Of a stretch of 64,000 nucleotides of DNA, positions 1-64,000 are shown one piece after another. This DNA is from Leucoraja ocellata. Its lineage: Eukaryota. Where the stretch lies: NCBI GenBank assembly GCA_036785375.1, contig JAWMAR010000006.1:13144001-13208000 (forward strand), given 5' to 3'. The notes beneath the pieces are model-generated. The model had not been told where the DNA came from and searched no databases. It was given only the letters and a program-made list of their open reading frames with translations. The translations under genes were made by a program, and so were the position numbers. How positions within the stretch are numbered: position 1 is the stretch's first letter; each line of letters opens with the position of its first letter.

Positions 1-3000
1 ATGTTGTTGTCATGCTGTCTGTTCACACTGTCATTTCCATCACAGCACCGTCATTCCTTGTTCTACAATGTACTTCAAGTAATAACTTCAACATTTTTCA
101 CTCCAACTCACCTCAGTTTTATCATTTCTATTCCTATATCTCCACCTGGCAGTTTACCTTTAGTTTACCTTTTTTAAAGTTTTTTTTAAGCCTCTCCAGA
201 TTCTCACTACTTGCAACCTTTTAGCAGAAGGTTGGAGATGCTCTGCATGGTACAGCCATGTAAGAAGAGAAAGTGTTCCAACAACAGGCAAGGAAGTGTT
301 ATTGTGGCAGCTAGCAATGGTGGAAGAAGTTTTGTGCATGATTTATTTTCATACCTAGTTCTCTGTCATGCTGTGTGTCAGTCTATATATACTGGCTGAC
401 ACGGTTAAGATATTTTGGCCAAGTCTGCCTCTCTTTCTGTCCTTTCCTCCTTGCATTTTATTGCAAGTATTGAACATGTGAAAGCTTCTCTGCCTATCTT
501 CGTGAAGGTTCCTTGTTACCTTTTCTTGCTCATATTTGGATATTGGCTCCACAAGTATTTCAGGAGCTAGGTTAGGAGAGGTGAATCACTGGGCATAAAT
601 CCATAGGGAGCAAGGCACAGGGCTAGGATGTGACTGCACACCAAGTTTGCAAGTATTCACAGTTACGTAGATGTTTGCTCTCAGGCTGGCAGAGACGTCG
701 ATTGCCGACCTTGTGAGGTGCTTGACTTTAACACTTCTCATGGCTGAGTGTGGAGCTTTAAGAACATCCCTTCCAACAGTCTAGTATTCACCAAGTGGTC
801 AGCTCCAGCATTACTGCAATTTATTCCTTTCCTCCCCTTTACCCATTCCATCTCCCCACTCTCCATGTCATAGAATCTCCCTTAATGGCCTTTACAGATG
901 CGATGCAAGCTCTAAAGCCAAATGTAATGGTTTTGGTAGTCACTATGAATGGGGTGTTGCAAAGTTTGTGTTATATGTGCCATCTGTTTGCCCACAGAGG
1001 ATAGTAGCGCTGCAATGCTGACCCTGAAAAATAATTTTGGATCCATGGGATGGGCACTCAGTGTTATTTATGGGAATGACAATTTACCTATGCCTCTGCC
1101 ATCCCTTTCATCAATGGCTTTTGGTGCCATGCATTCCAGTAGGCAAAATATTTATCTTGGTTTGTGGCATCTTAGTACAAACTAAATTCAGGCCTTTGAG
1201 GATAAAAACTGCTTAAGAATATGCACCAATATCTTGAGGAATCCTTAATGATAGCTCAATAGTCTTTCACCTCTTAAGTTGGGGAAAAACTTTGTCTGGG
1301 CTGAGAAAGCAGACATATAAAATACACATCTGAAAGATGATTCATGATTTTTTTTGGTCGATTTTGAGATAATTGTTTCAGAACTTTTTTTGGATTGTTA
1401 ACCATCAAGTATGTTGGTGAGAGCAATGTGCTAACATTTTAATTGAATTATGCCTGGAAGTATAATGAGATTATTCGTATTGGAAATGGAAGCAATGATT
1501 TAAATGAAATGTTCTTTGATGAGCTGGTCTCTCGAAGTTCTTGCGGATATGGACTTTGCCATCACCCCCTCTCTCCGTTTCTCTCACCATCCTTCTCTTC
1601 TTCCATTGCCATTGTACAACACCACCAGATGGTCATCAAGTGTGGTCCCTTGTGATAGCAGTGTTTCAGAGCATTCAGCAGATGCTGACAGATCCAGAAC
1701 ATGTACATCTGTAGAATCAAATGCTATCTTCCCTATGTGGCACAGTACCTCATCTATAAATAGCCTTATAATTGTTTTTTTACTCTATATACTTGGATTT
1801 AAATTGGTGCAAGAGTTAGTTCTTTGTAGTATCCATCTTTGTTAGGTCATATGCCAATCTTCCTAAGATTTCAGAAAGTAATGTTTGTTCACTGTTTAGA
1901 GAGTAGATATAAAAGTAGCCAATGTTTAGTGGCTACTTAAGCTTAGAGGTGAACAACGTTATAAAACCCTTATACTCATCAAAAATAGATTTTATATTAA
2001 TAATATAAACCAGACACTGACATTTTAAAATGGATTTTAAGACACGCCACAATTGCTTAATCTTGACCTCATCCTTGACATGTCTCTGTATCTGGACTCT
2101 AGTCTAGAACACTGGGCCTAGCACGGACCTGGCTTTCTCATCCCTGGTCTTGGACATCGAGAACGGTGATTGTGAGTAGGATGCACCTATCTTGCAGCTG
2201 GATCTGTCCTATACATTTGTGCACCACAGCTTTGGCATAATAAATGGAATTGTACTAAATATTGATTTAAACTTCCCTTACCCTGTCTGCTACATTCAAA
2301 ATCGAATATCTACCAAAAATCAATGTTTGGAATCTATGATAGAGTACAGTCATATCCAAATTCAATCTTAGTAACCGCAATATTCTTCACATATAAATAG
2401 TTAATATAGGTTTTTTGTGCAATAAACCTTGTGGTTGAAATAAGGTTCATGCAGCAATAATCCACTCCATAGCTGATTAGAACCATTACCATATAACTTG
2501 TTTACGCTGTAGTTGATGGTTTGACATCAAGATTTGAATAAATTGAACCATATTAGCATATCTGCACTGTGAATGGAGAACAGATTCTGACATTGCAATT
2601 CCACTTCCTCTAGGACCTCTCACAGCATTATTCTATCAGTCTGTGATAATTGTAGATTATGTCCACTATTGTAAATTTATCCCATATTCATAAGGACTTT
2701 GAACAGCCAAATAAAGCAATGTCTTTTTCTGAAGATTTGATATGAAAAGGCTCTATCTCTACTTGACATTGAGTTGGAGAAAGGAGAGCGGTAGAGAGGT
2801 GCAGACTCATTCCAGCACATCGTAGCACAGGAAATGCTAGAACATGGTGTCAGCGATATAATAACAAGGTTTACTATTATTAGAAATCCTAATATTGAGC
2901 AGAACTGTTATCGAATTAGAAGATGGTTTGTTAAACGGGTTAATATTTAGAAGTTATGTCACAGGGTTGAGGATCAACAATGGATTTAAAATATTTTAAA

Positions 3001-3161
3001 GTTTGAAAAATGTGCAAAATCATGGTTCATGGTGTGTAACATATTAACAATCATTATGAATTAATTAGTGCTTAGAAAGCAGACAGAATGTTTTCAGGTT
3101 GGCAGGATGCAGCTGGTTAATTGCCGTCAGGATTAGTGCTTGGATATTTGCTATCTACCTA

Positions 3162-3628
3162 TCTATATATTACTAAATCTCTGTTCTTGACCACCTTTGG
3201 CCTTCTGTGCTGCGTTTTCCGAGAGAACGCCACCACCTACGGCCGTTATTTTTGGCCAACTTGCTCAGAGCCCCCCTCTGCCGCATGTGTGCGGAGGATT
3301 TTTCCAGTCGATGAAAAATGACGGAGATATTAATGTTTTTACAAACTTCCCCATTCTCTCTGCTGCCCCTGCTGGAGGGAGGGGGAGGGACTATAAAACC
3401 AGGAAGTGGGGTGCCTCAATCAGTCTCTCATCAAGATGGAGCTCTGTCAATTAGTCTCTGTCACTCTGAGCTCTGAATGACACTGAACAAATCTCTTCAC
3501 ACCTGTGAGTAATTACCCTTAATGTGGTTTGAAAATGAAAATATGGTTAGTTTGAAATAAAAGAGCACTGCCTGCAAATGGTTGTTTGGGGGGTTTGGGT
3601 TGAAGTAAAAAGGAACTCTCTTTCTCTG
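3162..3628 (+). mobile_element. Helitron-like non-autonomous element, 5' part
   Basis: Starts A|TCTATATATTACTAAA, typical of an animal Helitron 5' end. There is an abrupt compositional change, and it interrupts a degraded CR1 fragment (~3080-3155 and ~4000-4110). Confidence 0.55.
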
Positions 3629-3958
3629 TAATGGCCGCTCGTCGGTACTCGGGGCTTTCGCGGACATTTTTCAACATGTTGAAAAAATCTTCACGAGTCT
3701 TCCCGAGCTTACCTGCCGTTAACGAGTCTTTCAGAGTACCTGCCGTTAGTGTTACGAGCCGCTAAGAGACGTCCATGAGCTCCGACGTACCCGTTACGTT
3801 CATTCTTCGTGCTTACCACGAGTTAGATTTTTTTTAACTTGGGAGAGCTCTTGGAATGAACTCGCACCGTGGGACAGGGCCATTAATCTCCGAGTTCGAA
3901 TCAGGGCAAACTCGGGAGAGCTCTTGGAATAAACTCGTACCGTGGGACAGGGCCATTA
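3629..3958. mobile_element. PIF/Harbinger-like MITE remnant with duplicated right end
   Basis: The left end TAATGGCC is the reverse complement of the right end GGCCATTA. The ~45-bp right end occurs twice (3841-3885, 3914-3958). There is an internal 20-bp palindrome at 3667-3686. Confidence 0.55.
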
Positions 3959-4912
3959 CATCAAATAAAAATCTTGACCTTGTCCATATCCCATGAATGA
4001 ATAATGATTTAGGTTGAGTCCTGGGAGAGTGGGGTTGACCCTTGAGGAAAGATTGAATAGAATGGTGCTATATTCCCTTGAGTTAGTGGAGAGGTAATTT
4101 CATTGAAATCCTTTGTCTTTTGTTAATGACTGCATTAATATTGCAGATTTAGTGTTGCAATAAGACTGTTCCAATGTAACAAATACTTAAAGGTCTCTGG
4201 AAGGAACAGCCACAGATTGGATGGATTTAAACCAATGATTCCAAATGGATCAGCTGGAAATTATCCATTAATAGAATCAGTTTCAGGACTGATACACTTC
4301 ATGCAGTCAGTCGCAATATCCTGAATTCAATTGGCAGTAGTGAGATCTATAGCAAGACATTTTGCTACTTAATGTAACTCCTCAAGGGGAATTGATTTCA
4401 ATGAGGATTTTAGATCTGCAGAGAACAGAGGTTGTTTTTTAAATTGTGCATATTATGTTTTTATTCATCTATGTTTAAGTACTTCCTAATTTGAGTTTTT
4501 TATATCATTAGTTTAAAGAAATCAGCATCTAGTTTAGTTGAGTTAAAGCATCAGGACCACGTGAGTAATTGTGGGCAGCAGGTCCTGCTAGCATGGTCAG
4601 ACCTATTATCTCATGCTCTTTAAATCTGAGACAATATATTTCCATAGTAGCGTGAAATCTGATTATCTAATAAACAACTTATTATCTCTCATAGATTATT
4701 TAAGCATATTGAGCTTTGGGGCATTTCTCATATGTCTCTTGCTGTGTCCTGATGTGATTCTAATCAGATGATGTAAATAATATCAACCATAAATGGACTA
4801 TGTAGATACTGAAATAAGCTCTGGGCATTATATTGTTGCGTTTTATTTTTCAGTCATGGTACAGAAATATGAATTCCATCTGAATTACAGGTCACTATAT
4901 TGTGTCTCCATT

Positions 4913-5320
4913 TCATAATCATAATCGTAATTTATTAGCCAAGTATGTTTTGCAACATACGAGGAATTTGGTTTGCCATACAGTCATACCAAAAAGGCAA
5001 CAAGACACACAACTACATAAAAATTTGGCATAAACATCCACCACAGCGGCTCCTCCACATTCCCCACTGTGATGGAAGGCAATAAAGTCTTATCTTGTTT
5101 TCTCCCACGGTCGGAGTAGTCGAACCATCCGCAGTCGGGGTGATTGAAGCTCCCGCAGCTGGCGATCGGAGCTCCCACGTCGGGGTGATCGAGGCTCCCG
5201 TGATTGGGGCGGTCGAAGCTCCTGCAGCTTAGAGCTCCCGAAGCCGCTCCCTAACCAAGGACCCCGAGCTCCACGTTATTAAAGTCCGCAGACCTCCGCG
5301 GTTGGAGTTTCTGGGGTCGA
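4913..5320 (-). mobile_element. Non-autonomous retroelement with GC-rich body and (ATTATG)n-like tail
   Basis: Short-repeat tail followed by a ...catacttggctaataaa 3' end on the minus strand; internal repeated gagctccc units; shares a core with 19163-20030. Confidence 0.6.
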
Positions 5321-6377
5321 TTTTAGAGATAAAAATACTGAAGGGATTTTCTATGTGGATGAACAAGTCTTAGAATTTATTTTAATGATATTGCCTTTGG
5401 AAAAAGGAACTGAAGCGAAGTTGACAGAGGTACTATTAGCATTCTGTGAGACACAATTACGTACAGTTAACTAACTGTGTAGGAGTACTAGTGTTTACTT
5501 AAATGATTCCTTGAAAAGATTGTCAGATTGATGAATGATGTCTCCATTCCAGGATTATGTTGAAACTGATGAGCTAAAAGAAGCTTCCTCGCCTTTATAT
5601 AGACTCAATGCTTAAGGGTCGTGACCTGAAACATCACCTATCTATGTTCTCCAGAGATGCTGCCTGATCCGCTGAGTGCTTTATATCTTTGTCAACCAGC
5701 ATCTTCAGTTTTTTGTTTATACTCTAGTTTGTGAAATGGCTGGATTGTGTTATGGGGAAAGGTTGGATCGGCTAGGCTTGTATTCACTGGAGCCAAAAGA
5801 GTATGACAATGACAATGAAGGAAAAATCAGATGTTTGAAGCCAAACAAGCCATATCTACGTTCATAAACAGTGATAGATGGATCTTATTCTAGAATTGAA
5901 TGTTTGTGTAAATAAAGGACAGGCTGTCATAGAACACTGGTCCGCTGTAAATAGATTGCAAGTGAATAAGCCAGCACAAAAAGTCAAGATAGTCTTTTCA
6001 AGTATAACTTGGAAAATTATGATAAAAGTATCATAGCCAACATTTCTGAGACTTGCCCTTCTCATTTCAGAACTGAATCAATCATTTATGAAATTTCAGA
6101 ATTTTGTTGAATTTATTTTTCCTCAAAGTTTTATCTTAGCGTTATATAAATTGTATTTGAGAAGGCATTTTTGTCTTTTAGTTCTGGCTTAAAATATATC
6201 AAAATAAAAGTAAAAAATGTGTAGGAAGGGACTGCAGATGCTTTTTTAAACCAAAGATAGACACAAAAAGCTGGCAGCATCTCTGGAGAATAGGAACAGG
6301 TGATGTTTCAGGTCGAGACCATTTTTGAGACCATAATTAAAACTGTTCATTTGCAATTCCAGCGATATTTTTTTTAA

Positions 6378-6533
<156 letters not shown>

Positions 6534-7157
6534 TAAGTAATTCTGAATTTCAAACATACTGTACATTTTACTTTCAAATTTGTTGTAGTTGATCGAGGCA
6601 TTTATCCCCAAACACTTATAACAGAATGTAGAAATTTTCAGGAAAAGGCAAAAATGTTCAATGAGTCATTCGTATCGACTTACAGAACAAATTCCCAGTC
6701 CTCTTTTCAAATCCTTTTGTGCAGCCCAGACCAAAGTATTTGTCAGTATTTAATGCGTTTGACCACATCATCTACCCAATTTTCTAAATTCATCCTATGG
6801 TATTTCCATAGCATGCATATAATGCTCCTTTTTGTTTTTATCAGATCAACCATTCTGTATCACTCTGTGGCTCTAAACCTTGTGTTCCTGATATGTTAGC
6901 CATTGTGGTATTGTTTGGTGAAACACAATGCCCATTTTGCAACATTGAAGGAGTAATACTGCTTCAGAACTGGTTTAGTGCCTGTGAAACAAAAACAAAA
7001 ATCTAAAAAGTGTGGTGTGCATCTAAATTGCTTCATCCCCAAGAGAACAGAGAAGAGAGTGTGTACTTTTTCTTCAATTATGAGTACATTAAAAAATGGT
7101 TCCATCGGTTAGCAAAGGTTAAAAATGAAACAGAACTATTATTGATTCAGAAAATAA

Positions 7158-7355
<198 letters not shown>

Positions 7356-7811
7356 TAGTTATCATTGTTTTGTCGAATGCTGTTTTACCTCTAGACGTTT
7401 AGTAATGCTACAATAAGGACAAAGCAGTCACATCTCCAATACTTCTATCCACATTTCTGAATATCTTATAGCAATTACATCATCTAACATTCTCAAAAAT
7501 AACTTGTACCCAGCTGTATTTAGAACTTGTTTTCACAGCTTTGAGATTTTATTTTAAATGTATCCTATGTCTTTTTTGTGAATGTAAGCAGAAATACACA
7601 GGGTGATAAATGACAAATATTTGCATAACCAGAAAAGACAGCCACAGTTAATTGAGCTTTTCCTGTAGTTTAGAAAATGTTATCTGCTATTCCTCTCTTA
7701 CCATCCCTGCTCTCATATCACTAAAAACCCATCCAACATCTATCATCAGTAAGAATATAGCCTCCTCTGCGTACCCACCACATTTAAATTTAAACAACAC
7801 ACATCAATGAA

Positions 7812-8095
7812 ACAGCATGAAAACAGGGTCGTTGGCCTGCCATGCCTGTACTGAATATCACAGGCCCATTTATGCTAATTCCATTTTATTCCCCTCACAT
7901 TCCCACTCAACTCTCTCCAGATTCTGCTGCTCATCTGCAAACTCAGAACAATTCACAGTGGCCAATTAACCTTTCATCCAGCACATCTGAAGCCTCCGGG
8001 AGAGACCCATGTGGTCAGAGGAAGAACTCCACATAACATTTAAGGTCAAAATTGAGCTGTGACAGAGGAGGTCAATCAACAGTGCCATTATGCTG
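7812..8095 (-). mobile_element. Degenerate HE1-type V-SINE
   Basis: Reverse complement of the SINE tail (acagcatgaaaacagg...) and V-domain remnants. Confidence 0.55.
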
Positions 8096-11000
8096 CTGAA
8101 CTGCTTTAGGCTTTATTTTAATTTATTGCTGCAGTGATCATTCTCAGAAATATGTAAGTTGCAACATTTTTCAAGCTAATATCAAGTGAAATTGTGAACC
8201 TACCATTTGAACTTTGAGCACCTTGTGGTCTAGATATATTAGTGTATCCAATTGGGCATTGCAATAGAATGTCAACTGCCAGTAGACCCCCGTGTCCACG
8301 GTTACAAGCATTTGTTGCAAGGCATCAGAACCTGTAAAAGTTTTAATGTGCTATTTGGAAGTCAGGAGTGAAGTTAGGTTCAGAGGTGCAAAGTGACCAG
8401 TAACCATAGGCTGGATCAGCCCCTATTCTGCATTTGAGATTGGAGGCAGGATCTAGGGATGGGTGTGGGATTGGGTTGGGGGATAGTAACTAAAGAGGGA
8501 TTACTTCTAACAGATTAACCAAGGAGGAAAGGAGCCCAAGGTCAGGCCAATAATCTGCCAAGGAGATGAAAAATTCCAGTCTATCTTCTGTGAGCCTATG
8601 AGCTTGGGTACAAGGCTCAAAGATGTTCTCCGGATGGGCTTTGATTAAGATTGTGCAAAAGATCTTGATGACTAACTTTTTATATTTTTTAGTTTAATCC
8701 TACGAACAGACACGCACTCACACAATCATGTTGAAATTCCATCACTTCTCTATCATGAATGTTTTAGTAATTTGAGCAATTTTGCTGCATCCCTCTATCT
8801 CTTACGAAGAAATTCAGTTGTGTCTCTTGATTTTCCACTGTCTTCTGTATACTTCCCAATTCATTTGGATATTCTCCCTTTACCATTGATTCCTTCTTAA
8901 TATGTTTTTATCTTGAACCTAATTATTTTATGCTGATATTTCTTAATTGTTCTCCTGCACTGTCATTTGCTGATGGTCCCACTTGATTTCATAGAATTTG
9001 ATTAATCACATTATTATTATTTATTAAATTAAAACTAATTGTATGAAAAAGTGTACTCAGGAACAACCCAGAAAATTCTTGTCACGTTAGTTTCACCCCA
9101 ACAAATCCGATCGTGATAATTGCACATTATTACCCCCATACCAAGGAATGTGACGGTGACTAGTGAAAACTAAATATCTGCTCCTTCCAGTGGATTAGAA
9201 CAAAAGTTGAGATGGCTAAGAATGGGGGACATCTCAGACGAAAGTGTAAAAATTGTAACGAAATTCTCCATAGAAACCAACTTAAAACAAAACAGTTGTG
9301 CACAATGCATCTTACACATTTCAGAGTTGAGCAGTTGAAAAAGTTTGTTAAATCTTTTGTTTTCATTTCCTTTTTCAGTTACTGTTTTTAAGAGTCTGAA
9401 TGTTGGTGTGAAGGCAGTCAAAAGAAAATGCCACAAGACCTGAGATACATTACCATACAGGTTTTTATTATTTTAAACAGTGTGTCTGTAGCGTACAAGC
9501 TTAGAGAAATTAAAGATCATATGCTTGTCTGTATTTCCTAAACAACATTCAACAGATTCTGGCTAACATAACAATCATCAAAAACATCTTAAGTTTTATT
9601 GACATAGAATTGTACTAATTTTATTTATCTTTTTAGTTATGAACAAAAGCATCTGTGTTACTAAATCTCTTATAAAAAATGTAATCTATATCCTTGAAAT
9701 ACAGAAAAATAATAACAGATTAGATAGGTAACTATAAATAGAATGTATATGAGTGTAAATCAATAAATAAAATGCAAGTTATATTAAATAATTCAACTAA
9801 TTAATAAAGTTAGCGCTTTTAGGTCACGGGGTTAGTTTTTGTAGGTAGCATATTTGTCTATTCATGCATTGTGCTGCGTAGGAGTATCGTTGAATTTCTC
9901 CAATTGAGAGTTTTTAATTCACAATAGTTTGCTTGGGGAAAGCACTGAATAGCAACAGACATTTCCCAATGCAGAAGGGGGTTGTGGAATAGTTGTACAG
10001 ATCTGGGAATTTGAACAAAATGAAAGCCCTCTGGACAACAGGTGTAAAATGGGTCACGTTTCCCTTACCTGGCCACTGGAGGCAGAAAAGCATGGACCCC
10101 GAGGTGAGCCTCGCAGCATCTGAGCAGAAGAATAAAAATTAAGAAGGCCAAACATTGAATCGAGCTCTGGAATGCAAGGATTTCTAGGATGGAAGCTATT
10201 AAAGGTTCAGTGAAGATTGAAATGTATGGTCAATGCTGTGAGCAGAGTTAATAATGATAACTTTATGCAGTTACCAAGGAATTGTTGCCAAAACTGGACA
10301 AAAAAATCCAGTTTGTTTTATAACCATGTTATGTCATCACTGGTTGATGGCATAGCCACTGGGTTGTTTTTGCGAATGTTTGGTTGGCATTGATAGCTTG
10401 TAAAATAACCTCTGTAATCATATTGGGCATATAGAAAATGAAGTACCTTAAATAGATTTTAGATACTGATTAGTTGCTTCACAATCTTATGATGAAACTG
10501 GCACTACTGTGTAGTGCATTTTATTTACATATGTTAAATTGTTAGGGAATAACAATTAGGAGCCAATTTGTTTTTTGCTCATTATATTGATTTTCCATGA
10601 TTATATTTTATTGTACAATAATTTAATATCCTCGTGAGATAGTTAAGGTATATGACATTGTGAAAGACTCTGGTAGACCAATAGGAAGATGGACCAATAA
10701 CTAGGAGACATGGAAGACTGATTTGAGGGGAACAGCTTTTTTTTTTCACTTAAGCGATGATAAGGATTTGGAACTTGCATACTGAAAAGGTGATAGGTAC
10801 AGAAATTCTCATTATATTTGAAAAGTACCTGCATGTATTATTAAAGAGGCATGGTCTATAGGGATATGGGGCTAAGGCTGAAAGATGGAATTAGGTCATA
10901 TAGTTTTATTTTCAAATTTGCACAGACACGGTGGGTTAAATTACCATCTCGTGTTGTAAATTTCTTAATGATTCCATGACCATTAATTAATTATGTTGAT

Positions 11001-13131
11001 AGTCATGTTTGGTGAATAATTTTTTTTTTTTCACTCCACAGTATTAACAATATTTTCTGCCACACAGTTGTACTGTGTTGCAAAAGATTACCATGTGATT
11101 AAACCAAATTTGGTATGAGGTTTGCTGAATTGATGTTTTGCTATGAATCTGGGGTAATTTATTGTTTTTGGCATCTGCATACCACATACTTGGAAAATAT
11201 GATATAATGGCAATTTAGGAAGGTAGCCAACCAAATAATTAATGTTGCCTCACTTTTGTAACTGTTCAAACAGATGCTTTTAAATAACATTTAATGAATA
11301 CCAAAATAGTCAATATGTTATTGTCAGCAAATATGATCTTTAATTAGGTTGTGGTGTTGCTCAGTGTTCATGCTTAAATGGAGCTGTTGTTTACTTTTTT
11401 AACCATTTAGCGCATAATTATTGCTCCATTAATTACTTACTCTTTCATTGCTTAAGTGCATTTTGCCTACTGTCTTTCACAGCTCATACCGTGTCCTAAA
11501 ATAATCTTTTGTTTAATATTTAAACAGAAGTACCTAATTGAGCATAGTTAAGCCATTGTGGAAATAAGTATCTGATAGCATTGTACTTGATATTGTATTG
11601 CTTTTGTTGATCCATGATAGAAATGCTCCGGAGGTTCCTGAAGTAAAAGTTTAAAAATATCTACCAGTAGAAGGAATAACAACTGTAAACAATCATTTAT
11701 GTTTCAGCAAATACAGTACACAAATGCACTTGATACATTTGTTAATTTGATATTATTAACTTGACATTAACTTTTATCTACATTTCTAGAATTTTATGTA
11801 AACCCAGATTACCTGTCCACTCAGAGTTTCATGTGGAAAGAAATCAATTAATTCTGTCGCTTTCCATAATTCAGTGCACTAAATCTTAGAATCAGTTTTG
11901 CTGCTTTGAATTGTATCAGAAAGTCAATAATTAGCACTTGAAATGGATAGGGGTTTTCTTTCTACAGTTAAAGGAAACTGTAAACACTAGAAATTGGTAA
12001 TGAACTAGATGATATCTGAGTACTAAATTGTCACAATAAACACCTTCCTGAAGTTATCCAAGAGCAATGTTAATGCTGATATCTGCCTGTATCATAGGGA
12101 ATATTAAACTCTGATTAGATCTTCACAAGTTCACAAGTTATAGGTGTAGAATTAGGCCATTTGGCCCATGCTTTGGGAAAGAAGACTTTATTTCTGAAGT
12201 AAGAAACCAATATGAGGACATGTTATTTGAGTATTACGACAATAAAAACAATCGCTGATGTAAACTTGAGAAAAAGATGCTCTGTAAAAGTAAATTCTTA
12301 ATTTTATTTTCCGTTTGTTCCAATGCCCAAAATTTAATTGGAATAAATATACTTATGAGTGCACTGAGCTACACTCTTAAGTGCTTTGTTGTAATAGTGC
12401 CTGAATAATGTTTAATTTTAAGTAAATCTGCCCATAGTGTCATCTTAAATAAATATAAAATGTCTGTTTGTACAACGTAATATCGAATAATTTTGAATCA
12501 ACCCGATTCAAAGATGTTCTGTAAATCATGCCTGCCATGCCGCTGATGGGAAATGGTCAGGCAAAAGAGTCAGAGTTCCAAAGTGCGGAATTTGTGTTGT
12601 AATAAACACTTCAGTTTAATTCTTTTCATGTAGTTATCAACCAAATGTGTAATCCAGGTTATTTTTGTAATTTCAGAAGCTGGTGACTTCTGCAATGAGT
12701 GGTGGTCCAAATGTAGCTTTTATATATTGACAGTATATTAAATGTTATTTTCCACGCAATTTTACTAAAGATCAAAATGTTAGACTTCTTTCAAACTGAA
12801 GGGGACCATATTTTCCCTGCCCATTGAGTAATATATACATTGATGTATTGCTAGCAATTCCCTTTATGTAGCTAACACCTCCAGCAAGCACCCACTCAAT
12901 CTTGCATGGCTGAACATGTGCCCATGCCAGTAACACTATCTAAATGGATCATACTAATTATAGGTTGATTGGCTGATAGCTGCTACAGTTCTACATGCCT
13001 TAGGTGTTGGTATGTTTCAAGGTAAATGCTGTGGTTGTTTCAAGGTAAAGAAGTCGAGATATAGCAGGTTTTGAAAGACTTCTGATGGTAATTCAACTAT
13101 AAAAAATGTTTGCACCCAATGGTGGGAGTAC

Positions 13132-13717
13132 AATGATAATAATAATAATAATAAATTTTATTTATGGGCGCCTTTCAAGAGTCTCAAGGACACCTTACAA
13201 AAATTTAGCAAGTAGAGGAAAAACATGTAAGCGGAATGAAATAAATAGTAGAGACATGACTAGTACACAAATTAAAGACAGAATTCAATTCAAAACACAA
13301 TATGAGGCCATTCAAGCACAGATGAAAAGGGAGGGGGACGTGGGGCTAAGGATAGGCAGAGGTGAAGAGATGGGATGACTGGAAGATGGTGAGGGACACG
13401 GAATTGCGGATCAGTTGGGGGAGGGAGTTCCAGAGCCTGGGAGCTGCCCTGGAGAAGGCTCTGTCCCCAAAACTGCGGAGGTTGGGCTTGTGGATGGAGA
13501 GGAGACCGGCTGATGTGGATCTGAGGGACCGTGAGGGTTGGTAGGGGGAGAGGAAGTCAGTGAGATATGGGTGGGGGGGGGGGCAGATGGTGGAGGGCTT
13601 TGTAGGTGAGGACCAGGATTTTGTAGGTGATCCGGTGGGAGATGGGAAGCCAGTGAAGTTGTTTGAGGACTGGAGTGATGTGATGCCAGGATTTGGTGTG
13701 GGTGATGTGGGTGATGC
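13132..13717 (-). mobile_element. L2-clade LINE 3' fragment
   Basis: Encodes HITPVLKQLHWLPISHRITYKILVLTYKALH ... RSLRS ... GDRAFSRAAPRLWNSLP across frames; (ATT)n tail. Confidence 0.9.
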
Positions 13718-14339
13718 ATAAGTAGTCCTCCAAAAGAGAGTAAAAATGGAAGAATGAGCTGGGGTTGGGCAAGTCGAACAAGCTGCAAGATGGGGAATGG
13801 GGTTGAGGGGTGGGATTGAGTGGTAGAGATGAGAATCAACTGGAGCCATATGTGACCAGGAAGTGCTCCAACTTCAGCAAGAAGCAATGGACAAGATGTC
13901 TGTGCTTCATTAATGGCATCCTTACTGAAATTTCTATGTGTAGCAGCCACATCTACAAGCTTGGAGAAGGGCAAGGATCGCATTGTCTTTGACCATGAAT
14001 CTTCATGCATCTGGACCTTGCTAGAAGTGTACAATGATATTTTTCCATTATTTAAATTTGTTGTATTTCTCTTATGTGTCTTTATTTCAAGGATGCACAT
14101 CTAAAACAAAATGTACCAACATAGTAACCTAATAAAAGATTAAAAGCAGTTCTCCAGAAAAATATTAAAGTATTGAAAATGGATGAATTTTCCCAATATT
14201 ATTCCAATAATTTTCAGTGTGAAATTATAAATTCTTAGTCTAGTTGAGAGATAAAATTATTATTTAGTGTATTTTTTCAAATAATTGCCTGTAAACTAGA
14301 ATTTAATGTCATGTTTAACTACCTTTTCTCTGATAATAA

Positions 14340-14534
<195 letters not shown>

Positions 14535-16399
14535 TGACATGAACTGTGGGCTGCTGTGATCATCCAGCTTGGTTGAATGGTTTCTTACATGTCCTACCAT
14601 AGTTAAGCCTAAGGGGCCTTTGGGAGGGAAGGGCTTTGCAGATGGATCTGCACGGGAAATCTAAATGAATGGGACGTGTTTCCTAAGGCTGATGACTAGT
14701 AGAGCAAGTAAGTAGGAGTGGGACTGATCATTGAGACATAGGGTTGTATTCTAGATATAACGAGGAAGGGTGTGTTGTTGAGGCTGCAAATGTTGGGCAG
14801 TTCCATTTGAAGGAGTGGGTGAGCAAATGTTACATGTGGGAATCCAGTGGTTGGTGAGAAGAAATGTTTGGTCCCACTGATGGCTTGGGAAAAGTTGGTG
14901 ATCAGTAAGGTTAACTGATGATCCTTGGTTTCTGATTGGATGTCTTCATTTAATATTTAATATAGTTAATATTGAATATGGTAATGTTTATTTACATTTA
15001 ATGTTCATATCATTATAATATATTTATATAATTATAATGATTAATATTACTAATATTTAAATTGGAGGAAAATTGGTCATCTCCTTTGAAAATAGGAAAT
15101 AATGAGTTCCATACAAATTAAAGCTTCCAGGTTTATATTTTTTGCCAAATAGCCTCTGTCTTAACCATCTCAACTGTCACCTACATCTCCACATTCCACC
15201 TGCTTTGAAAGTATCTATCCAGGATTAATGCCTTGTGATGCAGTGTTTCTACCTGTGTCTGTGTGTGTATTTATTCTGGATATATAGCATTGTTTAAGAT
15301 GGCAGCATCTTTTCTGCAAGTCTCATTCTTTGCATACAAGGTTTTTATTAAATTCCAAAGGTAATGTGGATTGATTTATTTGAAACTCACATTATCAGCA
15401 ACCTTGAACATACTTTGATGAAATGGATATTTATGCATATGTATTTTTTTTTAAATAGGCATGAAATTGAAATGTTTGCTTATATAATTGTAATTGTATT
15501 ACATTTGTATTTGTTATTACAATTAGCTGTAACCAGGTAAAGTTAAAATGGTTACATTACAGTGAATGACCATAAATTCCAAGTAGTTACTTGGAAGAGT
15601 TCTGGTATTTGAGGAAGGATTCATAAACTATAATGTAATAAATTGATTTGGTGGTATATATTGCTTGGATTGTTCTCTATTTGTTGACATTATTCAGTAC
15701 AGTAATTGCTTCTGACTGACAGTAATGCTCTAGGCCATTGTAACTTTAATGCTGTTGAAACTTGGCTTTTCTTGGAAAAGTTTAACCTCCATTTTCTTTA
15801 GCAGAAAATTGTGCATTTTTTTAGTGCATTTCATTTTTGAGTTAACTAGAGTAGACGGATAGAAGAGGGATATGGACCAAGTGCAAGCAGATGGAACCTG
15901 CTTAGATTGGGCATCTTGGTCAACGTGGAATAGTTGGGCTGAAGAGCCCGTTTCCATGCTATATGACTCTGTGACTCTCTATGAGTACAACATGTATCAC
16001 AGCCAATTAATGACAGTGTTAAAAATGTCATTAGTGAATATTATCTTCGACGCGTAGACAGAAAATGTTGAAGATTCTTCTCTGGCCAGTTAGCTTTCAT
16101 GTAGATGAAAACAGAGTTAGCAATTTACGGTGTAACCCATCATCAAACTGCCTTAGTATTCCATTTTATATTCTGTGGAGTGTTTCGCAGGCTGGAAGGA
16201 ACAAAAAAAGCCTGTTTTCTCATGCTCTTCCACAAATACTTTGACCTGCCTTACAGACATTTTGTAGCTATTTAAATTATGCATGTACAATATATTACCA
16301 AGATCCAATAATAGTCATTGCATTAATTATAGTAAAATGTTTGCATTTTGATTGTGACTCTTTGCTAAAATGTTCTGATTTTGTGTATTTATGGATTAG

Positions 16400-16564
<165 letters not shown>

Positions 16565-16740
16565 TAAGTTCATGCAGCTGTTTTAATGTGAATTGTTGAA
16601 TACCGTATGTATTGTAAAATACGTTAGCGCTTTCACAAATATTATTTTTTTATTTTTGTTAATATAAGGAAGAGCATTTTAAACTGGTACTTCTGGCCAG
16701 TAGTGTTATAAATATTGCATTCTATATTTAAAAAAAAAGT

Positions 16741-16828
16741 CAAAGCGCTGGAGTATTTCAGCAGGTCAGGCAAATCTCTGGAGTGCATGGATAAGTGAGG
16801 TTTCAGGTCTGGACTCTTCTTCAGACTA
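16741..16828 (-). repeat. Penelope-associated terminal repeat with hammerhead-like core
   Basis: Minus strand reads CTGAAGA-AGAGTCCAGACCT-GAAA. Confidence 0.65.
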
Positions 16829-17539
16829 GGTTCTCTAGTAAAAGAACAGTAACCTGCAACATCACTTCAAATCACTAAAAATAAATTAATTGGCTGGCAA
16901 GGATGTGACTGTCATTTTTTATGGAATGACGCTAAGAGGATGTTTATTCTTTGTCATGTGAATTTTTGACATAATGGAAATGATATAGCCAATGTATGTG
17001 CTTTAAATAAGACCTTGGGTCCCTTGGTTTCACATCATAGTAATTGAACATTCAACTACTTGGCATTGGTTGCTATCCCTCAATTAAGGTTATATTTTAA
17101 CATTCCCTGGCATCTAAGCTCTACTGGATAATTGTTTTGAAGGAGAAACTTGGAGAATTGTGAGCAAGCTACTCTTAGGTTTCTTGCCGAATTAGCCATC
17201 ATTATTATTGTGATAGTGGGTATCAGTAAAGTGGAGATAAATCAGGGACAATGGATGGGAAAAGTTTGGGCGAACCGTGGAATATAATTGAACATTTTTT
17301 TTCTCCCGCTCAGTGCAACAGATTTTAATGCATAGTTATCACTGTACTCCAACCAAAAGCAATGAGGCCTTGTGTGGAACCATATGTCGCAGATACAAAT
17401 GATATTATTTTAAAACATTTTTAGTAAGTGGGACCTATTAGGTCCATTATGTAGGTCATTTATTTAAAATTAAAGTAATGGTATAACTATGCAGAAAGTT
17501 GGGTTAAAACAAAATCTCTTGAGGGGTAAAACAGCATTA

Positions 17540-17990
17540 AAATTTCAGTCAATACCCTTCTTCAGAACTGAAAATACAAAAAATCAGGTATATTTTATGT
17601 TGCACAAAGAGGAGACCAGTATAGAGAACTTAAAGAAATATATTTGGTAGTACATAGAGTGGAGATCGGGTCTGGATGCAGATGACAATACTTTTGGTGC
17701 TGTCTGGTTATTAGATGACTGGGTACATAGAGGGGAAAATAACCAAATGAACACACTATAACCAAGAAATGCAGAGCATGGCAGTTGCTGGATATCTCAA
17801 ACAAATGAGTATGTTGGGAATCCTTACAGTTCGAGTAGCATCTATGCAGAGAAAAACTGAGGAAGATATCAGAATCAGGCATATCTCACACAAATAGGAA
17901 AGGTTATATGGCAAAGATTGTCAACTTCAATATTAAGTCCAAAGGCTGCAACGAGATAAAAGATGAGGCAGTCACTCCTGATAAGGAAGA
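17540..17990 (-). mobile_element. Degenerate Penelope-like element 3' end
   Basis: Minus-frame LIF...GLNIEVDN resembles the PLE GIY-YIG C-terminal tail. It is followed by a CTGAAGA...GAAA motif at 17543-17565. Confidence 0.5.
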
Positions 17991-18409
17991 CGAGGCACCT
18001 TGTGGCAGTAACTCTTGTAGTCACCTGATTTACATTCGGTAAACAACATTCTGAATGCCAAATGTTTAAAAGAATAGATGTGAATTGGCGCTTCATATGC
18101 ACAGTGTCCCCACAAATGCTTATTTCCTCTATATTCCAATCGTGCTGAAGTGTCACTGACCTGAAAGCTTGATTTCTCTCTTTGTGGTAATGCTTGATCA
18201 CCTGATTATTTCCGGCACAGTGCTGGAGTGACTCAGTGGGTCAGGCTGCATATATCTGGATGACATGGATAGGAGATGTTAGGCTATTTATCCCTCCTCC
18301 ACAGATGACTAACCTGCTGAGTGTTTTTCTGTAAACCAGCATCTCTTTTCCCAGCACTTTCCATCTTTCTTTCAGATTTTCAACATTTGCAGTTTTGGAC
18401 CTCAGCTAG

Positions 18410-18742
<333 letters not shown>

Positions 18743-19162
18743 TGAAATCAATGAAATTTGAACTAAAATTGTGAAAAATATAAAGCCAATTAATAAATTA
18801 GCAAAATATGCAGAAAAATCCAAGCATTGGGAGAATATATACATAATTTGATGTTTCTGAAATGCATGATTTGTATATAATGCAAAAAAAAAGAATCCAT
18901 TGTGCAATTTAAGACCGTCAATATGCCCTGTCGTTATACTGGTGTAATTTTGATTCTTCCATGGATCGGAATCTTTCTGCATTGCTAGTTGTGCTGGCTA
19001 AAAATTGCAGAGCTGCCTTTTATAATACTTTAGTTTTGCCGCATGAATATTTTAGCTCTCATTTGTACTGAGGATGACAAAATGAATATATAGGCATTTA
19101 TGGTAGCTGAAGTAGCTTCCTTGAAACTTTATTTTCGTCTCCAGAAAGTTGCAATAGAAGAA

Positions 19163-20030
19163 CAAGATTCAAGATTCAATTTATTTGTCATTTGGACCCC
19201 TTGAGGTCCAAACGAAATGACGTTTCTGCAGCCATACCTTACAAACAAATAGACCCAAGACACAACAACACAACATAATTTACATAAACATCCATCACAT
19301 CGCTGTGATGGAAGGCCAAAAAAACTTATCTCTCCACTGCACTCTCCCCCCCCCCCCCCCCCCCCGATGTCAGAGTCAAAGTCATAGCCCCCGGCTGGCG
19401 ATGGCGATTGTCCCGCGGCCATTAAAGCCACACCGGGTGGTGCAAGATCGCACACCGGGTTCTTGATGTTAGAGCCCCCGGCGTGCGCTTGCAGAGTCCC
19501 GCGGCCATTCCAAGCCGCGGGGGGCGGTGCTGTAAGGCCCCGCTCCAGGAGTTCTTCGACCCCGCAACTCGGGCGGGAGAAGTCGCGTTGCGGGAGCCCT
19601 GAAAAGCGGTCTTCCTCCAGTGACCCGCGGGCTCCTGGTGCCGCCGTCCGCCAGACCCACAGTTGCAGCCTCCGAATCTCCGGAGGTCGGGCCGCAGCAG
19701 CAGCAGCGCTCCACCACCGCTCCACCCGCTCCGGTCTCGGCCAGCTCTGCGACGGTGAGGTGAGTCGTCGGCACCAGAGCCCCCGGTCTTCTCCTGTTGG
19801 AGGCCGCTCCTCGTTGCAGCCCCAACGACAACGGAGACCCGACAAAGAAAAGGTCGGGTCTCCCGTGCAGGGAGAGATTAAAGTTACCCCCTCCCTCCCA
19901 CCCCACCCCCACCCCCCCCACACACACACACACCCCAACAAAAAATAACAAAAACTACATAAAAACATAGACAAAAAATAATAAAAACGCAGACGGGCTG
20001 CAGAGGCCGCTGCTGACGAGAGTCGCGCCA
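19163..20030 (-). mobile_element. Young GC/CpG-rich non-autonomous retroelement (~870 bp) with (TTGAATC)n tail
   Basis: Sharp CpG-rich island in an AT-rich intron; the minus strand starts GATGGCGCGACTC and ends gacaaataaa+(ttgaatc)n. Confidence 0.75.
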
Positions 20031-20277
20031 TCATGTAGTTGAATGCAGCACAGAACATGCTTGTCATGTAGTTGAATGCAGTACTCTTACTGATTATGCG
20101 AAATGTGTCAAGTCTTATAGTATCTGGGCACCAATCTCTTACACAAAGCTAAACAACTTAGAAAGCTTGTCATTAAATATAGCTTCCTCAATGGGTTCCT
20201 CAATGTAAATTATTTTGAATCCATGTAATTAACATGAGATGTTATCCCATTATTGGTTATTGAGCTTTGCTGAAGAA

Positions 20278-21004
20278 TTTAGAAGTATTTCAACATATAT
20301 CATTTATTATGTCTCAGAATTTTAAATATAGATTGATCAATTTCAAAACAATTAAACTATGCATATTCATGTACTCGGGAGGTGTGTCATTTAAAAAAAA
20401 AGTACATTATTTTTATATGTGTAAATGTGCTTTCATGGGCGAATTGATTATTGCCTGTTTAATCATGTTTGATCAGAAATTAATTATATCAGGGTTTCAA
20501 TTGGAAATATTTGAAGCCAGGTAAGATAAATTATGTTATCTTGTTACGCAGCTTGTAGAGCTGCTGCCTCATAGCACCAGAAGACCAGGGTTCAATCCTG
20601 ACTTTGAATGCTGTGTGGTGTATGCATGTTCTTGATGACTGTGTGCAGTTCTACCGGGCGCTTGGTTTCGTCCCACATCCCAAAGACATGTTGGTTTGTA
20701 GGATAATTGGCGTCTGACAGTTGATCCTAATTTGTCAGGAGTGCATGAGAAAGTTTGATAACTAGTGTTCGATGACAAGAGTGGACTTGTTGGGCTGAAG
20801 GGCCTGTTTCCACATTGTATGCTTCAATTCAGTCCATCAATTGTCAGTGAATGCCGTTTGGCAAATTGGATGATTTGTGATTTTCTTTACCCTAAAGATA
20901 CAATATGTAACAAATATGCATAGTTTAATTATGTTTTGAAATTGATAAATCTATATTTAAAATTCTGAGATATAATAAATTATATATGTTGAAATGCTTC
21001 TAAA
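20278..21004. repeat. ~90-bp inverted repeat (arms 20278-20367 and 20913-21004)
   Basis: By manual alignment the arms are reverse complements with 4 substitutions and one 2-nt indel. Confidence 0.9.
20547..20832 (+). mobile_element. HE1-type V-SINE
   Basis: tRNA-like head (gtagagctgctgcctc...gggttcaatcctg), V-domain and gggctgaagggcctgtttcc tail. Confidence 0.8.
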
Positions 21005-21285
21005 AGAACATGGTACATTTTGATGCACAAGATAATGATTAATGTTCAGCTATTCCTAATAGACTCGGGTGTGACACATGTAAGGAAACTGCAAACATGT
21101 CAATGCCACCGTGCTGGTGTGGCAAACATTTTTAATAGTTGTGATTCTAATTATTTAATTGTTTTATTGTGACGAATGCCATAGAGGAATAAAATAGAAT
21201 TCATATTCAGTTCAGAATAATTGTTATAGTTTTTTTGTGATGAGATATGTTATAAAATATAATCTATTACCTTCATATATGTTAA

Positions 21286-21426
<141 letters not shown>

Positions 21427-21775
21427 TAATGTCTTCTCATTGAAGCCTGGGGAAAGGGGAAATTAGGCCTGCTTAGATGTTTGGTTGTTCTGCTATAATG
21501 CATTTCCATGGCGCAAATTGAATATAAAGACTAATGAATTAGGGAACAGCATTTGGATTGCCAAGCCGAATTGGATGTAACACGATTTCAGTTGGGAATG
21601 AGAGAACCATTTCAAAATTACTTTGAATTTGGCAAGTGGGAAAAAAAGCTGCCTTGTGAAAATGATAGTACATGTAAAAAAACTGTTTCTGGTAGTGTTG
21701 TCATAATAATCAGATACAATTGTCTCTTAAGAACACAGTTGACACTTATAGTATCACAAACTATAAATGTGGTCA

Positions 21776-22061
21776 TTTAAATTGTCGACCAATCACTTCC
21801 GTTGACAATCGTGCAATGATACTCCATTAAATTATGTAATGTCCAGCCTTTAGTATTTTTAGTAGGCAATAATAAAAAATAAACTTATTGCTCTTGCAAA
21901 GATCTTTATTTTTGAAAATCCTTCGAAAAAATCTTTGTTATTAGAGTCTGAAACGCTCTATCCTCTAACCCCTCTCTCCCCACTTCGCAGTAGTCTTTAT
22001 AATGTGACTTTCTATAACACAAGATTTGTTAATTACTGAATTATAGCAGAACTGCCTTTAA
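21776..22061 (+). mobile_element. DNA transposon right-end fragment (Kolobok-like)
   Basis: Homologous to 44730-45030; ends ...gcagaactgcCTTTAA. Confidence 0.5.
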
Positions 22062-22944
22062 TACAATAATAAGGGAATCCTTGTTGAACTTACTCAAATT
22101 TGAATCCACCTAATGTTTTAATTGATTCATAATAATGTGAAGGCTGTAATAAAGGAAAGTATAATTGCAAAGACGAAATTAGTATTTGAGCTTGAGTTTG
22201 GCCGACAAAATGGGATGCTCATTTACACATTAGGCTTCTATTGGTGCAATTTTCTCTTCATTACAGAATTATCCACTGCAATCACTAAACAGACACAGAA
22301 TTCTCAAGTACTGAGCAAGTTGTCCAGCTTGTACTTTGCATCTAAACTTTCCACCTATTCACTGAATTGCAACATTTTGGTGGCAGTGCAAAAGGCTAAT
22401 ATTACTCCCCCCTCAGCTAATCTTTACGACTATCATTAATGAAAAGGGCCATTAAAAATCTTCTTTGTCAATGTGGAAAATGGCAACTGGAAGTATTTTA
22501 TAACAAAATACGTCAGTGGCAAGATACATTTATCCATATTGCACGTTCCATTTAACATAGCAGGCAGAAAACAATGTGTGAGCCAAAATTAATGTCGCAC
22601 TTCCATTTAAAGTCAGCAATGCAGTACATTATTAGTATTTTTGTTCAATTGTTTATCTATCAATTATCCCATGAGGTAGATCTATTACTTTGAAGTTCTC
22701 AAACTTGAAATCCATGTTTTTGATTATACAGTCGTGGTCAAAAGCTTGCCAGCCTGGGTTTCTATAATTTGCGGCAGATGCTTTCAGTGACTGTTTAGAC
22801 TTTTGTGGTGAGGTGAATGTTGGTGTTATCGATAAGTGCAGGAAGAGGAGAACTAATGCAACAGCTCACTGCAGTTATTAACACTCGCAGTAGAGGCAGG
22901 GTAACTCTCATTCCTTCCAGCTCCACATAAAGTTTTTTTTTTAT

Positions 22945-23215
22945 AGTAGCACAGTGGCACCAGCTGGTAGTTCTGCCCTCACCCAGCACCATAGACCCCG
23001 GGTCAATCCTGACTTGGGTGCTGACTGTGTGGAGTTTGCACATTCTCCCTATGACCGTGTGGATTTGACCTCTGAAAATTGTCCTTAGTGTGTAGGGAGT
23101 GGATGAGAAAGTGGGATAACGTAGAACTAGTGCGAATAGGTAATCAATAGTCAGTGTGGACTCGGTGAGCTGAAGGGTCTGTTTCTTTGCTTTATCTTTC
23201 ACTCAATTCAATCAA
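22945..23215 (+). mobile_element. HE1-type V-SINE
   Basis: Head, V-domain ggagtttgcacattctcc and (TCAA) tail. Confidence 0.8.
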
Positions 23216-24033
23216 TCGGTTTTGTTGATTGCCCCAGTGTTTCCAATAAGTGCAGGAAACCCTTGGGTTTTGCTGCTGAAACACCAAAAGTAAAAATCTA
23301 GAGTCAATTCTTGGTTGTAACTTATTTTGTGAACTTCTCTTGAAACAAGTTTAACATTTAACAAGAGACTGTGTCTATTCTGCACAAATTGGAATTTATT
23401 GTATTTCAAGCCTCCTCGGTTTTCCTGATTAATAAGGGTCACAGCAGAGATCAATTTCCAGTCCAGTTGAATCTTTTTCCTTCTACCAGAGGCCACTATA
23501 AAAGTTGATTTTTTTTTGTGCTGTGACTGAATCTACTGAACCATAGAATATTGATAAACAATGATGTCTGCACAGAAGCAAGGTTTCTGATACATTTATA
23601 ATATTGCCATATAATTTAATGTCACCTGTTCCATGTATTAGTGGGTAGAAATGAAATATAATTGATTGGTAAAGCTAAGTTCGAAATTTGAAAGTAAATT
23701 ATATTATTTTCCAATTTTGCATAACTTCCTTATGTGCATGTGTTACAACACATTGGAGAGAGCAAAATGCTGAGATGAGTTCAATAACTAATAAGAATTA
23801 CCTTTTTAAAAATAACATTAAAATAATTCCCTAGTTTGAATATTTTAGTGAAAATTCATCCTCTGCTGAGTGGATGTTCTAATCATGCTTCTTGAGTGTA
23901 CATGTTAGTTCCATCTGGAATTGAATTTTAAGAATGGAGTACATTGAGCATATGATTCCTTGCATGTATATATATACTTGGCTAATAAAATGTATTCAAT
24001 TCAAATCAATTCAGTGACGGAGAATAAATTTCT

Positions 24034-24480
24034 ACCATAGAACCATATAACCATATAACAATTACAGCACGGAAACAGGCCATCTCGACCCTTCTAGGCT
24101 GTGCCGAGCACGTATTCTCCCCATCCCATATACCTGCGTTCAGACCATAACCTCCATTCCTTTCCTGTCCGTATAACTATCCAATTTATTTTTAAATGAT
24201 AAAAACGAACCTGCCTCCACCCCCTTCACTGGAAGCTCATTCCACACAGCCATCACTCTCTGAGTAAAGAAGTTCCCCCTCATGTTACCCCTAAAATTCT
24301 GTCCCTTAATTCTCAAGTCATGTCCCCTTGTTTGAATCTTCCCTACTCTCAGTGGGAAAAGCTTATCCACGTCAACTGTCTATCCCTCTCATCATTTTAA
24401 AGCCCTCTATCAAGTCCCCCCTTAACCTTCTGCGCTCCAAAGAATAAAGCCCTAACTTGTTCAACCTTTCTCTGTAACTC
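24034..24480 (-). mobile_element. CR1/HER1-type LINE 3' fragment
   Basis: ORF 24140..24370 (TRGHDLRIKG...FFTQRV..VWNELP); (TTATATGG)n tail. Confidence 0.85.
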
Positions 24481-24485
24481 TGTAA

Positions 24486-24719
<234 letters not shown>

Positions 24720-25680
24720 TAATAGAATTAATATTTAATGAATACAGATTTTGTAGTTTGAAACTAGGGAAAGTCGACCAAAATACATTCCTAAAGATTA
24801 AGACGTATCATCTGGAGTTATTGCTGATTAGAGGCTGGTTACCCTACGTTGACCAATTAGCACAAAGGATAGGAATTTCAAGCATAAATAACTTCTAAAC
24901 AATGTTTATGTGATCTTTTAAACTAGTTAAAAACCTTTTGTTGGAATATCATCTGCCCAAACAACTAGCCTGATCCCTTAACTGAATCAATCAACATTGC
25001 AATATTGTCCAATTATAGGATGTTGAAGAGATGCTCTCAAAATTAAGCACAAGAAAGCAAATAGGAATCTTTGGAAACATCTTGTTTTTAAATTGGAAAG
25101 ATACTGTTATAATTGGTGAGGATAAAATATTTGAATCATTCAGGACAAATTTATATAATGACGATTCGACGTGAATTGCAAAAAGAAGGGTATTTAAGAG
25201 AATTCAGTTTTGGATGATTAAACAGATTGCGTCTGAAAACCTATCACCTGATCCATTTTCTCCAGAGATGCTGTCTGTCCCGCTGTGTTATTCCAGCATT
25301 TTAAGCAAATTTCAGGTTGGAGAGGAACAGAAAATCAAACGAAAGTTGGTAAATCAGCTCCATTTTAAATCAGCTCCATTTTGTATGAATAGCTATTTCA
25401 CAATATTAGCATGCTGTGATTTCTTAATTATACACTTAAAATAGATCAGAGCAGCCCACTGAGAACATAGATTTGAATTATGTCTGTTTTTCAATGTAAG
25501 AAAAAAAGGTTTTCCTTAAAACAAATAACATGCTGCTGAGTAATGTTTCCAGCTTTGTAAAATGATTCTTATACATATGCAATATCTACAGGGCAACACT
25601 ATTAGAGTGCTGTTTGATGAAGGTATTTAAAAGGACAAAAAACAATCTTAGAAATCTTCAAACATATTTCATTCTCATAG

Positions 25681-25845
<165 letters not shown>

Positions 25846-27040
25846 TAAGAAATTATATCAGCATTTGTGTAATTTGATACACCACTTTAGCCTTAACTGC
25901 TCACTTTCCCAGAGCTACACACTTTAGAATGCAATTAGGTTTTATTAGTCTGAGAGGAGCATATCCTTTCAGCCCATACTTGTATTTTTAACTATGGAAG
26001 AACGTGGATAAAATTAATTTACTGCAGTATTCTGATTAAAATACACTGATATTTTGGAAAGCTCATAATAATAAAATGATACCTCATTAGCAGCAGTGGC
26101 CATTTACTTTCAAGGATTGTGGTGGTTTGGCCTCATTACATAAAAAAATAATTAGATGGTTTCTTTATAATGTTTGAAGTTCCCTTAAGGCTGCCTTTAT
26201 AACCTTAGACTTTGAACCTGCATATAACACATCAATAATAGTCCAATGCATCGGGACCTAAAATTCAATTTCAGAGCATACAGCTTTAGTACAGTGTGCA
26301 TGCCAGAACATTTATCACAAGAAATGTGCCAAATGCCGTCTATCTAATGAACAGCATCAGTAAGAAGTATTGGAAGATCGCATTGTTAGTTGATGTCATT
26401 GTGAGTACAGATCTGTTACTTAATAATCTAACAATGTGTGGCATTTAGCAAACAATGATTAAAATGTCAAATGTATATAAAGATTCAAAGTGACTTGGTT
26501 CAATCTGAAACTAGGGTCTTAAATTTGAACAAAGCAAATGATAAAGGTATGAGGCATGAGCAGTAAAGCTAAGGATTTGGGAATATTTAAGAATTCAGCA
26601 GTATCAAGAAAATGAGAAGGAAAGGAAAGGTAAGAATACAAGAGAATCCCAAATATCTTGAGGTAATATTGGCTGAAGATAATAAACCAAACTTTTAACA
26701 TCTATTTTCTCTTGGTTATTTATAGAATTTCACAGACTCATAGAGCTGTATAGCACAGAAATAGGCCCTTCGGCCCACCTTGTTCAAGTCGACCAAATTG
26801 GAGTAAGGGGTAGTCAATCACAGTCAATTATCTTTTTGATTATTGCTTATTGATTTAATGTACAATTTGCATAAAATTTAATCTTCTGTTGCATAAGTTT
26901 AGCATTTCTCTTGGCTACTAGGATCTTTGCATGACATAACTGAATAGAATTCTGCATTTTTCATGCCTGTGCCAATCCTTAAGTTTATACTTATTAGTTC
27001 AGCTATGGGAGGCAAATATCTATTGAATTAATGCAAGAAG

Positions 27041-27322
27041 GGGTGGCGCAGTGGTAGAGCTGCTGCCTGACAGCACCAAACCCGGGTTCAATCTTGACGT
27101 TGGATGTGAATTTGCACGTTCTCCCTGTGACCGTGTGACTTTACTCCGGGAAGTTCAGTTTCCTCCCACATCCCAATGACGTGCAGGTTTGTAGGTTAAT
27201 TGGCTTCTGTAAATTGTCACTAGTGTGTAGAAAGTGGGATAACCTGGAAACTAGTGTGAAGATGATCGGTGTGGACTCGCCGGACTGAAGAGCCTGTTTC
27301 CATGCTGTATCTCTAAACTAAA
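27041..27322 (+). mobile_element. HE1-type V-SINE, near full length
   Basis: ggtggcgcagtggtagag A-box, gggttcaatc B-box, V-domain and ctctaaactaaa tail. Confidence 0.85.
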
Positions 27323-27781
27323 TGATGAAAAGATTTATATAGCATTTTAATAAATAATTTTTTTTTGCTTTTCTGGGCAAGAATCTGGAAATCGGTTTCT
27401 TTATCAGGCAATATAATATAACTAAAGTGTAGCTATACTAATGAATAATCCTGAGTCCGTGCAAAAGTATTGCATCTAATAAAAATAATTTTGCAAAGAT
27501 TTTAGTGCAAGTGTTAATTAAAAGCCATCTGTGTTATTCATGTTCTATTCCAATATATTTAGATACTTAGTAGGAATAGAAAAATCCAATCTTTGGGTAG
27601 CTATGGCAACTTTAAAATTAGAATTCCACATCATTGAAAGAGTAGAAAGATGTAAGACTCGCATTTCAACATGATATTCACCACCTTGGAAGTTTTATTT
27701 CATGGGTGTATTTAGATTGGTAATCTATCAGGCACTTAAAAAGGTATTTTTATACCCATCTGATTCTGTTTGATTCTTCAG

Positions 27782-27915
27782 AATAAAAAGGCAGAGGTTC
27801 CCCCAGAAGAGCAAGGGCCTAGCACCAGAAATTTGGACTTTTGGTCCAAACTTATCACACTGATTGTTTCAATCATAGAAGAGGACAAGAATTCATACAC
27901 TCACTGCCTCAATCA
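27782..27915 (+). CDS. unc13a: unc13a exon (~26): [45 protein letters not shown]
   Basis: cttcag| and |gtaagt, 134 nt. Confidence 0.96.
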
Positions 27916-28119
27916 GTAAGTTCATATTTTTATTAGTTTACAGATCAAATAAGTGCTGTTTATAAAATATTTAATATGTATGAATCTTAAAGCAGGTGTT
28001 GAATTGCCTGCTAGCCTCAGATGGTAGTTTTTGCTAGTTAGCCATCTGCCATATTAAAAATCAGCAGAAGTGATAAATGTGATTTTTGTCTATAAAATAT
28101 TGATGGTGCAATCTGGGCT

Positions 28120-28860
28120 AAACATAGAAACATAGAAATTAGGTGCAGGAGTAGGCCATTCGGCCCTTCGAGCCTGCACCGCCATTCAATATGATCATGG
28201 CTGATCATCCAACTCGGTATCACGTACCTGCCTTCTCTCCATACCCCCTGATCCCCTTAGCCACAAGGGCCACATCTAACTCCCTCTTAAATGTAGCCAA
28301 TGAACTGGCCTCAACTACCCTATGTGGCAGAGAGTTCCAGAGATTCACCACTCTCTGTGTGAAAAAAGTTCTTCTCATCTCGGTTTTAAAGGATTTCCCA
28401 CTTATCCTTAAGCTGTGACCCCTTGTCCTGGACTTCCCTAACATCGGGAACAATCGTCCTGCATCTAGCCTGTCCAACCCCTTAAGAATTTTGTAAGTTT
28501 CTATAAGATCCCCTCTCAATCTCCTAAATTCTAGAGAGTATAAACCAAGTCTATCCAGTCTTTCTTCATAAGACAGTCCTGACATCCCAGGAAGCAGTCT
28601 GGTGAACCGTCTCTGCACTCCCTCTATGGCAATAATGTCCCTCCTCAGATTTGGAGACCAAAACTGTACGCAATACTCCAGGTGTGGTCTCACCAAGACC
28701 CTGTACAACTGCAGTAGAACCTCCCTGCTCCTATACTTAAATCCTTGCAATGAAAGCTAACATACCATTCACTTTCTTTACTGCCTGCTGCACCTGCATG
28801 CCTATCTTCAATGACTGGTGTACCATGACACCCAGGTCTCGCTGCATCTCCCCCTTTCCC
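28120..28860 (-). mobile_element. CR1/HER1-type LINE 3' fragment
   Basis: ORF 28220..28750 (LYRVLVRPHLEYCVQFWSP...RRLRGDLIETYKI...TRGHSL); (TTTCTATG)n tail. Confidence 0.92.
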
Positions 28861-29029
28861 TTTAGGAAAAGATAACATCTTTGCTATTCAGCTGCAGCAA
28901 TATTTAAATTAAGAGATAACAGAAAACCCTCTATGTTTAATTGCTCAATTACTTTATCTACACTTTATATACTTATTGGCATTGACAGCACATATTTAAT
29001 TAATATCCTTCCTATGTATAGGAAGGAAC

Positions 29030-29310
29030 GAAGGAGAACCCGGCGTGGGAGGACCGGCCGTGAGGGAGGGGGAAGAACAATGGGGTCCAGCATGGGGGGA
29101 CCATCGTAAGGGGAGGGAAGGACAATGGAGGACCTGACGTGGGGGGGACTGCCGTGACGGGGGGAAGGGGGAGAATAAAGGGGGACTTGGCACAGGATTT
29201 CTTTGTAACTTTGAAAGAGCCCTTTGTGGGCAACTATTTGCATACCTTGGGTATGCAAGCAAAGAATTTCACTGTGACTTGTCACATGTGACAATAAAGT
29301 ATTCATCCGC
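29030..29310 (+). mobile_element. Non-autonomous retroelement 3' part with ~47-bp G-rich tandem units
   Basis: About 3 degenerate ggaccrccgtgagggaggggaag..acaatgg units, then a tgtgacaataaa 3' end. Confidence 0.55.
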
Positions 29311-29544
29311 ATATAAAAATAAATGCCACAAGTTTCTCAAGAGGCACGATTGCAGAAAAATGTTGGCTATGTTTCAGAGGTTTGACCGACAAGACCAACA
29401 TTTATTGCAAATCTCTTAAGTGGTGAAAAATGGTGAAATGAGCTGATTCTAGACCAGTTGTAGCCCTTGAGGTGAATGTACCCCCATTGTGCCATTGGGT
29501 AGAGTGTTCCAGGACACACACCACCCTGACTACGTTCCCATTTC

Positions 29545-29835
29545 ACGCCAACCATCGGCAGGTAAAGGAGTTTGATAACTCTGACCACGAGGTTCGAGAA
29601 TAGTTTCTTCCCAACAACCATCAGGCTCCTGAAGACGACATGACACTAACCAGTGATCTATGGACTGTCTTGGGTTGCACAAAGGACTTTGGACTTTTTT
29701 TAGCACAAGTATTCGGGTTATTAATTTATTGTATATTATCTATGTGTATTGTGTTACAGGCCCGTTAGGCTGCTGCAAGTAAGAATTACGTTGTTCCTTG
29801 TCCATATATATGACATTTAAACACTCCTGACTTGA
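29545..29835 (+). mobile_element. Rex1/Babar-like LINE 3' fragment
   Basis: Encodes a PSGR..RS...RFxNSFFPTTIRLL-like terminus; ttgac tail. Confidence 0.6.
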
Positions 29836-30218
29836 TTTTTAATCCAATATAGGATTAGCCAATTATTTACAAGGTGGAATATTATGAGATTTGAAGGGTA
29901 ATTTATCCAGCAGCAGTCATGTAGATGGACCTTCCTTATTGTCTGATGGGATCCTGGTGGAGTTACCAGTGAATGATCCGCTGGTGATTCCCATCACGTT
30001 AATGGCTGCAGCTGAAAGAAAGAACAATTAGGGGATGAAAGGTGTTCATGTTTTTGTAGGCCAATTCAATTTAGAAGAAGTGCTGACTAACTCTTGTAGT
30101 ATTTGTATAAAGTTAAATTATGTTACAAGTGTAGAAATATACAATGAGTAATTGATCTTAAATTGGCAAACACAAAGATGCAATACTATATCTAATAGTC
30201 TCACCCTTTATCATTTAA

Positions 30219-30344
<126 letters not shown>

Positions 30345-31111
30345 TGATTAATATTTATGGCTTACAAGATGGCAATGTGCAAGTTGTTCTTTTATTTATG
30401 AAAATCTTCTGTCTGCGTACAAGCCACAATATTATTTTATTCCTCATTTAGTTGTGGGAAATAATTTGTTTAATGTGTAATATTCAATTTAAATATTGTA
30501 TTTAATTCTGAGATCTTTGTTCAGTAACTTCCATATGTAAATTGTGGCTTACAAAAATTATTACATATCAGACAAATATCAAAGTGGGAGCAATCAATAT
30601 CTGTGGTTCATATTGAATTAGTTGCTACTTCAGAATCACCACAATGAAAAATAATAACTCTTGGTTGTAAATTTACCAAAGAGAGAAACCAAGTATTAGG
30701 GATTTCATAAAAAAACATACAAAATATAATTATGGTTGGCTAAGGATTTGATACCTTTTGATTATTTTCAAAACAAAATGCATTCAATGCTAAAAGAATA
30801 TTGTTAGTTTGTTTATATACTAACTGGACTTTAAATGGAAACTAAAAACAATGCAGTAAGTCTTAAATTACATGTTTTTTTAATTAATAAAATGTTTTCA
30901 TGTATTATCTATCGCATCTGAATATATATAGCACTCGCAAGATGTGATTGTTGCCTACATAATCATTGTTACACATTAAAATATGACTTGTATACGTAAG
31001 GCATCACACACTTCTAGTTTTGGAGAAAAACGATTCTAATTATGTGCAACATTTTCATTTTCTTATGACAAAAGCACGACACAAACATTGCGATCATTTT
31101 TTGTCTTTCAG

Positions 31112-31238
31112 AACATGAGAAACAAAGACTTTGCAAAAGTGCAGATTATATGAATTTACACTTCAAAGTCAAGTGGCTGTATAATGAATATGTAAAAGAC
31201 CTCCCAGCTTTCAAGAATTCTGTCCCAGAGTACCCAGC
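31112..31238 (+). CDS. unc13a: unc13a exon (~28): [43 protein letters not shown]
   Basis: tttcag| and |gtaagt, 127 nt. Confidence 0.96.
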
Positions 31239-31375
31239 GTAAGTGTTCCTTTAATAATTGATCTCCCAGTGTGGTCAGTATTTGGGTACAATTGCTATTT
31301 TTAAGAAACACTCACTTAGTTGACACTAAAGTTTCAGTACTTCAGTAAAAGTACTTCAATACTTCAGCGAAAGTA

Positions 31376-32036
31376 AGCATGCAGGTACAGCAGGTAGTGA
31401 AGAAAGCAAATGGCATGTTGGCCCTCATAGCGAGAGGATTGGAGTACAGGAGCAAGGAGGTCCTACTGCAGATGTACACGGCCCTGGTGAGCCCACACCT
31501 GGAGTACTGTGTGCAGTTTTAGTCTCCTATTTTGAGGAAGGACATTATTGCTACTGAGGGAGTGCAGCGAAGGTTCACCAGGTTAAGTCCTGGGATGGCG
31601 GGACTGACATATGAAGAAAGAATGGATCGACTGGGCTTATATTCACTGGAATTTAGAAGGATGAGAGGGAATCTCATAGAAACATACACATTTTTTTAGG
31701 GATTGGACAGGCTAGATGCAGGAAACATTTTGAGGGAGTCCAGAACCAGGGATTACAGTTTAAGAATATGGGGTAGGCCATTTAGGACTGAAATGAGGGA
31801 ACACTTTGTGTTCTGAATCTGTGGAATTCTTTACCACAGAAGGCAGTGAAGGCCAATTCACTGGATATATTCAAGAGAGTTAGATATAGCTCTTAGGGCT
31901 AACGGAATCGGGATTTGGGGAGAAAGCAGGAACGGGGTACTGATTTTGAATGATCAGCCATGATCATATTGAATGGCGGTGCTGGCTCAAAGGGCCGAAT
32001 GGCCTACGCCTGCACCTATTTTGTTCTATGTTTCTA
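31376..32036 (+). mobile_element. CR1/HER1-type LINE 3' fragment (inverted relative to 28120-28860)
   Basis: Same subfamily sequence through to the ttctatgtttcta tail. Confidence 0.9.
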
Positions 32037-32125
32037 CTGAAGACCCTTTTGCATGGGGCCTTATCTTCAGGAGGACTGAGCTCTAGTGGAAGTGCACAAC
32101 TTTCTCTTTGGTACTTCTCTTTGGT

Positions 32126-32380
32126 TAGGGTGGCATAGTGGTATAGCTAATTGAGCTGCATCCTCTGCTCAGGAACTTAGGTTCAATCCTGCTGCTGATG
32201 CTGTTTGTGAAGTTTGCATATTCTCCCTTGATCACACCAATTTCCTCCTGCATCCCAAAGACATGCAGGTTGATGGGTTAATTGTCCACTATAAATTGCC
32301 CCTAGAATGTAGGCCAATGGTAACATTTGAGGGGAGTTGATGGGAATATGGGGACAATAAATGGGATTATCATAGGATTA
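32126..32380 (+). mobile_element. Degenerate V-SINE
   Basis: Head and V-domain remnants. Confidence 0.6.
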
Positions 32381-35073
32381 AAGAGCACCAAGAAATTTAG
32401 CAACCTGAAAAAGTGTCTTTAAATAATGATCCGAATATCTCCAAATGGCATTTAGAAATTGCTAATTTCTCTCATTCACACATTCACAATGATTCAGTAA
32501 TATCAAATCTTACAATCATGTTGCAAATGAGTAATATAATAGGTATTCACAATTTACTTTTGGAACAATAATGTTTATTATGTAATTATAGAATTTAGTT
32601 TTCATTCAGTTTCTATTTATCAATAACAATTTAGTCAAATGTTTCTTTAATTTTGCCACAAAAAATATACTTCAACATTTGACATTTCCTTGTCAGAATG
32701 GAAATACATTGTGGACTCAAATGTATTTTACTTCTGATGAATGATGCCAAAAATTAAAACCGATTTATTAACCTGTTCGGTATATCTAAACACAATTTAT
32801 ATTCACCCTGCCAATCTCAGGGCTGACTTTTAATATCACACTTGAAAATAATCAGTATACATATAATGTTAATTGTCATAGAATCACAAAATAAACTACA
32901 TGCCTTATGTGCATCAGCAAATTTTAGTGAATAAGGATTCCCCAAGTAAGACTATTAATATCAAAAATACTGTAAACTCCTTTCAACAGTTGTTTTATAA
33001 CTACCCTAAGTTCACAGGATAATAGAAAATGGGACCAGAAGACAGTTGTTACCAAATTACAGAGCAGTGCACATAAGGTTGAGGAGTGCAATAAAGTACA
33101 AAAAGATTGGTGGATAGAAGACAAATGACTTCAATATATTGAAATGGTTCATTTTGTGGGAGAATTACAGCCATTTATTTAAGAGTTAAGGTAGAACAGT
33201 AAAGACAAATGAAAGTGTAAGCGCATAAATAATTAAATGTAGTAATAAAAGTTGATGAAGCTATGAAGTATCAAACTACTACCAAAGCTCATTGAAATGC
33301 AGAAGCTTACTGGGGCAGTGTTAAACTTGTACATAATTAAACTTAAAGCTGAATTCTAATTGCAGTGAAAGTGACTACATATCTGGAAGATTTCTCCATT
33401 CCACCGACTTCATAATCTGAATGTATGAGTCATGCAAGGAACTTGCATGGTTGGCAATTTTATTATGTTACATGGTCAAATTAAATATTTTTTCTACATA
33501 TGTCTAGGTTTTTGTCAAAACCTCAGACCCTAGCCCCTTTCCCAAACAAATTGATCTCAAGACCATTCATAGACTTGCATAGTCATACAGGCCGTTCAGC
33601 TCAATTTATCTAGGAGGACTACGACGTGCCACTAGTCTGCATCTGACCATGTAATTCTCAACCTTTCCTATCCATGTCCCTGTCCTATACGGTAAATGCT
33701 GTTACCATACCAAATTGCAACATTGACTACACATTAAAAAGTAAACAAGTCACAAAAAAAATTATTATGCCAGTCAAAATATATACTAAATACTCTGTAG
33801 GAACACTCGTGCATGCTATTTCTCTTTTCGCTTATTCTTCTATTTCACTTTCTGGCACTGCCATGTGATCCAATCTGTGTTGTTTTATCAGAGATTGAGC
33901 CAACTTTTTACGTTCTTGCTTTGACTGCTGAAATACCCATGGGCAACAATGTAATTTAGGTTTTGCTGATAAGTACCCTGCCATAGACCACTCCATCTGC
34001 ATGTGCGCTGAGACAACCATCTCAAAACGAGGCAGCACATGGATACAAATTGCAGTAGGTGAGAAATGAACCTACTTAGACCACATCCTCCACTTAGATA
34101 CCCACTGTCTCTGACAATTTTTCAATTACCTACTGTTCCCTGAAACAGTAAGCCCACTTTGTTGCAAAACAGAGCACTCAAAGGTCCATATGAGGGTGTG
34201 TGTATCTCAAACTGGTGTTCTTATATGAAAGTTTGCATGCACATGTTTGAATATCACGTTTGAAGGTCCATAAAAAAAATCTCTGTCCGTGAGGGGGGGG
34301 GAATGATGATGATATATCTATGGTATCATACAACTAATCCAATCTATGTCCAAGTGTGTGAAAGCAAAATAACTTTGGTTGCTGGGCATATGGAATAGAA
34401 GCTAAATACTGACAATGATCAGCCTAGTGGGCTCCATCTGTAGAGAGAAAAATTTAAGATTTCAGGTTGGTGATCTTTCATGGCCATGGCCACATAGGCA
34501 GACACGATTTGATTGATTCAAAAGATCTATATCTGTACTGTAGATCCTTTGTAATTATGCCTGGCTGAAATGTCTGCAGAATTATGTCAACCCAAGGTTC
34601 AGCGATGGGTGCTCCTCGACATTAGCTTTAAAAACCCACAAACCGGTGGAAAAATCCTAGCTGTTCGTTCATTATTTCGTTTGCTATCATATGTTAGATG
34701 CAAAGCATTGTTATTGCAATGGTTTTGCTGTTCTATTCAATTATTTCATTAAATGTTTTGTTCCGTTTTTGTGATACTATCTGACCCACTATATATTTTC
34801 AATATGCTTTTTTCTTTGCTTAATATTCACACGCTCATGTACTCAGTAGGAAGTCTCTTAATTGAAATAGTTAAACATTGAAAATGACATCTCTGTAAAT
34901 AATTGAACTGATATAAGCTGCATTGTTTGATATTTTTATGCTGAGCATAAATTACTTTTATTAACTTATCATTAATTTATATCTAGAAAATAATTGGGTC
35001 CTTACTCTTAAGGAAGAAAGCTTATCAATGACATTGTGCATGGATGTAATATATTTCTAAAATGCAAGTTTAA

Positions 35074-35352
<279 letters not shown>

Positions 35353-35914
35353 TAGAACCACTGTTCTAACGCTTCTTCCTCTTCATAGATTTATGTAATG
35401 TCCATTCGTAAGTTATTATTGAATCTGCTTTTCAAAGAAAAATAATCCAGATATCAATTTAAATATATGAAAATGTATTCATCACCAATATTTGTTCACA
35501 TCGTAACCTAAACATTGCTGTGATAGCTTTGTGATGTGTGATCTGACAAGAGGCAAAACATCAACATCAAAACAACAACATTAGCTCTTCATGTTATCTG
35601 AAGCGGCTTGAAATGGCTTTAATGAGAACCCACCACCCATTTTTAGCATTACAGAGGTGTGCAGAGAGAGGGGGTATCATTGTGGCACCTTACCCCAATG
35701 GAAGTAGACCAATTCTCGCTGCCATCTGAGATCCCTCAAAGGAATTTGGATTTTTTTCCACTATTGATTTTGTTACCTTAACGGCAACCAATCGCCATGG
35801 ACATACCATTGGTCAAAACAATGGGTCTCGGTTCAGTCAAGATCATTACGACTGTCAGATGCGAGCTTACTCAGCTATGTGGGTAGGTTGTGTAAAACTG
35901 GAAAGGATCCATTA

Positions 35915-36090
35915 AAATATATTCAAGAGAGAGTTAGATATAGCTCTTAAGGCGAACAGAATCAAAGGATATGGGGAAAAGCAGGAACAGGGTACTGATT
36001 CTGAATGATCAGCCATGATCATATTGAATGGTGGTGCCAGCTCGAAGGACCGAATGGCCTACTCCTGCTCCTACTTTCTATGTATCTATG
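35915..36090 (+). mobile_element. CR1/HER1-type LINE 3' tail
   Basis: gatcagccatgatcatattgaatgg...gaatggcctactcctgct. Confidence 0.8.
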
Positions 36091-37001
36091 AATATTGACA
36101 GGACTGCTTTCTGTAATGCCCACAAAGAAGTGAGCAGATTACAAAATAACCTAACTTTATTTTCAATTAAATTATCAAGTGAAGTTAGAATCAGGAACAC
36201 ACTGCCTGTTGATGTAATAGAAGCAGGTTCAATTAAAATGGAAATGGTGGAAAATTAATTGTACGGTTACTGAGAAAGGACAGGTGGGGTGGGTCTGGTG
36301 AATTGCTCTGGTAGAGAGCCAGCATGGATGTGTTGGGCCAAATGGCCACTCTTTTACTGTAATTGTTTCAGAAATCCAGAAATGCACGTTCACATAATTA
36401 CATAGAGCCAACACATAGGCCACCCTTATTGTGTCCTACCTTCTGCTTGTTGTCCATTTTTAACCTTCATTGTTATCCAGTTGTTTGTATAAGCATTTTT
36501 AAGCACTATCTTAATTTGTGATTCAATTTTCAATAAACAGTGTACAAACTGTACCTTCAAATTTCTCTCTTGTGCCTCTTATAGACTTACATCCATCTGT
36601 TTATATTGACTCTTCTCATTGTTCCCACCAAAATGTAATAGTCTGGTTTTCTCATATATTCCCTTCTCTCCAACTCCCATTTCACCATCTTGTATATCTC
36701 TTTGACATTTATCACATTCTTCTTCATAGTTCACCATGTTTACGTTTTAAGTCATCCACAAATTTAGAAATTGCTTTCCGTAGTCCCAACTATAAAGTAA
36801 AGTTAATAAGTTAACAAAAGCAGAGGTACTTGTACCAACTCCTGGAGAACTTCAATGTATACTTTCCTTCATTCTGAGAACAATCGTTCAATTCTATTAT
36901 CTGTTTCAATAATTTTCCATCTAAGATGAAAGCAGGCTGTGTAAATAGATTTATTATCAAATGATCAAATGAAAATCAAAATTAATTTCCTTTATTTTTA
37001 A

Positions 37002-37169
<168 letters not shown>

Positions 37170-37549
37170 TGAACATATTAGGTGAAAAGACATCAAACTA
37201 TATTCAAATTTCAGCCTCACTGCTGTCGAGGCTTTCCTTATCAAATACAAGGACTTACATTCTTCCTACAATAATATTTCTGTATATCATCGATATCTAT
37301 TGGACAGAGTTTTATTATTTTTTACTAGCATTACTGCCTGATTGTAGAGCATGATACATCTGTTTGTCTCTCAGTAGATTCACCCCATAGATCTTAGTTT
37401 AAGCTTGCCATCTTGTTAATGCAAGCTCCTGATTTTATACTGGTGCCATTGTGCAAACTGCTTCAGATTGGGGTAGAGAAGAGTAACGTAGGTTCTTTTT
37501 GTCTGACACTTCGACTCTTTGATTTCTGGAGCTACAATAATAAGACATT

Positions 37550-37855
37550 GATGCAGTGGTAGAGCTGCTGCCTCCCAGCACCAGCGACCTGGGTTTGATC
37601 CTGAGTATGGGTGTTGTCTATGCGGAGCTTGTATGTTCAACCTGTGACAGCGTGGGCTTTCTCTGGGTGCTTCAGTTTCCTTCCACATTCCAAAGGCATG
37701 CAGGTTTATAGGGTAAATGCCGTCTGTAAATAGACCCTAGTGTAAATTGACCCTAGCGAATGTGGGATTACATACAACTAGTGTACCGTTGATGGTCGGC
37801 GTGGACTCCGTTGTCCAAGGGCCTGTTTCCATACTGTATCTTTAAATTAAACTAA
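37550..37855 (+). mobile_element. HE1-type V-SINE
   Basis: Head, V-domain and taaactaa tail. Confidence 0.8.
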
Positions 37856-38188
37856 GAATTATTTCTTAAATAATAAGCCTGGCTTAATGGAAATGAGCAC
37901 CATATAATTAATGTACCAGCAATAATATTCTTTTAAATTTCATGCACGCCCATCCCTTCTCTTTGCCCCTAGAAATGATAGATGCCTGGTACAAACACTG
38001 ATGATTCCTTTTAAATATCTGTACATCCAAAAATGTTAGGTGGCATGATATTCATTGAAGAATATGATAAACAAATTGCACTCTGGTTCATTATTCCAAT
38101 ATCAACATTTATTTCCTTTTTAAAGTATTTTTATAGTTTGTGTGCAAAGAAAACAATTTTTTAAATAAATTTAAATTTTATTTTTCAG

Positions 38189-38266
38189 ACAATTAGCAAT
38201 GTGCTATTGCAGTATTCTGAGATAATAGCGAAGGATTACGCATCGTATTGTTCAAAGGAGAAAGTG
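38189..38266 (+). CDS. unc13a: unc13a exon (~31): [26 protein letters not shown]
   Basis: tttcag| and |gtaatc, 78 nt. Confidence 0.95.
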
Positions 38267-38641
38267 GTAATCTATTCTAATATTCTGTAACCTATCAGCA
38301 CTATAGTATTGAAGTCGGAATATTGGTAAACACTGCACTTGTATGAGCATCTATGAGAAGAAATTATTTTGTTTTTATTATTTCTCCCATTTCTTACCTT
38401 TCTCCTCTTTGAATGTTTGGTTTAATGTTTTCCACTCTAGTATTAAAATGTTGTGCTAATTTTACTAATATTTAATAAAATGGCACTGTTGTATCTTAAT
38501 ACCAGACATTTTAAGACAAAAAGTCATCCCTCTGTTCTTTGAACGTTTGCAAAATTCAACAGCAAAAATTGTCTGAAAGTTCTCTTGGGACTCACTTTGG
38601 GCCAGGAAATAAATATTGCAGAAGTTTCAACAAATATCATC

Positions 38642-39091
38642 TTTTTTTTTTTTAAATATTTTATTTTATTAGAAGTAAGTACAGTCATATGGCACCAAAG
38701 TGCCTAATATATATTTTCATAATACATTTTATGTACAACTTTTTTTTTTTGTTACATTGAAAAAAGATTAGAATAAGAAAAAGAAGTTAGATAGTAAAGA
38801 ATAGAAATATGTGAAATATATAGTGTGTGAAGAAAGAAAACGAGTAAATGAAGAAAGTTGAGAGAGAAAATAAAGAAAAGAAAATAAAATAAAAAAGAAA
38901 AGGAGATCATTATTTATAATCTTGACCAACCCTCGTCCAGTCCTGAAACAGTTATTTTTTACAATTGTGTTGCACCATATGATTCCAAAAAAACGACGAA
39001 TGGAGACCAACTCGTTATGAATTGGTCTGATTATCCATTAGGAGGAATCGCATTTCCTCAAGATGAGCGGTGTCCAACATACTTGCAATCC
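38642..39091 (-). mobile_element. 5'-truncated L1-clade LINE with poly(A) and TSD
   Basis: Minus strand reads WIASMLDTAHLEEMRFLL ... WSPF, typical of a fish-type L1 ORF2 C-terminus. Poly(A) tail; 15-bp TSD at 38630-38644 and 39092-39106 (2 mismatches). Confidence 0.75.
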
Positions 39092-39501
39092 ACAAATGTT
39101 ATCTTTAAAAGTATTGTTTCAGCAATGGCAAATGTAGAAAGCTATTATAAATCCATGATTCAATCATTGGTATCTTGGTATAGTTCCACTTCTTTATGCC
39201 CCTAAAAATGATCATGGGGACACCAGTAAGGTAGACTCTACTATTCCACTAAAGTCTCCAACACCTTGCTAGTGTTCTGCCATTTCATATTTTAAGTTAT
39301 TTCTCAATCCTTAAGAAATGCGCATGAGTTTTATAATCCTTTTACACATTCAATAGAACTGTAATGCATTTTTAGACATCATTGTTATTTGTTTGGGGCA
39401 GGCCAACATTGATTGTACTTGTAAGCCAATCTATGGCATTTTATGTAAAGCTAAAAGCCTATAACCATAGAAATAATTACTGATACAATAACATTTTATA
39501 G

Positions 39502-39579
39502 CCATGTATCCTGATGAACAACATTCAGCAGCTACGAGTGCAACTGGAGAAGATGTTTGAAGCAATGGGAGGAAAAGAT
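39502..39579 (+). CDS. unc13a: unc13a exon (~32): PCILMNNIQQLRVQLEKMFEAMGGKD
   Basis: ttatag| and |gtaaga, 78 nt. Confidence 0.96.
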
Positions 39580-40528
39580 GTAAGATTATGAAATTCTTAA
39601 TTTATTTTTAGTTTTAAATCTTTTATGATTTCTAATTTAACGAATTACATTTCTTATCAACCTTTAATCTCCTGTTATGTTTCACAATAGTTCACCTGTC
39701 AAAAGAAATCCAAAGATTGCGAGTGTCATAATGGTGTTACCATGCAAATTCTACCGTCTATGACATTGATTGATGAATTAAGCATTTATTGGCTAAACGG
39801 GTGGTTCGGCCCAACTTGTCCATGCTGGCCAAGCTCTCTCACTGAGCTAGTCCCAATTGCCTGCCCCATGCCAATATTCCGCCAAATCTTTCCAATGCAC
39901 TTACCTGGCCAAGAATCTTTTAAATGTTATAATAGTACCATACGTGCTGGCTCTATGTGAACAAGTTGTTCTTCGGGTCCCTTTTGGTATATTTGGTCCA
40001 TAGAAAGAAAATATTGTCTCCTATGTACATTATTTTTAATGTTACAAAAACATGAACACGCACTCAGCTGGAGTGTTCCCAACTATCAAAATATAACTGA
40101 CCTAAATTAAACTGGAGGGCAACTGTTAGTGTTGATACCATTAGCATGGTATCATTTGTTTTTAATGTTACTGTACTATTGTCACTTTCCTTTGATTGAT
40201 ATGTGATTTCTAATGGTTCTTGCACCAGTAATCGCTATAAATAATGCACATTGCTCATTCCAGAACAGTGCTTCAGATACAAGTCCATGCATGGATGCAT
40301 TGTCCTGATAGGCTTGTACATTTATGAAGAAGGTAAAACACTAAGAAAGTAGTATACTAAATGCGGTTAAGCTCATTATGATAGTTGCTTTTGACATTCA
40401 ACTTCATTCTTTATTTTAGTTCAGTGCGCTGAATCACCATGTTCAGCTTGGCTAATGGTTTTCAGAATGCATGCCTGTATTTCAGAATGTTTGCTATGTG
40501 TACTGTAAATGCATGTCTGTATTTGCAG

Positions 40529-40617
40529 CTGAATTCAGAAGCCAGTGACATTTTAAAAGAGCTGCAAATAAAACTCAACAATGTGCTGGATGATCTCAGC
40601 AGAGTGTTTGCATTAAG
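40529..40617 (+). CDS. unc13a: unc13a exon (~33): [30 protein letters not shown]
   Basis: ttgcag| and |gtaggg, 89 nt. Confidence 0.95.
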
Positions 40618-40980
40618 GTAGGGATATCAAAATCTTATAGGATTTAAGGTACGCGTGCAATTAATCATGATCGGGTATATAAAGAAACTTAGGCAAAGAT
40701 ATTTAAGATATGGGTGTTTCTGTAAATAAGGGTACCAACCTGGCCAAATTTGAAAGTTATTAAAACACAATGAAATATCACAGGAATAAAAATGGGCCTT
40801 TTGAGCTAATTTGTGATCAAAATTTGACCAAAATTTAATATTTTTCAAAATTTGAAAATATATATATATTTTTAATTTATAAAACTAACAAGACATGGGA
40901 CACTTACTGATTTTGAAGCTCCCTTACAAAATGTCAGCACCTAACCCACGATGTGGCCCCTAGTTCATGCCAGGGTCAAT

Positions 40981-42062
40981 GCTTGGCATCACCACCTCCC
41001 TCTGCAATTGGACACTGGATTTCCTCACCAACAGACCACAGTCTGTTAGGATCAACAACCTCACGTCCTCCACTAACACTGAACACCGGCGTGCCACAGG
41101 GCTGTGTGCTCAGCCCTCTCCTCTACTCCCTCTTCACCTATGACTGCGTCCCTTAGTATGGCTCCAACGCCATCATAAAATTTGCCGATGACACAATGGT
41201 GGTAGGACTGATCAGGGACAACAACGAATCAGCCTATAGGGAGGAGATCCAGAACCTGGCAGCCTGGTGTACCAATAATAACCTCGTCCTCAACTCTAAG
41301 AAGACGAAGGAAATCATCGTTGACTTCAGGAAGACCAGAGGTGGCAGACATACCGCCATCCACATAAACGGGACTGAGGTGGAGCGCGTCTCCAACTACA
41401 AATTCCTCGGGGTACACATCTCAGAGGATCTGCCCTGGTCCCTCAATACCACCAAACTGATCAAAAAGGCGCAGCAGCGCCTTTACTTTCTGAGGAGGCT
41501 TAAGAAAGCTCACCTGTCCCCCCCAGACCCAACTTCTACCGCTGTACCATCAAAAGCATCCTGACCACCTGCTTCACGGTATGGTACAGCAGCTGCACGA
41601 CAGTTGACAGGAAGGCACTGCAACGGGTGGTGAAAACCGCTCAGCACATCATCGGTGCCCCGCTCCCTGCCATGGATGCCCTCCACCGCAAATGGTGTCT
41701 GAGACGGGCCGGGAAAATCATCAAGGACCCCTCTCACCCTAACCATGGACTGTTTGCCCTCCTCCCATCAGGGAGGCGGTACAGGAGCCTCAGGTCTCGC
41801 ACAAGCAGGCTGAGGAACAGCTTTTTCAATAACACCATTACACTGCTGAACTCACAGTCCCATCGCTAGCTATCTTTAGACTCTCCCTTTTGTATACATT
41901 TATTTGCCTATGTACCAGTTTAATTCATCCATAGTCCACATATTGTTAACCAGTATTTTTATTTCTACTATCTTGCACTATGACCAGACGCTAAACTGCA
42001 TTTCGTTGTACCTGTACACGTATTTGTGCAATGACAATAAAGTTGAATTGAATTGAATTGAA
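40981..42062 (+). mobile_element. Rex1/Babar-clade LINE, 5'-truncated and frameshifted RT
   Basis: [48 protein letters not shown]; (TTGAA)n tail. Confidence 0.92.
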
Positions 42063-42555
42063 TATAATCGCATTGTTTAAATTTAAAATATAAATCGCGA
42101 GTGCAAAAAAACCCCGTTATAGCGCTCTGAATAGCATTGACAACGGGAGGGACTACAGAATGAGACATCGCTAAAATAGGCGAGCAAACTTGATTTTTAT
42201 TTCATGATTTTAAGTTCTATTCATTGTTCAATATTAAGTATTTTAATGGAAAGCTTAAACACAAAATATAAACAATAAAAAAAGAAACAATAAATATAAA
42301 AACGGTTCACACATGACACATTTCACACGTGACCAAAGAGGCTGCTGCAAAAACTTGGGACATCAGAAAACCATCTAATCGGGTGATAAATGATAAAAAT
42401 CATAAGCATCAGAATTTGGCTTGTATAGTTATTTAATTGCAAAATCAATTGCAAAGGTTATATAATCTCCCAAGCTAGATACATCAACCTGATTGGTTCT
42501 TTGCATCTTAATCAAGCAAGTGCGGGCAGGAGTGTGTCGTGTGGATGGGATCTAA

Positions 42556-43017
<462 letters not shown>

Positions 43018-43036
43018 TAACATGTAAAAGAAGCCA

Positions 43037-43298
43037 TCTGTGTGGAGTTTGCACATTCTCTCTGTTACCGCATGGGTTTCTTCTGGGTGCTAAAGTTTCT
43101 TCCCACATTCCAAAGACGTGGGTTTGTAAGTTAATTGTCCTCTGTAAAATTGACCCTAGGGTGTAGGGATTGGGATAACATGTGAAAGTGGGATAACGTA
43201 GAACGAATGTGAAAGGGTGGTCAATGGTGAGCATGGACTCAGTGAGCCAAAGAGCCCGTTTCCATTCTGTATCGATCAATCAATCAATCAATCAATCA
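43037..43298 (+). mobile_element. HE1-type V-SINE (5'-truncated) with (TCAA)n tail
   Basis: Clear V-domain and tail. Confidence 0.8.
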
Positions 43299-43697
43299 AA
43301 AGCAATCTTTGCTTTCTTGATGTCAATGGAAATAAAAATCTAGTGAGGTGTTGACACAGCGAGCAAAATTGACATTGTCATTTTTATTTACTGTTACCAA
43401 AGGTTAAAGTTACCAGGGCGATCTTGGGGAAGAAAGGCATTATACCACATGCCATCTGCATTTCAAAACTGAATGAACTAAAGTTAGTTAGAATCCAAAG
43501 GACCCAAGTGGTTACTTTTACATGTTAGTTGTCATAAAATGAAATAAAAAAACCATGAAATCTACTTTGATTCTATCCTTTTGAAACTTTCACAATATAT
43601 TCAAAGGGAGAATAATGCATGAAATAGTGCAAAAGGGAAGTCTCTAAATTATATTTAAATATAAGCAATGTATCATGCATATACTCTGATGGGTTTA

Positions 43698-43975
43698 AGC
43701 TGTGTCTCAGCGGTAGTACTGATATCTCCCACTGAGAAGATTGTGGACTCCCACTCAAAAGACTTGAGCAGAAAATTTAAGTTGACACTCTAATAGAGTT
43801 CTGACAAAATGTGGCATTGCTGATGTTGATTTTTGGATGAGATGTTAAACCAAAGTTGCATCCGTCCCTGAGGTGATCATTATTTGCACAGATCATGGAT
43901 ATGCTCCTCAATAATTTATCTAATATTTATTCCTCAACTAAAATCATATAGGCCAGATGATCGCATTGCTATTAT
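43698..43975 (+). mobile_element. Ancient Deu-domain SINE (SacSINE1/AmnSINE1-like)
   Basis: ttttggatgagatgttaaacc...ccctgaggtg and aatatttattcctcaac match the Deu-domain as I recall it; tRNA-like head. Confidence 0.6.
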
Positions 43976-44729
43976 AAGCATATGAATTATGAGCTTGAGT
44001 TGGCCACTCAATTTCTCAAGCCTGCTCCACTGTTTAATAAGTTTATACTGATCTGGCTTGTTTCCTGGATTATAACTGTGATTATATTTCAGAAAAAAAG
44101 CCATTCATGAAGGGCTTTTCTGAAATCAAGAAAATCAGTGTATAAATGTGTTGCTTAACTTCTTTATGGCATCAATTAGTTATATATTTTAGTGGCAGAA
44201 ACTGCTGTTCGATAGATCTAAAGGCTTTCTGATCCCAGCACCGGGACTAGCTTCATCTACCTTCCAGATGTTGCACAGATTTTACCCAGCTCAGCCAACT
44301 GTTTGCTGAAATTATTCAATTATTCTAATCTAGGGTGAAATTTACATTATCTCTTCCAAAATTCTTTATTCCAGAATGCATTCTCTCATTCAGCAGCTCT
44401 CAGGCTTTCACTTTCTCAAATTTTAAAACTCATTTTTGTGTTCAAATAGTTCCATTGTCTCTCCTGTCTTTTGTCCGTTTAACTTTATCTACCCAACCTT
44501 TCTCTGTGTTCTTTGTATATCTCCAAGTGTGGCTTTGCACAATTCTGATTGCTTCACTACATCTTTGCACTTTCACCTGCCTTGGACCGGTGGTATCAAG
44601 TATCATTTTAGAAGTTCTGCACCTCTAAACAATATAGCAGGTGAAAAACCCTTCCTGTAACCACCCCGCAGAAATGACCCACCATTGTCTCTTTAGATCA
44701 CAGTTTGTTAGTTTCACCGTAGTTGATCA

Positions 44730-45030
44730 TTAAAATTGCCACGTAATCGCTTCTATTGACACGGGCAATTTCTCCATTAAACAATATAACATTCAGCCTT
44801 TAGTAGTTTTAGCTTTCAATAACAAAAATAAATGTAGTGCTATTGAAAAGACCATCATTTTTTTAAATCCTGCATGAAAAAACGAATTTGGTTATGGCGA
44901 ATATGAAACTCTAGCCACTAACCCCCTTTCCCCCCCCCCCCCCACCATTGACATGATTTTTAAAACGCTATTTTATATAACACAAGGTTACTTAGAAACA
45001 CAACTAATGCATAATAGCAGACTACCTATA
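44730..45030 (+). mobile_element. DNA transposon right-end fragment (Kolobok-like), second copy
   Basis: Colinear with 21776-22061 (ctccattaa...cagcctttagta...taacacaag...tagcaga). Confidence 0.5.
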
Positions 45031-45117
45031 CTGTGGCTGAGTTGAAGGTGCTACGTAAAAAGTCATTGACTAGGTGTTAGTTTGAATACTGGTGCACACA
45101 CTTGCTTCCTCTTCCAG

Positions 45118-45241
45118 TTTGACCCTGTTCGCAAAGATCTGCGAGAAAACAGTGTTGAAGCGCGTTCTGAAAGAATTGTGGAAGATTGTAATGAACACAA
45201 TGGAGAAAACTATTGTCCTGCCACCTTTAACTGATCAAACG
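45118..45241 (+). CDS. unc13a: unc13a exon (~35): [41 protein letters not shown]
   Basis: ttccag| and |gtaagc, 124 nt. Confidence 0.96.
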
Positions 45242-46059
45242 GTAAGCAGCAATTTCTACATTTCAATCATTGTTTGTGACTTAGTGGGATATCGCAACAA
45301 ATTCATTCAGGGGCCAATTCAGCCAATTGCAGGATTGATCTGCAATGGCTGTGCAAGTGTTCATGTCAAATGTATTGTTAATGCTTTTTATTACATCATG
45401 ATTTAGTTGCATCATAGGAGGAAAATCTTCCACGTGGATTGGGTTGCCGACTTGATAGTTCTTAATGTATTATCTCAGTTAAGGAATTGATAAATGTAAA
45501 ATTAAAATACATTTCCAAACATTATTCTTACTTGGTAATGCCACAATTATGATGGAAAAAAACAAAAAACTGACTGTTCCTTACATTATATAGGTTCCTT
45601 AAGCAAGGCCTGAGCTGGAGAAAAAGAATGAAATCCCTTTGCTCTAGATATCTTGCTAGCTTTAAAAACTAATGGGAACAAACGTTACGTGAATCATTGT
45701 TGTAATTGCTTAATTCTTTCAGGATCTTAGGCATTTTTGCATCATTAAAATATAAAATGTTGCTACAAAAGCATTATGTGCACAGATGAATTTTACATTC
45801 TTTACCATGTAAATGTTTTTTAAAGCAGTGCAATCAAGATCCATTTGAAATAATAGATTTTAAGTAATTCAGATATTTACATCTCTGATCTTTATTGACA
45901 GTGCCTTTATTGATTTTTTTAAAAAATAATTAAGATTTGGCAATTTACCAAAGGGCCACAGAATCTAATAAGTTTTTTTAATGTTTATAAAATCAACTAA
46001 TTTAAAAAGTTGCATAAAACTAGAAAAGTAATTTAAGTATACTGGTCTGATTATCGTTT

Positions 46060-46091
46060 TCTTTAATTGTTTTGCTCTCTGATTATGGCAG
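46060..46091 (+). promoter_or_regulatory. SRRM4/nSR100-type microexon enhancer (UGC plus UC repeats in the polypyrimidine tract)
   Basis: TGC at 46073-46075, 17-19 nt upstream of the microexon, followed by TCTCT. Confidence 0.6.
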
Positions 46092-46097
46092 ATGATT
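46092..46097 (+). CDS. unc13a: unc13a 6-nt microexon (Met-Ile)
   Basis: ggcag|ATGATT|gtaagt, phase 0/0. It reproduces the 'DQT-MI' of mammalian Munc13-1 and has a TGC plus TCTCT motif upstream. Confidence 0.85.
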
Positions 46098-48117
46098 GTA
46101 AGTACAGCACTATGTGTCTGTCTGTCTGCTGTACGTTTAATAGAATTAGTCAGTAATGTGTGTGGCTGCGCTCGTTAGTGTATGCTGCCACAAGCTGGTG
46201 CACATGGCTGACTCTGGTTAATAATAACAACCTCTGCTGGGTTCCCATACCTGAAATTTCCCCTTGTTTTGTCACTTAAATGTTTGCTCTTTTGGATTTT
46301 TTTTAAATCTGTCAAAAGTGTGTTGTATGTTTACAGCTCAATTCTGGATGTGTACATCAAGGAAATGTCTATCTTTGTAAAAGCTAACTGCTTGTATTTT
46401 TTGAAATGGTATTTTGTGTATCATTTGCTACCACTATTTAATTAATAGCTGCGGTATATGTTTTAAACTGCTGGCTGATTCTTTTTCTGCAAGAGTTGCC
46501 CTGCATCTGAAATGTATCTGCAATTATGTTTTATTCATTATTTGTAATAAGAGCTGGCAACAATGAAAAATGCTGCAATCTTAATCTAAAATTGTTTTTT
46601 AAGTACAGTCGGAATATAACCGTTTACCTCTTATTTGCTTTGATCATTGAGGAGGTGCAAGATTAGGTGATAGGCACGGAACATATGCAGGTTATTTGTG
46701 ATTAAAGGATCCTTTTACAACTGATGCTCACAAACACCGAGTAATTTTGAATTTTGTAAGAAGTTACTTCAAGCAAGCACTATGGATAATAAATATAAGT
46801 TTGACAAAAAATTAAAAACAAAAAATGCATTGGAGTACAACGCTTGTGTACAGCCCAATTTGGGTAAAAATTGCAATTGTGAAATCAGATTCTCCTTGGA
46901 TATTTTCAACCATGGTTTGATAATTTTTGTTAAAGTGTGTTTTTTTGTTGTATCAGCGTATTTTTGATGATCAGCGTGGATTCAGTGGGCCAAAGGGCCT
47001 GGTTTCATGCTGTATCTCTTAACTAAACCAAATATAAATGATTTTAGGAAGAAAATCTGCAAATTAAAATGTCCTCTTACAAGCAATAGTTTTGATATTT
47101 GGTCACAATGCAAAATAATTTTATTTTTGTACATTAAATGGTGTATTCTGGTATGCATAGGATCTTTAGCAGCGCTTCTTTTGACTTTAAATAAATTAGG
47201 AAAATACTAACATTTCTGATCCAGACTGTAAGATAAATTGAGTTCTATGCGACACATAAACCAAAAGAATGTTGAGGTGCTTTGCCAGCTCCTGTTCAAC
47301 CCAATAGAAATGCATCTAAAATAGCATAATTTGAAGGATCGTAAGTAGTGGCTAAGCGCAAAGAAGAGATTTATTATTTGTTACTAATTTTCTCTAAGAA
47401 CAGCTAACTTCAGAAAATGTGCCAACATTCTATTACCTTTATTAATATTCATGGACTGAATGAAAGGATATTGCAAAATTAGCCTTAAGCATAGTCTTCC
47501 TTGAGACTAGCTGTCAGACTCGGGTGATAGAATGTTTCTAGACATGTTAATTTTGATTGAGATTAGTCCAGAGGGCTGAACCACATACCGAACATAATTT
47601 TGTCCTACTGAAACTATGGTCTGCAATTTGTAATGAATAATTACTGTGAGAAAGCAGACCTTTTCATTAAAATGGATGCAATCTGTCATTATCTATAGAG
47701 CACACGCATGCACAATTAAACGCAGATAGATAGATGTTGCAGAATGAAAGAAATAAAATGTTAGGTATTCCATCTAATTTTTAATTGAGATAATCTGAAC
47801 TTTTAATTTGTTTTCGGGGATCTGGGCAGCACAAGCCAGGTCAGCATTTATTGCTCATCCCTCTGCCATGTAGAGATGGTTAAGCCACTGCCTTGAACCA
47901 CTGCGGTCCTTCTGGTGAAGGGACATTCACTGTTCTGTTGGATAAGGAGTTCTACGATCTAGACCCAGTGATGATCACATAGCAAAAAAGGAAAGGGAGC
48001 ATCGGGAACAAAGGGAACGTCTTCCCGTACACCTGCTGCCCATTAGTGTCATTGCAGTTCATGTTCTTCTGAATTGGTGTAACTTGGATCTTATGATCAA
48101 TAACTTCCCTATGTTTA

Positions 48118-48507
48118 GAACACAAAGTGCTGGAGTAACTCAGCAGGTAGGGCAGCATCTCTGGAGGACCCCTAGAGAGGTGACATTTTGGGCTGGGACC
48201 CTTCCTCAGACCCAGGTTTGCTACCGATGTTCTCACCCAGACGTCTGTCAACTATAGTTTCTTGTTTGCACTTCCCTTTGTTTATTTGTAGTGTTAAACT
48301 GAGGCACCATAAAATTTGAGCAAAAGTGCTGGAGAAATGCAGCATGTCAAGCAGCATTTATGGAGGGAATGAACAGGCGACATTTAGGGTTGAGATCCAA
48401 ATCGGTCTGAATCTGAACCCGAAATGTCTCAAACCAAAATGTTTCCTATCCATTCCCTCCACAGATATTGCCTGACCTGCTGAGTTACTCCTGCACTTCG
48501 TGTTTTA
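48118..48507. repeat. Cluster of Penelope-associated terminal repeats, including a fold-back pair (48321-48507)
   Basis: acaaagtgctggagtaactcagcagg... units in both orientations. Confidence 0.7.
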
Positions 48508-49365
48508 CTGTAGAATAATAACAGCCATTCATTTAGGTGTTATCTCCATTGTCTATTTTTTTCTGACATGCGATATCCTGGAGATGAAATAAACAGTGTG
48601 GAAGATAGTCACGACCATCCTGAGCACACAGAGGGTTTAATACAAATTTATTCCAAAAAATACAAATGCCTTCTACAATTATGTGGTGAAAATAGATATG
48701 CTTGTGTGAGTACCCAGCAACACATTTCTCCCACAAAACATTTATTTTGTTTCCAATGTTTACACAAATTACCAGTTACCACTAAATTCACAACATGATA
48801 AAGTTGCCTTGTCAGATCACAGAATATATAGCAGGTACAATTAAACGTTCATTAACATTTTAAAGCACAGAGTCTCTTCTCAGTTCTCAATTATTTAAGT
48901 CGGCAAGCCAAAAATATATATTGCGATGTAAATGAAGATTCTCTGACAGAACAGAGGATAAATTGGTATAGATTGGCATGGAATCTAAACAACAGTGCCA
49001 TTACATTTCTGTCATCAGGCAGACATGAGCCACTCTGTCTAAAATTTGCATCTAATTGTTCTTGTGTGTTAAATGAGGATAATTTGGGCAATTGTTCATT
49101 CAAATTGTGTTTATCCATCATCCTTATCTTCCGAACTTACACTCATTCCTGGTTAAGGACTGCTAGGATTTTACATTTTGTCTTTGTTTTTTCAAACCTC
49201 TGCTAATTTCTCCACTCCTCCCTGAGACATTTATGCCTCTTCTGATTTCTAGCACAGCTCCGATTTTTAATTGTTCCATTCTGGACAGCTGTGAATTCAT
49301 GCTCTCAAGATGGCTACCCATTAATTCCTTTCCTGTCTCTCCCCGTCTCTTCACCTCTGTACTTT

Positions 49366-49720
49366 GCACCATCTGGGAAGAGGTACAGGAGCATTAGCTG
49401 CAAAACCAGCAGGATGCTCCTCAGCTTCTTCCCGCAGGCAATAAGACTGATAAACGGACTTTGCCCCCTGCCAAAGTATCGCGCACCAACCACCAACCTG
49501 GACACACTGCAGAAGAGCCACTGTCGTGCCGCTGCCGATCGGAACGCCTGTTGATGTTTAGTAGAGAGTAGAGTGTTTAATTTGTTCATGATATATGTAT
49601 ATTTATTTCTATTTATTTTTTACTGCACACTGAATGGACACTGGTTGAGCAACTTTTTTTTGTTTCCTCTGGGTATGTGAGTACTCAGGAAAATGACAAT
49701 AAAGATATACTATACTATAC
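49366..49720 (+). mobile_element. Rex1/Babar-like LINE 3' fragment
   Basis: APSGKRYRSI...SFFPQAIRLIN; gacaataaa+(TATAC)n tail; possible TACTTT TSD. Confidence 0.75.
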
Positions 49721-50752
49721 TTTTCAGATGCAATTTTGTTGAAGCTTTTGCTCACCTGCTCTAATGGGTCAGATCAGGCTAGACCAGGCCTTCTGACTGG
49801 ACCGTCTGCCTGCGGACCCATACGTCTGTTCATATACTGATTGCGAGCCCCTACATCCAGTAAACGTCCAGTGTGGCAGCAGGCTTGAAGCAGTATTATA
49901 TCTCAGACACCATGTTCAGACCCCATGCAGTTCACCAGCCGTTAAAGGCTTTTAATTATTTTTAATTACAACTAATAGAGACATTTTAATTATTAATAGT
50001 TTAAAAAAAAATTATAATGATCAAAATGTAATTAAAATATCAATACGTAATTAAAACATTTAAATCAAAATGAATAAGTAAAGCCTTTATCTGTACTTTT
50101 ATTTTGCACAGGGGCAAAATGTTGATTGCAGCCAAATAGTAGACAGTCTGATGTGCTGGCCCATGACTTTCAGCACATGCCAGAGTTCTGTATGTGACTA
50201 ACACATGTGCAGAAATTCAAAATGATGGATAATCAGCAGTTTCCTTTCCTTTGGAAATATCAGTCAGCACATTACCTCTGTGTAAGATTCTGTATCAAAT
50301 TTTAGTTACTAGTCCTTTTGTGAAGTACCTTGGGATATTTTATTATGCTAAAGATGCTATATAAATGCATGTCACTGTTCTTCAGTTGATTCATGTAGTA
50401 CGGTATTGCTACATCATGTTTTTGAGATTCTCAATACGCATATTGTTCTATTTTATTGAAGTCAACCTAAGCATAGCTTTGCCTGAATTTCCTGCCTAGT
50501 TTTATGTCTGCCAATCTTATCAGCTGCTGTTTTAAACATTTGTATTGTAAAACCTCAACTCCAGTTTGAATATAATAATACCATGTATCTTTATCAGATA
50601 TTTAAGATGGATTTCACAGCCGTTTCATGTTTTAATTTAAAATAATTCTCTCCCTATATATAAGTGGTTACTATTATGTTTTTTTTGTCAATAACATTCT
50701 GCAATAAATAGATGAGCAATGTGTGAAAAGGTAATAAATATTCTCTTTTCAG

Positions 50753-50782
50753 GGAAGGGTGAAGCTTGTCTGTCACAGCGAT
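50753..50782 (+). CDS. unc13a: unc13a 30-nt small exon: GRVKLVCHSD
   Basis: ttctcttttcag| and |gtaaga; homologous to mammalian GRVKLPSHSD. Confidence 0.88.
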
Positions 50783-50923
50783 GTAAGAAAATCATTTGGT
50801 GTTGAATGTGTCTGTGACTGTATTTTGAAAAAGTTTTGTGAAGTGCAAGATTGTTACAGCTTTTTTTAATACTATTATTTCAGCTGAGTATTGGCATTCA
50901 TTGTATATGTTTCTTTTTCAAAG

Positions 50924-50980
50924 GGAACGCAACTTATTTTCAACGCTGCAAAAGAACTCGGGCAACTTTCAAAACTAAAG
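50924..50980 (+). CDS. unc13a: unc13a exon: GTQLIFNAAKELGQLSKLK
   Basis: tcaaag| and |gtagga, 57 nt. Confidence 0.95.
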
Positions 50981-51404
50981 GTAGGAGTACAGTGCATCTT
51001 AATCAATATCTTTGCCAGTGTAACCATGGCAAGCATCCATCAGATGAAATAAACTCTAATATTTCTATTGTTCAGTGAATGTGATTCCAACCAGTACTTT
51101 AAATTATATTAAGTACAAGTGTAGTTTATCACACAATTATGTTGTAAGTCTAAACTTCCAAAGATTTAGTTGTTTTCGAGACCGAAAACTAAATGTAAGA
51201 ATGAAGTGCTTTCTTTGCAACTGCTGACTTTTCCAATATTATCCTATTAGTCTATTTTAATACACATTCTGCTAACTTGTTTTTGATCATTCAATTATAA
51301 GAATCTCCTAAAAGCTCATAGAAGGTTTTGTTGTGGTATTCGATAGAATAAGGCCCATTTGGGATCAAAGTATTATATGGGCACAGGTAGAGGACGTAAG
51401 TGAG

Positions 51405-51703
51405 GTTTAGTTTAGAGATACAGCATGGAAACGGGCCCTTTGGCCCACCATGTCCACGCTGACCACCAATCACACGTTCTATGTTATTCCACTTTCTCAT
51501 AAACTCTCAACACATTAGGGGCAATTTACAGAACCCATTTAACCTACAAACCTGCCCGTCTTTGGGAAGTGGGAGGAAACTGGAGAACCCGGAGGAAGCC
51601 TACGTGGTCACATAGAGAACATGAAAACTTCACACAGTACGCACCCGAGGTCAGATTGAACCCGGTCTCTGCCGTGTGAGGCAGCAACTCTACCTGCTGC
51701 GGC
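51405..51703 (-). mobile_element. HE1-type V-SINE
   Basis: Reverse complement of head, V-domain and (TAAAC)n tail. Confidence 0.85.
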
Positions 51704-52009
51704 ATAGTCTTAAATTAATACTTCTCATCTTTATTCATTGAGGAGAAGGACATTATAGTAAAATAATCCCTAGTGCCAGATGAGACGTATTGACCTGCTG
51801 ATAAGGGAGACAAGAGAAAGGACTGGTGAGGCCACGATAGATTTTTAGCACTTTAATAGCTGCAGATGAGGTACTTTGTGACTGGAGGGCAAGAAATGTG
51901 ATACAGTACTTTAATTCAAGTACCTTTATTCATTTTAATGTGATAGGAAAATTATTGGAAAAAATAAGGAAATAGAAAAAATTAATGAGAAATTCCATTA
52001 GTTTCATGA

Positions 52010-52183
<174 letters not shown>

Positions 52184-52529
52184 TAAACAATTTGTCCTTA
52201 TAGTTTCTATGTGTAGACGCTCTTACACTACAAGTTTTTCGAAGCAGCGCTATTCAATATAGAAATTCTACAGAGAAAAGTAAAATTAACAATGTTAGAT
52301 GTTCAGGAACATGAGATATTGGTGAAATATCTAGTATCAGATGACTGTGCATCATTACATATCATTTAGTTGGAGTGGTAAATGGATGAGATTATATTGC
52401 AGACATAATAAATTACAAATGCTGGAATCTTGAACAAAACACAAAGTGCTGGAGGAACTCAGTGGGTCAGGGCACTATTTGGGACAAGGGCATGTATTAA
52501 GATTGTGTTGCAATCTAATACATTCAGAC

Positions 52530-53064
52530 TTCAGATGTTATGGCTGTACAAACCATTGTGAGGCCACAGTTGGAGTATCATGTTCAGTTTTGGTCACCTT
52601 GCTATAGGAAAGATGTTGTTAAGCTGGAAAGAGTGCAGAGAAGATTTACGAGGATGTTGCCAGGACTTGAGGGCCTGAGCTTAAAGGGAGAGGTTGGGCA
52701 GGCTTGGACTGTATTCCTTGCAGCATAGGAGGATGAGAGGTGATCTTATAGAGGCGTTTCAGATCATGAGGGGAATAGATAGGGTCTTCTATCCAGAGTA
52801 GGGGAATCAAGAACCAGAGATTGGACGAGAAAGATTTAATAGGAATCTATTAAATGGATGGTATATGGACTAATCTGCTGGAGGAGATAGTTGAGGCAGA
52901 AACTATAATGACATTTAAAAGACATTTAGACAGCTACATGGATAGAAAAGGTCTAGGGGGATATGGGCCAAATACATGCAGGTTGGACTAGTGTAGATAG
53001 AGCACCTTGGTCAGAATAGACAAGCTGGGTGGAAGGGGCTGTTTCCAGACTGTATAACTCTATA
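52530..53064 (+). mobile_element. CR1/HER1-type LINE 3' fragment
   Basis: VRPQLEYHVQFWSPCYRKDVVKLERVQRRFTRMLPGL; its tail is shared with the V-SINEs. Confidence 0.88.
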
Positions 53065-53225
53065 CCGTAATTTCATTTTCTTGCTTGCGCATTATTAATA
53101 TTTTTTCCATATGTTTACCTAATTCACACGGTGATCTTGCAATTGACTTAACCTAGCATTGTATCTTGGAAGAAATTTTAGTTCTGATGTCTTGTGGAGC
53201 TGATTGAGAATCTCTCATGATTTAG

Positions 53226-53468
<243 letters not shown>

Positions 53469-53669
53469 TAACATATGGATATTTTCAGATTAATGTAGAT
53501 ATTGTTTTGATCTATATAACTGATTGCATAGTTGAAATCCCATTGTTTATCATTGTTCCTGTTTGAAAATCTAACAAAATTGTACTGGTGTATTCATTAC
53601 TACTTTACCAGCAAAGTGTACAAAAGTAAAGTTGAAACAAAACATATGAATAAATATGGACACATGTGA

Positions 53670-53890
53670 AATTGCAGAGGCCAGAATCTTGACTGAAACA
53701 CAAAGTGCTGCAGGATTTAAGTGAGTCAGGCAGCATCTGTAGAGGGAATTGGAACAAGCGACATTTCGGGTCAGGACCATTCTTCAGACTGATTAGAGTA
53801 GGGGGAGAAACCTGGAAAAGAGAAATGGGGCCAAAGCGTGGCAAGTGTTAAATGGATACAGGGTGGAGATGGCAGATGGGTGGAGTAAGT
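53670..53890 (-). repeat. Penelope-associated terminal repeat with hammerhead-like core
   Basis: Minus strand reads CTGAAGA-ATGGTCCTGACCC-GAAA-TGTC (53760-53787). Confidence 0.7.
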
Positions 53891-55569
53891 GTAATTCCAA
53901 CTAATGTACACCTTTATGGAAGATGAGAAAGCTTAGTTTCATTAGGAAAACCACTGGATGTCGACAGTAATAGAAAATTAAAGTTGCACGTGCTGGGAAT
54001 ATGAATAAAAATCGGAAATTGCTCAGCATGTCTGGTAACATCCGTGGAAGGAGAAACCCAGTAAGCACAATAAGCTTTTCAGTTTGTGACTACATCAAAA
54101 CTAGGAAGCTGAGAAAACACATTAGCTTTGGGTTACAGAGAGGGTCACTTGGCAGATGAGATGGGGTTGCATAATCACAGAGATTATCATTGATAGGGTG
54201 AAATCAGGAGATCCCGATGTTTAATGAACTATCTAGTGAATAAATTAATGTGCAATAAGAGAGAGACAGAAAACAAAGGGACCTATTAAAGTTCTGAAAT
54301 GCACGCCAGAACTGTTATTGAAACTGGAAATCTAAAAAGAAAATGCTGGAAATGTTGAGCATGTCCTCTGGAGTGAGGAAAACTTAGATAATGTTACCGA
54401 TTGATAATCCAAACCGGATATTTGATAGACGTGGTGCCAACATTATGATCATCGAGGTCCCAGTGTATCTAAGTCATTGTGCCCTTGAGAAGGCTGCAAT
54501 TATATTTTAGAGATTTTAAGATGCTGTCAGATTTATTTTTACACAGTATGTCAATTTCATACAATATCTATTCATCTGGATGTTCGTATCTTAATTATAC
54601 TGTGCTCATCAGTTTTTGACAAAAATCTAACTTGCTAACAACATTTTTACATCATTTGCTTGTATCTTCCTTTTGTATCCTCTACTTTATTCTAACATGT
54701 GAAATCAATAATGCCAATAGGAGAAGAATTCTTTGTCTAGGGTTGATCAAGAATCAATGGAAGCAGTGCGATCTAACATAGAAACAATTACTCCACGATG
54801 CTAGAGCAAAAATACTGCACAGATTGGAAATAGAAATAGCAAAAAGTTGCAAAATACTCAGCACATCAGACACTGATTGATTAAGAGAGAAACAAAGCAA
54901 CGTGTAAAATATATTGATTTGCAGTCATTTGCCACATAAATTGTGGATGCAAGAGCAAGAGAAAGGTTTTGTCGGGCATTGCCTGTATCTAGATCCAGCA
55001 ACACTGAATGATTTGCAATTCATTTTCCAAGTGGTGGCATTTTCACAAGGCTACTGGACTTCTACTTCAAGGCGATCATAGGTCGCTACTTTTGAAGTCT
55101 TACCAAATTGCTGTAGTGCACTTTGTAGAAAGTGCGAGCTGCAGCCTGGAGTTGCAGTGGTGGAGGAAATGAATGATTAGCAATGTTGCTTTGGTACCCT
55201 ATCTGTTGGTTGTTTGAGATGGTGCTGCACTCATTTAATCAAATTGGAAATATTCCACCGCACTTGTGCATTCATTATAGTTGATGGAATGGCTTTAGTT
55301 GTTAGTAGCAATTTGTGCCTCTGGGTACCCAGATTTTAACTTGATATATGTGCATTAGAAATATTGTTGAATGTCAGGAGAAGATGGTTAGACATGTCTA
55401 GTGCCAATGTTATTTCCCACTTTTCACCGCATGTTGAATGTTTCTAGCTGCAGGCAAGGATGATCTGAGTGCTGAAGGCATTTCAACACAGTGCAAAATC
55501 CTACTTCTGACCTTGCTTTGAAAGGACAGCATTGATAAATTAATACTGGGGAATCTGGATTTCATTGCC

Positions 55570-55765
55570 ACAGACAGTGGTCAGAGTGTTTGTTATTTTT
55601 AAAGCAGATTGATAGGTTCTTGATTAGTAAGGGGTGTCAAAGATTACAGGGAGAAGACAGGAGAATGGAATTGAGGGGGGAATATAGATCAGTCACGATT
55701 GAATGGTGGAGCAGACTCAATGAGCCGAATGGCCTAATTCTGCTCCTATGTCTTGTGAACTTATA
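55570..55765 (+). mobile_element. CR1/HER1-type LINE 3' tail
   Basis: gatagg ttcttgattagtaa...gaatggcctaattctgctcctat. Confidence 0.7.
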
Positions 55766-55871
55766 AGGTACTTGAAGGACTTGAGTAAGCTCGAGATGGT
55801 GCGGAAATGATTCACAGGAATGTTTCCTGGACCGGAGGGTTGAGTAATGAGGAGAGAATGGTTAGGCTGGA

Positions 55872-56040
55872 GATAGACACAAAATGCTGGAGAAACTCAG
55901 CGGGACAGGTGGCATCTCTGAAGGCATAGGTGATGTTTCGGGTCGAGACCCTTCTTCAGACTAGTGTCGGGGGAATGGAAAACGAGATATGTAGACAGTG
56001 ATGCAGAGAGATATAGAACAAATGAATGAAATATATGCAA
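55872..56040 (-). repeat. Penelope-associated terminal repeat, best-preserved hammerhead-like core
   Basis: Minus strand reads AGT-CTGAAGA-A-GGGTCTCGACCC-GAAA-CATC-ACC (55929-55962). Confidence 0.75.
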
Positions 56041-57029
56041 CTGTTTCTCCAGAACATAGACGGCAGAGAGGTGACCTTCTAAGGGCTTATGAAATATGAA
56101 GGGCAAAGATAGGGTAGATAGTCACAGTTTTCTTTTCCACGTTAGGATTAAAGTGGAACAGAGGGGTAAGTTTTTCACACAGAGAATGGTACGTACATGG
56201 AAAGATCCGTCAGAAATTGGGGTAGTGGCAGGTGCAATTATGTTGGCCAAAGGCCTGTTTTGGTGCTATATGACACAAGGGAGGGAAGGTTGGAGCAATT
56301 GGACTTATCAACACCAATATTAACTGGTTTCTTGGGTAGCTGGAAAATGCCAGTTGTAAATCTGAAAATAAATAGCTGTCGAGTAATTCCTTTCCTATTA
56401 TCTAATGGCATTAAAACAGCATTTTGTTTTTGCCTTAATCATGTTTTAAAAGTGCTGTGACAATTCAAATCAACATTTTCTAAGTTCCAAGAACACTCTT
56501 ATTGGACTTTATTTTACATTACTGTGATGTATCAGTTTCAGAAAGTGGTATCATTTTGACCTATTGCAAGATTACATAGATGCTGGCACATAGCTTTGCA
56601 GCACATGAGGCAGCCTGTAAAGGGAACTGAACAATATAAGCAGTACTCTTCCACAAATAGGAGAATATTGGTTCTTCAAGAACTGAAGTGAGGAGAGAAG
56701 GGACGAGTGCGTGGAAGGACCTGGAGACATTACCCATAGGAGGTGTGTTCTTTGTACAAAGGAGCAACACAGATCCTCAAGGACTTCAGACAGCCAGGCA
56801 CTTGTAAAAGCGGCTAGCTAGCCAGGGTTGTAATTAATATAATCAGCTTTTGGTAGGTACTTGGCTAGAAAGAGCATAGAGGGAAACAGTGTTAACGTAA
56901 GCTAATGGTTTTAATGTACGCATACATCACAGTTTCTAGGTTGAGGTGGGCCAAAGAGCCTGTTTCTATGTGGTGTACATTTCTGACTGAAATGAGTTTA
57001 ATTTATTAATTCTCCTGCAATTGCAAGAG

Positions 57030-57265
57030 TTGTTACACTTATCCCTATACCTCCTCCCTCACCTCCATCTAGTGTCCAATGTTCCCTTCTTTACATCAGC
57101 GAGACCAAGAGTAGACTGTTTTGTCCAACACACTTGTTTGCAAAGGCGTACTGGATATCCCGGTTGCTAACCATTTTTACTGTGCTTCCCGTTCCCATAC
57201 TGGCTTTTCTGATCTGAGCCTCCTCCAATGCCGGAGTAAGGCCACATACAAGCTGGAGGAACTAA
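57030..57265 (+). mobile_element. Penelope-like element GIY-YIG endonuclease relic
   Basis: Frameshifted LLYIxETKxRL followed by DIPVANHF...S(H)SHT...LLQCRSKATYKLEE. Confidence 0.7.
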
Positions 57266-57679
57266 ACCTCAACCTAGAAACTGTGATGTATACGTACATT
57301 AAAACCATTAGCTTACGTTAACACTGTTTCCCTCTAGATTTCATATTCAAGGCTTGCAACATCATGCCTGACATTAACTCATTTAACCTTTCTCCAAGAA
57401 TACATAGTGTGGCTTCAGCCCTTACTATGGTTTTTTTTTTTGTCACAGTTCCAGAGGTAGTCTGTTTATTGTTAACGTTTGGTAGTTTCTTGGTCTTGTT
57501 AATTAGGGCTTTATCAGCCCTGAGCCAGCTAACATTGACTCAATGCTTGACAAAAGTGCTGGAGAAACTCAGGGGGTGCGGCAGCATCTACGGAGCGAAG
57601 GAAATAGGCAGCTTTTCAGGCCGAAACCCTTCTTCCGACTGAACTCAATGCTTCCCTGTTTCCCTCGCCTTATATAGAA

Positions 57680-58150
57680 ACAGAGACCACAGAAAGGTAC
57701 AGCACCCCACTTTCTGTGACAACCACAATGCCAGTCTAATTAATCCCATCTGTCTGCATATTATCCATATTCCTCCATTTCCTTGTTCATGTGCCTGTGT
57801 AAATGCCTGTTAAATGTTGCTATTCTCTCTGCTTCTATAACCTCATCTGGCAGCACATACAAGGCACTTACTCCAATGCAAGAAAATACCTGCCTCGTGC
57901 ATCTCCTTTAAACTTTCCCCCATCTCACCTTAATCTGATGCTCTCGGGTATTTGACATTGCTGGAAAAAGATTCTGACTATCTACACCTCATAATTTTAT
58001 ACATCTATCTGAGGGAAGAAGGTCTCCCCCCCAGCCTCTGATAGCCCAGTGGAACACAATTCATATTGATTCCACCACTCCTTAATCCAAGTAGCATTCT
58101 GGTGAATAGCTTTTGCACCCTCCCTAAACCCCACATCCTTCGTATAATAC
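57680..58150 (-). mobile_element. Degenerate CR1/HER1-type LINE 3' fragment
   Basis: Reverse-complement similarity to the other CR1 copies in the window. Confidence 0.6.
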
Positions 58151-59575
58151 AATCAACAATACAGATTGGTTAGGCCTGATATTAAGATATTTTATTCTAC
58201 TCCAGCTTTGAATTGAGTATTTTTTTTTAATTTCCCTACAAAACCAGTAACAAAATGTGATTGAGGAGAATAAAGCTTCAGTTACTCAACAGCTTCAAAT
58301 TGAAACTGATTATGAACATAGCTTTAAACAGCTGCAAGGTACTCTTCAAATTACATGAACATCTACCATGCAGCTTCAAAGACTTGTGAAATATAATAGA
58401 AATCTAATTAGAAGCTAGTCAGTTAAATTTAATAAAGGTATGGTACTGGGTGATTTAATAAGTTGCAGTAGGACCCTGCTCAATTTTGAAGAAAGACGAT
58501 TTGCAGTTTGAGCACCTATTATCAAACATAATTGGCAGCAAGCAAAGAAGCATTCTAATCTGAAAGACAAATTACCTGACAGCTTCAAGGAGGGAATGTC
58601 AGAGCCGTAATACCCAGGCAGGACTTAAAATCAGGAAGTCAGAGACTAGAATTAGAAGGGTGAGCAAATACATCCAAGGAACTTGTTACAGAATTTTAGA
58701 CGAGTTAAATGGGTGTTAAATCATGGAGGAGAGTTTCAGTTAAAGATGAGTGAAGGTGGAGCAGCATTGGACAATGATTTAGAGGTGTAAGTAGGCGATG
58801 TTAGAGATTGTAGTTTGGCATTCATGGCTGGTTCATAAGATACGGCTGTGAATGGTCATCTCAGCCTTGGACAGCTGCCAACGAGTGGGAGTGTGATTTA
58901 ATTGAAATAATTTTCAGTTCTTCCAGGAACGAATGTCAGGCAAACAAAGTGATAAATTAAGCACTGGAGAGTTTGAGAGGGGTAAGCTTAAGTTGAGGCT
59001 TAATGCCATCATCATATGTATGAACCCGATGTGTGTTTGGATGATGTTAGTGGTAGCAACTGGATTGTAAAAAAAGGGGGAAAATTTAGTTTCTAGAAAA
59101 CATCAGAGTTACCAGTGCAGGACCAGGAAAACATTATTGCAGATGATTCTTTGATTATTACAGATAAATGAGAATGCAATCCCATGTTGCTGGATAACAG
59201 AAGTGTTGAAACTTTCTCAAATGATGTCAAATTATTCTAACAAATAATTAGAAACCAGTTTACAATGACAAGATCATTTAAATATCATTTGTAACAACAA
59301 TCTGCCTCTGGATAAATATTTTCTTTCTTGGATTCAAATGGGGTTGGGTAGTCACTATTTTTGTAATTTATAAGCACAAACCACCTTTCATTCTGTCTTA
59401 ATTGGCATTAAAGTGTTTGCATCCCATGACTGTGGTAAAAACACAATTGGAATGTCTTAGTGTCTAAATGTTTTCACCTGCCCTATGCTGTTATGATTGA
59501 AGGTTTTGTAGTTTCTCCACTCAAAATCTACTTTATTTTAAAAACAAGAATTTAGTTTGTTTCAAAACAGGGGTT

Positions 59576-60218
59576 ACATAGAAACAGAAACATAGAAAAT
59601 AGGTGCAGGAGGAAGCCATTCAGCCCTTCGAGCCAGCACCGCCATTCATTGTGATCATGGCTGATTGTCCCAAATCAATAACCCGTGCCTGCCTTCTCCC
59701 CATATCCCTCGATTCCACTAGCCCCATAGAGCTCTATCTAACTCCCTCTTAAATCTATCCAGTGACTTAGCGTCCACTGCCCTCTGTGGCAGGGAATTCC
59801 ACAAATTCACAACTCTCTGCGTGAAAACGTTTTTTCTCACCTCAGTCTTAAATGGCTTCCCCTTTATTCTAAGACTGTGGCCCCCGGTTCTGGACTCGCC
59901 CAACATTGGGAACATTTTTCCTGCATCTAGCTTGTCCACTCCTTTTTATAATTTTATATGTTTCTATAAGATCTCCCCTCATCCTTCTAAACTCCAGTGA
60001 ATACAAGCCTAGTCTTTTCAATCTTTCCTCATACGACAGTCCCGCCATCCCAGGGATCAATCTCGTGAACCTACGCTGCACTGCCTCAATCACAAGCATA
60101 TCCTTCCTCAGGTTAGGAGACCAAAACTGTACCCAATACTTCAGATGTGGTCCCACCAAAGCCCTGTACAACTGCAGAAGAACCTCTTTACTCCTACACT
60201 GAAATCCTCTTGTTATGA
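59576..60218 (-). mobile_element. CR1/HER1-type LINE 3' fragment
   Basis: ORFs 59869..60297 and 59718..59939 (LYRALVGPHLKYWVQFWSP...; FTQRVVNLWNSLP). Confidence 0.9.
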
Positions 60219-61228
60219 GGATTAAATGGACAAAATAGAATTTGTGTAGATGAAAGCTGGTGGAACTTTTGCAATAAATCCATATTTTAGTTAGCAATTA
60301 ATTCAAATTAATGTTTTTAATCCAATTTAGTAATAAGTTCTCCCTTCTACATTTTCACAATCATCCCAAATTTACCAGGTAAAACAAGAATCAAGAGTGT
60401 GGTAGCTTTGCGATTACTCTGGTTAATTATCAGTTCATTAGGGAAGCTAGGAAAATCACATTCTGGTAATTAAGTAAAAGGACTGCTATTTTTATTCGCC
60501 CTTGACCTACAACAGAGTCCTGATCTGCAATAAAATGGTTAAATTTTACCAGCCCTGTGAAGTAACACAGCAGCCTGGCACCAAGGATAATAAACACTAG
60601 CCACCTGTTATGCTCACATCCAATGATTATTAAGATTAATCTTAATTAAAATTTAAGATTTTAGACCAATCTAAAATAGTGAATTTGATTTTCTATGTCA
60701 GTTAATGTTCTTGAAGATGTGGATGAAAATTATTGTATACTATTTGAATATCTTAATCGATATATATAATCTGAAATATCGGTGTGTATATTGGATTCTC
60801 TGCATTGTTTTCTCAGACTAATGCTAACGGTGTTGGATAGTGGTAACACTTGGAACATCTGGCTCCTTTATGAAACATTGAGATCATTCAGGATAATATT
60901 TAGTTGAATATATCCAGAAAACAGGTGTCTCATTTTTTGTACGCTAAATATACTGAATTAGCATTTTCAAATATTACTTCATCTCTTACACAACTACATG
61001 AACAAATCCATAATGTGAATTTTATGAAAGGTAACAGAAATTTCAGTTTCTTTGTTTTTGATTTCTACAAGCTCTTAGCTCAAAAGTTAATGTACTTTTT
61101 TCCAATAATCTTGTGTCTAAATCTGTTTCTTAGGTCAACTGATATGTCTGTCTTCTGTGCATATTCTCACTCCAATTTCTTTTTCTTTACATTGTCGCCT
61201 GCCGTCTGGCTTTGATATCACAACTCAG

Positions 61229-61285
61229 TGCATGGTGGGAAGGGTATTAGGTTTACCCATAGCGAGGAGGTTTATCCTGAAAAGG
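61229..61285 (+). CDS. unc13a: unc13a 57-nt cassette exon in the MUN-C2C linker: VHGGKGIRFTHSEEVYPEK
   Basis: actcag| and |gtatgt, symmetric phase 1/1; similar to rodent VHGGKGTRFTLSEDVCPEM. Confidence 0.9.
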
Positions 61286-62026
61286 GTATGTCTGAGCGTA
61301 ATGTTGCCATTAATGGCAGCATTAGAATGTCTGGGCTTGAAACAACTGTTCAGTTGATACCTAAGTGGGGCATAAAAGAATCTAAAACTAAGCAACCCAA
61401 ACTGAGCAGTCCTTGTGCATGTTTTTGCAGCAAGCAGGTTTCTACAGATAATCAACACACAAAGTAGTGATTTGCTTGTTACATTTATAATTAGGGAGGA
61501 TTTTTTCATTTGAGTTAAAGAAAAGGTCTTTGCAAGACCCTGAAATGGAATTTCCTCTGAAATAATATTCAGTTTGTAAGGAGAGAAAAAAAAGTTTGAA
61601 TATCTTTGGAGGAATAGTAGCTTTTAGAAGATTTACAAAATCTATTGTTTTTGATAATATCACTGCTTGGCTACATAGTCTAATTTTTGAAGTCGCACCA
61701 ATTGGATTTAAACTCCCAACAAACTGAATTAAAGCATTTGTCATGCAGATTCGAATGTAGACTGGTGTCTGTTATTTTTAATTGCATCAAACTCACCAGA
61801 ACAGAACCAGTGGCATTATGGTGGCTGAAACATTGCTTGCACTGGGTTGGAGGGAGAGGAAATATTAACTGGTTAGATTTATGCATGTCACTCATGGCTA
61901 TCCCACTTAATAAATTAGTCGTTCACTGAGGCTCACTTCGCATACAGTGAGTTTTGCACCGAATGCTTTACACACAGTTAATAATCATAATTAAGAGGGC
62001 CTTCATATTTCTTTACAATTTTATAG

Positions 62027-62119
62027 GATCTGGTGTGGATGATCCGGTGGGAGAAGTATCTATCCACGTTGAGCTTTTCACTCATCCAGGAACTGGAGAG
62101 CACAAAATCACAGTGAAAG
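62027..62119 (+). CDS. unc13a: unc13a exon, C2C start: [31 protein letters not shown]
   Basis: ttatag| and |gttggt, 93 nt. Confidence 0.95.
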
Positions 62120-62224
62120 GTTGGTTGCAATACAATACGATAGAACTTTATTCATCCCCAGAGGGAAATTGGTCTGCCAACAGTCCATGAACATCATCCA
62201 CATCCTAGCTTTTTGACATTGATT

Positions 62225-62508
62225 AGTTTAGTTGAGAGATACAGTGCAGAATCAGGCCCTTCGGCCCATTGAGTCAACGTCGACCAGCGATCGCCGTACA
62301 CTAACACTATCCTGCACATACCAGGGATCATTTAACCAAAGCCAATCAACTTACAAACCTGTACATCTTTAGAATGTGGGAGGAAACCCGCATGGTCACG
62401 AGGAGAACGTACAAACTGCGTACAGTCAGCACCCGTGGTCAGGATCTAATCCGGGTTTCTGGTGCTGTAGCAGGAGTTCTGGCTACGACTCTACTGCTAT
62501 GCTACCAC
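62225..62508 (-). mobile_element. HE1-type V-SINE
   Basis: Reverse complement of head, V-domain and tail. Confidence 0.8.
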
Positions 62509-63116
62509 TTCAAAAACAATTATAGGTTTTCTCAGCAAATACATTCATCATAATAATGAGAGAAACAGAAGTAGGACTTGGCCACGCCATCCCTCGAGCC
62601 TGTCCCACCACTGATGGATCATATGCCTTAACGCAAACATTGCCACACAATACCCACATCTTTGGAATACCCGTGCAACCTTTGATCTCGGCCTTGAATA
62701 TACTGAATGAATGCACAGGCTTACAACCATCTGTGTGTGTATGTATGGGGAAGAGAGAAAATCTTCTTTTCCCAATTATCCTGAAATTATACTCTAAAGT
62801 TTTAGACAGAAATAAATCTCAGCATCTATCCCATCAGTTCTCCTCCACATCTCAGTAAATTCATTTTGCACTCTTGTAATGTCCAGTGCGTATAGGCTTA
62901 AACTCACTTTTTATAGGACAAGCTCCTGGACACTAGAAGATGCAACAGCCCAGTTGCTTCAGACTTTTTAGTATTTTTTTTTTGATAATTTTACCAGAAA
63001 TATACATTTATCATGTTCATTCTTGATCAGCCTGGTTTAAAAAACATTTAATATAACCATATCTATACTGCAATTAAATCTATACTCTAGTCTTAATCTC
63101 TTTTCCTTCCTTGCAG

Positions 63117-63276
63117 TTGTGGCTGCCAATGATCTAAAGTGGCAAACAACTGGTATCTTCCGTCCATTTGTCGAAGTTAATATGATTGGCCCTCACCTGA
63201 GTGACAAGAAGAGGAGGTTTGCCACTAAATCCAAGAACAACAGCTGGGCTCCAAAGTTTAATGAAACCTTTCAATT
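63117..63276 (+). CDS. unc13a: unc13a penultimate coding exon, C2C: [53 protein letters not shown]
   Basis: ttgcag| and |gtatgt, 160 nt. Confidence 0.96.
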
Positions 63277-63584
63277 GTATGTATATTTTTATTCTGCTTT
63301 TAGCAATGGGCCATTTAATATGGCCTGTTGGTTACTCTGAAAAGCATGTCAAATGTAGCCATTTCTTGTTTGAGTAGTGGGCAGCCATTTCAGTAACTCA
63401 CCTTATTCCCCCAATTGCTCAACTTCAGTCAACAGTGAATTTTTTGTAGTTTTGTTTTCCCCACATGAATTATTCACAGGAATCGGTCATATATTTAACC
63501 TACGCAGGGATCATTGGAGCAGAAATAGTGACATTTCAAGATGCATGCAAAATGAAATCGAAATTAGTTACAAATTAGATCCAC

Positions 63585-63790
63585 ACGAAACTGCAGGTGC
63601 TCAAATCTTGAGCAAAAGAATGTTCAGGAGAAATTCAGCAGGTCAGACAGCATCCAGTGGAGGGAATGGACAAACAATGTTTCAGGTCAGGACCCTTCTT
63701 TCAGACCCGAACCAAAACATTGCCAGTCCATCTCGTCACAAATGCTGCCTAAACTGCCAAGTTCCTCTAGCACTGTGCTTTGCTCAGATA
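63585..63790. repeat. Fold-back pair of Penelope-associated terminal repeats
   Basis: Minus-oriented unit followed directly by a plus-oriented unit; the core has one extra A (CTGAAAGA). Confidence 0.65.
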
Positions 63791-64000
63791 CAAAATAACT
63801 GCTTTGTTCAACTAATTTATGGTGGTTATCTAACGTGTTATCCTCTTCCCATATATCCGCCTAGTCTTCAGAAAGTCCATGTTATTACAGCCATTATTAT
63901 AATTCATTCAGAAGTACAACATTATGAGAGGCATAGATAGGGTAGACAGTCAGAACCTTTTTCCTAGGTGGATATGTCAAAGGCTAGAGGATATTGCTTT

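Follow-up and report, generated by a model that had tools for sequence, protein, structure and literature searches.

Minimal hammerhead ribozymes (min-HHRs) were described in the terminal repeats (pLTRs) of metazoan Penelope-like elements (PLEs) by Cervera and De la Pena in 2014 (PMC4209133), where they are reported to be inactive as monomers and weak as dimers, and where a helix I of 2 bp is seen in the rows of Culex, D. virilis and Oikopleura. An optional tail of 30-40 bp, 5' truncation and inverted partners are hallmarks of PLEs (PMC8557442; PMC11167929). In PAc, an element of the Poseidon clade from Anolis carolinensis (Frangieh et al. 2024, PMC11167929), the start codon lies inside stem II, the tail marks two internal reverse transcriptase (RT) start sites, and the hammerhead cuts only with protein; uncut template was found in vitro. 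Animal non-LTR retrozymes are by definition tandem repeats whose expression yields circular RNAs, and in the known ones, tandems of 150-450 bp, the hammerheads are mostly canonical (PMC7229834); a preprint derives them from pLTRs and reports one active dimer among nine (bioRxiv 10.64898/2026.07.22.740005).

We compared these systems with a hammerhead-bearing repeat found in a 64-kb stretch of DNA (the window; Table 1). The repeat very probably comes from a PLE of very high copy number, of which it is the 3' terminal repeat (pLTR), and its copies in the introns of the host gene are 5'-truncated, decaying and probably inert. It most likely represents the PLE terminal-repeat hammerhead class described in 2014 (PMC4209133).

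Table 1. Positions in the window of the hammerhead, the repeat copies and the neighbouring coding features.
Feature	Positions	Strand	Basis or remark
Minimal type I hammerhead motif	55929..55962	-	Sequence; sole strict descriptor match in window
Core C3-A9 (CUGAAGA), then extra A at 55952	55953..55959	-	Fits consensus CUGANGAH, PMC4209133 Fig. S3
Stem II, 4 bp GGGU/ACCC, CUCG tetraloop	55951-55948/55943-55940	-	Pair probabilities 0.74-0.86; RNAalifold consensus helix
GAAA box; ACAU	55939-55936; 55936-55933	-	Sequence
G12-A14 and minimal stem III 15.1-16.1	55933..55939	-	ACAU in focal copy, ACGU in family majority
Predicted cleavage site, after C17 (55932)	55931..55932	-	Established hammerhead numbering
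Focal copy, ~170 bp	55871..56040	-	Profile E 2e-26; read/contig coverage starts near 55870, stops at 56040
Copy keeping both core boxes; stem III AUGU; U at 10.1 breaks first stem II pair	53696..53794	-	
94-bp copy, begins ~6 nt upstream of C3, U4 mutated	57549..57642	-	
Copy with G12 to A change, 4-bp stem I	48118..48218	-	
Inverted pair of truncated copies, joined at 5' ends	48321..48505	both	
Inverted pair of copies, joined at hammerhead 5' edge	63620..63778	both	
Copy with broken stem II pair, CC at 15.2/16.2	16736..16833	-	
Degenerate copy with optional ~35-nt tail (about 6225-6260)	6225..6333	-	Same tail as read extension before 55871
Copy truncated inside core, with tail	5614..5715	+	
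Truncated copy, body only	18216..18280	-	Profile match
Truncated copy	25234..25304	+	Profile match
Truncated copy, 3' body only	52437..52472	-	Profile match
Very degenerate hammerhead-like remnant, related family	17510..17566	-	E 0.007; core pattern match
Degraded, frameshifted PLE-type GIY-YIG endonuclease C-terminal relic	57030..57270	+	P0001/P0002 (unnamed proteins) E 8e-5
UNC13A exon upstream of focal copy's intron	53226..53375	+	
Next mapped UNC13A exon downstream of focal copy	61966..62118	+	

Re-reading of the sequence confirmed exactly the motif and the positions (55929-55962, minus strand) given by the initial annotation, and its classing as a PLE-type minimal type I hammerhead agrees with the published min-HHR consensus (PMC4209133). 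The hammerhead motif itself is real. Like the min-HHRs of that consensus, the motif of the family combines a CUGANGAH core and one extra, unpaired nucleotide after A9 with the G10.1-C11.1 pair that PLE min-HHRs require to close helix II, palindromic 15.2/16.2 positions, a GAAA box and an NUH cleavage triplet in the order GAAA-C-G-U-C without a loop 3, and a short helix I. Most copies are solitary, as in the published set, where such copies are thought to be truncated PLEs. Compared with that set, helices II and I, with 4 and 2 bp, respectively, are at the short end, and no chondrichthyan row was recognised in the Fig. S3 alignment of PMC4209133. A strict min-HHR descriptor matched only the focal motif on both strands of the 64 kb and nothing in any of 30 first-order Markov controls; when one core mismatch was allowed, it gave two matches against a mean of 0.4 in eight controls. 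On its own, the loose pattern CUGANGA..GAAA does not exceed chance level in the window (8 matches, 6.1 expected).

The initial annotation had also called stem I weak, and this holds: helix I of the focal copy reaches the minimum of at least 2 bp with exactly two pairs, its pair probability is near 0, and the third pair is unpaired in 7 of 18 alignment rows. In addition, the ACAU of the focal copy places a C-A mismatch in the stem III helix of a dimer. Because of this mismatch and of the 2-bp helix I with its pair probability near 0, the focal copy is probably catalytically inactive. The Rfam hammerhead models gave no match at E up to 5 in the window and none in four look-alike loci linked to open reading frames (ORFs), and the folding energy of the motif is not above that of shuffles (z 0.74). 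The missing Rfam match, the folding energy and the unpaired helix I would suit a chance likeness to a hammerhead in an unrelated repeat, but we regard this as extremely improbable: no control gave a strict match, all consensus features fit, and in another animal, where Rfam is equally uninformative and helix I pair probabilities are equally low, this motif is linked to an ORF.

The repeat had been said to recur more than ten times, and a profile search of the window found 14 copies of a unit of ~95-170 bp at E<1e-5, the profile having been built from five window copies that are among the 14 counted. At E<10 this profile gave 21 rows; the reversed window yielded no copy. Weak matches at 16056-16151, 17510-17566 and 54022-54090 (E 0.007-0.7) may belong to older subfamilies of this terminal repeat. 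The focal copy consists of a pyrimidine-rich upstream part, the hammerhead and a downstream body of ~58 nt, without a tail; it is likely the 5'-truncated 3' end (pLTR) of a PLE. The pyrimidine-rich extension recurs in the copy at 53696..53794 and is missing in four of six inspected copies. Both core boxes are kept in only two of the 14 copies, and only one passes the whole descriptor.

On the minus strand at 55961-56000 and 53789-53830, a pyrimidine tract ending in YAG stands directly before helix I and resembles a splice acceptor; the intron end of D. virilis Penelope was mapped to the 5' end of helix I (PMC4209133). Splicing is not indicated in the window, since truncated copies still have the AG.

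The 14 copies carry the hallmarks of PLE terminal repeats. First, they are truncated at varying 5' ends. Second, 5,278 reads of an oligo-dT run (X24) and 4,201 reads of a single-cell run (X23) extend past 55871 into a common ~30-nt sequence; this tail stands on two window copies and is absent from several others, in keeping with the optional 30-40 bp tail. Third, two pairs of inverted partners lie in the window, and opposite-strand joints occur in all four public runs. Finally, an 11-bp direct repeat (57538-57548, 57643-57653), probably a target-site duplication, flanks the copy at 57549..57642; no direct repeat of that kind was found at the focal copy. Because of the truncation, the tail, the inverted pairs and the 11-bp target duplication, we read the repeat as a PLE terminal repeat. 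As a minor observation, 5587-5613 and 57538-57548/57643-57680 show that two copies in opposite element orientation abut the same 11-mer and a common ~17-nt motif, which may be a shared target sequence or chance.

The direct repeat around a 94-bp copy also bears on another view, in which the ~95-bp unit is a discrete, SINE-like, non-autonomous derivative of the PLE terminal repeat, mobilised in trans as a monomer. Four of six inspected copies start within about 10 nt of C3, read depth drops about 30-fold at 55963-55965, and such a unit would also explain the four of six inspected copies that lack the pyrimidine-rich upstream part. However, the drop is largely clipping, as the focal copy does not share the majority letters at 55963-55964, and variable sequence, purine-rich on the plus strand, follows in thousands of reads (agreement 0.3-0.5). 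The fall in depth at 55963 was therefore rejected as a sharp 5' end of most copies. The starts of other copies are scattered, some inside the core and some 80-100 nt upstream, and we consider a discrete unit very unlikely.

To view the family beyond the window, four public runs were aligned to 55800-56100 at 80% likeness. In related species, 28,030 of 12.9 million records match in X24 and 35,244 of 17.6 million in X23, ~0.2% each, and two contig sets hold 54,441 (X1) and 92,684 (X4) matching contigs; the read depth pools many genomic copies of another species and is uninformative on expression at the UNC13A locus. With ~0.2% of poly(A) records in related animals and 14 copies in 64 kb, the view of an abundant elasmobranch family is supported. 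Extrapolated from these two figures, its abundance seems far above the 4,000-9,000 motifs of coelacanth and frog given in PMC4209133.

The same alignments, with variant letters taken from among the rows listed (40 of 114), bear out the proposal that stem III was ancestrally ACGU: the CpG form at 55934 makes up 60-66% of reads or contig depth in four of four runs. The family majority thus has the palindromic 15.1-16.1 of the PLE min-HHRs, and the focal copy, with ACAU, does not. The position of AUGU (53761-53764) is exact as given, and the reading of ACAU and AUGU as the products of CpG decay is likewise confirmed, the other decay product being present at 55935 in 6-18%. The catalytic G12 has been replaced by A in 18% of the reads of X24, in 18-22% of those of X23 and over 12-13% of the contig depth; among the 11 window copies with a letter at this column, three show the same change and a fourth has U. 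Since G12 is half of a CpG, it is lost at CpG-like rates, and its loss is consistent with neutral decay. In the seven window copies that cover the core, chosen for that reason, core divergence amounts to 5/77 and body divergence to 37/259 (p=0.08), which hints at conservation of the core over the body.

Read ends do not pile up at the predicted cleavage site in the two RNA runs, at a threshold of 1/5 of local depth and in libraries ill suited to this purpose. At 55943-55975, X23 has ~7:1 reads on the non-ribozyme strand and X24 is balanced. This bias was rejected as a sign of cleavage, as it is strongest (~20-fold or more) over the purine/A-rich upstream part; for the same reason it likely reflects internal oligo-dT priming, the library orientation not being given.

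The initial annotation had gone further and proposed a retrozyme-like family that may yield self-cleaving or circular RNAs. This part is not supported, given the dispersed monomers, the PLE-type truncation, the lack of a read-end pile-up, the decay of G12 and the antisense position of 10 of the 14 copies relative to the host gene. Like animal non-LTR retrozymes (PMC7229834; bioRxiv 10.64898/2026.07.22.740005), the repeat has a type I hammerhead, a PLE pLTR origin and a presence in chondrichthyans; retrozymes are found in the sole chondrichthyan sampled in the preprint, with a mean length of 363 bp. As a non-LTR retrozyme, the family would form tandem units that cleave as dimers, circularise and reinsert, and the intronic copies would be their monomeric offspring. 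Head-to-tail joints that reach back about 90 nt do occur, one of them in 31 contigs of X1 and 37 of X4. However, tens among 54,441 and 92,684 contigs are few, each joint has only 1-3 reads in X24, and joints also appear in a run guessed to be DNA, so that they fit partial PLE tandems. None of 31 TRF rows in the window is a tandem array overlapping a copy, and no 150-450 bp tandems with a hammerhead in each unit are present there. Whereas the defining retrozymes are tandem and mostly canonical (PMC7229834), the window copies are dispersed, truncated monomers with PLE tails; in place of a canonical hammerhead with a longer helix I and loop 1-loop 2 contacts, the motif has a 2-bp helix I and no loop 3. 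Eight of the nine Xenopus dimers tested in the preprint did not cleave. We therefore hold a retrozyme to be very improbable, noting that the RNA data comprise one oligo-dT and one single-cell run and that poly(A) libraries are ill suited to detecting circles.

Turning to the reading frames of the parent element, a degenerate pattern for the window hammerhead retrieved 22 loci from metagenome collections, in animal-like DNA of another host. In four of them (L002, L007, L014, L019) a same-strand RT/GIY-YIG ORF has its end 569-676 nt upstream, and the ORFs of L014 and L007 pass Pfam GIY-YIG; of the remainder, one has an RT piece on the other strand and 17 have none. The letters AC, the stem I partner of the GU before the core, are absent from the pattern and come next in 22 of 23 look-alike matches, which represent only about eight sequence types. 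The innermost pair of stem II (pair 4) is U-A in the window family and mostly C-G in the look-alikes. Overall, 87% of cells are paired, a value reached by 5 of 500 shuffles; stem II pairs 1-3 are fixed by the pattern in 10 of 18 rows, and this covariation is essentially one difference between two families. Since their downstream body does not match the window repeat, the look-alike hammerheads form a separate family. Unlike PAc, the ORF-linked look-alike, which is not the window family, has a Cys-rich linker between RT and endonuclease (EN), as in Neptune/Nematis (PMC8557442). In L003, L006 and L021, head-to-head inverted hammerheads are joined just upstream of the core, like the window pair at 63620-63778.

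By analogy with these loci, we infer that a PLE ORF is linked to the elasmobranch family. The parent element would carry the hammerhead a few hundred nt downstream of an ORF for RT plus GIY-YIG. Reverse transcription would begin at one of two sites, ~60 and ~95 nt 3' of the cleavage site, giving ends without and with the tail, respectively, and would usually abort within 100-200 nt, leaving short stubs. The templates would be mostly uncut RNA, because the copies keep the whole uncleaved hammerhead across the cleavage site. The ancestral motif would cut, judging from other PLEs, only as an ACGU-palindrome dimer or with the element's protein. In these respects the family resembles PAc, which also has a pLTR hammerhead and an optional tail, shows no RNA-seq ends at the cleavage site and uses uncut RNA as template (PMC11167929).

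The initial annotation had recognized PLE GIY-YIG relics at two places in the window. The plus-strand relic (57030-57270) is indirectly supported, as the unnamed protein P0001 aligns to the end of the L014 GIY-YIG ORF (E 2e-5); the hammerhead copies nearby are on the other strand, and it is contiguous with none of them. The second proposed relic (17540-17990) was not raised above controls by a frameshift-aware search, and by eye only 17925-17985 resembles an endonuclease C-terminus. A tblastn search of the window with the look-alike PLE ORFs gave no match, word-index protein searches with the relic and P0002 returned no full-length elasmobranch PLE, a search for the exact motif in genome contigs of viruses and prokaryotes gave 0 matches, and P0001 found no viral loci. 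A 71-nt inverted repeat (56877-56947/57266-57336; 99% complementary, 318 nt between the arms) encloses the plus-strand relic and could be a recent inversion, a template switch or an assembly feature.

The finding brings no new mechanism; what it adds to the PLE minimal hammerheads is an elasmobranch family with an extremely high copy number. No description of this family was found in the open-access literature, and the supplementary tables of the preprint (bioRxiv 10.64898/2026.07.22.740005) may include it. So many copies would permit a strong genome-wide test of ribozyme selection during transposition, and likewise a test of whether sense intronic copies are purged.

To judge from sequence likeness, the host is an elasmobranch UNC13A gene. 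Among 147 of 206 ORFs scanned, Pfam identified MUN and C2 exons on the plus strand, and among named proteins the C2 exon is most closely related to UNC13A from whale shark, skates, catshark and electric ray. There are 23 exon matches to skate UNC13A between 6384 and 63313 on the plus strand; identities of 88-92% do not separate shark from ray. The repeat had been described as intronic, and indeed 0 of 14 copies overlap any of these 23 matches: ten lie between mapped exons, two precede the first mapped exon of the window and two follow the last. Relative to UNC13A, the ribozyme strand runs antisense in 10 of 14 copies (p=0.18), and none of the four sense copies keeps the core. In the focal copy the ribozyme strand is antisense and therefore absent from the host pre-mRNA.

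In a bolder reading, young sense intronic copies cut host pre-mRNAs by trans pairing of ACGU or with an element protein, intact sense copies are purged genome-wide, and the ~95-nt unit from hammerhead to tail is a minimal mobile ribozyme that uses the PLE machinery. With the family accounting for ~0.2% of poly(A) reads, such cutting of pre-mRNAs is conceivable, and the orientation counts, the 7:1 excess of single-cell reads on the non-ribozyme strand and the one 94-bp copy with a target duplication could be taken as hints; we judge this combination distinctly improbable. Apart from the hammerhead repeat, the plus strand at 40917-41561 carries degraded reverse transcriptase pieces (RVT_1 and an ALKBH8_N-like match), probably a LINE relic.
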